In this document: positions 1 to 64,000 of the stretch, one piece after another
Layout: every line of letters starts with the position of its first letter
Position numbering within the stretch: the first letter of the stretch is position 1
Assembly: GCA_902570525.1 (NCBI GenBank)
Contig: CACFYN010000004.1
Coordinates: forward strand, 2,664 to 66,663
DNA: 64,000 bases
Direction of reading: 5' to 3'
Source: an uncultured Pelagibacteraceae bacterium
GTDB taxonomy: Bacteria; Pseudomonadota; Alphaproteobacteria; Pelagibacterales; Pelagibacteraceae
Translations under genes and position numbers: made by a program
Notes under the pieces: model-generated
The model's input: the letters and a program-made list of their open reading frames with translations, nothing else
Told to the model about the DNA's origin: nothing
The model's database searches: none

Positions 1-1
1 T

Positions 2-493
2 AATAAACTCGATAAAGATATTAATTGCTTCAATGTCGCCCTTGGTGATAAAGATGAAATTAAACCATTAAATATTCTAAACGAAAGCTCATCTTCAACA
101 ATAAATAATTTAAATAAATCAAGCAAATATTACAAAAAAAAAAATAAAATTATAAATTTGTTCTCTAATAGACAAGAAATTATTCAAAAAAATGTTGAGA
201 TAAAAACATTATCATCATTTATGAATAATTTTATTTTAAAAAATCAAGTAATTTTGAAAATAGACACAGAAGGTTATGAGTATAAAATTTTAAAGGGCTT
301 GAGTAAAAAAAACTTAGAGAAAATTAATTTTATATATATCGAGCATCATTATGATCAAATGATTATTAAAGATTACAATTTTTCAGATATTAATAGTTTT
401 TTAAAACAAAATAATTTTTATTTAAGATTTAAAATTAGAATGAATTTTAGAAAAACTTTTGAATATATTTACGAGAAAAAACAATACTTATAA
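2..493 (+). CDS. FkbM-family SAM-dependent methyltransferase, 5'-partial (starts upstream of the window)
   Basis: Frame is open from base 2 (NKLDKDINCFNVALGDKDE...), upstream of the ORF-track start at 158; contains FkbM motifs 'NVALG' and 'LKIDTEGYEYKIL...IYIEH'. Confidence 0.8.
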   Translation, partial: NKLDKDINCFNVALGDKDEIKPLNILNESSSSTINNLNKSSKYYKKKNKIINLFSNRQEIIQKNVEIKTLSSFMNNFILKNQVILKIDTEGYEYKILKGLSKKNLEKINFIYIEHHYDQMIIKDYNFSDINSFLKQNNFYLRFKIRMNFRKTFEYIYEKKQYL

Positions 494-503
494 AATTAAT
501 TTT

Positions 504-1205
504 TTATCTTTTTATTAAATTTTTAAACTTGTGAATATTAATTGATGAATTTTTTGGAAACTTTTTTTTCCCAATAAGTACTGGTTTAACTTTTGGATTA
601 GTTTTCTTAGCAAATTTATATATACTATTTCTTTCCCCACCAATATTTATTATTCCTTTTTTATTAATTAATTTTTTAAAATTTGGAATTAAGTCGTCTA
701 CAAATAAGAAACTTGAAATTGCATCTTTAAAAGCTGATTTATGTATAAATGGTTTTTCAGTAATACAAAGTCTTAGGATTAATGAATTTTTATACATTTG
801 AACTGCACATTCGCCTCCAAGCTTTGACCAAGCATAATTATTTACAGGTAAAACTGGATCAGTTTCTTTATAGTTTCCTTTCGTACCCTGATAAACATAG
901 TTTGTTGAAAAATATATGAGCTTTATATTGTATTTTTGACAAATATTTACAACATTACAGGTCCCAATTATATTTTTATCAATACTTTCTTTTATATTTG
1001 TTTCATGAAATGCCATTGGTCTAGATAAACCAGCAATGTGTATCAGAATTTTTGGTTTAATTTTTCTAATTGCTTTTTCCATAGAGGAAGGGTTTAAAAT
1101 ATTAAATTGTTTTTTTGAGGTATAAATTATATTTTTTCCATAATATTTTTCCTTTAACAATTTACAAAATTTACTATTCGAACCTGTTATTAAAGTATTA
1201 CTCAT
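504..1205 (-). CDS. RmlD-like NAD(P)-dependent sugar-nucleotide reductase
   Basis: Degenerate Rossmann start ITGSNS, 'YFSTNYVYQG', YxxxK (YAWSK); near rmlC. Confidence 0.75.
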   Translation of the reverse strand: MSNTLITGSNSKFCKLLKEKYYGKNIIYTSKKQFNILNPSSMEKAIRKIKPKILIHIAGLSRPMAFHETNIKESIDKNIIGTCNVVNICQKYNIKLIYFSTNYVYQGTKGNYKETDPVLPVNNYAWSKLGGECAVQMYKNSLILRLCITEKPFIHKSAFKDAISSFLFVDDLIPNFKKLINKKGIINIGGERNSIYKFAKKTNPKVKPVLIGKKKFPKNSSINIHKFKNLIKR

Positions 1206-1207
1206 AT

Positions 1208-2305
1208 TTAATAAATCTTTCTAAAATATGAATTTATTTTTTGTACAACATATTTTATTTGATTATCCGAATGTTCCTCTGATATAGGTAAACTCAAAAT
1301 TTTTTTTCCAAGATCTTTTGCTTTTTTTACATTTTTTCCATTAAAAAATTTTAATTCATTTAACATGTATGGATAATGAACCATTGTCTGAATTTTATTT
1401 TTTTTTAAAAAAGAGGAAAGTTGGTCTCTTTTTTTTGTTCTAATTACAAATTGATGAAATGAATGAGTATTTTTTTTATTCAATTTAAATAACTCAACAT
1501 TTTTTATTGTTTTTAAACCTTTAAAATAAATACTAGCTAATTCGTTTCTTCTTTTAATAACTTTATTATAACTTTTAAGTTTAATATTTAATACCGCAGC
1601 ATTGATAGTATCTAATCTTGAGTTTCTTCCAGAAAAAATATGATCGTATTTACCTAATGCACCATGGTTTCTTGCTCTCAAGCAATATTTATAAATTTTA
1701 GATGAATTTGTTACTATAGCTCCACCATCACCAAATCCTCCCAAATTTTTACCTGGAAAAAAACTGAATGTTCCAATGTCTCCAAATGTGCCGACATGTT
1801 TGCCTAACAGTCTAGTACCGTGAGCTTGCGCACAATCTTCAATTATTTTTATATTTCTTTTATTTATAATTTTTTTTATTTGTAAAATATTTGTTGGATT
1901 GCCATAAAGATGAACAACCATTATTGCTTTCGTTTTATTTGATAATTTTTTTTTTAGGTCTTTTAAACATATTGAATAATCATCAAGATTGACATCACAA
2001 AAAACTACTCTGCATCCGTTTGTAATAATTGATTCTGCTGTTGATATCCAAGTATTTACTGGCAAAATGATTTCTGAACCTTTTTTTAAATTTAGAGATG
2101 CTAGTGCAATTTCTAAAGCATCTGTTCCATTTGCTACTGATACACAATATTTAGAATTTACATATTTGCTAAAATTATTCTCAAAATTAAGAACTTCTTT
2201 ACCTCCAATAAATTGTGATTTTTTAATTAGAAAGTTTACTCTTTGCAAAATTGCTGATTTATTATGAATTAATTTGTATAAGTTAGTAAATTTTACTTGT
2301 TTCAT
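1208..2305 (-). CDS. DegT/DnrJ/EryC1/StrS PLP-dependent sugar aminotransferase
   Basis: 'NGTDAL', 'IEDCAQAHG', catalytic Lys in 'SFFPGKNLGGFGDGG'. Confidence 0.92.
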   Translation of the reverse strand: MKQVKFTNLYKLIHNKSAILQRVNFLIKKSQFIGGKEVLNFENNFSKYVNSKYCVSVANGTDALEIALASLNLKKGSEIILPVNTWISTAESIITNGCRVVFCDVNLDDYSICLKDLKKKLSNKTKAIMVVHLYGNPTNILQIKKIINKRNIKIIEDCAQAHGTRLLGKHVGTFGDIGTFSFFPGKNLGGFGDGGAIVTNSSKIYKYCLRARNHGALGKYDHIFSGRNSRLDTINAAVLNIKLKSYNKVIKRRNELASIYFKGLKTIKNVELFKLNKKNTHSFHQFVIRTKKRDQLSSFLKKNKIQTMVHYPYMLNELKFFNGKNVKKAKDLGKKILSLPISEEHSDNQIKYVVQKINSYFRKIY

Positions 2306-2832
2306 TAAAGTGATTTATGTTTTTTTTTGAAATCTTCAAAGGTAATTAAAGTTTTATCCCTTTTAGATAAAATTGGTTTTCTTGTTTTCCATGTATTAAA
2401 AATTTTTTTATCTTTAAAACTTATACCACTTTCATTCATTGAATCTCTATATTTTTCTAGATGATAAAATATTGTACATTTTTTGGTTAAACATTCATAA
2501 CCGTGGGCATAAAATTTTGGAACAAACAAAATATCACCCTCATTTAAAATAAATCTTGAAACTTTTCCAAAATATTTTGAATTTTTTTTCAAATTTATTA
2601 CAACATCTAGAATTTTCCCCTCCGTTACATGAATAAGTTTAGTCTGTTGATTTTTTTTTTGAAAGTGTAACCCTCTAATTACATTTTTTTTTGATTTTGC
2701 TACAGCTGTAAATTTAATTTTTAAATTAAATCTTTTATTTAAGAATATCTCTTGAAAATATCCTCTGTTATCGAAATATTTTGGTTGTTTGATTTTGAGT
2801 GGGACTTTTTGATTTTTTAAATTTATTTTCAT
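2305..2832 (-). CDS. rmlC: dTDP-4-dehydrorhamnose 3,5-epimerase (RmlC/RfbC)
   Basis: 'DNRGYFQE', 'VIRGLHFQ', 'VPKFYAHGY', 'ILSKRD'. Confidence 0.88.
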   Translation of the reverse strand: MKINLKNQKVPLKIKQPKYFDNRGYFQEIFLNKRFNLKIKFTAVAKSKKNVIRGLHFQKKNQQTKLIHVTEGKILDVVINLKKNSKYFGKVSRFILNEGDILFVPKFYAHGYECLTKKCTIFYHLEKYRDSMNESGISFKDKKIFNTWKTRKPILSKRDKTLITFEDFKKKHKSL

Positions 2833-2896
2833 AAATTGAGTTATTTAATATATATATAATTGAGTAACTTAAATATATGTTTTAATTTTGTCTTCA

Positions 2897-3910
2897 ATGT
2901 TTATAAATTTCCTAATTATTTATTTTGTTTTTTCTTTAGTTTTAGTAGGTATTTGCAAACAATACAATTTACTAGTTGATAATAAAATTGAAAAACATAA
3001 AAAATATTCATCAACATTAAAAAGTTACTCAATTGGAGGAATACTCTTAATTCTTTTTTTTAGTTATTATTTTATATTTATCTCGGAAAATTACTCATTG
3101 TTGTTTTTTTTGATTTCAATTTTTTCTATAGGATTATTTTCAGACCTAAGAAAAATTCACAGTGTAAGCGCAAGATTTTTTTTACAAATTATTTTAATTG
3201 CTTTTTTTATTTATCTTTTGAAAACCCAGATAATTTCAACAAAAGTTATTTTCTTTGATCAATTATTACAAAACAATTTTGTAAATATCTTTTTTGTAAC
3301 ATTCTGTATTACAATATTAATAAATGGTGTAAATTTTATAGATGGTTTGAATGGTTTAGCAATTAAATATCACTTAATTATATACTTAGTGATGATGCTA
3401 TTTTTTTCAGAATTTGTTTTTGAAACTCAACTAATAAATTACATTGTAATTGTTCTTTTTATTTTGTTAATTTTCAATTTGTCAGGTTATTTATATTTAG
3501 GAGACTCTGGGTCTTATTTATTATCATTATTCACAGGAATTTTCTTAATTGAGTTTTCTAATGCTAACCCAGCTATTTCACCTTATTTTATAATTGTACT
3601 ATTATGGTACCCATGTTTTGAGTTATTATTTTCTATGATAAGAAGATTTTTAAAAAAAAAAGAAACGTACAAACCTGATACAGAGCATCTTCATCAATTA
3701 TTTTACAAGTTAATTTCAAAAAATTTAAAAATAAAAAATAAGCTTGCTGAACATATTATTGTTTCTCTTGGTATTAATTTATATAATTTATTTACTATTT
3801 TGATCTCAGTAAATTTTATTTATAACTCCGAAGTCTTAATTTTAATTTTATTTTCTAATATCTTTTTTTATATTTCTATATTTTATTTTTTGAAAAGAAA
3901 AAATTATTAA
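2897..3910 (+). CDS. MraY/WecA-family polyprenyl-phosphate sugar-1-phosphate transferase (glycosyltransferase family 4)
   Basis: Polytopic membrane protein with 'NGVNFIDGLNGL', 'YLGDSGSY', 'PDTEHLH'; ATG at 2897 preferred to TTG at 2888. Confidence 0.85.
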   Translation: MFINFLIIYFVFSLVLVGICKQYNLLVDNKIEKHKKYSSTLKSYSIGGILLILFFSYYFIFISENYSLLFFLISIFSIGLFSDLRKIHSVSARFFLQIILIAFFIYLLKTQIISTKVIFFDQLLQNNFVNIFFVTFCITILINGVNFIDGLNGLAIKYHLIIYLVMMLFFSEFVFETQLINYIVIVLFILLIFNLSGYLYLGDSGSYLLSLFTGIFLIEFSNANPAISPYFIIVLLWYPCFELLFSMIRRFLKKKETYKPDTEHLHQLFYKLISKNLKIKNKLAEHIIVSLGINLYNLFTILISVNFIYNSEVLILILFSNIFFYISIFYFLKRKNY

Positions 3911-4650
3911 AATTTTCTGTTGATGGAATTAATACTTAATCTCAATAAATAAAATAAAGATTTTAAAAAATTAAAGTCTAAATAAATATAATATACTCTA
4001 AATCCATCCAATACTTTTTGTAATAAATTTGAAGATAATGAATTATTTGAAAAATTCCATTCGCTGAGAAATTCATTTAAATTATATGCAATATAATTTT
4101 CCTTACTCAGTTTTAACCAAGCAACATAATCTTCTTTAGTTTTCAAAGAAGGAAATAATTCATTTTTAATAATATTTTTATTTAACATTACAGTTGATAA
4201 TCCAATCTCATTATCATGCAATAAGTCTTTATATAAAATTTTTCTTTTTTTACTTTGAACATGAATAGATTTTTTATTCGAAATTTTTTTTAAATAGTTT
4301 GTAAACGAAAAATCATATTTATTTTCCCTCATGAATTTTACTTGTTTCTCCAACTTATCAGAATACCAAATATCATCAGCATCTATAAAAGCTATAATAC
4401 TACCAGATGAATGTTTAATACCTATGTTTCTAGACATTCCAGCTCCATAGTTTTTTTTATTTTGAACTATTTTTATCTTTGAATTTTTACTGAAGCTTTC
4501 TTTAATGTAGACCAAATCATGAATATCAGTGTCATCATAAATCAATATTATTTCAAAATCTTGAAAAGTTTGGGCTAAAACAGAATTCAAAGTTTTACTA
4601 ATTTGATTTATCTTTTTATAATAAGGTATAATTACACTTACTAATGCCAT
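3907..4650 (-). CDS. Glycosyltransferase family 2
   Basis: 'VSVIIPYY', 'SRNIGI', 'AFIDADDIW'. Confidence 0.9.
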   Translation of the reverse strand: MALVSVIIPYYKKINQISKTLNSVLAQTFQDFEIILIYDDTDIHDLVYIKESFSKNSKIKIVQNKKNYGAGMSRNIGIKHSSGSIIAFIDADDIWYSDKLEKQVKFMRENKYDFSFTNYLKKISNKKSIHVQSKKRKILYKDLLHDNEIGLSTVMLNKNIIKNELFPSLKTKEDYVAWLKLSKENYIAYNLNEFLSEWNFSNNSLSSNLLQKVLDGFRVYYIYLDFNFLKSLFYLLRLSINSINRKF

Positions 4651-4744
4651 ATATTAATAATATTAATTAAAATAAACACGTTTAAAAGTAAAATGTTTTC
4701 TATCATGTGTCACAAATTTATTAATAAAACAAAATTATATTGAT

Positions 4745-5422
4745 ATGAAAGATTTAACATTATTAATACCTACAAAAAAAGAAGTCGAGTCATTACCTAA
4801 GTTTCTTAGAGAAATAGATAACCTAGACTGTAAAAAATTAATTGTTCTACAAAAAGAAGATGTTGAGACTAAAAACGCAATTAAAGATTTTGATAATATT
4901 GAAATTTTAGAGCAAGATAATAATGGTTATGGAAATGCAATAATCGAAGGTATTAATCATATTGATTCTAAGTTTTTTTGTATAATTAACGCTGACGGTT
5001 CAATGGATCCTAAATATCTGAGCAAAATGCTATCAGAGTGCCAAAATAAAGATCTCATATTTGGATCAAGGTATCAAAAACCTGGTGGAGGAAGTGACGA
5101 TGATGATCTAATTACTTTAGTAGGTAACTATTTTTTTACATTTTTAGGAAATTTTTTGTACAATTTAAATATAACTGATATTTTATATACGTATATTTTA
5201 GCCAAAACATCATCAACAAAAAAACTTAATTTGAAAAGTTGTGACTTTAGAATATGTGTTGAGCTCCCAATTAAAGCAAAGTTTTCAAATTTGCAATATA
5301 GTTGCATCCCATCATATGAAAGGCCAAGGATTGGAGGTAAAAAAAAAGTAAATCCTTTAAAAGATGGATTGCTTATACTTTGTGAAATTGTTAAATATTT
5401 TTTTAATAGAAAAATTAATTAA
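4745..5422 (+). CDS. Glycosyltransferase family 2 (DPM1-like)
   Basis: 'GYGNAIIEG', 'NADGSMDP', 'IFGSRY', 'RIGGKKK'. Confidence 0.85.
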   Translation: MKDLTLLIPTKKEVESLPKFLREIDNLDCKKLIVLQKEDVETKNAIKDFDNIEILEQDNNGYGNAIIEGINHIDSKFFCIINADGSMDPKYLSKMLSECQNKDLIFGSRYQKPGGGSDDDDLITLVGNYFFTFLGNFLYNLNITDILYTYILAKTSSTKKLNLKSCDFRICVELPIKAKFSNLQYSCIPSYERPRIGGKKKVNPLKDGLLILCEIVKYFFNRKIN

Positions 5423-5426
5423 ATAA

Positions 5427-6458
5427 ATGAAAAAAAAAGCTTTAATTTTTGGTATTACTGGGCAAGATGGCTCGTATTTAGCAGAATTTCTTCTCAAAAA
5501 AAATTATATTGTTCATGGTGTTAAAAGAAGATCCTCTACTATAAACACAGAAAGAGTAGATCATATTTATCAAGAACCTCACCTGAAAAAAAGAACCTTT
5601 ATTTTGCATTATGGAGATATTACAGATTCATTATCAGTAACAAGACTTATTAACGAAATTAAGCCCAATGAAATTTATAATTTAGCTGCACAGTCACATG
5701 TGCAAGTTTCTTTTGAATCTCCAGAATATACTGCCAATGCAGATGCTCTTGGAGCTTTAAGGATACTAGAAGCCATAAGATTTAATAAATTGGAAAAAAA
5801 GACTAAATTTTATCAAGCAGGCACTTCTGAATTGTATGGTTTAAATGAAAAAGTTCCTCAAAATGAAAAAACATTATTTCATCCTGCGAGTCCCTATGGA
5901 GTCGCAAAACTTTACGCACACTGGATTACAATCAATTATAGAGAGGCATATAACATGTTTGCTTGTAATGGTATTTTATTTAATCACGAAAGTCCAAGAA
6001 GAGGAGAAACATTTGTTACTCAAAAAATTGTACAAGCATTATGTAAAATTAAATTAAAAAAACAAAAAACATTATTCTTGGGTAATTTATACTCAAAAAG
6101 AGATTGGGGTCATGCTAAAGATTTTGTAGAAGCTATGTGGTTAATGTTACAACAAAAAAATCCAGAGGATTTTGTTATTGCGACAGGTAATCAAACAACA
6201 GTAAAAAACTTTATTAATCTTGTCTCTAAAGAATTAAAATTAAAAATTCGTTGGCGAGGCAAAGGCATAAAAGAGAGAGCTTTTGATGAAGATAATAATT
6301 TAATAGTTGCCTGTGATAAAACATACTACAGACCGTTGGAAGTAAACAGCTTGTTAGGAGATGCAAAAAAAGCGAGAAAAAAACTTAATTGGAAACCAAA
6401 ATCTAGTTTAAAAAGTTTGATAATAGACATGATTTCTAGCGAGATGCAAAAATATTAA
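5427..6458 (+). CDS. gmd: GDP-mannose 4,6-dehydratase
   Basis: 'GITGQDGSYLAE', 'YNLAAQSHV', 'NHESPRRGETFVT'. Confidence 0.97.
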   Translation: MKKKALIFGITGQDGSYLAEFLLKKNYIVHGVKRRSSTINTERVDHIYQEPHLKKRTFILHYGDITDSLSVTRLINEIKPNEIYNLAAQSHVQVSFESPEYTANADALGALRILEAIRFNKLEKKTKFYQAGTSELYGLNEKVPQNEKTLFHPASPYGVAKLYAHWITINYREAYNMFACNGILFNHESPRRGETFVTQKIVQALCKIKLKKQKTLFLGNLYSKRDWGHAKDFVEAMWLMLQQKNPEDFVIATGNQTTVKNFINLVSKELKLKIRWRGKGIKERAFDEDNNLIVACDKTYYRPLEVNSLLGDAKKARKKLNWKPKSSLKSLIIDMISSEMQKY

Positions 6459-6474
6459 TAATATTAAAAATTTA

Positions 6475-7404
6475 GTGAAAAATATTAAAATTTTTTTAGC
6501 TGGTCATAAGGGTTTGGTTGGTTCAGCTATTTTACGCAGACTAAGAGAGAAAAAATATACAAATATAATTTTAGCTGACAAGAAAAAACTAAATTTATTG
6601 GATCAAAAAAAAGTTTTTAATTTTTTAAAAAGAAAAAAACCTAAAATAGTTATAATTGCTGCTGCTAAAGTTGGGGGGATATATCATAATAGTACCCGAG
6701 GAGCAGATTTTATTTATGAAAATTTACAGATACAAAACAATCTTATTCACGGAAGTTATAAAAATAACATAAAAAGACTTATTTTTTTAGGCTCAAGCTG
6801 CATTTATCCAAAAAATTCAAAACAACCAATCAAAGAGGAATATCTTTTAAGTGGAAAACTTGAGGAAACAAATTTACCCTATGCCACTGCAAAGATAGCT
6901 GGTATCAAAATGTGTGAAGCTTACAATAAACAATATAAAACTAATTATATTTGTCTTATGCCAGCAAATACTTTTGGACCAAATGATAATTATAACTTAT
7001 TAAATTCTCATTTCTTTCCAGCGCTAATTAAAAAAGCTCATCAGTGTAAAGTTAAAAATAAAAAAATGATCGAAGTATGGGGAACTGGAAAGCCATTTAG
7101 GGAATTAATTTTTGTGGATGATATAGCTGACGCATGTATTTTTTTTATGAATAAAAAAATTAAAGAATCTTTAATAAATATAGGGTCTGGAAAAGATATG
7201 AGAATCAAAGATTACGCAAAATTTTTGATAAAAAAATTAAAATTAAACGTAAAAATAAAATTCAAAAAATCAAAACCAGATGGAGTATTTAGAAAAGTAT
7301 TGGATGTTTCTAAAGCAAAAAAATATGGTTGGAAGGCAAAAATATCTTTAGATAGAGGCTTTGAACTTACTTATAAAGATTTTTTAAAAAAAAATATTAC
7401 ATGA
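6475..7404 (+). CDS. fcl: GDP-L-fucose synthase family epimerase/reductase (Fcl/WcaG or ColC-like)
   Basis: 'AAAKVGGI', 'FLGSSCIYP', 'YATAKIAG', 'WGTGKPFRE'; directly after gmd; GTG start. Confidence 0.9.
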   Translation: MKNIKIFLAGHKGLVGSAILRRLREKKYTNIILADKKKLNLLDQKKVFNFLKRKKPKIVIIAAAKVGGIYHNSTRGADFIYENLQIQNNLIHGSYKNNIKRLIFLGSSCIYPKNSKQPIKEEYLLSGKLEETNLPYATAKIAGIKMCEAYNKQYKTNYICLMPANTFGPNDNYNLLNSHFFPALIKKAHQCKVKNKKMIEVWGTGKPFRELIFVDDIADACIFFMNKKIKESLINIGSGKDMRIKDYAKFLIKKLKLNVKIKFKKSKPDGVFRKVLDVSKAKKYGWKAKISLDRGFELTYKDFLKKNIT

Positions 7405-8279
7405 AAAATCTTATTGTGGTAACAGGAGGAGCTGGTTTTGTTGGATCAAATTTAATTAAATTACTTTTGAAAAAAACCAAATTTAAAATTATTTCAATCG
7501 ATGACTATAGCTCTGGTACAAAAAAAAATCATATTAAAAATAAAAGAATAAGATATATTAAATCACATACTAAAAATATTTTTCAAATATTAAAAAAACC
7601 AAATAAAATTTTAGTTATTTTTCATTTTGGAGAATTTGCGAGAATTTATCAAAGCTTTCTAAAAATGCATAAATGTATAAGCTCAAACTCTATTGGTAGT
7701 AATGCAGTTTTTAATTTTTGCTTAATTAATAAAATCAAGTTAGTCTATAGCGCTACTTCAGCTTCTTTGGGAAATAAAGGCAAAGATAAAAACTTATCGC
7801 CTTATGCATTTACAAAAGCAAAAAATTTGGAATTACTAGAAAATTTAAAAAAATGGTTTAATTTCAATTATGAAGTAATTTATTTTTATAATGTATATGG
7901 ACCAATGCAAATTTCAAAAGGGAGTATGGCAACTGTAATTGGAATTTTTGAGGAAAATTTTAAAAAAAATAAACCCTTACCCGTTGTTAAACCCGGTACT
8001 CAATCGAGACGTTTTACACATATAGATGATACAATTGAAATATGTTATCTAGCTTGGAAAAAAAATTTAAGAAGACATTATAGTATATCTCATAGAAAAA
8101 GTTATTCCATTTTACAGGTGGCCAAATTATTCCAAAAAAAAATTAAGTTCCTTCCACCGAGAGCGGGGGAGAGGTACGCATCTGCTTTGACGAATATGAA
8201 TCTCTCAAATAAAGTATATAGATATTTCGGTAAAAAAGAGCTGAAAGATTACATAAGCCATTTTGTAGCTAATAATTAA
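7401..8279 (+). CDS. NAD-dependent epimerase/dehydratase (extended SDR)
   Basis: 'VTGGAGFVGS', YxxxK (YAFTK), 'YNVYGP'. Confidence 0.85.
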   Translation: MKNLIVVTGGAGFVGSNLIKLLLKKTKFKIISIDDYSSGTKKNHIKNKRIRYIKSHTKNIFQILKKPNKILVIFHFGEFARIYQSFLKMHKCISSNSIGSNAVFNFCLINKIKLVYSATSASLGNKGKDKNLSPYAFTKAKNLELLENLKKWFNFNYEVIYFYNVYGPMQISKGSMATVIGIFEENFKKNKPLPVVKPGTQSRRFTHIDDTIEICYLAWKKNLRRHYSISHRKSYSILQVAKLFQKKIKFLPPRAGERYASALTNMNLSNKVYRYFGKKELKDYISHFVANN

Positions 8280-8290
8280 TCAAATATTAA

Positions 8291-8318
8291 TTGCATTTTG
8301 AAAAAATTTTATTATAAA
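8291..8318 (+). promoter_or_regulatory. Putative sigma70 promoter of the stand-alone 5S rRNA gene
   Basis: TTGCAT (8291-8296) - 16 bp - TATAAA (8313-8318), ending 6 bp before the 5S 5' end. Confidence 0.55.
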
Positions 8319-8324
8319 TCACGT

Positions 8325-8440
8325 GCCTGGTGATTATTGCGAAGGTGTTATACCCGATCCCATTCCGAACTCGGTAGTCAAGCCCTTCTGCGCCGATGGT
8401 ACTTTGTCTTAAGACATGGAAGAGTAGGACGTTGCCAGGC
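8325..8440 (+). rRNA. rrf: 5S ribosomal RNA (not linked to 16S/23S in this window)
   Basis: Terminal helix GCCTGG...CCAGGC; conserved 'CCCGATCCCATTCCGAACTCGG', 'GCCGATGGTACT', 'GAGTAGGACGTTGCC'. Confidence 0.97.
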
Positions 8441-8448
8441 TATTAATT

Positions 8449-8574
8449 ATGAAAGTAAAAAGTTCCTTAAAATCTTTAAAAAAAAGAGATCAAAACTCTA
8501 AATTAGTTAGACGCAGAGGAAGAATTTATATTATTAATAAAAAAAATCCAAAGTACAAAGCTAGACAAAAGTAA
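8449..8574 (+). CDS. rpmJ: 50S ribosomal protein bL36, Cys-free (zinc-independent) type
   Basis: Hand-translated and absent from the ORF track: [41 protein letters not shown] (41 aa). Confidence 0.95.
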
Positions 8575-8587
8575 TTAGGATTTTTTT

Positions 8588-9670
8588 ATGATAATTGGAT
8601 CAATTTCAGAAAATAAAGATAAAGAGAAAAGAATATCAATTACTCCAGAAATTTCTAAAAAATATATAGCATCTGGTTTTGAAGTAATTATTGAAAATAA
8701 TATAGGAGATCATCTCGGGATAGATGATAGTGATTTTATTAAAGAAGGTTGCAAAATTGAAAAAAAAGAGGATATCACAAAAAAATCAGATATCCTTTTA
8801 CAAGTAAGTTTGCCTAGCAAAGATAATTTTAAAAATTTTAAGGAAAAAAATATCTTAATTGGAAACTTTGATGTAAATAATAATAAAGAAATAATTGATA
8901 GTATAAAAATGAAATCATCAATTTTCTCTTTAGAATTACTGCCTAGAATAACAAGAGCACAATCTATGGATATATTGTCTTCCCAGGCTAACCTTGCAGG
9001 ATATAAAGCAGTTATTGACTCTTTTGCCTTGTTTAAGAAAGCTATACCAATGATGATGACCGCAGCAGGTACAGTGCCTGCATCTAAAGTTCTAGTTGTT
9101 GGTGCTGGAGTTGCTGGTTTGCAGGCAATTGCAACAGCAAAAAGAATGGGCGCTATTGTTTTTGCAACAGATGTAAGATTAGCATCAAAAGAACAAGTTG
9201 AAAGTTTAGGTGGTAAGTTTTTATCTGTTGAGGGATCTGAAAATTTAGAAACTGAAGGCGGTTACGCAAAAGAAGCGAGTGAGGATTTTAAAAAAAAGCA
9301 AGAGGAACTTTTAGCTGAAACTCTTAAAAAAATTGATATTGTTATTTGTACAGCTCTTATTCCAGGAAAAAAGGCACCAAAAATATTAAATGAAAGTATG
9401 ATTAACAATATGCAACCTGGATCAGTAATTTTTGATTTGGCTGCCTCACAAGGTGGAAACGCAGCTTTTACAAAAGCAGATGAAATAGTAGAAAATAACG
9501 GAGTAATTATAGTAGGAGAAAGTACGATATTGAATAAATTACCAGTATCTGCTTCAAATTTATATGCAAAAAACTTATATAATTTTGTTTTAAATCTTTA
9601 TGATAATAAAAATAAAAAAATAAATATAAATATGGAAGATGAGATTATAAGTAAGACACTTGTTAAATAA
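8588..9670 (+). CDS. pntAa: NAD(P) transhydrogenase alpha subunit part 1 (domain I)
   Basis: 'PRITRAQSMDILSSQANLAGYKA', 'GAGVAGLQAIATA', 'GGYAKE'. Confidence 0.95.
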   Translation: MIIGSISENKDKEKRISITPEISKKYIASGFEVIIENNIGDHLGIDDSDFIKEGCKIEKKEDITKKSDILLQVSLPSKDNFKNFKEKNILIGNFDVNNNKEIIDSIKMKSSIFSLELLPRITRAQSMDILSSQANLAGYKAVIDSFALFKKAIPMMMTAAGTVPASKVLVVGAGVAGLQAIATAKRMGAIVFATDVRLASKEQVESLGGKFLSVEGSENLETEGGYAKEASEDFKKKQEELLAETLKKIDIVICTALIPGKKAPKILNESMINNMQPGSVIFDLAASQGGNAAFTKADEIVENNGVIIVGESTILNKLPVSASNLYAKNLYNFVLNLYDNKNKKININMEDEIISKTLVK

Positions 9671-9673
9671 TAT

Positions 9674-9982
9674 ATGGAAATTGATCCCTTTATTTTTAGA
9701 TTAAGTATTTTTGTTTTAGCCATTTTTGTTGGTTACTATGTAGTATGGAGCGTTACGCCATCTCTACATACTCCACTAATGTCTGTTACAAACGCAATTT
9801 CATCCGTAATAATAGTTGGAGCCATAATTGCTGCACTGGCAGGTGATAAAAGAAATATTTTTGATACAGCAAATATTTTTGGATATTTAGCTATTATATT
9901 GGCAGCTGTAAACATTTTTGGAGGTTTTCTGGTTACTCATAGAATGTTAGCAATGTATAAAAAGAAAAAAAAAGGTAAATAA
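9674..9982 (+). CDS. pntAb: NAD(P) transhydrogenase alpha subunit part 2 (membrane)
   Basis: '[18 protein letters not shown]', '[13 protein letters not shown]'. Confidence 0.95.
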
Positions 9983-9984
9983 AA

Positions 9985-11379
9985 ATGTCTCCAAATTTAT
10001 TAGCCGTTTTTTATTTAATTTCAGGTGTTTTATTTATACTTGCATTACGTGGTTTGTCTTCTCCAGAGACATCAAGACAAGGAAATTTTTTTGGTATTGT
10101 AGGAATGGCTATCGCCATTGGAGTAACAGTAATTTCAGCAGGCAACTTTTCTACAGGATTTATTCTATTATTAATTTTGCTAGTTTTAGGTGGTTCAATA
10201 GGAGCGTTTATTGCATTTAAAATACCAATGACAGCAATGCCAGAATTGGTTGCGGGTTTTCACAGTTTAGTAGGCCTTGCAGCTGTATTTGTTGCTATAT
10301 CTGCATTTTTAAATCCTGAGGTTTTTAATTTAGGTACTCCTAATAATATAAAAATTGCAAGTTTGATTGAAATGTCATTAGGAGGAGCGATAGGTGCTAT
10401 AACTTTCACAGGTTCAATAATTGCCTTTTTAAAATTAAGAGGTTTAATGTCTGGATCACCAATAACATTTTTGGGTCAACACTTTATAAATCTTGCACTT
10501 GGATTAATAATTATTGGATTAGTGATTTATCTTTGCAGAACACAAAATGAATATTTATTTTGGTCTATAATCGTTTTATCTTTTCTTGTTGGTGTTTTAT
10601 TAATTATTCCAATAGGTGGTGCTGATATGCCAGTAGTAATTTCTATGCTTAATTCTTACTCTGGTTGGGCGGCCGCAGGTATAGGTTTTACTTTAGAAAA
10701 CACTGCTCTTATAATTACAGGTGCACTAGTTGGATCATCCGGAGCAATTTTATCATATATAATGTGCAAAGGAATGAATAGATCTTTCTTTAATGTTATA
10801 TTGGGTGGTTGGGGTGCAACCGAAAGTTCATCAAAGACAACTTCTAAGGATCAGAAACCAGTAAAAAGTGGTAATGCAGATGACGCTGCATTTTTAATGA
10901 AGAATGCATCATCAGTAATTATTGTACCTGGATATGGTATGGCTGTAGCACAAGCTCAGCACGCTTTGAGAGAGATGGTTGACTCCTTAAAAAAAAGTGG
11001 CGTTAAAGTTTCTTACGCAATACATCCTGTTGCAGGAAGAATGCCTGGACACATGAATGTTTTGTTAGCCGAAGCTAATGTTCCTTATGACGAAGTTTTT
11101 GAGCTTGAAGATATAAATAATGATTTTGCTAATTGTGATGTTGCATATGTAATAGGAGCTAACGATGTTACTAACCCAGTAGCAAAAACTGATCCACAGA
11201 GCCCTATATATGGAATGCCAATATTAGATGTTGAAAAATCGAAGTCTGTATTATTTGTAAAACGAAGTTTATCACCAGGATACGCTGGAATTGACAATGA
11301 TTTATTTTATAGGGAAAATACTCTAATGTTATTTGCTGATGCTAAAAAAATGACAGAGGATATAACTAAAAATCTATAG
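9985..11379 (+). CDS. pntB: NAD(P) transhydrogenase beta subunit
   Basis: '[20 protein letters not shown]', '[18 protein letters not shown]'. Confidence 0.97.
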
Positions 11380-11419
11380 TTTTATACATTAATAATTTTT
11401 TGTTATATTGCAAACAAAG

Positions 11420-12328
11420 ATGCTAGAACAAAAAATAAAAAAACTTTCAGAAAAAATATCAAGTAAAATTCAATTAAATTATAATCTTAAAAACTTAAAC
11501 TGGTTTAATATAGGTGGTAAGGCAAAAGTATTTTTTAAATGTGAAAACTTAAATGACCTCACTCTTTTCTTGAAAGAATTTCGTTCAGAAAAAAATATCT
11601 TAGTATTGGGTGCTGGATCAAATATTTTATTAAGTGATAATTTATATGATGGAGCAGTAATAAAATTAGGAAAAAATTTTTCAAAAATTTCATTATTACC
11701 TAATGATGTAATTGTTGCTGGGGCAGCAGTGACTGATAAAAAACTTTCTGATTTTGCATTAGAAAATGAGATTGGTGGATTTGAATTTTTATCTTGTATA
11801 CCAGGAACTATTGGAGGGGGTTTAAAAATTAATTCTGGATGTTATGGAAGAGAGTTTAAGGATATTTTAGTATCAATACAAGTTATCAATAGGGAGGGAA
11901 ATATAAGAACAATCCCATCTTCTAAAATTAAATTAAGTTATAGAAAGAGTAGTTTAGAAAAAAACTTTATTTTTTTAAGTGCTTCTTTTAAAGGTTATAC
12001 TAGAAAAAAACAAGAAATTGAAAAAGAAGTTAAATTTTTAAAAAAAAAAAAGGAATTTTCTCAACCATCGAAAATTAAAACAGGAGGAAGTACATTTAAA
12101 AATCCTTTAGAGCAAACAGATAAAAAAGTATGGGAACTAATTCAAAGGTCAGTGCCATTAGATATTTCTTTCGGAGATGCTGCGATTTCGAATAAACATT
12201 ATAATTTTTTAGTTAATAAGGGCAATGCAACATTTAAAGATATGAAAGATTTAGTTGAATACATTCAAAAAAACGTCAAGTCTAAAACTGGTGTAAGTTT
12301 AGAACCCGAAATCGAAATTGTTGACTAA
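11420..12328 (+). CDS. murB: UDP-N-acetylmuramate dehydrogenase
   Basis: 'GAGSNIL', 'IPGTIGG', 'GGSTFKNP', 'LEPEI'; ATG at 11420. Confidence 0.93.
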   Translation: MLEQKIKKLSEKISSKIQLNYNLKNLNWFNIGGKAKVFFKCENLNDLTLFLKEFRSEKNILVLGAGSNILLSDNLYDGAVIKLGKNFSKISLLPNDVIVAGAAVTDKKLSDFALENEIGGFEFLSCIPGTIGGGLKINSGCYGREFKDILVSIQVINREGNIRTIPSSKIKLSYRKSSLEKNFIFLSASFKGYTRKKQEIEKEVKFLKKKKEFSQPSKIKTGGSTFKNPLEQTDKKVWELIQRSVPLDISFGDAAISNKHYNFLVNKGNATFKDMKDLVEYIQKNVKSKTGVSLEPEIEIVD

Positions 12329-13243
12329 ATGAAAAAAAAAATTTTGATTTTAGGTGGCGGATTATCAAAAGAGAGAAAAATTAGTCTTAATACAGCAAAA
12401 CAAGTAAAAAAAATTTTAAAAAAAAAATACAAGGTTTTCCAATGTGATTTTGACAAAAATTTTATAAATAATGTAAAAAAATTTCGACCAGATATTATAT
12501 TTAATGCTTTACATGGTAGATTTGGAGAAGATGGATATGTTCAATCAATATTGGAGAGCTTAAAAATAAAATATACTCATTCTGGTGTTCTTTCTTCAGC
12601 ACTTGCGATGGACAAAGTTGCTTCAAAAGAAATTTTCAAGAAAAATAAAATTCATACACCTAAATATTTAAAATATAACTATTATGATACAAACAAAAAA
12701 AATATAAAAAAAAAAATCGAAAAAAAATTAAAATTCCCAGTAGTAATTAAACCTATTAACGAGGGTTCTAGCGTAGATGTTTTTATATGTACAAAAAAAA
12801 ATATAATTAAAAATCTTTTAAAATTAAAAAAATATAAAGAAATACTAATAGAACAATATATTGGGGGAAGGGAAATTCAAGTAGCTATTTTAGGAAAAAA
12901 AAAACTTGGAGCTATAGAGTTAAAACCAAAAAGAAAATTTTATGATTACAATGCGAAATATGATCATCGAGCAAAAACTGAACATTTAATACCAGTTAAA
13001 ATATCACAAAAAAATATGAAAATAGTTTTAAGTACAGCATTTAAAGCACATAAATTACTTAGATGTAGGGGTGTCACAAGATCAGATTTTAAATTTTTCA
13101 AGAATAAATTTTATTTATTAGAATTAAACACGCAACCTGGTATGACTAAACTATCTTTAGTACCAGAAATAGCCGCTAACGTGGGTATTAATTTTATTGA
13201 GTTGATTGAATGGATTTTAAGGGATGCCTCAATTAATAGATAA
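12329..13243 (+). CDS. ddl: D-alanine--D-alanine ligase
   Basis: 'GGLSKERKISL', 'LHGRFGEDG', 'LELNTQPGMT'. Confidence 0.95.
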   Translation: MKKKILILGGGLSKERKISLNTAKQVKKILKKKYKVFQCDFDKNFINNVKKFRPDIIFNALHGRFGEDGYVQSILESLKIKYTHSGVLSSALAMDKVASKEIFKKNKIHTPKYLKYNYYDTNKKNIKKKIEKKLKFPVVIKPINEGSSVDVFICTKKNIIKNLLKLKKYKEILIEQYIGGREIQVAILGKKKLGAIELKPKRKFYDYNAKYDHRAKTEHLIPVKISQKNMKIVLSTAFKAHKLLRCRGVTRSDFKFFKNKFYLLELNTQPGMTKLSLVPEIAANVGINFIELIEWILRDASINR

Positions 13244-13892
13244 AAAAAAAAAAATATATTTTTATATTTTTTTCTTAATACTGTTATCAACCCCATTAAA
13301 TTTAAAATATAACTCATTTATTAAAGAAATTTTTAAAATAAAAAATATAAAAGTTTTTCCAAATGAACTTGTTTTTGAGGAAGTCTACAATTTATTTAAT
13401 CAAAATATTTTTAAATTAAATAATTCAAACCTAAAAAACTTTTTGAACAAATATACTCATTTAAAATCTATTGAAATTAAAAAAATCTATCCTGATACCC
13501 TAGAAGTTTTAATTACGAAATCATCGCCAATTGCAATAATAGATAATCAAATAACTTTTACTTATCTTGGTGACAACGGAAAAGTGTTTAAAGATAATAG
13601 AGAATACAATTCTATACCAATTCTCAAAGGAGAATTAGATATAGCCGATGCGATTGTGGTTTTAAATCTTTTGGATAAATCCTTATATAAGCTAGAAGAT
13701 ATAAAGGAGATAATTTTTTTCCCTACTAAACGTATTAATATTATTTTAAATGATAATAAAATATTAAAATTTCCAGTATATATAGATTTAAAATATATAA
13801 ATAAAACATATGATTTTTTGCAATCAATAAAAACAGAAAAACAGGTTATTGACTTTAGAATTTTAGGAAAAATTATTTTAAAAAATGAGTAA
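13224..13892 (+). CDS. ftsQ: Divergent cell division protein FtsQ/DivIB
   Basis: N-terminal TM helix, POTRA-like 'IKKIYPDTLEV', C-terminal 'IDFRI'; follows ddl. Confidence 0.7.
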   Translation: MPQLIDKKKKIYFYIFFLILLSTPLNLKYNSFIKEIFKIKNIKVFPNELVFEEVYNLFNQNIFKLNNSNLKNFLNKYTHLKSIEIKKIYPDTLEVLITKSSPIAIIDNQITFTYLGDNGKVFKDNREYNSIPILKGELDIADAIVVLNLLDKSLYKLEDIKEIIFFPTKRINIILNDNKILKFPVYIDLKYINKTYDFLQSIKTEKQVIDFRILGKIILKNE

Positions 13893-14592
13893 ATTTGAAA
13901 TTTTTTTTAATATAGATATAAAAAACTTTAAACTAAATGTCTTTATTATTGATACAAATAGTGAAGATATTTTGTTAACAAAAGATTTTAAATTTGACAA
14001 ATATCAATATTCAAATTTTTTAATAATTGATAAAATAAATAATATTTTAAAAAAACTTATACTTGAAATTGAAAAACATTTAGATGCATCAGTTAGTAAA
14101 ATTAATTTGATGGTTGAGCAAGAAAATTCCTACAATATAGATTTATCGATAAAAAAAAATTTTGAAAATAAAATTATTGATAAAAAAAATATAGAATATC
14201 TAATTCAAGATTTAAGACAGCAGTTATTAACCAACAATCCAGATAAAAAATTTATTCATATTTTAGTAAAAAAATGCATTGTTGATTCAGAAGAGTACAA
14301 CGTTATTCCAATCGGAAATAAATGTAAAAACTTTATAATTGATTTAAGTTTTATACACATACCAAAAAAATTATTAAATGAATTGGAGAGACTTTTTAGT
14401 GAACATCAAATGTTTATAAATAAAGTTATCTGTACAAATTATGCAAAGACATTAATTGTTACTGAGTTTGATAATCTTTCTAAAGCTGGTTTAAACATTA
14501 TAAAAGGATCAAACCTTAATGAAATTGGTGTTATTCCCAAAAAAATAAAGAAAATAGGCTTTTTTGAAAAGCTTTTTCACATTTTCTCGTAA
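13885..14592 (+). CDS. Truncated, divergent FtsA-like protein
   Basis: Occupies the ftsA position; SHS2/1C-like segment 'FIHILVKKCIVD...PIG'; C-terminal amphipathic 'GFFEKLFHIFS'; only 235 aa. Confidence 0.5.
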   Translation: MSKFEIFFNIDIKNFKLNVFIIDTNSEDILLTKDFKFDKYQYSNFLIIDKINNILKKLILEIEKHLDASVSKINLMVEQENSYNIDLSIKKNFENKIIDKKNIEYLIQDLRQQLLTNNPDKKFIHILVKKCIVDSEEYNVIPIGNKCKNFIIDLSFIHIPKKLLNELERLFSEHQMFINKVICTNYAKTLIVTEFDNLSKAGLNIIKGSNLNEIGVIPKKIKKIGFFEKLFHIFS

Positions 14593-14654
14593 TTGAATTT
14601 TATCGTAATATTTGTTGTTTTTTAAGGTGGTGACTTCTCAATTATAAGATCCCC

Positions 14655-15575
14655 ATGGCGTTATTAACTCAAAAAACAATAAACAAAATATTAATATTTG
14701 AAGGTGTAACATTACATAAAGGTAAGATCGCAAAAATGAAAATTTTGCCTTCCGCACCAAATACCGGCATAAACTTTAAAAGGGTTGATTTAAAGGAAAA
14801 TAATATTATTCCAGCAAATTTTTATAATGTAAAAAATGCAACGTTGTGTACTACCCTAATCAATGAAGTAGGGGTCTGTGTATCTACAGTAGAACATTTG
14901 ATGGCTGCGTTCTACGGGTTGGGCGTTGACAATGCAGTTGTTGAAATTGATCAAGATGAGGTCCCGATCATGGATGGATCTTCTAAAAACTTTGTTGAAT
15001 CAATTGAAGCTGTGGGTCTTAAACAAAGCGATGCACCAATAAAATTAATTAAGATTTTAAATAAAGTAACAGTCAATGATGGTAATAAATTTATTTCTAT
15101 AGAGCCTTCAAAAACATCATTAGAAATAGATTTTGAAATTAAATTTAATAATGAATTAATTGGTACTCAAAGAAATTATGTAAGTGTTTATGAAGACGAT
15201 TTAAAAGATATATTGAGTTCAAGAACTTTTTGCTTGTACGAAGATATCGAAAAATTAAAAAAAATGAATCTTGCTAAAGGTGGATCGTTGGACAATGCAA
15301 TAGTTGTTAAAGACACAGAAATTTTAAACAATGAAAAATTGAGAAATAAAAAAGAATTTGTGAATCATAAAATCTTGGATTGCATCGGGGATTTATATTT
15401 ATCGGGCTACAAAATAATTGGAAAGGTCACTTCTTCACAAGGAGGTCATAAATTAACAAATGAGGTTATAAGAAAAGTTTTTAGCGATAATAAAAATTTT
15501 ACCATTTTTGAGCTAAAAGAAAAGACTATCCCACATTCATATATTAATAGAAAAGCATTAAAATCCATAGCTTAA
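14655..15575 (+). CDS. lpxC: UDP-3-O-acyl-N-acetylglucosamine deacetylase
   Basis: 'TVEHLMAA', 'EVPIMDGSS', 'HKILDCIGDL'. Confidence 0.96.
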   Translation: MALLTQKTINKILIFEGVTLHKGKIAKMKILPSAPNTGINFKRVDLKENNIIPANFYNVKNATLCTTLINEVGVCVSTVEHLMAAFYGLGVDNAVVEIDQDEVPIMDGSSKNFVESIEAVGLKQSDAPIKLIKILNKVTVNDGNKFISIEPSKTSLEIDFEIKFNNELIGTQRNYVSVYEDDLKDILSSRTFCLYEDIEKLKKMNLAKGGSLDNAIVVKDTEILNNEKLRNKKEFVNHKILDCIGDLYLSGYKIIGKVTSSQGGHKLTNEVIRKVFSDNKNFTIFELKEKTIPHSYINRKALKSIA

Positions 15576-15616
15576 ATTAAATTTAAGTTTTTCAATTTAT
15601 CTGTTAAAAAAAGTAA

Positions 15617-16450
15617 ATGAAAGTTCCATTTAAAATTTTGTTTTTTTTAATTTTTATTTTTATAATTGCTTGTTCTTCAAAAAACGAAAAGATTTCAATT
15701 TTAGAAGATGAAAATCTTGAATTGCAAATGATAGACGCCTACAAGGAAGGATATGATGAGCTTGAAAAAGGAGATGTAATTTATGCTGCAAAAAAATTTA
15801 ATGAGGCAGAGTTATTATATCCACAATCAGAGTGGGCACCTAAATCAGTTTTACTATCAGCCTACGCTTATTATTCCCAAAATTATTATGATGAAGCATT
15901 AGGGGAATTGGATAGGTTTTTTAAAAAATATCCAAAACATAAAAATATAGATTATGCACATTTTTTATATGCAATGTGTTATTATGAAAATATCATAGAT
16001 GAAAAAAAAGACTTAGAACCTCTTATTTTATCTAAAAAAAGATTCGAATTTATTCTAAAAAATTATCCAGATACTGATTTTGCACTTGATTCACAGTACA
16101 AAATAAATCTTATAAACGATGTATTAGCATCTAAGGAAATGTATTTGGGAAAATATTATATTAAAAAAAAAAAATGGGCTGCTGCTATAAATAGATTTAA
16201 AAATGTTTTAAAGAACTATGAAACTACAATCTATGTTGAAGAAGCTTTACATAGACTTGTAGAAACAAATTATAAAATCGGGCTGATTGAAGAGTCTGCA
16301 AAATATGCAAATTTATTAGGTTATAACTATCAATCAAGTGAGTGGTATGAACAATCTTATAAGATATTCAATAAAGAATACATTTCTTCATTTGAAATTA
16401 AAAAAGATAAAAAATCTGTATTTCAAAGGTTTAAAAGATTACTTAAATGA
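15617..16450 (+). CDS. bamD: Outer-membrane assembly lipoprotein BamD
   Basis: Lipobox IIAC, TPR repeats, 'AAINRF', 'EEALHRLVE'; follows lpxC. Confidence 0.92.
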   Translation: MKVPFKILFFLIFIFIIACSSKNEKISILEDENLELQMIDAYKEGYDELEKGDVIYAAKKFNEAELLYPQSEWAPKSVLLSAYAYYSQNYYDEALGELDRFFKKYPKHKNIDYAHFLYAMCYYENIIDEKKDLEPLILSKKRFEFILKNYPDTDFALDSQYKINLINDVLASKEMYLGKYYIKKKKWAAAINRFKNVLKNYETTIYVEEALHRLVETNYKIGLIEESAKYANLLGYNYQSSEWYEQSYKIFNKEYISSFEIKKDKKSVFQRFKRLLK

Positions 16451-18489
16451 AGTCTAGAAATCTTAAAGATTTAAAAAAAAAATACCTAAAAAAAGTTAAA
16501 TTAATTAAAAAATATAATGAGGCATATTATGATCTTAGTAAACCAATAGTTGATGATGCCACATACGATAATATAAAAAAAGAAATAAAAGAAATAGAGG
16601 AAAAATATCCTACTGAAATAAATAATGAATTTTTATCTAGTGATGTAGGATTTAAACCTTCAAAAAATTTTAATAAAGTGAAGCACAAGGTACCTATGTT
16701 ATCTTTGAATAATGCTTTTAATAGAGATGATTTGGAAAACTTTGAGAAAAAAATTTCTAATTTTCTTAGTTTAAAAAATAAGAGTGACCTTGAGTATAGT
16801 ACTGAGCCGAAAATAGATGGAATTTCAGCATCTTTATTTTACAAAAATAGTAAATTTATTCAGGGCCTTTCAAGAGGTGATGGTGTAGAGGGTGAGGATA
16901 TAACTGAAAATTTAAAAACAATTAATGATATTCCTAAAATTTTAAAAGGTAAAAATATACCGGATGAAATTGATATCAGAGGCGAAGTTTTTATTAAAAA
17001 CAAAGACTTTGAGAGGTTAAGTGATAAGTTTGCGAATCCTAGAAATGCAGCCTCAGGCTCTCTAAGACAGAAAGATCCAAAAAAAACAAAAGAGATTCCA
17101 CTAAATTTTATTGCATACACTTTCGGTCATTCTAAAAATCTGAATGTTACAAGTCAGTTTGAATTTCTAAAAAATCTAAAAAATTGGGGCTTTAAAGTGA
17201 ATAAATTTAATAAATTAATAAGAGGCGTCGATAATTTAGTAGAAAATCATTTTAAACTAGAACAGATAAGAAAGGAAATTGAATTTGATATTGATGGTGT
17301 TGTTTACAAAATAAACGATTTTATTCTTCAAAAGAGATTAGGTTTCGTTGCGAATGCGCCTAGATGGGCAATCGCACATAAATTTTCATCAAACAAATCA
17401 ATATCCGAAATATTAAAAATTGATATTCAGGTAGGTAGAACTGGGGCTATGACACCTGTAGCAAAAATTAAACCAGTAAATATTGGAGGTGTTTTAGTAT
17501 CAAATGCCACCTTACATAACGAGGATGAAATTCAGAGAAAAGATATCAGGATAGGTGATACTGTCACTGTAGAAAGGGCAGGAGACGTAATACCTAGAGT
17601 AATCTCAGTAGACCTTAAAAAAAGAAATAAAAATTCAAAAAAATTCAACTTTCCAAAAAATTGTCCGTCATGTGGATCATCAACTGTAAAAGAATTTAAT
17701 CAAATTACTAAAAGATACGATGCAGTAAGAAGATGTATTAATGATGGGTATGCTTGTGAAAAAATGGCTATAGAAAAAATTAAACATTTTGTTTCCAAAG
17801 AGGCATTAAACATCGATGGATTAGGAAAAAAAATTGTTGAAAACTTTTGGGACTTGAAATTAATTAGATATCCTCATGATATATTTAATTTAAATTATGA
17901 CAAGATTTCCCAATTAGATGGATGGGGAAAATTATCTGTAGCAAATCTAAAATATTCTATTGATAAAAAGAGAAAAATTTCTCTTAGTAAATTTATTTAT
18001 TCAATTGGTATAAGACACATTGGTCAAGAGAATGCTAAATTATTATCCAAAACACTAAAAAAAATAGAAAATTTTTTAAATCTTGGAAAAAGTACTCGAT
18101 TTATTGAACTATCTAATATTGATGGAATCGGGGATACTCAAATAAAATCTATACAAAAGTTTTTCTCTAATAATAAAAACTTAGTTGTGTTAAATGAGCT
18201 ACAAAAAAATTTAAGTATAATCCCAGAACCAGAAATATCAAAAAGTGGAATTTTAAAAGAAAAAACCTTTATGTTTACAGGAAAACTAATTGGCATAAGT
18301 AGAGCGGAAGCGAAGTCTTTAGTTGAAAAAAATTCTGGAAAAATAGTAAGCAATGTAAGTAAAAAACTAGATTTTTTAATTGTTGGCGATAAACCAACAA
18401 ATAGGAAAATTAAAGATGCAGAAAGCTTAAATATAAAAGTAATTTCACAACATGAATTTATAAAAATGCTAGATATTAAAGATTCTTAA
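16447..18489 (+). CDS. ligA: NAD-dependent DNA ligase
   Basis: 'EPKIDG', 'ANPRNAASGSLRQ', Zn finger CPSC, C-terminal BRCT. Confidence 0.97.
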   Translation: MKSRNLKDLKKKYLKKVKLIKKYNEAYYDLSKPIVDDATYDNIKKEIKEIEEKYPTEINNEFLSSDVGFKPSKNFNKVKHKVPMLSLNNAFNRDDLENFEKKISNFLSLKNKSDLEYSTEPKIDGISASLFYKNSKFIQGLSRGDGVEGEDITENLKTINDIPKILKGKNIPDEIDIRGEVFIKNKDFERLSDKFANPRNAASGSLRQKDPKKTKEIPLNFIAYTFGHSKNLNVTSQFEFLKNLKNWGFKVNKFNKLIRGVDNLVENHFKLEQIRKEIEFDIDGVVYKINDFILQKRLGFVANAPRWAIAHKFSSNKSISEILKIDIQVGRTGAMTPVAKIKPVNIGGVLVSNATLHNEDEIQRKDIRIGDTVTVERAGDVIPRVISVDLKKRNKNSKKFNFPKNCPSCGSSTVKEFNQITKRYDAVRRCINDGYACEKMAIEKIKHFVSKEALNIDGLGKKIVENFWDLKLIRYPHDIFNLNYDKISQLDGWGKLSVANLKYSIDKKRKISLSKFIYSIGIRHIGQENAKLLSKTLKKIENFLNLGKSTRFIELSNIDGIGDTQIKSIQKFFSNNKNLVVLNELQKNLSIIPEPEISKSGILKEKTFMFTGKLIGISRAEAKSLVEKNSGKIVSNVSKKLDFLIVGDKPTNRKIKDAESLNIKVISQHEFIKMLDIKDS

Positions 18490-20173
18490 CCAACCATTTT
18501 TTTTCATTTTCATTCAAAAATTTAGAAATTTTAGAATAAATTAATAGATGATAGTTAAATAGATAATCCTTTTCTTTTTGATTTAGTAATTTGTAGTTAA
18601 TTAGATCTTTATCTATTGGAGCCAAAGTTAAGTTTTCAAAAAATAACTTATTATTTAATCTTTTAACATAAACTAAGTTCTCAATTCTGATGCCAAATTT
18701 ACCTTCTTTATAATACCCTGGTTCATTACTCAAAATCATACCTTCTTCAAACTTAACTCGATTAAACTTTGAAATTGACTGTGGCCCCTCATGAACATTT
18801 AAAAAATAGCCAACTCCATGGCCGGTGCCATGCCCATAATCAAGATTTGATTTTTTAAGAAACTTTCTCGCTTGTATATCTAATTTTCTACCTGTGTTTT
18901 GTATTGCTAAATTACTAGTCGCTACAGCAATGTGTCCTTTTAAGATTAAAGTGAATATATTCTTTATTTTTTTTGGTTGTTTGTCAAAACAGAGTGTTCT
19001 TGTAACATCTGTTGTGCCGTATTTATATTGTCCCCCTGAGTCACAAAGAAATAGATCTTTTTTTTTGATAACTTTATTTGTTTTTTTTGTAGCGCGATAA
19101 TGAACGATTGCACCATTTGATCCCGTTCCTGCAATTGTATTAAAACTTGGATATAAATAATTATTATTTTTTTTTCTAAAATACTCTAATTTTTTCTCCG
19201 CTTCCATTTCCGTTAATTTTATATTTTTTAAATTTTTTATCCAAATTATAAACTTTGTTAAAGCAACCCCATCCGAAATATGGCTTTGCATCATATTTTT
19301 TATTTCAACTGGGTTTTTTTTTGATTTCAAAATATAGCAAGGATCATTTCTATCAATTATCAAAAATTTTGATTTAATTAAATCCTCATTAAAAACAGAC
19401 AATGTTTTGTTATCAACAATAAATTTTTTACCGTTTAAGTCATTTATTAAATGTTTAAATTTATCCTTATTAATAAATTGTTTAATTGATATCTTCTTTT
19501 CTTTAATTAAACTTTTAATTTTATACTTATCAGTTATTAAATACATTTTTTTAGTTTTACTTAATATAAGATTACAATTTGGCAGAGGTGAAAAAGGGGT
19601 ATCCGATCCCCTGATATTTAATAACCAAGCTACATTTTCAGGCGCACTTATAAATAAGAAATCTGCCTTCTTATTTTTTAAGTAATTAGATATTAATTTA
19701 ATCTTTTTTTTATGATTTATTCCTGCTGCGGAATGTGGAATTGAATAAAAAGGTTTGTCTTTTACTTTGTTTATTTTAAAAATTTGGTCAACTAAATTGT
19801 TCTTTAAAGGTTTTAAATCTATTTTTTTACCAAAAAAATATTCTAATTGATAATAAGTGAACAGTTTAGGATCAAATCCTAAAATAATATTTTTAAAATA
19901 ATTTTTTGGTGACTTTTCGTGAATATTTAAAATTTTAAAATTATCACCTGATTCAATTTTTGCCTGAATTGAGTATCTACTATCAACAAATAAATAATTA
20001 TCTTTTTTTAAAATAACCGCTATTCCAGCTGAACCACTAAAACCTGAGACAAGCTTTAATCTATCGTATTTCACTTGCTCAGTAAAAAAAGAGTCGTTTT
20101 TTGGAATAATATATCCATCTAATTTATAAATTTTCATTAATAAATGAAGTTTTTTAAAATTTTCTTTTCTCAT
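18476..20173 (-). CDS. Xaa-Pro aminopeptidase (M24B, aminopeptidase P family)
   Basis: 'DSGGQYKYGTTDVTRT', 'HGTGHGVG..LNVHEGP', 'SNEPGYY', 'GIRIEN'. Confidence 0.93.
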   Translation of the reverse strand: MRKENFKKLHLLMKIYKLDGYIIPKNDSFFTEQVKYDRLKLVSGFSGSAGIAVILKKDNYLFVDSRYSIQAKIESGDNFKILNIHEKSPKNYFKNIILGFDPKLFTYYQLEYFFGKKIDLKPLKNNLVDQIFKINKVKDKPFYSIPHSAAGINHKKKIKLISNYLKNKKADFLFISAPENVAWLLNIRGSDTPFSPLPNCNLILSKTKKMYLITDKYKIKSLIKEKKISIKQFINKDKFKHLINDLNGKKFIVDNKTLSVFNEDLIKSKFLIIDRNDPCYILKSKKNPVEIKNMMQSHISDGVALTKFIIWIKNLKNIKLTEMEAEKKLEYFRKKNNNYLYPSFNTIAGTGSNGAIVHYRATKKTNKVIKKKDLFLCDSGGQYKYGTTDVTRTLCFDKQPKKIKNIFTLILKGHIAVATSNLAIQNTGRKLDIQARKFLKKSNLDYGHGTGHGVGYFLNVHEGPQSISKFNRVKFEEGMILSNEPGYYKEGKFGIRIENLVYVKRLNNKLFFENLTLAPIDKDLINYKLLNQKEKDYLFNYHLLIYSKISKFLNENEKKWLVKNL

Positions 20174-22206
20174 TTAATTCTTTTTTGATATCTCAGCCAA
20201 CCAGGGCTTCTTGTACCCTCTTCAACTTCAAAATCTTGATTAAATTCAAAATTTTCTACATGATTTTCGTTATCATCTGTGAAAGCATTTTTTTCAATAA
20301 ACTTTTCAGGTAACTCCTCTATAAACCTTGATGCCATACTATCAATCCAATCTCCTTGGTAAAATCTGTTCATTGAAAATGAGATATATGCTTTTTTCTT
20401 TGCTCTAGTAATACCGACATAAGCAAGCCTTCTTTCTTCTTCTAGGCCCTTGTCCCCCTTTTCCTCCATAGATTTTTGATGTGGAAATAAACCTTCTTCC
20501 CACCCAGGTAAAAAAACTACCTCAAATTCTAATCCTTTAGAGGCATGCATAGTCATCAAATTAATTTTTTGACCATCCCAGTCTTGGTCGATAGATGTAG
20601 CCAAAGATACATGTTCTAAAAAACTTTCTAAATTATCAAATTCTTTCATAGCACCGAGAAGTTCTTTAATATTTTCTAATCTGTTTTCATTTTCTAGATC
20701 TTTTTTATTTTTGAGCATTGAAGAATATCCTGACTCATCCAAAATTGTTTGTAAAAGTTTTACATGATGAGTATTCTTAAATTTATAATCATTACTCCAT
20801 TTATTTAAAAAATTTAAAAAGTTACTTAAACCAACTTTTGCTTTTGGTTTTATTCCGTTAATTTCAATAAGTTTTTTTGACGAAGATACGAGGGAAAGAG
20901 AATTTTTTTTTGAGAAATCATGTATTAATTTTACAGTACTTTCACCTATTGATCTTTTAGGATTATTGATAATTCTTTCAAATGCTAAGTCGTCCTTTTC
21001 TTGATAAACTAATCTGAGGTAAGCGATGCAATCTTTAATCTCTGCTCTTTCATAAAATTTTGTACCACCTATTATTCTATATGGTAATCCAATCTTTAAA
21101 AATCTTTCCTCAAATTCCCTAGTCTGAAATATTGCTCTTACTAGAATGGTAATTTGATTTAGTGAAAAATTTTTTTTAAGGTTTTTTTCAATCTCATCAC
21201 TCAATCCAACCGCTTCCTCTTTTCCATTTCTATAACAATTCAGTTTTATTAAGTCACCGTTTACTGAATTAGTTTTTAGAGTTTTACCAACTCTTTTTTT
21301 ATTATTCGAAATTAATTCTGAAGCAACAGAAAGAATATTTTGAGTCGATCTATAATTTTCTTCAAGCCTGATTACTTTTGTATTTTCATAAATCTTATCA
21401 AATTCAAGAAAATTTTTTATTTCTGCTCCCCTCCAACTATAAATAGATTGATCATCATCACCAACACAACAAATATTTTTATTTGATTTTGCAAGTATGT
21501 TAAGCCATCTACTTTGAATGTAATTTGTATCCTGATACTCATCTACAAGTATATACTTAAAGTTTTTTGTGTAAATTTCACAAATATCTTTATTTTTTTC
21601 TAAGATTTTTACACAATGTAAAATAAGATCACCAAAATCACAGCAATTTAAATCAATTAATTTCTTTTGGTAAATTACATAAACAGGGAGAATAGTTTTT
21701 TCGAAGATATCTTTTTTATTTAAAATAACCTCATCAGGAAACCAACCTTTGTTTTTCCATTTGTCAATTATTGCCAATATAAACCTTGGAGAAAGCTTTT
21801 TAGAGTCGATATTTTCTGACTTACATATATTTTTAATAAGCCTGATTTGATCATCGGTATCTAAAATTGTAAAATTTGAGTTTAAACCTGCGGCCTTTGC
21901 ATGTTTTCTTAAAATTTTTGCACAAATCGAGTGAAATGTACCGAGCCAGGATAGTCCTACGGCTTCAGATTTTAGTATCTTACTAACTCTGAAGTGCATT
22001 TCCTTTGCTGCTTTGTTTGTAAAAGTGACTGATAAAATTTGATTTGGAAAAGCTTTTTTATTTTTTATGATATAAGCAATTCTAGAGGTAAGAACCTTAG
22101 TTTTACCGGACCCCGCTCCGGCTACAACTAAAACAGGTCCTTCAGTGTTAATTACAGCCTCTTTTTGTGCTGGATTTAGGTTTTTTAAATATTCAAAGTT
22201 TATCAT
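20170..22206 (-). CDS. uvrD: ATP-dependent DNA helicase UvrD/PcrA
   Basis: 'AGAGSGKT', 'VDEYQDTN', 'NYRS', 'MHASKGLEF', 'YVGITRA'. Confidence 0.95.
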   Translation of the reverse strand: MINFEYLKNLNPAQKEAVINTEGPVLVVAGAGSGKTKVLTSRIAYIIKNKKAFPNQILSVTFTNKAAKEMHFRVSKILKSEAVGLSWLGTFHSICAKILRKHAKAAGLNSNFTILDTDDQIRLIKNICKSENIDSKKLSPRFILAIIDKWKNKGWFPDEVILNKKDIFEKTILPVYVIYQKKLIDLNCCDFGDLILHCVKILEKNKDICEIYTKNFKYILVDEYQDTNYIQSRWLNILAKSNKNICCVGDDDQSIYSWRGAEIKNFLEFDKIYENTKVIRLEENYRSTQNILSVASELISNNKKRVGKTLKTNSVNGDLIKLNCYRNGKEEAVGLSDEIEKNLKKNFSLNQITILVRAIFQTREFEERFLKIGLPYRIIGGTKFYERAEIKDCIAYLRLVYQEKDDLAFERIINNPKRSIGESTVKLIHDFSKKNSLSLVSSSKKLIEINGIKPKAKVGLSNFLNFLNKWSNDYKFKNTHHVKLLQTILDESGYSSMLKNKKDLENENRLENIKELLGAMKEFDNLESFLEHVSLATSIDQDWDGQKINLMTMHASKGLEFEVVFLPGWEEGLFPHQKSMEEKGDKGLEEERRLAYVGITRAKKKAYISFSMNRFYQGDWIDSMASRFIEELPEKFIEKNAFTDDNENHVENFEFNQDFEVEEGTRSPGWLRYQKRIK

Positions 22207-22239
22207 TTACAAATTATCATTATAAATCAAATAAATTTA

Positions 22240-23688
22240 ATGAAAAAAATAAATTTTAATTTTAAACATAATTTAAAGACAGGGATATTTGGCCTATCTG
22301 CAGTTTTTTTTTTATATTTACTATATTTATCAATACCAAGTTTATACGATACTGGAAGAGTCCAAAAAGCCCTTTATGAGGGTTTATCCGATGAAACAGG
22401 ATTAAATTTAAGCTTATCAAGCAATATAAATTATAGAATTTTACCAGCTCCTCACTTTTTTATTAAAGATGCCAAAATTTTCTATGATAAGCAGGACGTG
22501 TCTAATGAAATAGCAGAAATTAAAAATTTACGAGTTTTTATTAAACAAAAAAATTTATTTGACAGAGATAGTTTAATTATCAAAAAAGTAGTTATGTCAA
22601 ATGCAAATTTTTTTGTTAAAAGACAAAATATTGATTTAATTAAAAACTTACTTGCAAATCCATTTTCAGAGAAAAAAATTTCCATCAGAAAAAGTAAATT
22701 TTTTTTTAACGATAAAAAAAATAACATAGTTTTTATATATTCAATTAATGATTTGATTTTTTTTAAAGATCCAAAGGAAAATAATAAAGTATTAAAAACA
22801 AATGGAAATATATTTAAAATACCGATTAAATTTGAATGGATTAAAAATTTAGATAATAAAAATACATCGTCAACTTTCAAAGCAAGTAAAATTGATATTG
22901 ATTTCACAAATAGAGGAAATTTATTTAATGGTAATTACATTTTTGAAAATAATTTAAATATTTTATCTAACAATTTCAAAACTCAATATAGAATTGAAGA
23001 AGAGGTAATCAAGATTAATTCTAAAAAATCATTTATTAAAAATACACCAATTAGCTTTGAGGGGTTAATTGAATTATCTCCCTTTAATTTTATTATAAAT
23101 ATAAATGCTAAAGATATCGATTTAGGGTATTTTTTTAATAATACAATTTTTTTAAATAATTTGCTTTTATCTAATATCCTTTCAAATGATAATTTAAATG
23201 GCAAGATTAAAATTAAAACAGATAAGATCTATAAAAGCAAAATATTTAATAATGGAGAATTTAATATAAATTTTGAAGAAGGTAGTTTTAATTTTAACGA
23301 CTCTTTTATTTCTAATGAAGAATTTTCAAAATTGCATTTAATTCAAAGTTCTTTCCTAAATGAAAATGAAAAAATATATTTGCTTGGCTCCTTAGAACTC
23401 GACATATACGATATTAATCAATTTTATAGAATATTCCCGATCAAAAAAAGTAAAAAGCTTAAAAAAGAATTTAAAAAAATTAAATTTAATTTTTCTTTTA
23501 ATTTATCTAACTCTCAATTTTTAATTGATAAAATATCTTTTATTGGGAAAAATAATAAAGTAACACAGTCTCAAAATGTAGATAATATTGTTGAGGACAA
23601 TTATAAAACAAGTTTTAGTTTATCTAACTCTATACTTTTTAAAAATTTTATAAAAAATGTTTTAGTTGCCTATTTAGATGAGGGGTAA
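22240..23688 (+). CDS. AsmA-like membrane-anchored periplasmic protein
   Basis: N-terminal TM anchor, 'INYRILPAPHF' AsmA-like segment, beta-rich body. Confidence 0.5.
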   Translation: MKKINFNFKHNLKTGIFGLSAVFFLYLLYLSIPSLYDTGRVQKALYEGLSDETGLNLSLSSNINYRILPAPHFFIKDAKIFYDKQDVSNEIAEIKNLRVFIKQKNLFDRDSLIIKKVVMSNANFFVKRQNIDLIKNLLANPFSEKKISIRKSKFFFNDKKNNIVFIYSINDLIFFKDPKENNKVLKTNGNIFKIPIKFEWIKNLDNKNTSSTFKASKIDIDFTNRGNLFNGNYIFENNLNILSNNFKTQYRIEEEVIKINSKKSFIKNTPISFEGLIELSPFNFIININAKDIDLGYFFNNTIFLNNLLLSNILSNDNLNGKIKIKTDKIYKSKIFNNGEFNINFEEGSFNFNDSFISNEEFSKLHLIQSSFLNENEKIYLLGSLELDIYDINQFYRIFPIKKSKKLKKEFKKIKFNFSFNLSNSQFLIDKISFIGKNNKVTQSQNVDNIVEDNYKTSFSLSNSILFKNFIKNVLVAYLDEG

Positions 23689-25064
23689 ATCATTTTTTTT
23701 GGATCAACTATCTCATCGTATTCTTTTTCTCTAATGAGATCTGTCTTAAGAGCCTCTTCTTTTAAAGATGTATTATTTTTTAAGGCTCTTTTTGCGATTT
23801 TTGCAGCATTATCATAACCAATTTTTGGAGTCAGTGCCGTAACTAGCATTAATGAATTATTTAGTAGATCTTTAATTTTTTTTTTGTTGGCTTTAATATT
23901 TTTAACGCAAAAATTCGAAAAATTTTTTGAACTATCAGCCAACAAATCTATAGATTGAATTACATTGTGAGCAATTAAGGGTTTAAATACGTTCAATTGA
24001 AAATGTCCATGAGTTCCAGCAACAGTAATTCCTGTATGATTACCAATTACTTTTGTACAAACCATTGTTATAGCTTCACATTGTGTTGGGTTTACTTTGC
24101 CTGGCATTATAGATGAGCCAGCCTCATTCTCTGGTAATATTAACTCTGAGTATCCAGCTCTGGGTCCAGAACCAAGAAACCTTATATCATTTGCAATTTT
24201 CATCAAACAAACCGCTGTAGTATTTAATGATCCAGAAAAATTTACTATAGGGTCGTGTGAAGCAAGTGCTGCGAATTTATTTTTAGTTATTTTAAAAGGT
24301 AATTTTGTTAATTTCGAAATTTCTTTTACAATTTTTTTGTCAAAATTTTTTGAGGTATTTATTCCAGTTCCAACTGCTGTACCGCCTTGAGCAAGAAAAA
24401 AAATTTCGTTTAAAGATAATTTAATTCTTTTAATTGAATCTTCCAGTTGTGATTGATAGCCAGAAAATTCTTGTCCAAGTGAAATTGGAGTAGCATCCTG
24501 AAGATGAGTTCTGCCGATTTTAATAATTTTATTAAATTCTTTTACTTTATGTTTCAAAGTTTTGTTTAACAATTCAAGACTTGGAATCAGTTTATTAATT
24601 GTCTTCGATGCAACGGCAATATGAATAGCAGTTGGGAATACATCATTTGTAGACTGCGATTTGTTAACGTGGTCATTTGGATGGACTGGTTTTTTGGTGC
24701 CCTTTTTTCCTTTTAGGATTTCTATTGCTCTATTAGAAATAACCTCATTGACATTCATATTAGTTTGCGTGCCGGAACCTGTTTGCCAAACTTTAAGAGG
24801 GAAGTTGTCATTTAATTTTCCTGAAATCACCTCATTTGAGGCCTTGATAATTGCAGCTGCAATTTTCTTATCAATTTTTTTATCTTTAAGATGAACTATA
24901 GCGGCTGATTTTTTGATAATTCCTATAGATTTAATTATTACCGAATTAATCAAAATATTGCCTACATTAAAAAATTTTTTCGACCTTTCTGTTGAAGCTC
25001 CCCAATATTTATCCACAGGAACTCTTATATTTCCTATGCTATCATATTCTTTTCTTGTTTTCAT
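23670..25064 (-). CDS. fumC: Class II fumarate hydratase
   Basis: 'WQTGSGTQTNMN', 'GSSIMPGKVNPTQCE'. Confidence 0.97.
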   Translation of the reverse strand: MKTRKEYDSIGNIRVPVDKYWGASTERSKKFFNVGNILINSVIIKSIGIIKKSAAIVHLKDKKIDKKIAAAIIKASNEVISGKLNDNFPLKVWQTGSGTQTNMNVNEVISNRAIEILKGKKGTKKPVHPNDHVNKSQSTNDVFPTAIHIAVASKTINKLIPSLELLNKTLKHKVKEFNKIIKIGRTHLQDATPISLGQEFSGYQSQLEDSIKRIKLSLNEIFFLAQGGTAVGTGINTSKNFDKKIVKEISKLTKLPFKITKNKFAALASHDPIVNFSGSLNTTAVCLMKIANDIRFLGSGPRAGYSELILPENEAGSSIMPGKVNPTQCEAITMVCTKVIGNHTGITVAGTHGHFQLNVFKPLIAHNVIQSIDLLADSSKNFSNFCVKNIKANKKKIKDLLNNSLMLVTALTPKIGYDNAAKIAKRALKNNTSLKEEALKTDLIREKEYDEIVDPKKMIYPSSK

Positions 25065-25125
25065 AAACTTTGTTTGGGATCATAATCTTATACATTATGT
25101 TTTAAAAGAATCAAATAGGAGCGTT

Positions 25126-25497
25126 ATGACAAATTTTGAAAAAGTGGGATTGTTTATGAAAACCTTTGGTCAAGAGGTAAAATCTAAGCCAGGTTTAAGT
25201 AATATGAAAATAAATAATCTTAGAATTGATCTTATCGAGGAAGAATTGAAAGAATTAAAATATGCGATTCAAACTAATGATCTTAAAGAGACTGCAGATG
25301 CTTTGACAGATATTTTATATGTGACTTATGGTGCTGGTCATGCGTTCGGTATTAATTTGGACAAGTGTTTCAATGAGGTTCAAAAATCAAATATGAGTAA
25401 ATTATCAGCAGACGGAAAACCGATATATAATGATAAAGGAAAAGTAATGAAAGGTCCAGATTACTTTAAACCAGATTTAAACAAATTTTTAAAATAA
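25126..25497 (+). CDS. All-alpha NTP pyrophosphohydrolase (MazG-like / PRA-PH family)
   Basis: ATG 25126 follows AGGAG (the ORF-track start overlaps fumC); 'LIEEELKEL', 'DALTDILYVTYG', 'SNMSKL', 'GKVMKG'. Confidence 0.85.
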   Translation: MTNFEKVGLFMKTFGQEVKSKPGLSNMKINNLRIDLIEEELKELKYAIQTNDLKETADALTDILYVTYGAGHAFGINLDKCFNEVQKSNMSKLSADGKPIYNDKGKVMKGPDYFKPDLNKFLK

Positions 25498-26250
25498 TTA
25501 TTTTACTTTCAAAAAAGCAATGTCTGAGTCTTTTGTATTTCCTTTGTAGACATAAATTTTTTCAATAGTTTCAAATAAATATTTTTGTTCAGATTTTGAT
25601 AAGATATCGGATTTAAAATATTTTTTTTGTTTAATATTTTTTAAAATTTCATCAATATAAATCTCTTTATTGTTGGAATCATTTAGATATTTATAATATT
25701 TTGGTAAATTAAAATCTTCTATTATATAAAATCCACTTCGTTCAACATATTTAGTAAAAATAATAATATTTTTAATTATATGTGTAAGAATATGTGATCC
25801 ATCATCAATTATAATTTTAAATTTTTTTCCATAAATTTTATTACTAAGTTGTTCTAGACCTCTTTTAGTACTTATATCACATTGAATAAAATTAATATTT
25901 TTTGACTTATATTTAAATTTAAAGTTTTTATCTATGCCAAATATTTTTGCATTAGGAAAAAATTTACAAAATGATGCAGTCGATGCACCAAACCATGTAC
26001 CTATTTCTAATAGATTAAAGTTGGTATTTTTTAAAAAATTAAAATGATTTTCATAAAATTTAGAATACCCATGTCCTATAAAAATATCTAAGTTTTTATT
26101 ATACTGATTTCTTACTCTTTTAGCTTTATCGGTTCCATAATAAGTAAATAATTCATCTAAATTTTGATAAGTTAATTCCTCTTTGTCTATATTAATTTTT
26201 TTTTTAAAAATAAAAGCTACTCTTTTATAAAAATAAGTTAATAATTTCAT
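25498..26250 (-). CDS. Class I SAM-dependent (sugar O-)methyltransferase
   Basis: 'YGTDKA', 'HGYSKFYE', 'LLEIG', 'IIIDDGSH', 'YIIED'. Confidence 0.75.
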   Translation of the reverse strand: MKLLTYFYKRVAFIFKKKINIDKEELTYQNLDELFTYYGTDKAKRVRNQYNKNLDIFIGHGYSKFYENHFNFLKNTNFNLLEIGTWFGASTASFCKFFPNAKIFGIDKNFKFKYKSKNINFIQCDISTKRGLEQLSNKIYGKKFKIIIDDGSHILTHIIKNIIIFTKYVERSGFYIIEDFNLPKYYKYLNDSNNKEIYIDEILKNIKQKKYFKSDILSKSEQKYLFETIEKIYVYKGNTKDSDIAFLKVK

Positions 26251-26320
26251 TTACTATTCTGATATTTTTTATACTAAAGAATTAATTTATACTATTTTTT
26301 TTATCTCTGAGTCTAACTCT

Positions 26321-27061
26321 TTATGATTTAAAAAATAATTCGATATCTTCATCTAAAGGATTATTTCTCATATCAAGTTCATGTGGAAGTGTAGGTTCAT
26401 CACCAATAATAATTGGATTTCTTTCAAATGTTAATTCAATAACAGTTGGATCTCCAAAATTATCTTTAGGAGCAGAATTATTTGGATGAATATGAATTAA
26501 ATCTAAATTTAATTTACTACAAAAGTCTTGGATAGTATTTTTATGATAATCAAAATCATGAAACTCAATAACAATTCCATTAATTTTATTTTGATTTTTA
26601 ATTATTTCTTCTAGTATCCTATATTCTGAACCTTCTATATCTATTTTTAAGAAGATATCATCGTCTGTTTGAGAACTTTTTATAATTTTATTTAAATCAT
26701 TATAAAAAATTTTTTTTTGGTAAAAATTAATTTTTTTTTTTATAATTAAAAAATCAATTATATTTTTGAAGTATTTAAAAAAATAAAATCTACGATGGTA
26801 AGGTAAAAATAATAATTCAATTATTAATTTTTTAAGTAAATATTTTAATATATTTTTATCATCGTAACATTTTATGTTACATTTAGGATTTTGAGTTTTA
26901 AAGTCTTTTTCAAATTGCCAATTATCATTAATACCAAAACTAATTAAGATTTTAGACTTTAATAGTGAGTTTACACCAACCAGATATCCTCCGTCATTAT
27001 TTCCACCTAATCTGGATAATTTATAATTTTTTTTTGGTTTAAATATTTGTTCTATTGTCAT
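26321..27061 (-). CDS. FkbM/Methyltransf_22-like methyltransferase
   Basis: 'RLGGNNDGGY', 'SFGINDNWQFE', 'LKIDIEGSEY', 'IEFH', 'HIHPNN'. Confidence 0.75.
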   Translation of the reverse strand: MTIEQIFKPKKNYKLSRLGGNNDGGYLVGVNSLLKSKILISFGINDNWQFEKDFKTQNPKCNIKCYDDKNILKYLLKKLIIELLFLPYHRRFYFFKYFKNIIDFLIIKKKINFYQKKIFYNDLNKIIKSSQTDDDIFLKIDIEGSEYRILEEIIKNQNKINGIVIEFHDFDYHKNTIQDFCSKLNLDLIHIHPNNSAPKDNFGDPTVIELTFERNPIIIGDEPTLPHELDMRNNPLDEDIELFFKS

Positions 27062-27072
27062 AATTTATTTTG

Positions 27073-27089
27073 GAGTGGAGCTTTCTGTT
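27073..27089 (-). repeat. Degenerate third copy of the ssrA 3'-end sequence (possible older att scar)
   Basis: GAGTGGAGCTTTCTGTT matches 30075-30091 GAGAGGGGCGTTCTGTT at 14/17 positions. Confidence 0.45.
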
Positions 27090-27191
27090 TCTCGTCCCAT
27101 GATTAATAATATTCTAAATATAACTTTTTTTCAAAAACTTCGTGCTGTTCCTAATTTCAAAATAGAGTTGAATTAAAAGTTTCCTTTGTTA

Positions 27192-27217
27192 AGGGGCGTT
27201 CTGTTGCCAGGTGCCCC
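27192..27217 (-). repeat. Distal att-like direct repeat (duplicated 3' end of ssrA)
   Basis: AGGGGCGTTCTGTTGCCAGGTGCCCC is identical to 30078-30103; the match extends to 29/30 with the following (G/A)AAC. Confidence 0.92.
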
Positions 27218-27275
27218 GAACTTTCTAACGTTATTCGGGAATAATTTTAATTGAAAAGTCTAAAATTTGCTGCTC

Positions 27276-27293
27276 AGTGCGGTAATAGTGCGC
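27276..27293 (+). promoter_or_regulatory. Tandem AGTGCG(G/C) boxes, putative integrase arm-type sites (left end)
   Basis: AGTGCGG (27276-27282) and AGTGCGC (27287-27293), 11-bp period, 58 bp from the core repeat. Confidence 0.6.
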
Positions 27294-27297
27294 CCAA

Positions 27298-29172
27298 TTA
27301 TTCATCAATTATATTTTCAAAATTTTTATATCTTTCTGATAAATTAATAATGATTAATTTTTCTCTCACTCTTGTCATTGATGTGTACATCTTAAAGTCA
27401 AAATTTTTATCAGTTTTATACGGAATTAATATTATGATGTTTCTTCTTTCCCATCCTTTAAAACTATTGATAGTTGACATCTTTAATCTTCTATCACTAT
27501 CAAAAACATTAAAAATTTTTTTAGCATCTCTTTGCCTATCAGGATTTTTACTGAATATGTCAGAAATTTTTAAATTTTTATTTTTGAAATATTCTAAAAT
27601 ATGTTCTCTTAAATTAATTCCTTCGTCATGATCTGGAACAAGTATGGCAGTGTCAGAAAAGTCTAATTTTTGATTTTTGTCTAAATGATTTAACATTTCA
27701 CAAACCATATCTCTTGATTCAACAATATTATTCACATTTATCCATTTAGAAAGTGAATTAGGTTCAAAGGGGAGTGTATGTTGAGTATTAGTTTCTATAA
27801 TTGGATTTTCTTCGTCAGATTTAAAATCAGTCAGAAATTCATTAGAAAATTTATTTACTAAATTAATATGTTCATTTAATAGCCTATAACCCTTATTCAA
27901 TACACCCCAACGACCTGAACCAACTCCTGATATTTTAAATTTTTTGATTGAATATATATTTTGTTTGTCGTCAAATGCTATTAGCATTTCTCCATTTTGA
28001 CTTAAAAAATTTCTCAATAATTTAAACCATGTTTCTTTGAAATCTTGACCCTCATCAATTATAATTGCATCATAATTAGCGCTTAAGTTTCTATTTTCTA
28101 TTTTATCTCTAATAATTTTTTCTTTTTCTAATTCATCATTTTTTTGCATTGAACCTTCATCAGGATATTCAATATTTCTAAACTCTCTATATGCTTTACA
28201 AAAATCATGAAAATAAAAAATGTCTATATTTGTAGGATCAAAGTCGTATTTGGTACCTTCAATTTCTTTTTTTAAGTAGTTTTTTAAAGTTATATTATAG
28301 CAAATTACTAAAATTTTTTTTCCTAATTTTGCAAGACTAGCGGCTCTGATTGCTATGACTCGAGTTTTACCACTCCCAGCTACACCAGATAATTTTTGAA
28401 TAACACCTGGACGAGATATTATATATCTTTTTTGTTTATCATTTAAATCTCTCTCTGAAATTAAATTTTGGCCTTCAGAAATATGAAGAGGTGGTGAAAT
28501 CCAATTTTTAAATTTTGACAACCAATCTGTATTTGAATGGATTTTAATATTATTATTTATTAATGGTATAAATTGTTCAATTTTAACATTTTTATCTAAC
28601 ATATCTCTTCCAAAGACTGTACAACGATCAGGATTAAAATATTTAGGAATTCCAACAAAAGATTTTGCTTTTTGAGAAGAAATTATATTATGAAAATACA
28701 ATCCCGATTTTATTAATATATTTTTTCTTTTATCATTAAATATCTCTTCTTGAATTTCGTGAATCCCATCTATCATTCTTAATCTATATCCATCGGCTTT
28801 GTATACTGGGTTTATATTTGAAGTCCTTGTACCTTTTTCATCTTCAATAAAAACTTCCCATATCTTTTTTCCCTTTCTATTAATTTTTTCGCCACTTTTA
28901 TATTTCGGAAGATCTATCTGCCAATCTTTAATTTCAATTATCATTATTCCATGTCTTTTATTTGCAATAACAACATCGGGTGTCTGAGGACAAATATTTG
29001 AACCCCAGCGATTTCTTAATTCCGGTTTAGTATGAATAACCCATTCATTAGGCAATTTTGCATCAAGTTGTTTTGATAAATAATATTCACCTTTAGTGAA
29101 AGGTACTTTTAACTCATTGTTTTCAAATTTTTCTAATATTCCTAATGGAAGAATTCTTTTACTTACAGCCAT
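27298..29172 (-). CDS. NERD nuclease domain fused to a UvrD-like SF1 helicase (candidate defence protein)
   Basis: N-terminal 'GE...PDVVIANKRHGIMIIEIKDW' (PD-(D/E)xK NERD); Walker A 'GVAGSGKT'; Walker B 'IIDEGQDF'; 'TINSFKGWER'; 'YTSMTRVRE'. Confidence 0.85.
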   Translation of the reverse strand: MAVSKRILPLGILEKFENNELKVPFTKGEYYLSKQLDAKLPNEWVIHTKPELRNRWGSNICPQTPDVVIANKRHGIMIIEIKDWQIDLPKYKSGEKINRKGKKIWEVFIEDEKGTRTSNINPVYKADGYRLRMIDGIHEIQEEIFNDKRKNILIKSGLYFHNIISSQKAKSFVGIPKYFNPDRCTVFGRDMLDKNVKIEQFIPLINNNIKIHSNTDWLSKFKNWISPPLHISEGQNLISERDLNDKQKRYIISRPGVIQKLSGVAGSGKTRVIAIRAASLAKLGKKILVICYNITLKNYLKKEIEGTKYDFDPTNIDIFYFHDFCKAYREFRNIEYPDEGSMQKNDELEKEKIIRDKIENRNLSANYDAIIIDEGQDFKETWFKLLRNFLSQNGEMLIAFDDKQNIYSIKKFKISGVGSGRWGVLNKGYRLLNEHINLVNKFSNEFLTDFKSDEENPIIETNTQHTLPFEPNSLSKWINVNNIVESRDMVCEMLNHLDKNQKLDFSDTAILVPDHDEGINLREHILEYFKNKNLKISDIFSKNPDRQRDAKKIFNVFDSDRRLKMSTINSFKGWERRNIIILIPYKTDKNFDFKMYTSMTRVREKLIIINLSERYKNFENIIDE

Positions 29173-29222
29173 ATTATCATCATATTTGACTTATAATATT
29201 TTGTCATTTATAGAATTCTCGA

Positions 29223-29783
29223 ATGCTAAAATACATAAAATTTAGTCCTTACCTTTCATCGTTTGCACATTACACAACTACAATACCTCAGAAGTGGGTT
29301 AGCGATATTAAATATGTTGAATTTGATGAATTGCTTTCATCTTCGGTAGGAGCACTTGCTTTAGTTTTTAGATGGAAAGACTCCGAAAAAAATGAATTTA
29401 CAGAAATAGCTTCAGGAATGTTATCTTCAAGTTATGTTTATGGAGATCCTGTAGGAACAATTGCATCAATTGCAGCTCTTGGATATTCATATTCAAAAAC
29501 TAAAAATGAAGAAAGTTTCAGAAAATTCAAATGGGCAACTATAAGAGGTGCCACAGGAGTTGCTGCTTTTGCTTTATCTACAAAATTAATATCCATAACT
29601 ATTCTTAATGTTTTAATTGGAATTTGCGCAGCTGCTGTTGTTAGAAAAGTTGTAGGAATTTTAAGATTATGGGAATATAGACATTTTTTAAAAAATTTAA
29701 AAAAATATATACCTGTTCTTAAAAAAGAAATGTCGAGGAGAGAGTTCATTACTTTAAAAATGTTTACTTTCAAAAATGCTTGA
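29223..29783 (+). CDS. Hypothetical membrane protein (island cargo)
   Basis: 186-aa ORF with several Gly/Ala-rich hydrophobic helices; divergent from the helicase gene. Confidence 0.65.
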   Translation: MLKYIKFSPYLSSFAHYTTTIPQKWVSDIKYVEFDELLSSSVGALALVFRWKDSEKNEFTEIASGMLSSSYVYGDPVGTIASIAALGYSYSKTKNEESFRKFKWATIRGATGVAAFALSTKLISITILNVLIGICAAAVVRKVVGILRLWEYRHFLKNLKKYIPVLKKEMSRREFITLKMFTFKNA

Positions 29784-29834
29784 AGCATTAATTATTATCG
29801 AAATAGCAGCTTTAGCATGGTATCTTTCAAATAA

Positions 29835-30002
29835 ATGAATACAGCATTAACTATTATTGGTCTTGCAATGTTTATTTTTATTGTTGTTTTTAGTTTAAAA
29901 CGTGCAAAAGAAAAAAAGAAAGCTCAACAAGAAGAGCACGAAAAAATCAAAGCTTATGGCGAAAGCATAAACGAAGAAACTAGAAATAAAAAATCATTGT
30001 GA
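29835..30002 (+). CDS. Small single-pass membrane protein, 55 aa (island cargo)
   Basis: Hand-translated: MNTALTIIGLAMFIFIVVFSLKRAKEKKKAQQEEHEKIKAYGESINEETRNKKSL; TM helix plus charged tail; not in the ORF track. Confidence 0.65.
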   Translation: MNTALTIIGLAMFIFIVVFSLKRAKEKKKAQQEEHEKIKAYGESINEETRNKKSL

Positions 30003-30019
30003 GTGCGGCACCAGTGCGG
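30002..30019 (+). promoter_or_regulatory. Tandem AGTGCGG boxes, putative integrase arm-type sites (right end)
   Basis: AGTGCGG at 30002-30008 and 30013-30019, 11-bp period, 58 bp from the core repeat at 30078. Confidence 0.6.
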
Positions 30020-30075
30020 TCAAAAATGGTTTTGATTAAAATTATTAAAAAAGAACCTACAAAATATTAAATTAG

Positions 30076-30337
30076 AGAGGGGCGTTCTGTTGCCAGGTGC
30101 CCCAAACCCCGTAACTTAATTAAAGAATTAATTAAGCTGCAAGTGCAAATTTATTATTTGCAATTATAAAATTGCCCGTCACGGTGGAACAATTCCGAAC
30201 GAAAGAATAGCTTTTAGACATCCGTCGATCCTAATTCACCCCCAATTTGTTAAATTTGGTGGAGGTGGTGGGTACTGCCCCCACGTCCGCAATGTTTATT
30301 ACGAAATTCGTTTATCGTCATAGTTGGAAACCCAACA
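30076..30337 (-). ncRNA. ssrA: Circularly permuted two-piece tmRNA (alphaproteobacterial type); tag ANNKFALAA
   Basis: Acceptor piece ends CACCTCC-ACCA at 30257; 13-nt intervening segment; coding piece starts GGGGGTG at 30243 (7-bp stem with G3:U70); tag frame 30161-30132 reads ANNKFALAA*; 3' hairpin GGGGCACCTGGCAACAGAACGCCCC. Ends are approximate. Confidence 0.95.
30078..30103 (-). repeat. Proximal att-like direct repeat, the terminal hairpin of the tmRNA coding piece
   Basis: Identical to 27192-27217. Confidence 0.92.
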
Positions 30338-30342
30338 TATTT

Positions 30343-30371
30343 AATATAGTAATTAATATTTTTAATAACAA
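30343..30371 (-). promoter_or_regulatory. Putative ssrA promoter
   Basis: Minus strand TTGTTA - 17 bp - TATATT, just upstream of the 5' hairpin GTTGGGTTTCCAAC. Confidence 0.55.
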
Positions 30372-30391
30372 GTAATTTATATTTTGAAATA

Positions 30392-31624
30392 ATGCTCTCA
30401 AATAAAGACAAAAAATTTTTAGAGAAAATTATAAATAAACTAAGCAAATCAGACAATTTCAATAAAATTACTAATTATCCTTTACTAGAGAAAGGCTTTA
30501 CCAATGAGGATATTTATTCTGGAGCAGAAGTTTTGTTGAGTAAGAAAATTACTATGTCTAGCATCACAAAAAAATTTGAAAAAGCATTTGCAAAGTATGT
30601 TGGATCTAAATATGCACTAATGGTTAACTCTGGCTCATCTGCAAATCTCTTGTCGTCTTTCGCTCTATTAAATCCAAAAAAGAAAAATAGATTAAAATCT
30701 GGTGACACTTTTGTTATACCAGCTTTATGTTGGTCTACATCTCTCTGGCCTTTCGTTCAAGCGGGTCTGAAACCTAAATTTTTGGATGTTGATATAAAAA
30801 CATTCTGTTTAGATGATAAACTAGTTAAAAAAGAGAAAAATATTAAGGCAATTGTTAACTTACATATTTTAGGTAATTGCTCCAATATTTTAGAAATTCA
30901 CAACTATGCAAAAAAAAATAGACTTTTTTTAATTGAAGATACATGCGAGGCGTTAGGTTCTAAATATAAATCAAAATTCCTTGGTACATTTGGAGATTTT
31001 GGAACTTATTCATTTTACTATTCACATCAAATTACTTCTGGAGAAGGAGGTATGGTTGTTTGTAAAAGCAAAGAGGATTATGAATTAATTCATAGTATGA
31101 GAGCACATGGTTGGGATCGAGGTTTAACAAAAAAATATAAAAATAATTTTAATTTTATAAATTCAGGTTTTAATTTAAGACCATTAGATTTAACAGCAGC
31201 TATAGGATTGAGCCAGCTCAAAAGATTAAATAAAATGATAAAGGTTAGAGCCAAAAATAGAAAACTTTTAATAAATGCCCTAAAAAATTCAAATCATTGG
31301 AAAAATCAATTTACTTTCTTTGAACCGAATAATAATTTAAATCCAAGTTGGTTTGGTTTTCCGATATTAATAAACAACAAATATCTAAAAAATAAGCAAA
31401 AATATTTAAATTATCTAAACTTTAGTGGAGTTGAAACTAGGCCGATTTTAAGTGGTAACTTTTTAAACCAGCCTTCAGCAAGGCTGTATGGGTTTAATAA
31501 AAAAAATGAAAAATTTAAAAATTCGCAAGATATTGAGGATAGAGGTTTTTTTATAGGTTTACCTACAAAAGAAATTTCAATTTATACTCTTAAATTTTTA
31601 ACTGATAAATTATTAAAAATTTAA
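30392..31624 (+). CDS. DegT-superfamily PLP/PMP enzyme, ColD/RfbH-like sugar 3-dehydratase
   Basis: 'MVNSGSSANL', 'EDTCEALG'; His in place of the catalytic Lys in 'SFYYSHQITSGEGG'; 'RAHGWDR'. Confidence 0.8.
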   Translation: MLSNKDKKFLEKIINKLSKSDNFNKITNYPLLEKGFTNEDIYSGAEVLLSKKITMSSITKKFEKAFAKYVGSKYALMVNSGSSANLLSSFALLNPKKKNRLKSGDTFVIPALCWSTSLWPFVQAGLKPKFLDVDIKTFCLDDKLVKKEKNIKAIVNLHILGNCSNILEIHNYAKKNRLFLIEDTCEALGSKYKSKFLGTFGDFGTYSFYYSHQITSGEGGMVVCKSKEDYELIHSMRAHGWDRGLTKKYKNNFNFINSGFNLRPLDLTAAIGLSQLKRLNKMIKVRAKNRKLLINALKNSNHWKNQFTFFEPNNNLNPSWFGFPILINNKYLKNKQKYLNYLNFSGVETRPILSGNFLNQPSARLYGFNKKNEKFKNSQDIEDRGFFIGLPTKEISIYTLKFLTDKLLKI

Positions 31625-31626
31625 AA

Positions 31627-32442
31627 ATGATTAGATGTGGAATTACAGGTTTTAATGGTAACTTAGGAAAAACTTTTTTAAAGATTAACAGTAATTTACG
31701 TTTTATAAAATTTAAAGGAGATATAAGAAAAAAAAGAGAAGTTGAAAAATGGATAAAAAATAATGAGTTCGATTTAGTAGTTCATTTCGCAGCTTTAGTC
31801 CCTGTTTCTGTAGTAAATAAAAAATATAAAGATGCCATTAATGTTAATTATTTTGGAACAAAATATTTAGTCGATTCAATAATAAAATATAACAAAAAAA
31901 TCTCCTGGTTCTTTTTTTCATCAACTTCACATGTGTATCCTCACAAGAATTTTAAAATCAAAGAAAAACTAAAAGTCCAACCTTCATCTAAATATGGCAA
32001 AACGAAATTATTAGCTGAAAATTACATAATAAGAAAGTTAAGTCGTACAAATATTAAGTTTTGTATTGGCAGAATATTCAGTATTTTAGATAATAAGAAT
32101 AAGGATTTTTTTTTAGCGAGTTTATTAAAAAAAATTAATAATAAAAAAAAATTAATTTATTTAACAAACTTCAACCACAGAAGAGATTTTTTGACAACGG
32201 ATCAAATATCAAGGATTATTAGTCATCTTTGGAAAAAAAAAATATTTGGAATTATAAATATTGGTAGTGGTATTAAAATTGATCTACGAGATCTTGCAAC
32301 TTTTTTTGCAAAAAAAAAGAATAAAAAAGTTTCTTTTAATTACAATAAACCAACTTGTTTAGTTGCAGATATTTCAAAATTAAAAAAAACAGGTTTTAAA
32401 GTAAGAAAATTAAACTTAAAAAGATTTTCTAATTATATATAA
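31627..32442 (+). CDS. NAD-dependent epimerase/reductase (SDR)
   Basis: 'GITGFNGNLG', 'FSSTSHVY', YxxxK (YGKTK). Confidence 0.8.
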   Translation: MIRCGITGFNGNLGKTFLKINSNLRFIKFKGDIRKKREVEKWIKNNEFDLVVHFAALVPVSVVNKKYKDAINVNYFGTKYLVDSIIKYNKKISWFFFSSTSHVYPHKNFKIKEKLKVQPSSKYGKTKLLAENYIIRKLSRTNIKFCIGRIFSILDNKNKDFFLASLLKKINNKKKLIYLTNFNHRRDFLTTDQISRIISHLWKKKIFGIINIGSGIKIDLRDLATFFAKKKNKKVSFNYNKPTCLVADISKLKKTGFKVRKLNLKRFSNYI

Positions 32443-33132
32443 TTTAATTAATCCTAGAAAAGACTCTATAATTAGCTTAAGATTTACTGAACTTTCACCT
32501 CTAATCCTATTTTTAAAGACAGATCTTATTTCTCCTATTTTAAAACCACTTTTCCATAATATTAAAATAATTTCTGATAAAATAATAAAACCTCCCCCAG
32601 TATTTTTGCATTTTTTTATTATAGTCATAGCTGCCTCTTTTGAATAAAACCTATAACCATTTGTATAATCATAAACTGGAGCCTCTAGTAAAAATTTTGC
32701 TAATCTGTTTGAAAGTTTTGAGAGTATTCTTCTAGAAATAGGCCAGTTTATGATTTTACTTTTTGGCAAATATCTACTTCCGATCAATAATCCGAAAGAA
32801 TTTTTGTAAAAATAGGCAATATTTCTTTTTAATTCCCCAGGACTATGAGACATATCTGCATCCATCTCGATTAAGCAATTAACATCTTTTTTAATTTTTA
32901 ATAATTTTCTAAATCCAAAAATTACAGCTGATCCTCTCCCTAGTTTTTTTCCTCTGTGATAATATTTAACATTCTTAAATTTATTTTTACTAAGTAATTT
33001 TTTAGTATTTTGGTTTGTTGAGTCATCTACTATTAAAATAGGACAATTTATTCTTTTCGTTATTTGTTTAATAAGATTAATTATATTTTTATCTTCATTA
33101 AATGCTGGGATCACTATTCCAATTTTTTTCAT
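32416..33132 (-). CDS. GT2 polyprenol monophosphosugar synthase (DPM1-like)
   Basis: 'VIPAFNE', 'EMDADMSHSP', 'IGSRY', 'DYTNGYR', 'RIRGESS'. Confidence 0.88.
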   Translation of the reverse strand: MKKIGIVIPAFNEDKNIINLIKQITKRINCPILIVDDSTNQNTKKLLSKNKFKNVKYYHRGKKLGRGSAVIFGFRKLLKIKKDVNCLIEMDADMSHSPGELKRNIAYFYKNSFGLLIGSRYLPKSKIINWPISRRILSKLSNRLAKFLLEAPVYDYTNGYRFYSKEAAMTIIKKCKNTGGGFIILSEIILILWKSGFKIGEIRSVFKNRIRGESSVNLKLIIESFLGLIKLYIIRKSF

Positions 33133-33178
33133 ACAGTATAAACTTTACAATTAAACTATTATCATTGTTAATTTATAA

Positions 33179-33583
33179 TATATAATTATTAGAGACGGTT
33201 TTGGGTATAATTTATATCTGTATCCTCCTATTTTGCTTCTTCTATTCTTAACCTTTAATAAATTAAATAATAGATTTGTTATTTACTCAGCTTTAACTAT
33301 ATTATTTACAATATCCTTCTTAGAATTTTATTCATTGAGAAATACTTATAAACTTCAATTTAACCGCGAAAATAGAATCTATGATATTTGTAAGATTGAA
33401 AAATGGAAAAATTCGGAAAATTACATTAAAAAATTTAACGAAAATTCTTTTATTCCATTAACCGAAGATCCAAGAACGGTAATTCTTGTGCTATACTCGA
33501 AAATAAATTTGATACAGTATTGTAAGCAATTAGAGAAAAAACTTAGTTGGAAAACTAACTTCTTTAATATAAAAATTGACTGA
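33179..33583 (+). pseudogene. Probable 3' remnant of a polytopic membrane protein
   Basis: Open frame without ATG from 33179 (YIIIRDGFGYNLYLYPPILLLL...), two TM helices and a soluble tail; begins 47 bp from the divergent GT2 start. Confidence 0.4.
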
Positions 33584-33601
33584 TATTCTAAATAAATATT
33601 C

Positions 33602-34552
33602 ATGAAATTAACAAAAGAACAACAGCAAGAAATTAAAGATCTTCAGTCGCAAGAAAATAAAACCAAGAGGGTTATTGCTCCCGAGCTTGAGAAAGTTTTA
33701 TTTGAGGCTATTCCAATTTTAGACCATGGTTTTGTTCGAGTAATTGATTATATGGGTGATGACACATCAATTGTACAAGCAGCTAGAGTTTCATATGGCA
33801 AAGGAACAAAAAAAGTATCAACAGATTCAGGGCTAATTAAATATTTAATGAGGCATTGGCATAGTACACCTTTTGAAATGTGTGAAATTAAATATCACAT
33901 TAAACTTCCAATTTTTATTGCAAGACAATGGATAAGACACAGGACTGCAAATGTAAATGAATATTCTGCAAGATATTCTATTCTTGATAAAGAATTTTAC
34001 TTACCTTCACAAGAAAACTTAGCAGCACAGTCAAAAAATAACAGACAAGGCAGAGGTGAAATAATTAGTGGAGAGCAAGCAAAAGAAATTTTAAACTTAT
34101 TAAAGACTGACGCTGAGAGAACATATGATAATTACGAGACAATGTTAAATGAAAAATATGATGGATCAGTAATTGATGAGAAAAAATCCGGTTTGGCAAG
34201 AGAACTTGCAAGAATGAACTTAACTTTAAACACATATACGCAATGGTATTGGAAAACAGACTTACTTAATTTAATGAACTTTTTAAGACTAAGAGCAGAT
34301 AGTCATGCACAATACGAAATAAGAGCTTACGCCGATGTTATGTTAGATACTCTTAAAAAATGGGTTCCTATAACTTATGATGCTTTTATGGATTATAGAG
34401 TTGGTGGAACAGAAGTGTCATCAAAAGGTAAATTTGTAATTAGACAATTACTTGAGGGAAAAGATCCAAAACTTGAGGAGTCAGGATTATCAAAAAGAGA
34501 ATGGAACGAGCTAATGAGTGCTTTTAATTTGAAGAAAAAAATATTAGAGTAA
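33602..34552 (+). CDS. thyX: FAD-dependent thymidylate synthase
   Basis: 'AARVSY', 'HSTPFE', '[18 protein letters not shown]'. Confidence 0.97.
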
Positions 34553-34555
34553 ATA

Positions 34556-34942
34556 ATGCAAGAGAAAATAAAACTTCCATCAAATAGAAATTTTGGAATT
34601 GTATTTTCAATCGTATTTTTGATTATTGCTATATGGCCAATATTAAATCAAAATGAGATTAGAATATGGTCTATAATAATTTCTTTTATATTTTTGATTT
34701 TGGGTTTAATAAACTCAAAATTCTTATCTCCTTTAAATAAGGCATGGTTTAAGTTTGGATTAATTTTGGGTAGTGTTATTGCGCCAATAGTTATGGGAAT
34801 TGTTTTTTTCCTTGTAGTAACTCCAACTGGATTAATCATGAAAGCTCTAGGTAAAGATATATTGGGATTAAAAAGAAATAAAAATAATACTTATTGGTTA
34901 GAAAAAGATAATTCAAATAATAATTTAAAAAATCAGTTCTAA
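34556..34942 (+). CDS. SxtJ-family membrane protein
   Basis: 'SNRNFG', 'PLNKAWFKFGLILG', 'FFLVVTP', 'TYW', ends '...NQF'. Confidence 0.85.
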   Translation: MQEKIKLPSNRNFGIVFSIVFLIIAIWPILNQNEIRIWSIIISFIFLILGLINSKFLSPLNKAWFKFGLILGSVIAPIVMGIVFFLVVTPTGLIMKALGKDILGLKRNKNNTYWLEKDNSNNNLKNQF

Positions 34943-34946
34943 ATTT

Positions 34947-35096
34947 ATGAGTTTTTTAATAGAATTTTGGAATTTCCTAAAAGTAAGAAAAAAGTTTTGG
35001 TTACTGCCAATAATTCTTGTTCTAGCGCTTTTTGGTGGACTAATTATTTTAAGCCAGGGCTCAGCTGTAGCACCTTTTATTTATACAATTTTTTAA
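34947..35096 (+). CDS. SxtK/DUF5989-family small membrane protein (49 aa)
   Basis: Hand-translated: MSFLIEFWNFLKVRKKFWLLPIILVLALFGGLIILSQGSAVAPFIYTIF; not in the ORF track. Confidence 0.9.
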   Translation: MSFLIEFWNFLKVRKKFWLLPIILVLALFGGLIILSQGSAVAPFIYTIF

Positions 35097-35099
35097 ACT

Positions 35100-36935
35100 G
35101 TGGTTTCTATACTTGGAATTTCTGCATTTTATCATGATAGTGCAGCAGCTATATTAGTAGATGGTAAAATTTTAGCAGCAGCCCAGGAGGAACGCTTCAC
35201 AAGAAAAAACCACGACTCTAGTTATCCCTTCAATGCAGTTGAATATGTACTTAAATTCTCGAAATTAAAATTGTCTGAAATTGATTATATAGTTTTTTAT
35301 GAAAAACCTTTTTTAAAATTTGAGAGACTTTTAGAAACTTATGTTGCATTCGCACCTCGTGGTTTTAAACAATTTACTAAGTCTATGCCTGCGTGGTTAA
35401 GAGAAAAATTATTTCAAAAAAATTTACTTCTTAAACTATTAAAAGAACATGATAAAAGTTTTAGTGACGAAAAAAAAATATACTTTTCTGAACATCATTT
35501 AAGTCATGCCGCTAGCGCCTTCTTTCCATCTCCATTTAAAGATGCAATAGTTTTAACTGCTGATGGGGTAGGAGAATGGGCAACTACAACAGTTGCTGTT
35601 GGAAATGAAAGTGATTTATCAATAAAAAAAGAAATTCACTTTCCTCATTCTTTAGGTCTTTTGTATTCAGCTTTTACTTTTTATTGTGGATTTAAAGTTA
35701 ATAGTGGTGAATACAAACTAATGGGTTTAGCACCTTATGGAGAACCTAAGTATGCTAATTTAATTAAAGATAAACTAATTCATATAAAAAGTGATGGATC
35801 ATTTAAGCTATCACAGGATTATTTTGATTATGCAACTGGTTTAAAAATGACAAATGAAAGATTTCATAAATTATTTGGTCAAAGCCCACGAGATAGTAAA
35901 AAAGAAAAATTAACTCAATTTCATATGGATATAGCTTCATCTATACAAAATGTAACTGAAGAAGTGATGGTTTCTATGGCCGTCTCTTTAAAGAAAGAAT
36001 TTAATATAAAAAATTTATGTTTAGCAGGTGGGGTTGCTTTAAATTGTGTTGCAAATGGAAAAATTTTGGAGAAAAAAATATTTGACAACATTTGGGTTCA
36101 ACCAGCAGCTGGAGATGCTGGAGGATCTTTAGGTGCTGCTTTAGCTTTATGGCATTTAGAGCTGAAAAAGAAAAGAGCCGAATATAAAGATGATATGCAA
36201 GGTTCTTATCTTGGTCCAAGCTATAGTGACGATGAAATTGAGCAGGAGTTAAATAATTTAAATGCTAAATTTCAAATCTTAAATGAAAACGAAATCATTG
36301 AAAAAACCTCCGAGTCACTAAAAAATGGTGATGCTATAGGTTGGTTCCAGGGAAGAATGGAGTTTGGCCCAAGAGCCTTAGGTGGAAGATCTATTTTAGG
36401 AGACCCTAGATCTCCAACAATGCAAAAAAATTTAAACTTAAAGGTGAAATATAGAGAAAGCTTTAGACCTTTTGCTCCATCTGTTCTTCGAGAGGACGTA
36501 GATAAATGGTTTAATATGAATGTGGATAGTCCGTATATGTTATTAGTAGCAGAAATTTTAGAAGATAAAAAAATTACTATGAGTGATGAGGAAAAAAAAT
36601 TATTTGGAATAGAAAAACTCAATATAAAAAGATCAGATATTCCTGCAGTTACCCATGTTGATTATTCTGCGAGAATACAGACTGTGCATAAAGATACTAA
36701 TCCCAAATATTATTCATTGATAAAAAAGTTTAAGGAAAAAACAAACTGTGCTGTACTAATAAACACTTCATTTAATGTAAGAGGCGAACCAATTGTAAAT
36801 ACACCAAAAGATGCATTTAATTGTTTTATGGGAACTGAGCTAGATAAGCTTGTAATTGGAAATTTTTTTTTAGATAAAAAAGATCAAGATTCAAATTTAA
36901 AAAAAGATTATAAAAATCAATTTGAGCTTGATTGA
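35100..36935 (+). CDS. CmcH/NodU-family O-carbamoyltransferase (SxtI-like subgroup)
   Basis: 'GISAFYHDSAA', 'EHHLSHAASAF', 'GEYKLMGLAPYG', 'AGGVALNC', 'EFGPRALG', 'NTSFNVRGEP'. Confidence 0.95.
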   Translation: MVSILGISAFYHDSAAAILVDGKILAAAQEERFTRKNHDSSYPFNAVEYVLKFSKLKLSEIDYIVFYEKPFLKFERLLETYVAFAPRGFKQFTKSMPAWLREKLFQKNLLLKLLKEHDKSFSDEKKIYFSEHHLSHAASAFFPSPFKDAIVLTADGVGEWATTTVAVGNESDLSIKKEIHFPHSLGLLYSAFTFYCGFKVNSGEYKLMGLAPYGEPKYANLIKDKLIHIKSDGSFKLSQDYFDYATGLKMTNERFHKLFGQSPRDSKKEKLTQFHMDIASSIQNVTEEVMVSMAVSLKKEFNIKNLCLAGGVALNCVANGKILEKKIFDNIWVQPAAGDAGGSLGAALALWHLELKKKRAEYKDDMQGSYLGPSYSDDEIEQELNNLNAKFQILNENEIIEKTSESLKNGDAIGWFQGRMEFGPRALGGRSILGDPRSPTMQKNLNLKVKYRESFRPFAPSVLREDVDKWFNMNVDSPYMLLVAEILEDKKITMSDEEKKLFGIEKLNIKRSDIPAVTHVDYSARIQTVHKDTNPKYYSLIKKFKEKTNCAVLINTSFNVRGEPIVNTPKDAFNCFMGTELDKLVIGNFFLDKKDQDSNLKKDYKNQFELD

Positions 36936-36947
36936 TGAAAAATGTTT

Positions 36948-37745
36948 TTAAGTTGATAAAAATTTACTTTTTATCTTTTTAGCTAACTCCAAATATAGTT
37001 TTGATGCTTCATGCTCAGGTTTAGCCTCAACAATTGGTTTTCCCTGATCACCAAATTCCCCAACCTCTGGAAATATGGGTATTTCTCCCAAAAACTGTTT
37101 ATTAAATTCTTCAGCCGTTTTTTTTACTCCTCCGCTGCCGAATAAATTATATTTTTTTCCATCATCACCTTTAAAAAAACTCATATTATCAATTAAACCA
37201 ATGATTTCTGTACCTAATTTATCAAACATTCTAATACCTCTTTTGACGTCTTGAAGTGCAATTTCTTGAGGTGTAGAAATAATAATTACTCCGTCCAATT
37301 TAATTTCTTGAGTAAATGTTAATTGAGTGTCTCCTGTTCCTGGTGGCATATCAACAATTATAAAGTCTAAATTTTTCCAGCTTACTTTTTGAGTGAAAGT
37401 CTTAATTGCACTCGTGACCATTGGTCCACGCCAAATCATTGGTGTTTGCTCCTCAGTAAGAAATCCAATAGACATACATTGAATATCGTATTTGTTAACT
37501 GGAATTAAATTTTTTCCATCAGTTTCAGGTTTCCCTGAAATTGAAAATAGTTTTGGAAGCGATGGCCCATAAATGTCAGCATCAAGCAAACCAACTTTAC
37601 AACCAGTTTTTTTAAGGGCTAATGCCAAATTTGTTGCAAATGTTGATTTTCCAACTCCGCCCTTAGCACTTGATATTGCTATAGTGAATTTAGTGCCTAG
37701 AATAGGGTTCTTAACAAACTTTTTCTTTGGTTTTATTTGCTCCAT
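36948..37745 (-). CDS. mrp: Mrp/NBP35 (ApbC) family P-loop ATPase
   Basis: 'AKGGVGKST', 'DADIYGPS', 'WRGPM', 'DMPPGTGD'. Confidence 0.92.
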   Translation of the reverse strand: MEQIKPKKKFVKNPILGTKFTIAISSAKGGVGKSTFATNLALALKKTGCKVGLLDADIYGPSLPKLFSISGKPETDGKNLIPVNKYDIQCMSIGFLTEEQTPMIWRGPMVTSAIKTFTQKVSWKNLDFIIVDMPPGTGDTQLTFTQEIKLDGVIIISTPQEIALQDVKRGIRMFDKLGTEIIGLIDNMSFFKGDDGKKYNLFGSGGVKKTAEEFNKQFLGEIPIFPEVGEFGDQGKPIVEAKPEHEASKLYLELAKKIKSKFLST

Positions 37746-37816
37746 TGCTTCAATTAGTACTATTTATCCACTTAACTTACCTTGTTTTTCATTTTAAAGA
37801 CACTATATAGAGTGTC

Positions 37817-38920
37817 ATGGTAGATGATTTTAGAGGCAGAGGTGGTAGCCCTTGGGGAAGTCCCCCGGGAGGAGGAGGAGGAGGAAATGGTTCCGGAAGA
37901 AAAGGTCCAACTCCACCTGATATTGACGAAATCATAAGAAATATTCAAGATAAGATAAACAAATTTATGCCTGGCGGTGCTGCTAAAGGCGGTAAACCAA
38001 TAATCTTTGGTCTTATAATTTTATTAGTTATTTGGTCCCTAAGTGGTCTATACAGAGTTCTACCTGATGAACAGGGTGTAGTTTTAAGATTTGGAAAATT
38101 TGTTAAAACTACTCAACCGGGTTTAAATTATCATATTCCTTTTCCTATTGAGAGTGTACTTACACCCAAAGTAACTAAAGTAAATAGAATTGATATTGGT
38201 TTTAGGTCTGAAAGAGACAGTGGATTTACCTCTTCAGCTGTAGCTGATGTTCCAGAGGAAAGTCTAATGTTAACTGGTGATGAGAACATTGTTAACATAG
38301 ATTTTTCTGTATTTTGGGTAATAAAAGATGCGGGTAACTTTTTATTTAAAATTCAAGATCCAGAGGGAACTGTAAAGGCAGCGGCTGAAACAGCAATGAG
38401 AGAAGTTATAGCTAGAAGTAATATTCAACCTATATTAACTGAGGGTAGATCAAAAATTGAGATTGATACTCAAGAAATTATTCAATCTATATTAGACGAG
38501 TACACAAGCGGAATCCAAGTTACACAAGTTCAAACACAAAAAGCCGACCCACCTGACCAAGTTATCGATGCATTTAGAGATGTTCAGGCAGCTAGAGCTG
38601 ACATGGAAAGGTCTAAAAATGAGGCTGAAGCTTACGCTAACGATGTTATACCAAGAGCACGAGGAGAAGCGGCAAAAATATTACAAGCAGCAGAAGCATA
38701 CAAAAAAGAAGTTGTTGCAAGAGCTGAAGGTGAAGCAAGTAGATTTTTAGCAATATTTAACGAATATAAAAACGCAAAACAAGTTACTCAAGAAAGAATG
38801 TATTTAGAAACAATGGAGAAAGTTTTAGCAGACATTGATAAAGTAATAATTGATAAGGAAGCTGGATCTGGTGTAGTTCCATATCTACCACTTCCAGAAT
38901 TAAAAAAGGCGACAAATTAA
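37817..38920 (+). CDS. hflK: FtsH protease modulator HflK
   Basis: Gly-rich N-terminus, 'PPDIDE', SPFH domain, 'RMYLETME'. Confidence 0.96.
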   Translation: MVDDFRGRGGSPWGSPPGGGGGGNGSGRKGPTPPDIDEIIRNIQDKINKFMPGGAAKGGKPIIFGLIILLVIWSLSGLYRVLPDEQGVVLRFGKFVKTTQPGLNYHIPFPIESVLTPKVTKVNRIDIGFRSERDSGFTSSAVADVPEESLMLTGDENIVNIDFSVFWVIKDAGNFLFKIQDPEGTVKAAAETAMREVIARSNIQPILTEGRSKIEIDTQEIIQSILDEYTSGIQVTQVQTQKADPPDQVIDAFRDVQAARADMERSKNEAEAYANDVIPRARGEAAKILQAAEAYKKEVVARAEGEASRFLAIFNEYKNAKQVTQERMYLETMEKVLADIDKVIIDKEAGSGVVPYLPLPELKKATN

Positions 38921-38921
38921 T

Positions 38922-39788
38922 ATGAAAAAAATAATATTACCAATAATTGCTGTAATTGCTGCAACAGCTTTCTTTTCTATTTTTATAGTAAAAGAAGTAA
39001 ATCAAGCAATAGTTCTACAATTTGGTGACCCAAAAAGAATTATTACAAAACCTGGTTTAAACTTTAAACTTCCTTTTATCCAGAACGTAGTTTTTCTTGA
39101 TAAAAGAATATTAAATTTGGATGCTCCACCAGAGGAAGTAATTGCATCAGACCAAAAAAGATTAATTGTAGATGCATTCGCAAGATTTCAAATCATTGAT
39201 CCTTTAAAATTTTATATTTCAGTTGGAAACGAGAGAGTAGCAAGATCTAGATTATCAACTATCATAAATTCTAGAATAAGAAGTGTACTAGGTACACAAA
39301 GACTTCAAACTTTATTATCAGAGGATAGAACAAAACAGATGGCGTTAATTCAAGATGGAGTTAATAATGAAGCTGAAAAATTTGGCATCAAGATTATCGA
39401 TGTTAGAATTAAAAGAGCAGATCTTCCACAAGCAAACAGTGATGCTATTTTTGCAAGAATGCAAACCGAAAGAAACAGAGAAGCAAAAGAATTTAGAGCG
39501 AAAGGTGCCGAGATGGCAGTAACAATTACCTCAACAGCTGACAAAGAAGTTACAGTAATATTAGCAGATGCACAAAAAAAATCCGAAATTATGAAGGGTG
39601 AGGGCGATGGTCAAAGAAACAAAATTTTTGCAGATGCATTTGGTCAAGATCCAGACTTCTTTGCTTTCTATAGAGCAATGCAAGCTTATGAAAAAGCTCT
39701 TATAGGAGGAGAAACTTCTTTAGTATTATCTCCAGACAGTGAATTTTTTAAATTTTTTGGAAACGTAAAATCTAAAACAGCTCCATAA
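38922..39788 (+). CDS. hflC: FtsH protease modulator HflC
   Basis: 'DVRIKRADLP', 'DPDFFAFYR', 'LSPDSEFF'. Confidence 0.96.
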   Translation: MKKIILPIIAVIAATAFFSIFIVKEVNQAIVLQFGDPKRIITKPGLNFKLPFIQNVVFLDKRILNLDAPPEEVIASDQKRLIVDAFARFQIIDPLKFYISVGNERVARSRLSTIINSRIRSVLGTQRLQTLLSEDRTKQMALIQDGVNNEAEKFGIKIIDVRIKRADLPQANSDAIFARMQTERNREAKEFRAKGAEMAVTITSTADKEVTVILADAQKKSEIMKGEGDGQRNKIFADAFGQDPDFFAFYRAMQAYEKALIGGETSLVLSPDSEFFKFFGNVKSKTAP

Positions 39789-39795
39789 TTATTTC

Positions 39796-39981
39796 ATGAA
39801 TGAATTGATCATTGCTTTTGGTCTATTCTTATTTATCGAAGGCATTTTATATGCCATATTTCCATCAAAAATGAAAAATATGCTAAAAAAAATAGACATT
39901 TTAAAAATATCTCAGATAAGGTTTTCAGGTCTAACATTTGCAATTATCGGATTTATAATTGTATGGTACTTTAAAACATAA
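39796..39981 (+). CDS. DUF2065 (YjeT-like) small membrane protein
   Basis: 'GLFLFIEGILYAIFP'; usual position after hflC. Confidence 0.85.
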   Translation: MNELIIAFGLFLFIEGILYAIFPSKMKNMLKKIDILKISQIRFSGLTFAIIGFIIVWYFKT

Positions 39982-39982
39982 G

Positions 39983-41386
39983 ATGAAAAATATATTTTTT
40001 AAAATAGCATTATTTTTTGTTATAACTTTTGGCTTTACCTTCGGTGTTAAAGCCCAAAATGCACCAAATTCATTCGCAGATTTAGCAGAAAAGCTAATGC
40101 CATCTGTTGTAAATATTTCAACAACCCAAACAGTTGTATCGAGATCAAATCCTTTTCCTTTTGAATTCCCTCCAGGATCACCTTTTGAGGATATGTTTAA
40201 AGAATTTGGAACTCCACAAGAAAGAAAAGCGAGCGCTCTTGGATCAGGTTTCATAATTGATGAAAAAGGTCTTGTTATTACAAACAATCACGTAATAAAA
40301 GGTGCAGAAGATATATTAGTTAGATTTAATGATGATAAAGAATATAGCGCTAAAATAATTGGTTCAGATCCATTATCAGATATTGCTGTATTACAAATTA
40401 ATTCTGACGATAGATTTACTCCAGTAAAATTTGGAAATTCAGATAAAGCAAGAATAGGAGATTGGGTAATAGCAATAGGTAATCCTTTCGGTTTAGGAGG
40501 CACTGTTACGGCTGGCATTATATCTGCAAGAAATAGAAGTATAGGTCTAACTAGATACGAAGACTATATTCAAACTGATGCTTCAATCAATCAAGGTAAT
40601 TCTGGAGGACCATTGTTTGATATGGACGGAAACGTCATTGGAATTAATACTGCAATATTAGGACAGTCTGGCTCAATAGGAATTGGGTTTGCAATTCCAT
40701 CAAATAGTGCTGAATTAGTTATTGATCAATTAATCGAATTTGGAGAAACAAAAAGAGGTTGGCTAGGAGTAAGAATTCAGCAAGTTACGAAAGAAATTGC
40801 AGAAGCCGAACAATTAGGAAAACCAAGAGGTGCACTAGTATCAAGTGTTTCAGATGGTAGCCCGTCAGATAAAGGTGGTGTTAAAGCAGGGGATATAATT
40901 TTAGAATTCGATGGAAAAAAAATAAACGAAATGAAAGAACTTCCGATGATAGTAGCTCAAACAAAAGTCGGAAAGATTGTAAATGTTAAAATATGGAGAA
41001 ATAAGAAACTAATTAATAAAAAAATTACGTTAGGAAGATTAGAAACATCTGAAGATTTTAAAGAAACAAAACCAAAACTAGTAAAATCTTCTAGAATTGA
41101 AAATCTTAAAATTGAAGTCAGACCATTAAAGAAGGAAGATATAAGTAACAGAGGATTACCATCAAATACTAACGGTGTTGTAATTACAAAAATTGATAAT
41201 GATAGTCCATTAGCAAATTTAGCGATAAATAATATAATAATAGAAGCACAAAAAAGAAAAATTAAAACACCTGGAGATCTTGATAATATTATGAAGTCTG
41301 CTGTGATGGCAAAAAACAAATCTATTGTTATCGTAATTTACAATAATCAAAATCAAAAGAGTTATATCGGCGTCAAACTAGACTAG
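39983..41386 (+). CDS. degP: Periplasmic serine endoprotease Do/DegP/DegQ
   Basis: Signal peptide, 'TNNHV', 'INQGNSGGP', two PDZ domains; ATG at 39983. Confidence 0.93.
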   Translation: MKNIFFKIALFFVITFGFTFGVKAQNAPNSFADLAEKLMPSVVNISTTQTVVSRSNPFPFEFPPGSPFEDMFKEFGTPQERKASALGSGFIIDEKGLVITNNHVIKGAEDILVRFNDDKEYSAKIIGSDPLSDIAVLQINSDDRFTPVKFGNSDKARIGDWVIAIGNPFGLGGTVTAGIISARNRSIGLTRYEDYIQTDASINQGNSGGPLFDMDGNVIGINTAILGQSGSIGIGFAIPSNSAELVIDQLIEFGETKRGWLGVRIQQVTKEIAEAEQLGKPRGALVSSVSDGSPSDKGGVKAGDIILEFDGKKINEMKELPMIVAQTKVGKIVNVKIWRNKKLINKKITLGRLETSEDFKETKPKLVKSSRIENLKIEVRPLKKEDISNRGLPSNTNGVVITKIDNDSPLANLAINNIIIEAQKRKIKTPGDLDNIMKSAVMAKNKSIVIVIYNNQNQKSYIGVKLD

Positions 41387-41389
41387 GGT

Positions 41390-42325
41390 ATGGACAAAAA
41401 GTCCAAAATAATTTTAATTTCTGGACCAACCGCATCTGGAAAATCAAATTTTGCAATCAAACTTGCAAAAAAAGTAGATGGAGAAATTATCAATACTGAC
41501 AGTATGCAGATTTATAAAGAAATTAAAATTCTAAATGCTCGTCCAAAAATAAAAGAAACCAAAAATATTAAACATTATCTATATGGGTTTCATAGTGTTA
41601 AAAAAAATTTTTCTACTGGAGATTGGTTAAAAAAAACACTTAAATTAATCAAACAGATACATAATAAAAACAAAATCCCGATTTTAGTTGGTGGAACAGG
41701 ATTATATTTTAGAGCTATTATTAATGGGTTAGTAAAAATCCCTTTGATCCCAAAAAAATATAGAAATCAAATTAGAAATAACCATAGAAAAATTGGTCAA
41801 AAGAAATTTTATAATAATTTAATAAAATTGGATCCATTAGTAATATCAAAAATAAATCCAAATGATGTGCACAGATCTTTGAGAGCATACGAGGTGAAGA
41901 AATATACGAAGATTTCTTTATATGAATGGTTTGAAAAAACGAAAAAAAACTTTGATGAAAATGATTTTTTAAAAATTTATATTGATTGTCCTAGAGATGA
42001 TTTAATTAAAAGGATAAATACAAGGGTGAACAAAATGATCTCATTAGGTGCAGTTAATGAAGTGAAAAAATTTAGATATCTTAAAATCAGGAAAGATAAG
42101 ACATCAAATAAAGTAATAGGCATATCCGAAATATGTAAATTTTTGGATGGAGATCAAAATATTGATATAACTAAAGAGCAAATTTCAATAAAAACAAGAC
42201 AATATGCTAAAAGACAAAGAACATGGGCAAGAAATCAAATGATCGATTGGGAAAAAGTTGATTATAAAAAGCTTAGTTCGTTCCTAAAAAAAATCAAAAT
42301 ATCCTCTCTTAAACTTGACCAATAA
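41390..42325 (+). CDS. miaA: tRNA dimethylallyltransferase
   Basis: 'GPTASGKS', 'DSMQIY', 'GGTGLY', 'TRQYAKRQ'. Confidence 0.96.
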   Translation: MDKKSKIILISGPTASGKSNFAIKLAKKVDGEIINTDSMQIYKEIKILNARPKIKETKNIKHYLYGFHSVKKNFSTGDWLKKTLKLIKQIHNKNKIPILVGGTGLYFRAIINGLVKIPLIPKKYRNQIRNNHRKIGQKKFYNNLIKLDPLVISKINPNDVHRSLRAYEVKKYTKISLYEWFEKTKKNFDENDFLKIYIDCPRDDLIKRINTRVNKMISLGAVNEVKKFRYLKIRKDKTSNKVIGISEICKFLDGDQNIDITKEQISIKTRQYAKRQRTWARNQMIDWEKVDYKKLSSFLKKIKISSLKLDQ

Positions 42326-42350
42326 GCACAACTTCAGCTAGATTGGTTAA

Positions 42351-44117
42351 ATGGCAAAATTATCAACCGGCGCTGAAATTGTATTTAAATGCTTGGAAGA
42401 TCAAAATGTAGAATTTATTTTTGGTTATCCAGGTGGTGCTGTATTGCCAATTTATGATGAGTTAAAAAATCATTCATCAATAAAACATATTTTAGTAAGA
42501 CATGAACAAGGCGCAGGTCATGCTGCAGAAGGATACGCAAGATCATCAGGTAAACCTGGTGTAGTTCTAGTAACATCAGGCCCAGGAGCTACCAATGTGG
42601 TTACTGCGCTCACAGACGCTTATATGGATTCTATACCACTAGTTTGTATTTCTGGACAAGTTCCAACTCATTTAATTGGAACTGATGCTTTCCAAGAATG
42701 TGACACGACCGGTATAACAAGACCATGCACAAAACATAACTGGTTGGTAAAAGACATTAAAGATTTATCTAAAATCATTCATGAAGCTTTTGAAGTAGCA
42801 ACAACTGGAAGACCAGGACCTGTATTAGTTGATATTCCAAAGGATATCCAATTTCAAAAAGCTGCTTATACAAAACCAAAAAAAGAGAAAAAACTAAATG
42901 GTAAACATCATAAGAGATTTAATCAAAAAGATATTGATGAGTTGATTAAACTAATGTCAAAGGCTAACAAACCAATTTTTTACACAGGTGGTGGAGTAAT
43001 TAACTCTGGACCTAAAGCTAGCATGTTACTAAGAGAGTTAGTTCAAGCAACGGGTTTTCCTATAACTTCAACTTTGCAAGGATTAGGATCATTCCCTGGA
43101 GATGATAATTCTTTTTTAGGCATGCTTGGGATGCACGGAACATATGAAGCAAACAATGCTATGCATGATTGTGATCTAATGATTAATATTGGGGCAAGAT
43201 TTGATGATCGTATAACTGGAAAAATCGATGAATTCTCACCGAAGTCTAAAAAAGTTCATATCGATATTGACCCATCGTCAATTAATAAAAATGTTAAAGT
43301 CGATTTACCAATTGTTGGCGATGTCCAAGATGTTATTTCATCTACTATAAAAACTATTAAAAAAACTAAACCTAATTTTGCAAATTCTAATAAGCAAAAA
43401 ATTTCTAAATGGTGGGAAACAATACAAAAATGGAGAGAAAAAAAATCTTTAGATTATGTTAATAGTACGGAAACCATTAAACCTCAGTATGCGGTCCAAA
43501 GACTGTATGAACTAACAAAAAATAAGGATACTTACATTACAACTGAGGTAGGCCAACACCAAATGTGGGCAGCTCAACATTATAAATTTGATAAACCCAA
43601 TAGATGGATGACCTCTGGAGGACTTGGAACTATGGGATATGGTTTGCCTGCTGCAGTAGGTGTCCAAATTGCTCATCCAAAAAAATTAGTAATTGATATA
43701 GCTGGTGAAGCATCAGTACTTATGACAATGCAAGAAATGTCAACTGCTGTACAATATAACCTTCCAATTAAAATATTTATTTTAAATAATGAATACATGG
43801 GAATGGTAAGGCAGTGGCAGGAATTGCTACATGATAAAAATTACTCCGAAAGTTATACAGCAGCATTACCTGACTTTGTTAAATTAGCGGAGGCTTATGG
43901 ATGTGTAGGAATAAGAGCCACCAATCCAAGCGAATTAGACGATAAAATCATAGAAATGTTAAATACAGATAGGCCAGTTATCTTTGACTGCTTAGTAGAT
44001 AAACAAGAAAATTGTTTCCCAATGATTCCCTCTGGTAAGCCACACAATCAAATGTTACTAGGCCCTAAAGATCAAGAGCAAAACAAAATAACCGGAAAAG
44101 GTAAAACTTTAGTTTAA
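42351..44117 (+). CDS. ilvI: Acetolactate synthase large subunit
   Basis: 'FGYPGGAVLP', 'RHEQGAGH', 'TSGGLGTMGYG', 'GMVRQWQ'. Confidence 0.95.
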   Translation: MAKLSTGAEIVFKCLEDQNVEFIFGYPGGAVLPIYDELKNHSSIKHILVRHEQGAGHAAEGYARSSGKPGVVLVTSGPGATNVVTALTDAYMDSIPLVCISGQVPTHLIGTDAFQECDTTGITRPCTKHNWLVKDIKDLSKIIHEAFEVATTGRPGPVLVDIPKDIQFQKAAYTKPKKEKKLNGKHHKRFNQKDIDELIKLMSKANKPIFYTGGGVINSGPKASMLLRELVQATGFPITSTLQGLGSFPGDDNSFLGMLGMHGTYEANNAMHDCDLMINIGARFDDRITGKIDEFSPKSKKVHIDIDPSSINKNVKVDLPIVGDVQDVISSTIKTIKKTKPNFANSNKQKISKWWETIQKWREKKSLDYVNSTETIKPQYAVQRLYELTKNKDTYITTEVGQHQMWAAQHYKFDKPNRWMTSGGLGTMGYGLPAAVGVQIAHPKKLVIDIAGEASVLMTMQEMSTAVQYNLPIKIFILNNEYMGMVRQWQELLHDKNYSESYTAALPDFVKLAEAYGCVGIRATNPSELDDKIIEMLNTDRPVIFDCLVDKQENCFPMIPSGKPHNQMLLGPKDQEQNKITGKGKTLV

Positions 44118-44119
44118 TA

Positions 44120-45698
<1,579 letters not shown>

Positions 45699-45735
45699 TT
45701 ATTGTTACAAATTGGGTTGGAATAATTCTTTTATT

Positions 45736-45763
45736 TTGCAATCTATACGAGAGGTTGTATTAT
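45736..45763 (+). promoter_or_regulatory. Putative sigma70 promoter of leuA
   Basis: TTGCAA (45736-45741) - 16 bp - TATTAT (45758-45763). Confidence 0.4.
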
Positions 45764-45786
45764 TCACAAGTTAATTTTTATAAAAT

Positions 45787-48403
<2,617 letters not shown>

Positions 48404-48412
48404 TTTGAAGAA

Positions 48413-49261
48413 ATGCAAGCTGGCAGAGATGACTTTGTAATTGCTATTCGTTCCGCTTTTTTAAAAAAAGAGAACAAACAAAAATTTTCATTATTAGCTT
48501 TAATATTTTTAACATTTATAATAATTCTTTCCGAAAAGTTTAATTTTAAGCCGATTGATTATCTAAAAATTTCACTTAGAGAAGTAGCTTATAGATCAAG
48601 TTTTATAGTATCAGCTCCTGAAAATTTTATTAAAGGAGCTTATGTTGCAACTAAAAATCATTTTAGTGTTTACGAAGAAAATAAAGAATTAAAAGAAAAA
48701 TTGAATTTTGAATTATCCAAAAACTATAATTCAGAATATATTTTAGAAGAAAATAAAAGACTTAGATCTACAATAGACGAAACTACTTTTCAAACATCAG
48801 AAATAATTGGTAAAGTCCTTGTTGACAAAAAAAGTCCATTTTTAAGATCTGTAATTATTAACAGAGGTAGCAAAGATGGGGTTGAGTTGGGAATGGCTGT
48901 GATGGATAAGAGTTATTTAATAGGAAAAGTTGTTGAGGTTTCTTTTACTACATCAAGAGTTTTACTTTTATCTGATTTAAATAGTAAAGTTCCAGTTGAT
49001 ATTATGCCAAATGATATCCAATCTATTTTATCAGGCACGGGCGGCGACGAAGGTGTCATCCAATACACCAGACAACAAGAACTAATTGAAAAGGATGCTA
49101 TTGTATTTACATCTGGGGCGGGCGGTTTATTCAAATCTGGAATTCCAATAGGAAAAATTGCTACAGATCCTTCAAATTTAAAAACGGTAGTAAGTTTTTT
49201 TTCTGATTTTTCTCAGCTTCGATACGTAAAAATAATTTCATTTAAAAAGGAAACTGAATAA
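48413..49261 (+). CDS. mreC: Rod shape-determining protein MreC
   Basis: TM helix, coiled coil 'EENKRLR', 'TSGAGGLFKSGIPIG'. Confidence 0.92.
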   Translation: MQAGRDDFVIAIRSAFLKKENKQKFSLLALIFLTFIIILSEKFNFKPIDYLKISLREVAYRSSFIVSAPENFIKGAYVATKNHFSVYEENKELKEKLNFELSKNYNSEYILEENKRLRSTIDETTFQTSEIIGKVLVDKKSPFLRSVIINRGSKDGVELGMAVMDKSYLIGKVVEVSFTTSRVLLLSDLNSKVPVDIMPNDIQSILSGTGGDEGVIQYTRQQELIEKDAIVFTSGAGGLFKSGIPIGKIATDPSNLKTVVSFFSDFSQLRYVKIISFKKETE

Positions 49262-49779
49262 TGGGAGAGATAAGTAAATTTAGTAATTTTAAAAAATTCT
49301 TAGAAAAAGGCCCAATTATCCTTTTAATAGTCTCAGTTTTGAATGAATTTGATTTTAATTATTTAAATTTAAAGTACTTTTCATTCAATTTTCCTTTTAT
49401 TTTAATTTATTATTGGAGCTTAAAAAGATCCGGAAGTTTGGGTTATGGATTAATATTTTTAAGCGGTTTGTTAAATGATGTAGTAACTGGTTTACCTATA
49501 GGCGTCAGTTCTCTTGCTTACTTACTTATCTGTGTTTTTTCTTCATATCTTAGAAATATAACATTAAGGCCTAGCGCTATAAAAGATTGGTTCTTCTTTG
49601 GTCTTGCTATTTTAGTTGTAAATTCTCTAATTTATTTAATTGTTGGCTTAGTATTTGACGTAGAATTAGAATATTACAGTATATTGGTTAACATACTTTT
49701 CACTTTTTTATTTTATATTATTTTTAGTGGATTGTTTGATTATTATCAAAAAGTAATCTTTGGTGGCCAGAATGTTTAG
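49261..49779 (+). CDS. mreD: Rod shape-determining protein MreD
   Basis: Hydrophobic, 'GLLNDVVTGLPIG'; between mreC and mrdA. Confidence 0.88.
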   Translation: MGEISKFSNFKKFLEKGPIILLIVSVLNEFDFNYLNLKYFSFNFPFILIYYWSLKRSGSLGYGLIFLSGLLNDVVTGLPIGVSSLAYLLICVFSSYLRNITLRPSAIKDWFFFGLAILVVNSLIYLIVGLVFDVELEYYSILVNILFTFLFYIIFSGLFDYYQKVIFGGQNV

Positions 49780-51739
49780 TGGTGATGACTCAAATGTACG
49801 AAAATTTAATACTATAAATAGAAGAGTCTTTATTCTATCTTTAGCAAAAGGAATTGTATTTACAGGAATATTAGCAAGATTATTTACGCTTCAAATAAGT
49901 GAAAACAAAAAATATTTAACACTATCAGATAAAAATAGGCTTCGAGAGTGGAGGCTGCCACCAGTTCGAGGAGAGTTTAAAGATTATTTTGATAAAACAA
50001 TTGCCGGTAATATAGAAGTTTATCAATTACATGTCATCCCAGAACAAGTTGAAAACTTTAAATATTTGATGATCAGATTAAAAAATATTCTTCCTTTATC
50101 AAATAATGAATTTGCAAAAATCATTAAGAAAAAAAATCAACAAAAGCCTTGGGAAACACTTATTATTTCTGAAAATCTAACTTGGGATCAATTTTCCAAA
50201 GTAAATTTTTATTTACATGAGCTATCTGGTGCCAAACCTGTTCTATCTGTTGCAAGGAGTTATCCTTTTAAAGAAAATTATACTCATGTTTTAGGATATG
50301 TTGCTCAAGCTAGCGAAAACGATTTATTAAATAATGAAAACATAAAAAATAAACATGTTCCTGGACTAAGAGTTGGAAAAACAGGTTTAGAGAAATCTTT
50401 TGAAAATGATTTAATAGGCACTAACGGTGTTCAAAGATATGAAGTTAATGCATTTGGAAAAAGAATAAAACAAGTCAATTTCCAAAAAGGGAACAAAGGT
50501 AAAGAAATTAAACTTACTTTAGATACAGAAGTTCAAAAATTATGTAATGATTTGCTGGCTAATAAAGCTGGATCTATTAGTGTAATGGATATTTATTCTG
50601 GTGAAATTATTGCAATGCATTCCTCTCCTTCATTTGATCCAAATTTATTTTTATATGGAATAAGTTATAAAGATTGGGATGATATTAGAGATAATCCTGA
50701 CAAACCATTAATTAATAAAACTATTTCAGGACTATATTCACCCGGATCCACTATAAAACCAATTGTAGCTTTATCAGCTCTTGAAAATAATGTTATATCA
50801 CCGAACTTCAAGGTCAGGTGCACTGGAAAAATGGAAATGTATGGCCAAACATATCATTGTTGGAAAAAAAAAGGACATGGGGTTGTAGATCTTAGAGGTG
50901 CAATTATTCAATCCTGTGATACTTATTTTTATGAAATGTCCAGAAGGCTTGGAGTCGATAGGCTTAAAGTAACAGCTTCTAGATTTGGTCTTGGTAATAA
51001 AGTTTTTGACAATTTATATAAAGAGGAAAAAGGAGGATTATTTCCCTCTACAAGTTGGAAAAAAGCAAATCTTGGTCAAGGTTGGGTGCTAGGAGAAACT
51101 TTAATAACTGGAATTGGACAAGGTTATGTTCAAACAACCCCTCTTCAATTATGTTTAATGACTGCTCAATTAGCAAATGGTGGTTTTAAAATTTATCCAA
51201 CACTTGTTTCTAATAAAAATCAAGAAAGTCTTGAAAAAATTAAGTATAAGATGGCACAAAATCTTATTACTGAGGAAAAATACGATTCATCCATAATTAG
51301 GACAGCTGAAGAATTTTTTAATCCAGGAGAAAAAGATTATAAAAAACTTTTCAGAAATCAAGAAAATGTCAAATTTGTTTTAGAAGCTATGTTTGCATCT
51401 ACAAATCAATGGAATGGAACTTCATACAAATCAAGGATCGAGGATCCAAAGTATCAATTTGCAGGTAAAACTGGAACTGCACAGGTTAAGAAAATAACTG
51501 AAGAGCAAAGGGAATTAGATCTTGAGACATCCCAAATACCTTATGATGATAGAGATCATGCTTGGTTTGTTGCGTTTGGCCCTTATAAAAACCCTAGGTA
51601 CTCAATAAGTGTTTTTGTTGAGCATGGTGGATCAGGAAGTAAAGCAGCTGCACCGTTAGCTAAACAAGTAATTAAAAAAGTTATAGATAGACACGAGGAA
51701 AGAGAAAAAATTAGACGGAGAAATTTAGTTAATATATAA
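49772..51739 (+). CDS. mrdA: Penicillin-binding protein 2
   Basis: SxxK 'PGSTIK', 'SCD', 'GKTGT'; ATG at 49772. Confidence 0.95.
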   Translation: MFSGDDSNVRKFNTINRRVFILSLAKGIVFTGILARLFTLQISENKKYLTLSDKNRLREWRLPPVRGEFKDYFDKTIAGNIEVYQLHVIPEQVENFKYLMIRLKNILPLSNNEFAKIIKKKNQQKPWETLIISENLTWDQFSKVNFYLHELSGAKPVLSVARSYPFKENYTHVLGYVAQASENDLLNNENIKNKHVPGLRVGKTGLEKSFENDLIGTNGVQRYEVNAFGKRIKQVNFQKGNKGKEIKLTLDTEVQKLCNDLLANKAGSISVMDIYSGEIIAMHSSPSFDPNLFLYGISYKDWDDIRDNPDKPLINKTISGLYSPGSTIKPIVALSALENNVISPNFKVRCTGKMEMYGQTYHCWKKKGHGVVDLRGAIIQSCDTYFYEMSRRLGVDRLKVTASRFGLGNKVFDNLYKEEKGGLFPSTSWKKANLGQGWVLGETLITGIGQGYVQTTPLQLCLMTAQLANGGFKIYPTLVSNKNQESLEKIKYKMAQNLITEEKYDSSIIRTAEEFFNPGEKDYKKLFRNQENVKFVLEAMFASTNQWNGTSYKSRIEDPKYQFAGKTGTAQVKKITEEQRELDLETSQIPYDDRDHAWFVAFGPYKNPRYSISVFVEHGGSGSKAAAPLAKQVIKKVIDRHEEREKIRRRNLVNI

Positions 51740-52864
51740 ATGTTTCAACAATCATCATACTCAGAACAATTAACATTTTTTCAAAAATTAAAATCTTTTG
51801 ATTTTGTGCTTATTTTTTCTGTACTTTTATTAGGATTAATTAGTAATATTTCAATGTTTTCGACAGATGGCGGTGAACTACTATATCACACTAAAAGTCA
51901 TCTGATTAGGTTTGTAGTTTTTTTTGTGATGATGTTATTTCTGTCCTTTTTAAATCTAAGATTTTGGCACTCAACAGCATATCTATTTTACGTAATTGTC
52001 CTTGGATTTTTAGTGTGGGCGTCGTTGTATGGTATAACCGCATCGGGATCTCAAAGATGGGTGAATTTATATTTTATTAATTTGCAACCATCCGAATTAA
52101 TGAAAGTTGCAATTATAGTGTGTTTTGCCAGATATTTTCATAGAGAACAAATTACAAACGTAAGTAGTTTTAAAAATATAATTTTATCTTTAGCAATTTT
52201 GGTAATGCCAATAGTTTTAGTAGTAAGTCAACCAGACCTTGGCACGTCTATATTAATTGCAGCGAGTGGATTGATTGTACTATGGTTGGCGGGTTTAAAT
52301 ATTAGATACTTCGTTTACAGTGCCTTAGTATTGTTAGTCTCTTTTCCATTTGTAATATCCTTTTTAAAACCTTACCAAAAATTAAGAATTTTAAGTTTTT
52401 TCAATCCTGATCGAGATCCTCTTGGAGCGGGTTACCAAATAATACAATCCAAAATAGCAGTTGGATCTGGAGGATTTGCAGGTAAAGGTTTTTTACAAGG
52501 TACCCAAAGTTATTTAGAGTTTCTTCCAGAAAAACACACAGATTTTATTTTTACACTTTTTTCTGAGGAACATGGATTTATTGGATCAGTATTTTTATTA
52601 ATATTATATGCAATTCTTATATATAGGATTATTAAAATTGGATCTATTTCAAGAAGTTATTTTGGAAGATTATTTTGTTTTGGATTTGGCTCTGCAATAT
52701 TTATTTATGTAGCCGTAAACATGTCTATGGTTTTAGGTTTGCTACCTATAGTTGGCTCTCCTTTACCTATTATGTCTTATGGCGGATCTTCAATGCTTGC
52801 AACAATGATAGGACTGAGTATTGTGATGAGTACAAAAATCTATCATAAACAAATAATTAATTGA
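51740..52864 (+). CDS. rodA: SEDS peptidoglycan glycosyltransferase RodA
   Basis: 'QPSELMK', 'QPDLGT', 'LPEKHTDFIF', 'SYGGSS'. Confidence 0.96.
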   Translation: MFQQSSYSEQLTFFQKLKSFDFVLIFSVLLLGLISNISMFSTDGGELLYHTKSHLIRFVVFFVMMLFLSFLNLRFWHSTAYLFYVIVLGFLVWASLYGITASGSQRWVNLYFINLQPSELMKVAIIVCFARYFHREQITNVSSFKNIILSLAILVMPIVLVVSQPDLGTSILIAASGLIVLWLAGLNIRYFVYSALVLLVSFPFVISFLKPYQKLRILSFFNPDRDPLGAGYQIIQSKIAVGSGGFAGKGFLQGTQSYLEFLPEKHTDFIFTLFSEEHGFIGSVFLLILYAILIYRIIKIGSISRSYFGRLFCFGFGSAIFIYVAVNMSMVLGLLPIVGSPLPIMSYGGSSMLATMIGLSIVMSTKIYHKQIIN

Positions 52865-52925
52865 TAAACTCTGTTGAATAATTTGTCGCGATAAATTTAC
52901 ATTAATAATAATATATATTTATAAA

Positions 52926-54161
52926 ATGAATAAAAAACGTGTGGGTATAATTGGTGCTGGTATACAAGGCATATGCAATGCTCTTTTCCTTCAGAAAAAA
53001 GGATTTGAAGTAGTGATCTTTGATAAAGAGGAACCAGGAAGTTTAGCTTCTTATGGAAATGCAGGTCATTTTTCACCTTACGCTTCTGTCCCACTTAATA
53101 GACCTGATATTCTTACCGATGTTCCTGCTATGCTATTAAGTTCAACTGGGCCGCTTGCGCTTAAGTGGAATTATGTTCCTAAAATGATTCCATGGTTCTT
53201 AAAGTTCATTAGAAACTGTACACAAAAAAAAATGATGCATACTGCTAAGTATATGCATCAAATATTAGATTTATCCTTACCAGCTTACGAAGAATTATTT
53301 GATGAGATTGATACTGAAAATCTAGTTGTAAGTAATGGAATTATGTATATCTGGAGTAATAAAAATTTATCAAGCAGAGAGCTTGAAATAAATATTCGAG
53401 ATGAACTTGGGGTTAAACAACAGTTACTCAACCCAAAAGAAATTCATGATTTAGAACCAAATATAAAACCAATATATGATGGTGGTGTATTTTATTCCTA
53501 TGCCAAACATACAAACAATCCAAGAAGATTGCTTTTAAAATTGTTTGACTTGTTTTCACAAAAAGGTGGAAAATTTTTTAAATATCAAATTAAAGATATT
53601 AATTTTGATGAAGAAAAGCCTGTTTTAAGAACAGAAAGTCAAAGGTTTGTATTTGATAAAATTGTAATAGCATGCGGTGCATTGTCAAAAAAATTTACAA
53701 ATGATTTATTTGAAAAAGTCCCACTCGATACGGAAAGAGGTTATCACATTCACTTCAAAGATTGTGAGCATTTAATATCTCGACCTGTTGTATTTTCTAA
53801 TAGAGGTTTTGGTATGACACCAATGGAACAAGGATTGAGAGTTGTTGGAACTGTAGAGTTTGGAGGTTTAAAAAATGGGCCTTCAAAAAGTAGGATTAAA
53901 AACTTAGTTGAAAATGCTAAATTTATGCTAGATGGTCTGCCGGATCATGAAGATGAATGGTTGGGTTTCAGACCAACACTTCCAGATTTTTTACCAGTAA
54001 TTGGACCATCAAAGAATTATAAAAATGTATTTTATTCTTTTGGTCATCACCATTTAGGTTGGACTTTAGGAGCAATATCAGGGAAGATAATTTCTAAAAT
54101 GATTTCTGAAGAAAAGACAAATTTGGAATTAGATCCTTATAGCTCCTTAAGGTTCAGCTAG
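52926..54161 (+). CDS. FAD-dependent D-amino-acid dehydrogenase/oxidase (DadA-like)
   Basis: 'GAGIQG', 'ASYGNAG', 'ERGYH', 'WLGFRP', 'FGHHHLGWT'. Confidence 0.88.
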   Translation: MNKKRVGIIGAGIQGICNALFLQKKGFEVVIFDKEEPGSLASYGNAGHFSPYASVPLNRPDILTDVPAMLLSSTGPLALKWNYVPKMIPWFLKFIRNCTQKKMMHTAKYMHQILDLSLPAYEELFDEIDTENLVVSNGIMYIWSNKNLSSRELEINIRDELGVKQQLLNPKEIHDLEPNIKPIYDGGVFYSYAKHTNNPRRLLLKLFDLFSQKGGKFFKYQIKDINFDEEKPVLRTESQRFVFDKIVIACGALSKKFTNDLFEKVPLDTERGYHIHFKDCEHLISRPVVFSNRGFGMTPMEQGLRVVGTVEFGGLKNGPSKSRIKNLVENAKFMLDGLPDHEDEWLGFRPTLPDFLPVIGPSKNYKNVFYSFGHHHLGWTLGAISGKIISKMISEEKTNLELDPYSSLRFS

Positions 54162-55048
54162 TGAGCCTTAATATAAAAGCTTACGTGATGCTGGTTCTAG
54201 CATCAATCTTTTGGGCTGGAAACTTCATTATAGGAAAATTTGCTTTTGTTGAGAGCATTTCTCCCTTCTCACTAGTTTTTTTTAGATGGGTAATGGTTTG
54301 GTTTATATTATTTCCTTTTACATACAAAGAAATACTGAATAAAAAAAAAGAAATTCTTAACAATTTACCTTTACTACTTTTTCTTGGACTTACAAGTGTG
54401 GGTTTATTTAATTCATTCGTATATGTTTCACTACAATATACGCAAGTAATAAATGCATCTTTATTTAATACTGCTATTCCTGCAGCAATCATTTTATCTT
54501 GTTTTATATTCAAAATAGAAAAAACAAACCTTTATCAATTACTTGGGCTTTTTATTTCAGTTTTAGGAATTTTAGTAATTATAACAAAATTTAATTTAAA
54601 TATTTTATTAAACTTGGATTTTAATATTGGTGATATTTGGATGATAGGAGCTGTGATATGTTGGGGGCTTTATTCATCTTTTTTAAAAAAATTAAAACTT
54701 AAGATATCACTTTTAAGTTTTGTACATATTGTTTGCTCATGTGGATTAATTTTTTTATTACCTCAATTTAGTTATGAATATTTTCAAGGTAATGCTGCAG
54801 CTATTGATAAAACATTTATATATTGTTTAATTTATTTGGCTTTATTTCCGAGTATTGGATCTTATTATTGCTGGGCAGGAGCCGTTTCAATCATTGGACC
54901 TAACAGATCTGGAATTTTTTTGTCATTAATACCTTTGTTTAGTACATTTATGGCCATGTTTTTTTTTGATGAGCAATTTAGATATTTTCATACAATTGGT
55001 TCAATTTTAGTTATAATTGGTTTATTTTTATCGAATAAAAAAAAATAA
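54161..55048 (+). CDS. DMT/EamA-family transporter
   Basis: About ten TM helices, 'FWAGNFIIGK', duplicated EamA architecture. Confidence 0.88.
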   Translation: MSLNIKAYVMLVLASIFWAGNFIIGKFAFVESISPFSLVFFRWVMVWFILFPFTYKEILNKKKEILNNLPLLLFLGLTSVGLFNSFVYVSLQYTQVINASLFNTAIPAAIILSCFIFKIEKTNLYQLLGLFISVLGILVIITKFNLNILLNLDFNIGDIWMIGAVICWGLYSSFLKKLKLKISLLSFVHIVCSCGLIFLLPQFSYEYFQGNAAAIDKTFIYCLIYLALFPSIGSYYCWAGAVSIIGPNRSGIFLSLIPLFSTFMAMFFFDEQFRYFHTIGSILVIIGLFLSNKKK

Positions 55049-55049
55049 A

Positions 55050-55427
55050 ATGTCTAAAATTGATAAATCTAAACTTACAGCTGAACAAAAAATAGTTTTG
55101 CTAGAGGAGGGCACAGAGCCCCCTGGTTCAAGCGAATTAAATTCTGAAAAAAGGAAAGGAAGTTATCACTGTGCAGGCTGTGGTATAAAATTATTTGAAT
55201 CTTCTTCTAAATATGAAAGTGGATCAGGTTGGCCTTCTTTTTTCCAATCTTTACCAGATGTTTTTGAAACAAAAGTGGATCATTTATTAGGTTATCCTAG
55301 AACAGAATATCATTGTAGAAATTGTGGCGGACATCACGGTCATATTTTTGATGATGGGCCAAAACCAACTGGAAAAAGATACTGTAACAATGGTATATGT
55401 TTAGTCTTCAAACCTAATGTTAATTAA
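55050..55427 (+). CDS. msrB: Peptide-methionine (R)-S-oxide reductase
   Basis: 'GTEPP', 'KYESGSGWPSF', two CxxC motifs, 'GHIFDDGP', 'RYCNN'; ATG at 55050. Confidence 0.95.
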   Translation: MSKIDKSKLTAEQKIVLLEEGTEPPGSSELNSEKRKGSYHCAGCGIKLFESSSKYESGSGWPSFFQSLPDVFETKVDHLLGYPRTEYHCRNCGGHHGHIFDDGPKPTGKRYCNNGICLVFKPNVN

Positions 55428-55758
55428 ATATATAAGTTTTTTAATTGGAGTAATTTGGTCCTATTCTTTAATTAAGACACAATCTATTTTTAGTAAAAAA
55501 GCTGGTTTAATTTTTAAAGTATTTATATCAAATGTATCTTGGCTAACTTTGATTACTGCAATATATTTTGGATATAAAAATTTTTCTATAAAATTTATTT
55601 TAATTGGTCTTGTTTTTTCAATTGTCTTGGTTCATTTGGGATTTAAATTTTTAGGTAAATATTTGGCTTCAAAATTTACTGAAAAACAATTGATTATGTC
55701 AAAAACTTTTTTTGAATATTCTTTGATTGTTTGGGTTATTTATTATCTTTTTTATTAA
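55417..55758 (+). CDS. Hypothetical membrane protein (about 4 TM)
   Basis: Hydrophobic 113-aa ORF overlapping the end of msrB. Confidence 0.6.
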   Translation: MLIKYISFLIGVIWSYSLIKTQSIFSKKAGLIFKVFISNVSWLTLITAIYFGYKNFSIKFILIGLVFSIVLVHLGFKFLGKYLASKFTEKQLIMSKTFFEYSLIVWVIYYLFY

Positions 55759-55766
55759 ATTTAGTT

Positions 55767-56876
55767 CTATTTAAAAATTTCTATTAATTTTTTTGCTAAG
55801 ACTTTATGCCCAACTTTATTAAAATGCGGATCATTTTTGAAATAGTATTTTTTATAAGTTTCTAGGTACGAAGAATTATTCATTTCATCGAAGAAAATCG
55901 GAAAATAATTAATAAAATTTTCACATTTATTTTTGCAGAATTCCTGCCATATTTTTACGTGTAACGAGTTTATTACATCGTTTTCTAACTGATGCGGCCA
56001 AGGATAAACTGCCAAACTTAATTTTATACTTTGTTGGGAAAGAATTTCATACAACTTCTCCATTTGATATACCATAATTTGGTTTCCTTCCCTAATTCCT
56101 AAATCATATCCTTCGATTTTATTTTCACTTGAATATGTCCATTTTGCTTTTAGGTTCACTTTATCTGTGAAAATAGGACTTTCATTGATGTTTAATTTTT
56201 CTCTTTGTTCACTTCTAAATTTATATTTTTTTAAAATAAACATGTAGAAATTTGTTAATGGAAAATTATTTCTCAAAAATTTTCTACGTTTTAAATTTTT
56301 CTTTTCCGAATGTTTCTCTGTAACTTTCAGATTTTGATCAATTGAGTAAAAATTTGTATCATCATAAAAATCACTTATATCAATAAAGACAATTACATGA
56401 TCAAATTTGAAACCTTCTTGAAGAAGATAATTTACTTTAGATAAGTATATTTTGGGTGAATATGAAACTATCCCGAGGTTTGCAGTTTTGTATCCTGTTT
56501 TTTCAGTAAAAATTCCAACAAAACTATCTTCATACTCGATCGGGGTTCCTTCCGTAAATGAATCTCCTATAAAAGCAAAATCATAATTTTTGTTATCAAT
56601 TTGATTACACTTAGATTTAAAACCATGATTATTTGTACAAAGTTCATATGTATCCTCAAAACTTACGTTATTCGTGTATTGAACATTTTTCCTCAATGTA
56701 TGATGATAGGTTGGATGATCTATTCTAATTAGTCTTTCATAAAATTGTGATTTTGCAAAAAATGGGTCAAAGTAACTAAGAATTTTTGCACCAAAGAAAA
56801 AATCAATTACTAAAGAAAAAATAAATGTTACAAACAGAATCCTCACTAAATTAAAAAGTTTTTTTACAATAAACAT
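55767..56876 (-). CDS. Membrane-anchored SGNH/GDSL hydrolase-fold protein
   Basis: 'FIGDSFTEG', 'NLGIVSYSP', 'DPHFNKVGH'. Confidence 0.85.
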   Translation of the reverse strand: MFIVKKLFNLVRILFVTFIFSLVIDFFFGAKILSYFDPFFAKSQFYERLIRIDHPTYHHTLRKNVQYTNNVSFEDTYELCTNNHGFKSKCNQIDNKNYDFAFIGDSFTEGTPIEYEDSFVGIFTEKTGYKTANLGIVSYSPKIYLSKVNYLLQEGFKFDHVIVFIDISDFYDDTNFYSIDQNLKVTEKHSEKKNLKRRKFLRNNFPLTNFYMFILKKYKFRSEQREKLNINESPIFTDKVNLKAKWTYSSENKIEGYDLGIREGNQIMVYQMEKLYEILSQQSIKLSLAVYPWPHQLENDVINSLHVKIWQEFCKNKCENFINYFPIFFDEMNNSSYLETYKKYYFKNDPHFNKVGHKVLAKKLIEIFK

Positions 56877-56999
56877 TTAATCAGTATATTTTTTCTTTAA
56901 ATTTCATTAATTTTTGCGAAAATTCACAATTTTGTAGACTATTTTGAGCCAATTCTACAGTTTAAAATTTATTTCAATATAGCTATTATATAAATAATT

Positions 57000-58013
57000 A
57001 TGTTTGAAAAATTAGAGGATTTAGCAAAAAATAATAAAAAAATTTCTGACTTTCATATTAGAAGTGGATGGCCACTAGCTTATAGACAAACGGGTGAGAT
57101 ACATAAAATACCTGAGGTGATGGTTAAAGCTCAAGACCTTCAAGATTTAATATCAACAAATTGTAACGAGATTGAGATGAAAAGATTTCAAGACACTCAT
57201 GAGCTAGATTCATCTGTAACATTAAGTGGATTAAGATTTAGAGCAAATTTTTACAAAACTATTCATGGTCCAGCAGCAGTTCTTAGACGAGTAGAAAGCG
57301 TCATACCTTCTATGGAACAATTTGATCTACCTCCAGTCTTATATGATATAATAGATATGCACAAAGGTCTCGTTTTAGTAACTGGTCCGACTGGTTCTGG
57401 TAAATCAACTACACTTGCTGCAATTGTTAACGAAATAAATAAAACAAGAACATCAAATATTATTACAGTTGAGGATCCAGTAGAATTTATCCACAAAGAT
57501 TTAAAAAGCATTGTCTCGCATAGAGAAGTAGGTAAACAAACGCAAACATTTGCGACTGCATTAAAAGCAGCATTACGAGAAGATCCAGATGTAATATTGG
57601 TTGGTGAGATGAGAGATTTGGAGACAGTCTCATTAGCGTTGACTGCAGCTGAAACAGGTCACCTTGTATTTGGAACTCTTCACACTAGCGGTGCACCAAG
57701 TACAATAAATAGAATTATCGACGTATTTCCACCAGAGCAACAAGCACAAATCAGAGCGCAAATTTCAACTTCACTAAAAATGGTTGTAACTCAAAGACTT
57801 CTAAAAACTAAAGATGGACAAGGTAGATGTGGTGCCTTTGAAGTGATGAAGTGTACTCCACCAATTCAAAACTTAATTAGAGAAGCAAAGATACATCAAA
57901 TTCCAAGCATCATGCAAACTGCAGTTAAAGATGGAATGATTACTATGAACAAGTCTTTAGAGGAATTAGTAAAAGCAGGAAAGATAGATGCAGGAGCAGG
58001 AAAAGAAGAATAA
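57000..58013 (+). CDS. pilT: Type IV pilus retraction ATPase PilT
   Basis: 'GPTGSGKST', 'EDPVE', 'LREDPDVILVGEMRD', 'TLHT', 'IQNLIRE'. Confidence 0.95.
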   Translation: MFEKLEDLAKNNKKISDFHIRSGWPLAYRQTGEIHKIPEVMVKAQDLQDLISTNCNEIEMKRFQDTHELDSSVTLSGLRFRANFYKTIHGPAAVLRRVESVIPSMEQFDLPPVLYDIIDMHKGLVLVTGPTGSGKSTTLAAIVNEINKTRTSNIITVEDPVEFIHKDLKSIVSHREVGKQTQTFATALKAALREDPDVILVGEMRDLETVSLALTAAETGHLVFGTLHTSGAPSTINRIIDVFPPEQQAQIRAQISTSLKMVVTQRLLKTKDGQGRCGAFEVMKCTPPIQNLIREAKIHQIPSIMQTAVKDGMITMNKSLEELVKAGKIDAGAGKEE

Positions 58014-58734
58014 AGGTTTTTCATTATTAGAAATAATTGTTGTGTTAGCAATAGTTGGCGCTCTTGCTGGAGTTGGTATTCCTAATTTTACGAAATGGAA
58101 CAACAGCAGAGTAGTATCAAATGCAACTGAACAAGTCGCATCTTTGTTAAGAAATATACACGCAACAACAGAGAGAGGAACTTTTGCTTATGTTCAGGTA
58201 CTATTTGAAAGTGACTCGTTGGATGGCATCACAATTCGAACCAAAGGTGTTACAATGGATAATTTCACTGCCAAAATGAATGATGTAAACGATGTATGGA
58301 ATACTTCAAGTGATAACAGATGTTCCATAGGTGAACTGGATCCTGATTTTTGGACCAGTGAAGATTTAGCGGAAAGACCCGAGTTAAGAGCGAGCATCTT
58401 TGAGATGGAAAGAAATGATGTGATCTTTCAATGGTTTGATGGTCCAGCTTCTGTATGTTTTTCCAGAAATGGTAAATTCTTTTATGCAGATGGAGAATTA
58501 GGCTTAGATGAACAACCTGAACATTACATATATATATTATTAAATAAGGATGAAAATGCGATGTGTGCAATTGATTATGTTGCGGATCCTTTAGAAAAAG
58601 TAATTCCACAACCAAATTCATGGGATGATAATAGTTGTAAATATGTTGGAGCAGTTAAGTGGACAAGATTCGGAGAAGTAGATACATTCAAGTGGAATAA
58701 AAGGGGCAGCGCGGTATTATCAGAATGGAAGTAA
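57988..58734 (+). CDS. Type IV minor pilin (FimT/FimU-like)
   Basis: Class III signal peptide KG|FSLLE followed by a hydrophobic helix. Confidence 0.85.
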   Translation: MQEQEKKNKGFSLLEIIVVLAIVGALAGVGIPNFTKWNNSRVVSNATEQVASLLRNIHATTERGTFAYVQVLFESDSLDGITIRTKGVTMDNFTAKMNDVNDVWNTSSDNRCSIGELDPDFWTSEDLAERPELRASIFEMERNDVIFQWFDGPASVCFSRNGKFFYADGELGLDEQPEHYIYILLNKDENAMCAIDYVADPLEKVIPQPNSWDDNSCKYVGAVKWTRFGEVDTFKWNKRGSAVLSEWK

Positions 58735-58740
58735 AATTTA

Positions 58741-59340
58741 ATGAAAAAAAACAAGAAAAATAATTTAGGTGTTTCTCTGCTAGAAGCACTAATATCAATG
58801 GCAATCGTTGGTATTGGATTTGTAGCAGTTCTCCAAATTACTCAGTATTCAATCAATTCAGTCAAAACATCTGGAGAAAGAACTAAAGCTACTTTTTTTG
58901 TCAATATGTTTGTAGAGGACTCGCTATCATTGAGAGACAATTCTACTAGTGAAAATTTTACAGACATTTTAGCAGTTGATAGCGACAGAAGTTTTACTTC
59001 GGTATGTGATACTCAAGGAGCTAAAAATCCAGTTAAAACTGATACAGCTGGAAAGGTTTATGACAATTCAACCTCTGACGATGACCCAACTGAAAATAAA
59101 ACTGAAAAGTGGAATGCTTTAATAAGTAATAGGGACTACATGGATTGCTCAAGTAGTGGTAGAGACGTAAGGGCTTTTGAAATCTTTAAACTTTGCAATA
59201 ATGCAACTTCTCCAGGCTGTATTGAAAACAGAAATCAACCAGATGAAATTATGTATATTGGAAGAGCTCAAATGACATTAAACAATGGTCAGAAAAGAAA
59301 ATATTTATACTTTCAATCTGATTTTAGACTTAAACCATGA
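58741..59340 (+). CDS. Type IV minor pilin (PilV-like)
   Basis: LG|VSLLE prepilin motif; position in the operon. Confidence 0.8.
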   Translation: MKKNKKNNLGVSLLEALISMAIVGIGFVAVLQITQYSINSVKTSGERTKATFFVNMFVEDSLSLRDNSTSENFTDILAVDSDRSFTSVCDTQGAKNPVKTDTAGKVYDNSTSDDDPTENKTEKWNALISNRDYMDCSSSGRDVRAFEIFKLCNNATSPGCIENRNQPDEIMYIGRAQMTLNNGQKRKYLYFQSDFRLKP

Positions 59341-60374
59341 TTAAAAAAAACAAAAATAATAAAGGTCTTACTTTAATTGAAATATTAATTTCAATTATCA
59401 TTACATCTGTAATGATTGGGGCAATGTATACATCTTATAACGCTGTTAGTGGGGCTTACAAACAAGTGAGTGATAAAGCAAAAATTAGTGGATCCAGCCG
59501 AGATCTCGTTACAATGATTATGAGAGATATAAGAATGGCAGGTTTTAGATATTATTCTGGTGATTATGCTGCCGATCAATTTATAAACGATCCAAGAAAT
59601 GCTACGTGTGTAGCAAGTGGGCTTCGTTTAACCGATAGAAATTATATTTCATTTAATTCTGGTTATGATGGTGATGAAGCAAGGAGCCATGCACCTTTAG
59701 TTATAAGAAAAAATGTGAGTAAGGATCAACCAAGTCTTCATAAAGCATTTGATACTTGTTGTGATAGAATTGAAATAGTTTATGAAGATTTTAGCTTACT
59801 CTCAAATACTGACCAGCTCCAACCATTTAAAATTTACAAAACTTCATACTACGCATTGCCAATTGATGAAGACGGCGACCAAAGATACGGAGTTTATAAA
59901 AAAATAGAAAGCTGGGTACAGCCAAGGACTGATGGGTATGAAGAAGGAATATGTGCATGGCCAGGTCGTGAAGAAGATTTAGTCGTTGGTTTCTGGGATG
60001 ATGAATGCTCTGAATGCTTTAAAGAAACATTAGTAAGAGATCATGTTGTAGACATGGAATTTATACCATTTGATGAAAACGGTAGGATTTTAATGGATCT
60101 TTCTAAAAACTTTCCTGCGCCAGAAAACATGAACCTAAGAGATAGATTATTTGATATAAGAACAGTTGATATAAGAATTACTTTTAGATCAAAAAATGAT
60201 TTTTATAAACAAGATAAACAAATAGACCCAACTAATACAGACAATAAAGTTGCAAGAAAAGTCTATGGCTTACAGAGAAATTATGAGCCTAGTGATGATG
60301 GTACAGATAAGTATTTAAGAGACTCTGTAATAGTTACAGTAAACACTAGAAATATAGGACAATCTTTCCAATGA
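59337..60374 (+). CDS. Type IV minor pilin (PilW-like)
   Basis: KG|LTLIE; PilW-type 'MRDIRMAGF'; C-terminal 'VNTRN'. Confidence 0.85.
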   Translation: MIKKNKNNKGLTLIEILISIIITSVMIGAMYTSYNAVSGAYKQVSDKAKISGSSRDLVTMIMRDIRMAGFRYYSGDYAADQFINDPRNATCVASGLRLTDRNYISFNSGYDGDEARSHAPLVIRKNVSKDQPSLHKAFDTCCDRIEIVYEDFSLLSNTDQLQPFKIYKTSYYALPIDEDGDQRYGVYKKIESWVQPRTDGYEEGICAWPGREEDLVVGFWDDECSECFKETLVRDHVVDMEFIPFDENGRILMDLSKNFPAPENMNLRDRLFDIRTVDIRITFRSKNDFYKQDKQIDPTNTDNKVARKVYGLQRNYEPSDDGTDKYLRDSVIVTVNTRNIGQSFQ

Positions 60375-61054
60375 TTAAACAAAATGATAAAGGTTTTGCA
60401 TTAGTATTATCTTTGGTTTTACTATTAGCCATGTCTTTGATGGGTGGTGCATTAGTCATCACTGCATCTTCAGATCATTCAAGTAATAATAGTAGTGATG
60501 AGTATCAACAAACATTTTATGTAGCTGAAACTGCTTTGCTGCAAGCTCAAAAAAGTTTGATGGATAGAATGATTGGCCCGATAAATAGAGACACTGGATT
60601 TAGAGACTATGGTGCAAGGGAAGTTCCAGTTAATCAAGACGATGCAGTTGACGGTACAAGAATAGATATGAATCTTACACCTTGTGTCAGAAGCTTTAAA
60701 AATATAGACAGCAGTGCCGGTTCTGAATTTAGAGTTGTTGAATATGAAAGGAATCAATCTTTTTGGAATATTATTGGCCCCATCATTGAAAATGATCAAC
60801 TGAGCGCTGACTTAGGAGACGCAGATGATATTGCACGAGAACGAACAAAACTACAAACATTTAGATATGAGTATCTTTCTACATTAGTTGGAACCGAGAC
60901 TTATGCAGGTGCCGGTACAAGTCTTAAAAAAAGTTCAACCAATGCTCAAAGGAGAGGGGCAGCTTATCGGTTATATGGATGTGGTATAATGGGACCTGTT
61001 GATAAGCCATTAATTTTAGTACCTCTAGAAACTATTGTAGTATTGGCGTATTAA
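60371..61054 (+). CDS. Type IV minor pilin (PilX-like)
   Basis: KG|FALVL with no Glu5 (PilX/GspK trait); 'FYVAETAL'. Confidence 0.85.
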   Translation: MIKQNDKGFALVLSLVLLLAMSLMGGALVITASSDHSSNNSSDEYQQTFYVAETALLQAQKSLMDRMIGPINRDTGFRDYGAREVPVNQDDAVDGTRIDMNLTPCVRSFKNIDSSAGSEFRVVEYERNQSFWNIIGPIIENDQLSADLGDADDIARERTKLQTFRYEYLSTLVGTETYAGAGTSLKKSSTNAQRRGAAYRLYGCGIMGPVDKPLILVPLETIVVLAY

Positions 61055-61115
61055 AAACCAAAAATGACCACTCAAGAGTGTTGAATAAAAATCAAATTTA
61101 AATAAAATCTGTGAA

Positions 61116-61625
61116 ATGAGAAACCTGATCATACTTTCTTTCTTGATTTTAATTTCACAATCAAAAGCTTACGCATGCTCTATATTGAATGTGGATATAG
61201 GAACCCCTGTTAACGCTGCTAGTGAGAAATTTGATTTCCTTGAAGAATTTGACGCAACTACATATGGAGATGATTACTCTGTTAGATTTACTATGCCAGC
61301 TAAAGATTATTGCGATGAATCGGGTTTAGAAAATGCTGACCTAGAGGTAATTATCTACAATTCACAAATTGCAGGGATTAATGTTTTATCATGGGATCCT
61401 AATATAAAAAATGAAGTATATAATTTCACAAATAACTTTATTGGATCGTTAGGTTCAGACTTGGAAAAAGATAGGGTTGGATTTAAAGATTTAAGTCTTG
61501 GTAATTTGCTTATAGTATATAGCAAGTACGAACATCAAGAACAAATACATGAACTTTTAGAAATTACAAATAGCCAACTGAAAGATTTTGCAGTAGGAGA
61601 ACAGGTTTTAGATTCAAATGGATAA
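61116..61625 (+). CDS. Hypothetical exported acidic protein within the pilus locus
   Basis: Signal peptide ending AYA|C; 169 aa; between pilX and the pilY1-like gene. Confidence 0.7.
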   Translation: MRNLIILSFLILISQSKAYACSILNVDIGTPVNAASEKFDFLEEFDATTYGDDYSVRFTMPAKDYCDESGLENADLEVIIYNSQIAGINVLSWDPNIKNEVYNFTNNFIGSLGSDLEKDRVGFKDLSLGNLLIVYSKYEHQEQIHELLEITNSQLKDFAVGEQVLDSNG

Positions 61626-61626
61626 A

Positions 61627-64000
61627 ATGAGTAAAATTTTTAAACTTTTGTTTGTAATTTTAGTATTTTTTAATTTGCAAACAAGTTCAAATTCAAAACC
61701 AGTTCCACCAGGAGCAGGAGAAGGAGATGTAGCTGCTAATATTTTATTTTTGGTCGACAGTTCAGCAAGTATGTCTGCGTGGATTGGTAATGATGGATTA
61801 GATAGCGTACCAAACGCTGTATACGACTCTGCTGGAAGAATTATTGTTACTCAGTCAAGAGGTCAAGGAGTAGTTAGATATACATACAATAATGATGCTG
61901 ATGTTCTAGCTTATGAAAGAGATAGAAGTTTTGGAAGAAATGGAGCAATTAGATTTGCAGGTACTTGTAGACAAGTTTTATTTAATAACGGCCGAACAGG
62001 TACCAATCAAAGAATGAATACGAACGTCTCTAGAAATAGAAATGCTAAATCTGTTAGAGGGCTTACCACAAATGTTTTAAATAATGAAAATCTAATTTTT
62101 TTTAATTCAACAGTTAGAAGAACATTCCATTTAATATTCGCATTTGATGAAACTGGTAGAAATTGCAGAATGGTATTGGATCTTCCAGAAATTGGAACTG
62201 TAAGAGGTTTTGACGTCAAAACTATAAATAATGTGCCTTATATATTTGCTTTAGGTACTAGTATTGCTGGTAGGAGAAACGGATCTTTCGCGTCTTGTAA
62301 TTTAGAGACACTTATGTGCGAAACACAAAGATTTGGCAGAGGAGGATGGAGTAACACAATAAATAGTTTTTCTCGAATGTCTGTAAATAATGAAGGTACC
62401 ATGCTGTACTTAGGAAATGGTAATCTAAATGGTTATTCACTTACAAGAACTGGAAACGCATTCACGATAAACGAGAACAGAGTAAGATTTTGTGCGCGAA
62501 CTAACCAACCAACCTTAGATAGTCAATTAATAAATGTAACTTCATTAGCTGTTTCACCAGATGATAGTAATATTATCTATGTGGGCTCAGGTATCAATTT
62601 TGCAATTCAAAAGGTACAAGTTTCAGATACAGGGTGTACAGTACTATCAAGTATTGGAAAAGGTATAAGAAGTTTTAATAAAAATGAACCAGCAACAGGA
62701 TCGACTACTATAGCTGCAGGCGATGTTAATTTTTCACAGGTTTGGGGACTAGAGGTTGATGCTGCAAATAGCAGAATACTTACATCAACATCTAGTGGAT
62801 TTATTGACGAATTTAACGAGGACCTTTTTACTAATACTAATAGAGACACGGCCTGGTTAGAAAATATGGGTGGTCCAAGAATTAATAGATGGACCGGAGT
62901 AAAACAAGCAATTGATGCAATCGTTAATGACACAACTTTAACAACTGGAGCTCATTTTGGATTTGGACACTGGAACGCAGGTGAAAGTGGTCGAGGAAAA
63001 AATAGCAGAAGAGGAGGTAGACATTGTCATAGAAATGATGGCTGTATGTACTATCGTGGCTGGGTTGGCAGTCACCCAGAGGGCACAAGCCGATTATGCA
63101 ACACTGATTCATGTATTAATGTTGGAATAAGTTCACAAGGAGCGGGAAGAATAATGAGTGTTCTTCGCCCATTAGGACTTGCATGGGGTACAGACGCTAA
63201 TGCCTTCTCACAAATGGCTCAAAATTATTTTAATGACGGTAGCGGAGGTGGATTAGTTTTTGATCCGACATCTGAATGTCAGTTAAATTATGTGATTGTT
63301 ATTGGTGACGGAGCAATGAGAAATACTGGTCCAGCACGAGCTCGAATAGCAGCATTGAGACAACAGGGCATTAAGACATTATTTGTAGCATATGGCGGAG
63401 GTATAAGAGGATCCTCTATGAGAGCTTTTGAAAGATTGGCTACGGCTGGTTCATGTGGCGCCGAAGGGTCAGATGAATGTGAAGATGTCATTGTAGCAAA
63501 CACACCAGAAGATCTTAAAAGTGAGCTTACTAGTAAAATTAGGCAAATCATTGCGGATAAGTTAGCTTTTACAGCTCCATCAATTACCGCGACTATTCAA
63601 GAAGGTGGATCATTGTACCAAGCACAGTTTGGTTATGAGCAATTTAAGGAATGGAGAGGAAAAATATTAAGAAAAAAATTACAAGCGAATGGTGATGTTA
63701 TTCATGAAATGGGTCTTTCTGGTAACTGGAATGCTGCAGTTGAAATGAGAGCCCAAAGTAGGGATGCAGGAGTGCCAGATGCTAGAAATCTTTGGACAGC
63801 AATGCCAACTGTTCCATACATAGGAAATTGGGATAACTTCACTACAGAAAACTCAGATGCTATAGGAAGTTTATTTGAGAGTTTAAACTATACGGTTAAA
63901 GATTATCATGATGGTGCTACGGGCTGTAATTTAGGCAGTAATGGAAATGCAGATGACATTGTTGGACTAATAAACTTTATGAGTGGTGTAGATTATTTTG
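61627..64000 (+). CDS. PilY1/PilC-like tip adhesin with vWA domain, 3'-partial
   Basis: Hand-translated, open to the window end and absent from the ORF track: signal peptide, 'NILFLVDSSASM' MIDAS, 'WGTDA', 'VIVIGDG', 'LAFTAPSITA...LYQAQF...WRGKI'. Confidence 0.85.
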   Translation, partial: MSKIFKLLFVILVFFNLQTSSNSKPVPPGAGEGDVAANILFLVDSSASMSAWIGNDGLDSVPNAVYDSAGRIIVTQSRGQGVVRYTYNNDADVLAYERDRSFGRNGAIRFAGTCRQVLFNNGRTGTNQRMNTNVSRNRNAKSVRGLTTNVLNNENLIFFNSTVRRTFHLIFAFDETGRNCRMVLDLPEIGTVRGFDVKTINNVPYIFALGTSIAGRRNGSFASCNLETLMCETQRFGRGGWSNTINSFSRMSVNNEGTMLYLGNGNLNGYSLTRTGNAFTINENRVRFCARTNQPTLDSQLINVTSLAVSPDDSNIIYVGSGINFAIQKVQVSDTGCTVLSSIGKGIRSFNKNEPATGSTTIAAGDVNFSQVWGLEVDAANSRILTSTSSGFIDEFNEDLFTNTNRDTAWLENMGGPRINRWTGVKQAIDAIVNDTTLTTGAHFGFGHWNAGESGRGKNSRRGGRHCHRNDGCMYYRGWVGSHPEGTSRLCNTDSCINVGISSQGAGRIMSVLRPLGLAWGTDANAFSQMAQNYFNDGSGGGLVFDPTSECQLNYVIVIGDGAMRNTGPARARIAALRQQGIKTLFVAYGGGIRGSSMRAFERLATAGSCGAEGSDECEDVIVANTPEDLKSELTSKIRQIIADKLAFTAPSITATIQEGGSLYQAQFGYEQFKEWRGKILRKKLQANGDVIHEMGLSGNWNAAVEMRAQSRDAGVPDARNLWTAMPTVPYIGNWDNFTTENSDAIGSLFESLNYTVKDYHDGATGCNLGSNGNADDIVGLINFMSGVDYF

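Follow-up and report, generated by a model that had tools for sequence, protein, structure and literature searches.

Genomic islands bounded by direct repeats of the tmRNA 3′ end have been described in Dehalococcoides, where ssrA islands stand in tandem behind the tmRNA gene, are typically several kb long, and involve the serine recombinase DsiB and the T-loop of a one-piece tmRNA; 15 of the 31 islands are without a recombinase, and elements next to them or newly arriving were proposed to mobilise these (McMurdie et al, 2011, PMC3146451). Repeats of RNA gene ends are also reported for "Ca. Methylopumilus", whose additive flexible islands carry tRNA-Lys repeats (PMC10872708), and for the SAR11 gMED islands, four of which are tRNA-linked with partial tRNA repeats and one of which borders the tmRNA gene (PMC11796062); the passages on these islands in the two sources describe the repeats and make no mention of arms, box classes or a helper. 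Pelagiphages have been published with integration sites in tRNA-Cys, tRNA-Leu and tRNA-Arg, and not in tmRNA. SAR11 is the most abundant marine bacterial lineage, and its large pangenome is usually described without canonical mobile elements and explained by homologous recombination.

The DNA analysed here (the window) is a 64,000-nucleotide stretch from an uncultured Pelagibacteraceae bacterium. It contains an intact two-piece (permuted) tmRNA gene on the reverse strand (30076–30375), identified with the alphaproteobacterial two-piece model RF01849 of Rfam (match 30375 to 30076, full model 1–355, 238 bits, E 1.3e-68) and with ARAGORN, which gave a permuted tmRNA with the tag ANNKFALAA. The last 26 nucleotides of this gene, the terminal hairpin of the coding piece, form the tmRNA-proximal core (30078–30103, forward strand), in agreement with the end of the Rfam alignment at 30077/30076. 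An exact 26-bp direct repeat of it, the distal core (27192–27217, forward strand), lies 2886 bp away as a displaced duplicate of the tmRNA 3′ end, and the cassette in between adjoins the full-length tmRNA gene, which is the integration target. Repeats of 26 bp are not expected by chance (0 in 100 shuffles of the window), and the window holds no further core copy with up to three mismatches. A chance match or an assembly artefact was considered for the repeat and set aside in view of the exact 26-mer and the recurring architecture.

The distal core is followed on the forward strand by a conserved 41-bp arm, termed type A (27218–27258), with a 16-bp palindrome at 27230–27245 that is imperfect in the window copy, and, 58 bp from the core, by the box pair AGTGCGGT and AGTGCGCC (27276–27294). 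At the other end, the box pair AGTGCGGC and AGTGCGGT (30002–30019, forward strand) stands in the same orientation and is separated from the tmRNA-proximal core by a 58-bp arm segment (30020–30077, forward strand). Both pairs are spaced 11 bp start to start, and the pattern AGTGCGG-N4-AGTGCG occurs in the window only at 27276–27292 and 30002–30018 (0.01 expected). The att sites of heterobivalent tyrosine integrases of the lambda, HP1 and Tn916 type consist of a core and arm-type sites, and the box pairs, being present on both arms at a fixed 58 bp from the core copies, show an architecture of this type; the boxes are putative arm-type integrase sites. The sequence-only reading had described the cargo as packed against the terminal motifs, as is the case: the helicase stop codon (27298–27300) lies 4–5 bp from the left pair, and the stop of the 55-aa ORF shares one base with the right pair. 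The excised circle of 2886 bp that it predicted is arithmetically correct. The DNA against which the present cassette was inserted (27065–27191, forward strand) is left over from an older cassette, whose tmRNA-proximal end it represents, and holds a degenerate core-like stretch (~27074–27100) and a single ACTTCGTG box (~27137–27146); 27065–27144 was also found inside islands of two other genomes (G010 and G036).

The interval bounded by the core copies is 2860 bp long and carries three ORFs. The first (27298–29172, reverse strand) encodes a 624-aa protein with a NERD-like nuclease domain and a UvrD/SF1 helicase, which matched the PADLOC family PDLC01087 "NERD+UvrD" with residues 19–610 against profile positions 9–543 of 559 (E 1.6e-71) and the Pfam families UvrD-helicase (2.2e-12), AAA_19 (4.3e-9) and, below the cut-off, NERD (0.0036). 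By its sequence, this protein is a candidate single-gene phage-defence protein; the earlier term "defence cargo" holds as far as the full-length match to this PADLOC candidate family, its sole basis. The second ORF (29223–29783, forward strand) encodes a 186-aa protein that has hydrophobic segments, belongs to no known family and gave no match in Pfam, PHROGs or PADLOC, and the third, taken from the ORF list (29835–30002, forward strand), a 55-aa protein with one predicted membrane helix and weak matches only, to transmembrane-segment families; both are predicted membrane proteins. Their genes were found together at 90–94% DNA identity in three genomes (G136, G247 and G133) and, in G024, next to a helicase homologue (66%), and the 55-aa gene is also part of another cassette, of the TTCCG class, at the tmRNA gene of G282. 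The full 2860-bp cargo was found as DNA in none of the 400 other genomes of the genus, where only this right-hand two-gene module recurs.

No integrase, transposase, replication or capsid family was detected among the three ORFs with Pfam, PHROGs and PADLOC; the repeat scan and the profile searches agree with the first description of the locus. The cassette is thus without the encoded integrase of an autonomous Islander-type island (no PF00589 match and no recombinase match in PHROGs or PADLOC), it lacks the tyrosine recombinase and replicase of its own that VEIME- or tycheposon-like satellites have, and, like a cis-mobilizable element, it is without recombination, replication and transfer genes. 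In the assembled genome (722 kb, 65% complete), PF00589 was matched once, by a 317-aa Xer-like gene that lies on a different contig (C5).

Comparison with other genomes places the unit in a large Pelagibacter family of integrase-less cassettes of 0.34–3.7 kb. When 185,579 species genomes were scanned for the core plus arm, 40 more loci came up, all in Pelagibacteraceae, and 16 of 36 genomes of the same genus have 2–6 core copies at a spacing of 0.34–3.4 kb. For the 43 type-A left ends, which come from different species-level Pelagibacter genomes, mean pairwise identity reached 97% over the core and 93% over the arm, against 33–35% over the flanks. Family members have the same core, the 41-bp arm and a pair of short boxes 11 bp apart that is repeated at both ends. 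The box sequence agrees within a cassette and varies between cassettes, with at least seven classes; adjacent cassettes of one array differ in class, and several classes coexist in one genome. A period-11 box pair was found at the left-pair position in nearly all type-A cassettes, and the same pair at both ends in about two-thirds (24 of 35) by a strict automatic test; in these matched-end cassettes, the boxes lie at ~+58 from the distal core and 66–79 bp before the next core.

Core and AGTGCGG pairs around different cargo, for which the sequence-only reading had suggested a search in SAR11, were indeed found. The tmRNA-proximal arm of the window cassette is 82–87% identical to the arms of AGTGCGG-class cassettes with other cargo at four loci (L242, L245, L252 and L253), and a cassette of the AGTGCGGT class with window-like arms and again other cargo lies at the fabI site of G277, the only one of 400 genus genomes with the exact P′-arm pattern of the window. 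In place of a one-off deletion remnant with decaying ends, which had been named as a refuting outcome, the relatives show a recurrent class with conserved, end-matched arms. A third core copy on contig C1 was considered as the far end of one giant island and rejected; it is a separate look-alike site beside fabI.

An extended −10-like TGnTAnnnT stands just past the boxes in 30 of the 43 cassettes, with an ATG at +127 to +146, which places the left boxes at the position of a −35 element or operator. The window cassette, whose helicase gene is oriented the opposite way, lacks this promoter-like module, and since one left box also deviates (AGTGCGCC), the window cassette may be rearranged. The module is consistent with an integron-like platform on which a chromosomal recombinase found in every cell, either XerC/D or an unrecognised one, moves the cassettes at the palindromic 41-bp arm and the box pairs serve as promoter operators; the restriction of type-A arms to cassettes and the Xer-type gene as the only tyrosine recombinase in most genomes would also fit. 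This explanation is improbable in our judgement. The far end of cassettes, which has no promoter, likewise carries box pairs, their distance from the core being fixed, and box pairs accompany the int genes of satellites; moreover, the several classes per genome could hardly be served by the few regulators of a streamlined host. No dif-like relation was found, and the pattern matches were as many as in a reversed control, which makes this test uninformative for the Xer route.

Signs of movement were found for several members of the family. An identical 709-bp cassette was found in four genomes, each time with another left neighbour; it lies at the tmRNA gene in three of them and, in the fourth, at a non-tmRNA junction resembling the secondary-site junction in L036; two more cassette units also differ in context between genomes. 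In the window, 29993–30102 (110 bp) is 100% identical to the metagenome contig L238, which continues into a different cassette as its right-hand neighbour. As the full cargo recurs in no other genome of the genus, movement of this very cassette rests on this single match, which might conceivably reflect a mis-join at the repeat. The check for an empty site was positive in one relative: 27134–27220 of the window matches G010 (L044 6712–6799), where the same flank, with three tandem ACTTCGTG boxes, is joined directly to the core and tmRNA gene, the comparison being between species and not between strains. A circle junction of the window cassette was not seen.

A candidate source of the recombinase was found at the same position in another genome, G202, in which two cores enclose a 6.2-kb integrase-bearing element. 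This element makes it conceivable that the window unit is what remains of a full 6-kb satellite after a recent deletion inside it that is confined to this lineage, a one-off remnant resembling other remnants. Such an origin has very little probability, because the distal arm is of the cassette-family type, known from more than 40 loci, and not of the satellite type, and no int or primase fragment is detectable in the cassette or its source genome.

The integrase of the G202 element has 588 metagenome homologues at E ≤ 1e-20, on contigs of 4.6–6.5 kb that are circularly permuted, terminally redundant or concatemeric and represent small circular elements abundant in marine metagenomes. Besides the integrase, these satellite-like contigs code for a replicase (DUF5906, AAA_25 or Prim-Pol) and in many cases for a small terminase (Terminase_2), and some are joined to SAR11 tmRNA. 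All have the same core, with a period-11 box pair ~75 bp ahead of it that closely precedes the int start codon, and the distance of ~75–79 bp from pair start to core is common to this int-side pair and the right boxes of the window. Their box classes equal those of the cassettes: GACGCCA, TTCCGTC, TACGTCA and AGTGCG-N (AGTGCGTAC, AGTGCGATC and AGTGCGCC). The elements integrate at the SAR11 tmRNA gene and at the look-alike site next to fabI. When both att sites were compared with those of this autonomous family, the core was identical, the tmRNA-proximal arm had the same box geometry and a related class, and the distal arm was cassette-specific: the satellite distal arm is different and ~37 bp longer, and the 41-bp palindromic arm was present in none of ~25 satellite contigs examined. 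An integrase-bearing element with exactly AGTGCGGT boxes was not found, the 17 metagenome matches included. The expected integrases next to the same attP were thus recovered as regards core, box geometry and related classes, and not as regards the exact boxes or the arm type. A tblastn search of the source genome with the satellite integrases gave no match besides the Xer gene.

The proposed search of phages and viromes for the core plus boxes came back empty. Neither a blastn match to core, arm and boxes nor a type-A arm was found among 50,697 GenBank phages, and IMG/VR gave 0 matches to the core plus arm start and 0 to the type-A arm. The palindrome alone gave eight unrelated matches in IMG/VR. 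The core alone matched eight contigs there; they hold tmRNA genes from other, GC-richer bacteria, in which foreign DNA adjoins the core, and gave no tblastn match to the satellite integrases. The AGTGCGG pair alone is unspecific, with at least 119 IMG/VR matches, none with the core.

The N-terminus of the candidate helper integrase is predicted to form three strands and a helix (pLDDT ~89). Strand-strand-strand-helix is the arrangement of known arm-binding domains. This region is more divergent between groups (32–41%) than the rest of the protein (55–62%). Pfam arm-binding models gave E values of 0.1–0.3 (Arm-DNA-bind_2, 0.11–0.26), Foldseek returned nothing from the PDB at E ≤ 0.001, and the VIA-align scores for AP2/GCC-box (Z 4.9) and the Tn916 Int N-domain (Z 4.1) were both within the noise band.

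The best reading, to which we assign a probability of about 0.65, is that the window cassette is mobilised in trans by satellite-like integrases, because satellites with the same core, box classes and geometry integrate at the SAR11 tmRNA gene. It agrees with the earlier proposal of a minimal non-autonomous cassette with cis sites only, which gained support from the family recurrence, the context shifts, the empty site and the satellite elements. Less probable is that the cassette was inserted once by an integrase and is now fixed, and that such cassettes are gained, lost and reshuffled today only by RecA-type homologous recombination or transformation over the 66 bp of core and arm homology. 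The literature favours homologous replacement at fixed positions for the variable genes of SAR11 (bioRxiv 10.64898/2026.10.07.757358). Pelagibacter is nearly without integrases, almost all matches in 251 genus genomes being of the 325-aa Xer type; a helper with the exact boxes or arm type was not found, the whole cassette is unique among 401 genomes, and its left end appears rearranged. We nevertheless consider this unlikely, since homologous recombination leaves unexplained why each cassette has four like boxes that are unlike those of its neighbours and why the 41-bp arm is kept at 93% across species. The same cassettes also occur at two unlinked sites with only the core in common, and the window repeats are exact.

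Under mobilisation in trans, the 2886-bp unit would be a non-autonomous integrative cassette retaining only cis-acting sites, and the recombination system would be site-specific, aimed at the terminal hairpin of the SAR11 tmRNA 3′ end. The boxes would be the arm-type sites that a heterobivalent (lambda/Tn916-like) tyrosine integrase recognises with its N-terminal domain, and the integrase would be provided in trans by a satellite-like element of matching box class, either newly entered or resident in the cell. This integrase would excise the cassette as a 2886-bp circle, which would be reinserted at the tmRNA core or the look-alike core beside fabI, and transfer between cells would probably follow the satellite's own route, in phage particles or vesicles.

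More tentatively, SAR11 may capture genes with a system that resembles an integron and is assembled from different components: two chromosomal landing pads sharing the core (the tmRNA hairpin and the fabI look-alike), miniature and mostly single-gene cassettes with their own promoter, and a four-copy box code that corresponds to one satellite integrase class, so that different satellites would selectively pick up and deliver different cassette subsets, supplying much of the small-scale flexible genome. If true, cassettes would ride on satellites that themselves ride on phages, which adds a third tier of hitch-hiking. Recombinase-less mini-cassettes, whose ends match the satellite integrase docking sites class by class, offer a concrete and testable route for the gain and loss of single genes in SAR11, including candidate phage-defence genes and genes of surface or secreted proteins, and tie together the three layers of phage, satellite and cassette. 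The core, the 41-bp arm and the box classes are defined sequences for PCR, read mapping and in vitro recombination, and the box code on a common core may represent a natural modular retargeting of arm recognition in tyrosine integrases.

Integrase-less ssrA islands and cis-mobilizable elements are already known, and the miniature, box-coded form is new. As in the Dehalococcoides islands and CIMEs, integrase-less units bounded by 3′-end repeats lie behind the tmRNA gene; unlike the Dehalococcoides islands, the SAR11 cassettes measure 0.34–3.7 kb, carry one to three genes, use the hairpin at the end of a two-piece tmRNA's coding piece as their target, and have candidate tyrosine integrases, class-coded box pairs and a conserved arm of their own. 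They resemble the tRNA-linked islands, as far as the passages on these describe them, in that the recurring last ~20 bp of an RNA gene separate cassettes without mobile-element genes in streamlined planktonic bacteria (PMC10872708, PMC11796062). As with the lambda, HP1 and Tn916 att sites, the cassettes have a core in common with the target and short direct repeats ~60–80 bp off on both arms, and the candidate integrases have a small predicted N-terminal strand-strand-strand-helix domain, whereas the putative arm sites fall into at least seven sequence classes on one core and the carrier is without an integrase. The 4.6–6.5-kb circles with integrase, replicase and small terminase fit the Pelagibacter VEIMEs (Eppley et al, 2022, PMC9618062) and also, as far as cited in PMC10872708, the Prochlorococcus tycheposons; such VEIME-like circles are the likely source of the integrase, and the window cassette, without the hallmark genes of either group, is a passenger and not a member. 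The outcome is like that of mobile integron cassettes, namely arrays of very small, mostly single-gene, recombinase-less units added at one end of a fixed site. Unlike in mobile integrons, there is no IntI or other integrase near the array and no folded site of the attC type; the repeated site is instead an RNA gene end with a sequence-conserved arm, and many SAR11 cassettes, unlike those of mobile integrons, carry their own promoter-like element.

The exact 26-bp direct repeats (the core) that the sequence-only reading had described around 2860 bp were confirmed at 27192-27217 and 30078-30103, and no additional core copy was found in the window at up to three mismatches, none being expected by chance. 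A tmRNA gene of the alphaproteobacterial two-piece (permuted) kind, complete and encoded on the minus strand (30375 to 30076; Rfam RF01849, 238 bits; ARAGORN tag ANNKFALAA), ends with the right copy as its final 26 nt. The AGTGCGG motifs reported at both ends also held up: AGTGCGG-N4-AGTGCG pairs were confined to the two cassette ends in the window, each 58 bp from its own core copy and in the same orientation. At the left end, the usual promoter module was missing and one box was deviant. An older cassette left its eroded end in the adjoining segment 27065-27191, which indicates that insertion here was serial.

Two methyltransferase-like genes (FkbM-type and Methyltransf_24; 25498-27061, GC 0.18-0.21), placed between conserved fumarase/MazG-like genes and this relic, are probably cargo from earlier insertions that have lost their distal core to decay. 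The gene at 33602-34552 directly adjoined the tmRNA 5' side in eight relatives, whereas about 3.2 kb was interposed here (30392-33132: DegT-type aminotransferase, NAD-dependent epimerase and a 238-aa ORF), indicating that the 5' side is variable too; no repeat was seen there.

Family searches of the cassette ORFs agreed with the earlier description of three cargo genes, with no match to recombinase, replication or capsid families. The 624-aa ORF (27298-29172, minus strand) encodes a helicase of the UvrD/SF1 type, whose N-terminus weakly matched NERD and which matched the PADLOC candidate family 'NERD+UvrD' over its full length (E 1.6e-71). The 186-aa ORF (29223-29783, plus strand) had no family matches, and the 55-aa ORF (29835-30002, plus strand) has one predicted membrane helix. 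The entire 2860-bp cargo was absent as a unit from 400 other genus genomes, among which the module of the 186-aa and 55-aa genes was the only recurring part (90-94% identity). Copies of the helicase and 186-aa genes, 66-67% identical and arranged relative to each other as in the window, were observed in another genome (G024:C12; L263 1143-3543) with no cores within 1.5 kb; the two genes may form a functional module.

The core was present in 29 of 36 same-genus genomes, 16 of which carried 2-6 copies, often spaced 0.34-3.4 kb, and it was not found in genomes of the neighbouring family. The cassette-side DNA of the distal core was conserved among unrelated cassettes, and a pattern built from it matched 40 loci in 185,579 species genomes, all from Pelagibacteraceae or Pelagibacter and mostly from single-cell genomes; no integrase gene was found at any of the 40. 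Read from the distal to the tmRNA-proximal end, a cassette comprised the core, a 41-bp arm with a 16-bp palindrome, about 17 bp of variable sequence, a box pair (7-9 bp each, starts 11 bp apart), often an extended -10-like element (TGnTAnnnT) with an ATG at +127 to +146, one to three cargo genes and, 66 or 75-79 bp ahead of the next core, the same box pair again. Over 43 left ends, mean pairwise identity was 97% for the core, 93% for the arm and 33-35% for the flanks. At least seven box classes were distinguished (TCCCGTAC, TGTGCCA, AGTGCG-N, TTCCGTC, GACGCCA, TACGCCA, GCCGAC, GGACGAG). The class was equal at both ends of 24 of 35 cassettes by a strict automatic test, and of a few more by eye, and differed between adjacent cassettes of one array. 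The cargo was diverse: besides many small membrane or secreted proteins, it included nuclease-like proteins (McrB_N/NOV_C, GIY-YIG and DUF3427/NOV_C) and a trypsin-like peptidase.

Two further arrangements were observed. Five tandem variant-core copies with two substitutions in the loop (L034, G030:C12:55944-62977) had matched box pairs and, on either side, conserved flanks of their own, with no tmRNA gene within 18 kb; this array is a diverged sub-family of the cassette system in another Pelagibacter lineage. On metagenome contig MDTG01357196.1 (L245, 2467-2560), two unlike box pairs came one directly behind the other after the arm: one of the TGCGCCC class and then AGTGCGGT-AAT-AGTGCGGT, near-identical to the left pair of the window. 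A cassette remnant devoid of cargo or a product of inter-class recombination could account for this.

Cassettes recurred in changing surroundings. A 709-bp cassette had different left neighbours in all four genomes carrying it, with three copies at the tmRNA and one at a non-tmRNA junction whose right flank resembled that of locus L036; a 342-bp unit was found at the tmRNA in L035 and at the non-tmRNA junction in L036; and the neighbours of a 572-582-bp unit differed between L093 and L238. The last, a metagenome contig, was 100% identical to window 29993-30102 and then continued into another mini-cassette instead of the tmRNA. The earlier reading had proposed a search for an empty site, and in relative G010 the distal flank of the window indeed abuts the core and tmRNA directly. 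It had also proposed a search for AGTGCGG-type cassettes with other cargo; among genus genomes, one such cassette of 1287 bp was sited in G277, flanked by fabI and a 490-aa gene; its boxes were AGTGCGGT, its arm shared 86% identity with the tmRNA-proximal arm of the window, and its cargo was unlike that of the window. A circle junction was not seen.

A third core copy with two mismatches was observed in the source genome (C1:103826-103850; L004 1501-1525) directly after fabI and a 50-aa ORF; behind it came the start of a cassette-like arm and a low-GC region that contains an ORF for a 365-aa membrane protein. The fabI-adjacent look-alike was also present in G018, G034, G017 and G277. It hosts both cassettes and integrase-bearing elements and so resembles a second landing site on the chromosome. 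In IMG/VR contigs L050-L057, tmRNA genes from other bacteria of higher GC content ended in the same 25-bp core, which there directly abutted DNA of foreign appearance that IMG/VR calls viral; integration at the terminal hairpin of two-piece tmRNA may thus extend beyond SAR11.

Candidate helpers were found among small satellites. Genome G202 carried, between two cores at the tmRNA, a 6.2-kb element with a D5-like primase and a 343-aa tyrosine integrase, whose gene adjoined the tmRNA and which had 588 metagenome homologues (E<=1e-20). The satellite contigs looked up were 4.6-6.5 kb, with gene order circularly permuted between samples, and encoded an integrase, a replicase (DUF5906, AAA_25 or Prim-Pol) and often a small terminase. 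Terminal redundancy (L225, L231) and concatemers (L277, L281, L282) would fit satellite DNA that is packaged or occurs as free circles; these elements measured 4.6-6.2 kb and all carried the SAR11 tmRNA core. Their size, form and gene content fit the published description of Pelagibacter virion-encapsidated integrative elements (PMC9618062). All satellite contigs looked up had the core. About 75 bp ahead of it, immediately upstream of the int start codon, lay a period-11 box pair, and boxes similar to these lay about 95 bp past the core. Some satellites were joined to the SAR11 tmRNA (L233, L234); others, by comparison with L267, sat at the look-alike site near fabI (L232, L235, L236). Their box classes coincided with cassette classes (GACGCCA, TTCCGTC, TACGTCA and three AGTGCG-N variants, the last brought to light by scanning metagenomes for the box type of the window). 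Integrases of the AGTGCG classes were encoded, for example, on L251, L248, L241 and L254, and one of the GACGCCA class on L281. For the integrase N-terminus, three strands and a helix were predicted (pLDDT about 89), as in known arm-binding domains; its fold and profile matches to such domains were not above noise.

The feature is real; its mechanism we infer. In the simplest reading, to which we assign a probability of roughly 0.65, the boxes would be putative arm-type integrase sites, and the cassettes stripped-down passengers that kept both att sites and are mobilised in trans by a satellite integrase of the matching box class. Mobilisation in trans, as originally proposed, gained support at the family level, but it is weakened by the odd left end, by the circle junction and an integrase with exactly AGTGCGGT boxes not being found, and by the absence of the cassette-type 41-bp arm from all satellites examined, IMG/VR and GenBank phages. 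The source genome assembly (722 kb, 38 contigs, 65% complete) contained no satellite-integrase homologue; its one tyrosine-recombinase match was an Xer-like gene on a different contig. Of the rival readings, we regard a now-fixed fossil cassette reshuffled solely by homologous recombination as unlikely, an integron-like system in which a host recombinase would use the palindromic arm as the real site as improbable (a dif-likeness test was uninformative), and a one-off deletion remnant as barely credible.

The cassette family bears on SAR11 genome plasticity. In the literature searched, the miniature cassette size, the targeting of a two-piece-tmRNA hairpin and of a second, look-alike site, the conserved arm specific to the cassettes with its built-in promoter-like element and the class-coded, end-matched box pairs common to satellite integrase sites all appear to be undescribed. 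Published accounts describe tRNA-end repeats separating inserted cassettes in Ca. Methylopumilus (PMC10872708) and at four tRNA-linked islands of SAR11 (PMC11796062). Dehalococcoides islands, proposed to be cis-mobilizable, resemble the cassettes in lacking an integrase and in being bounded by tmRNA-end repeats (PMC3146451).
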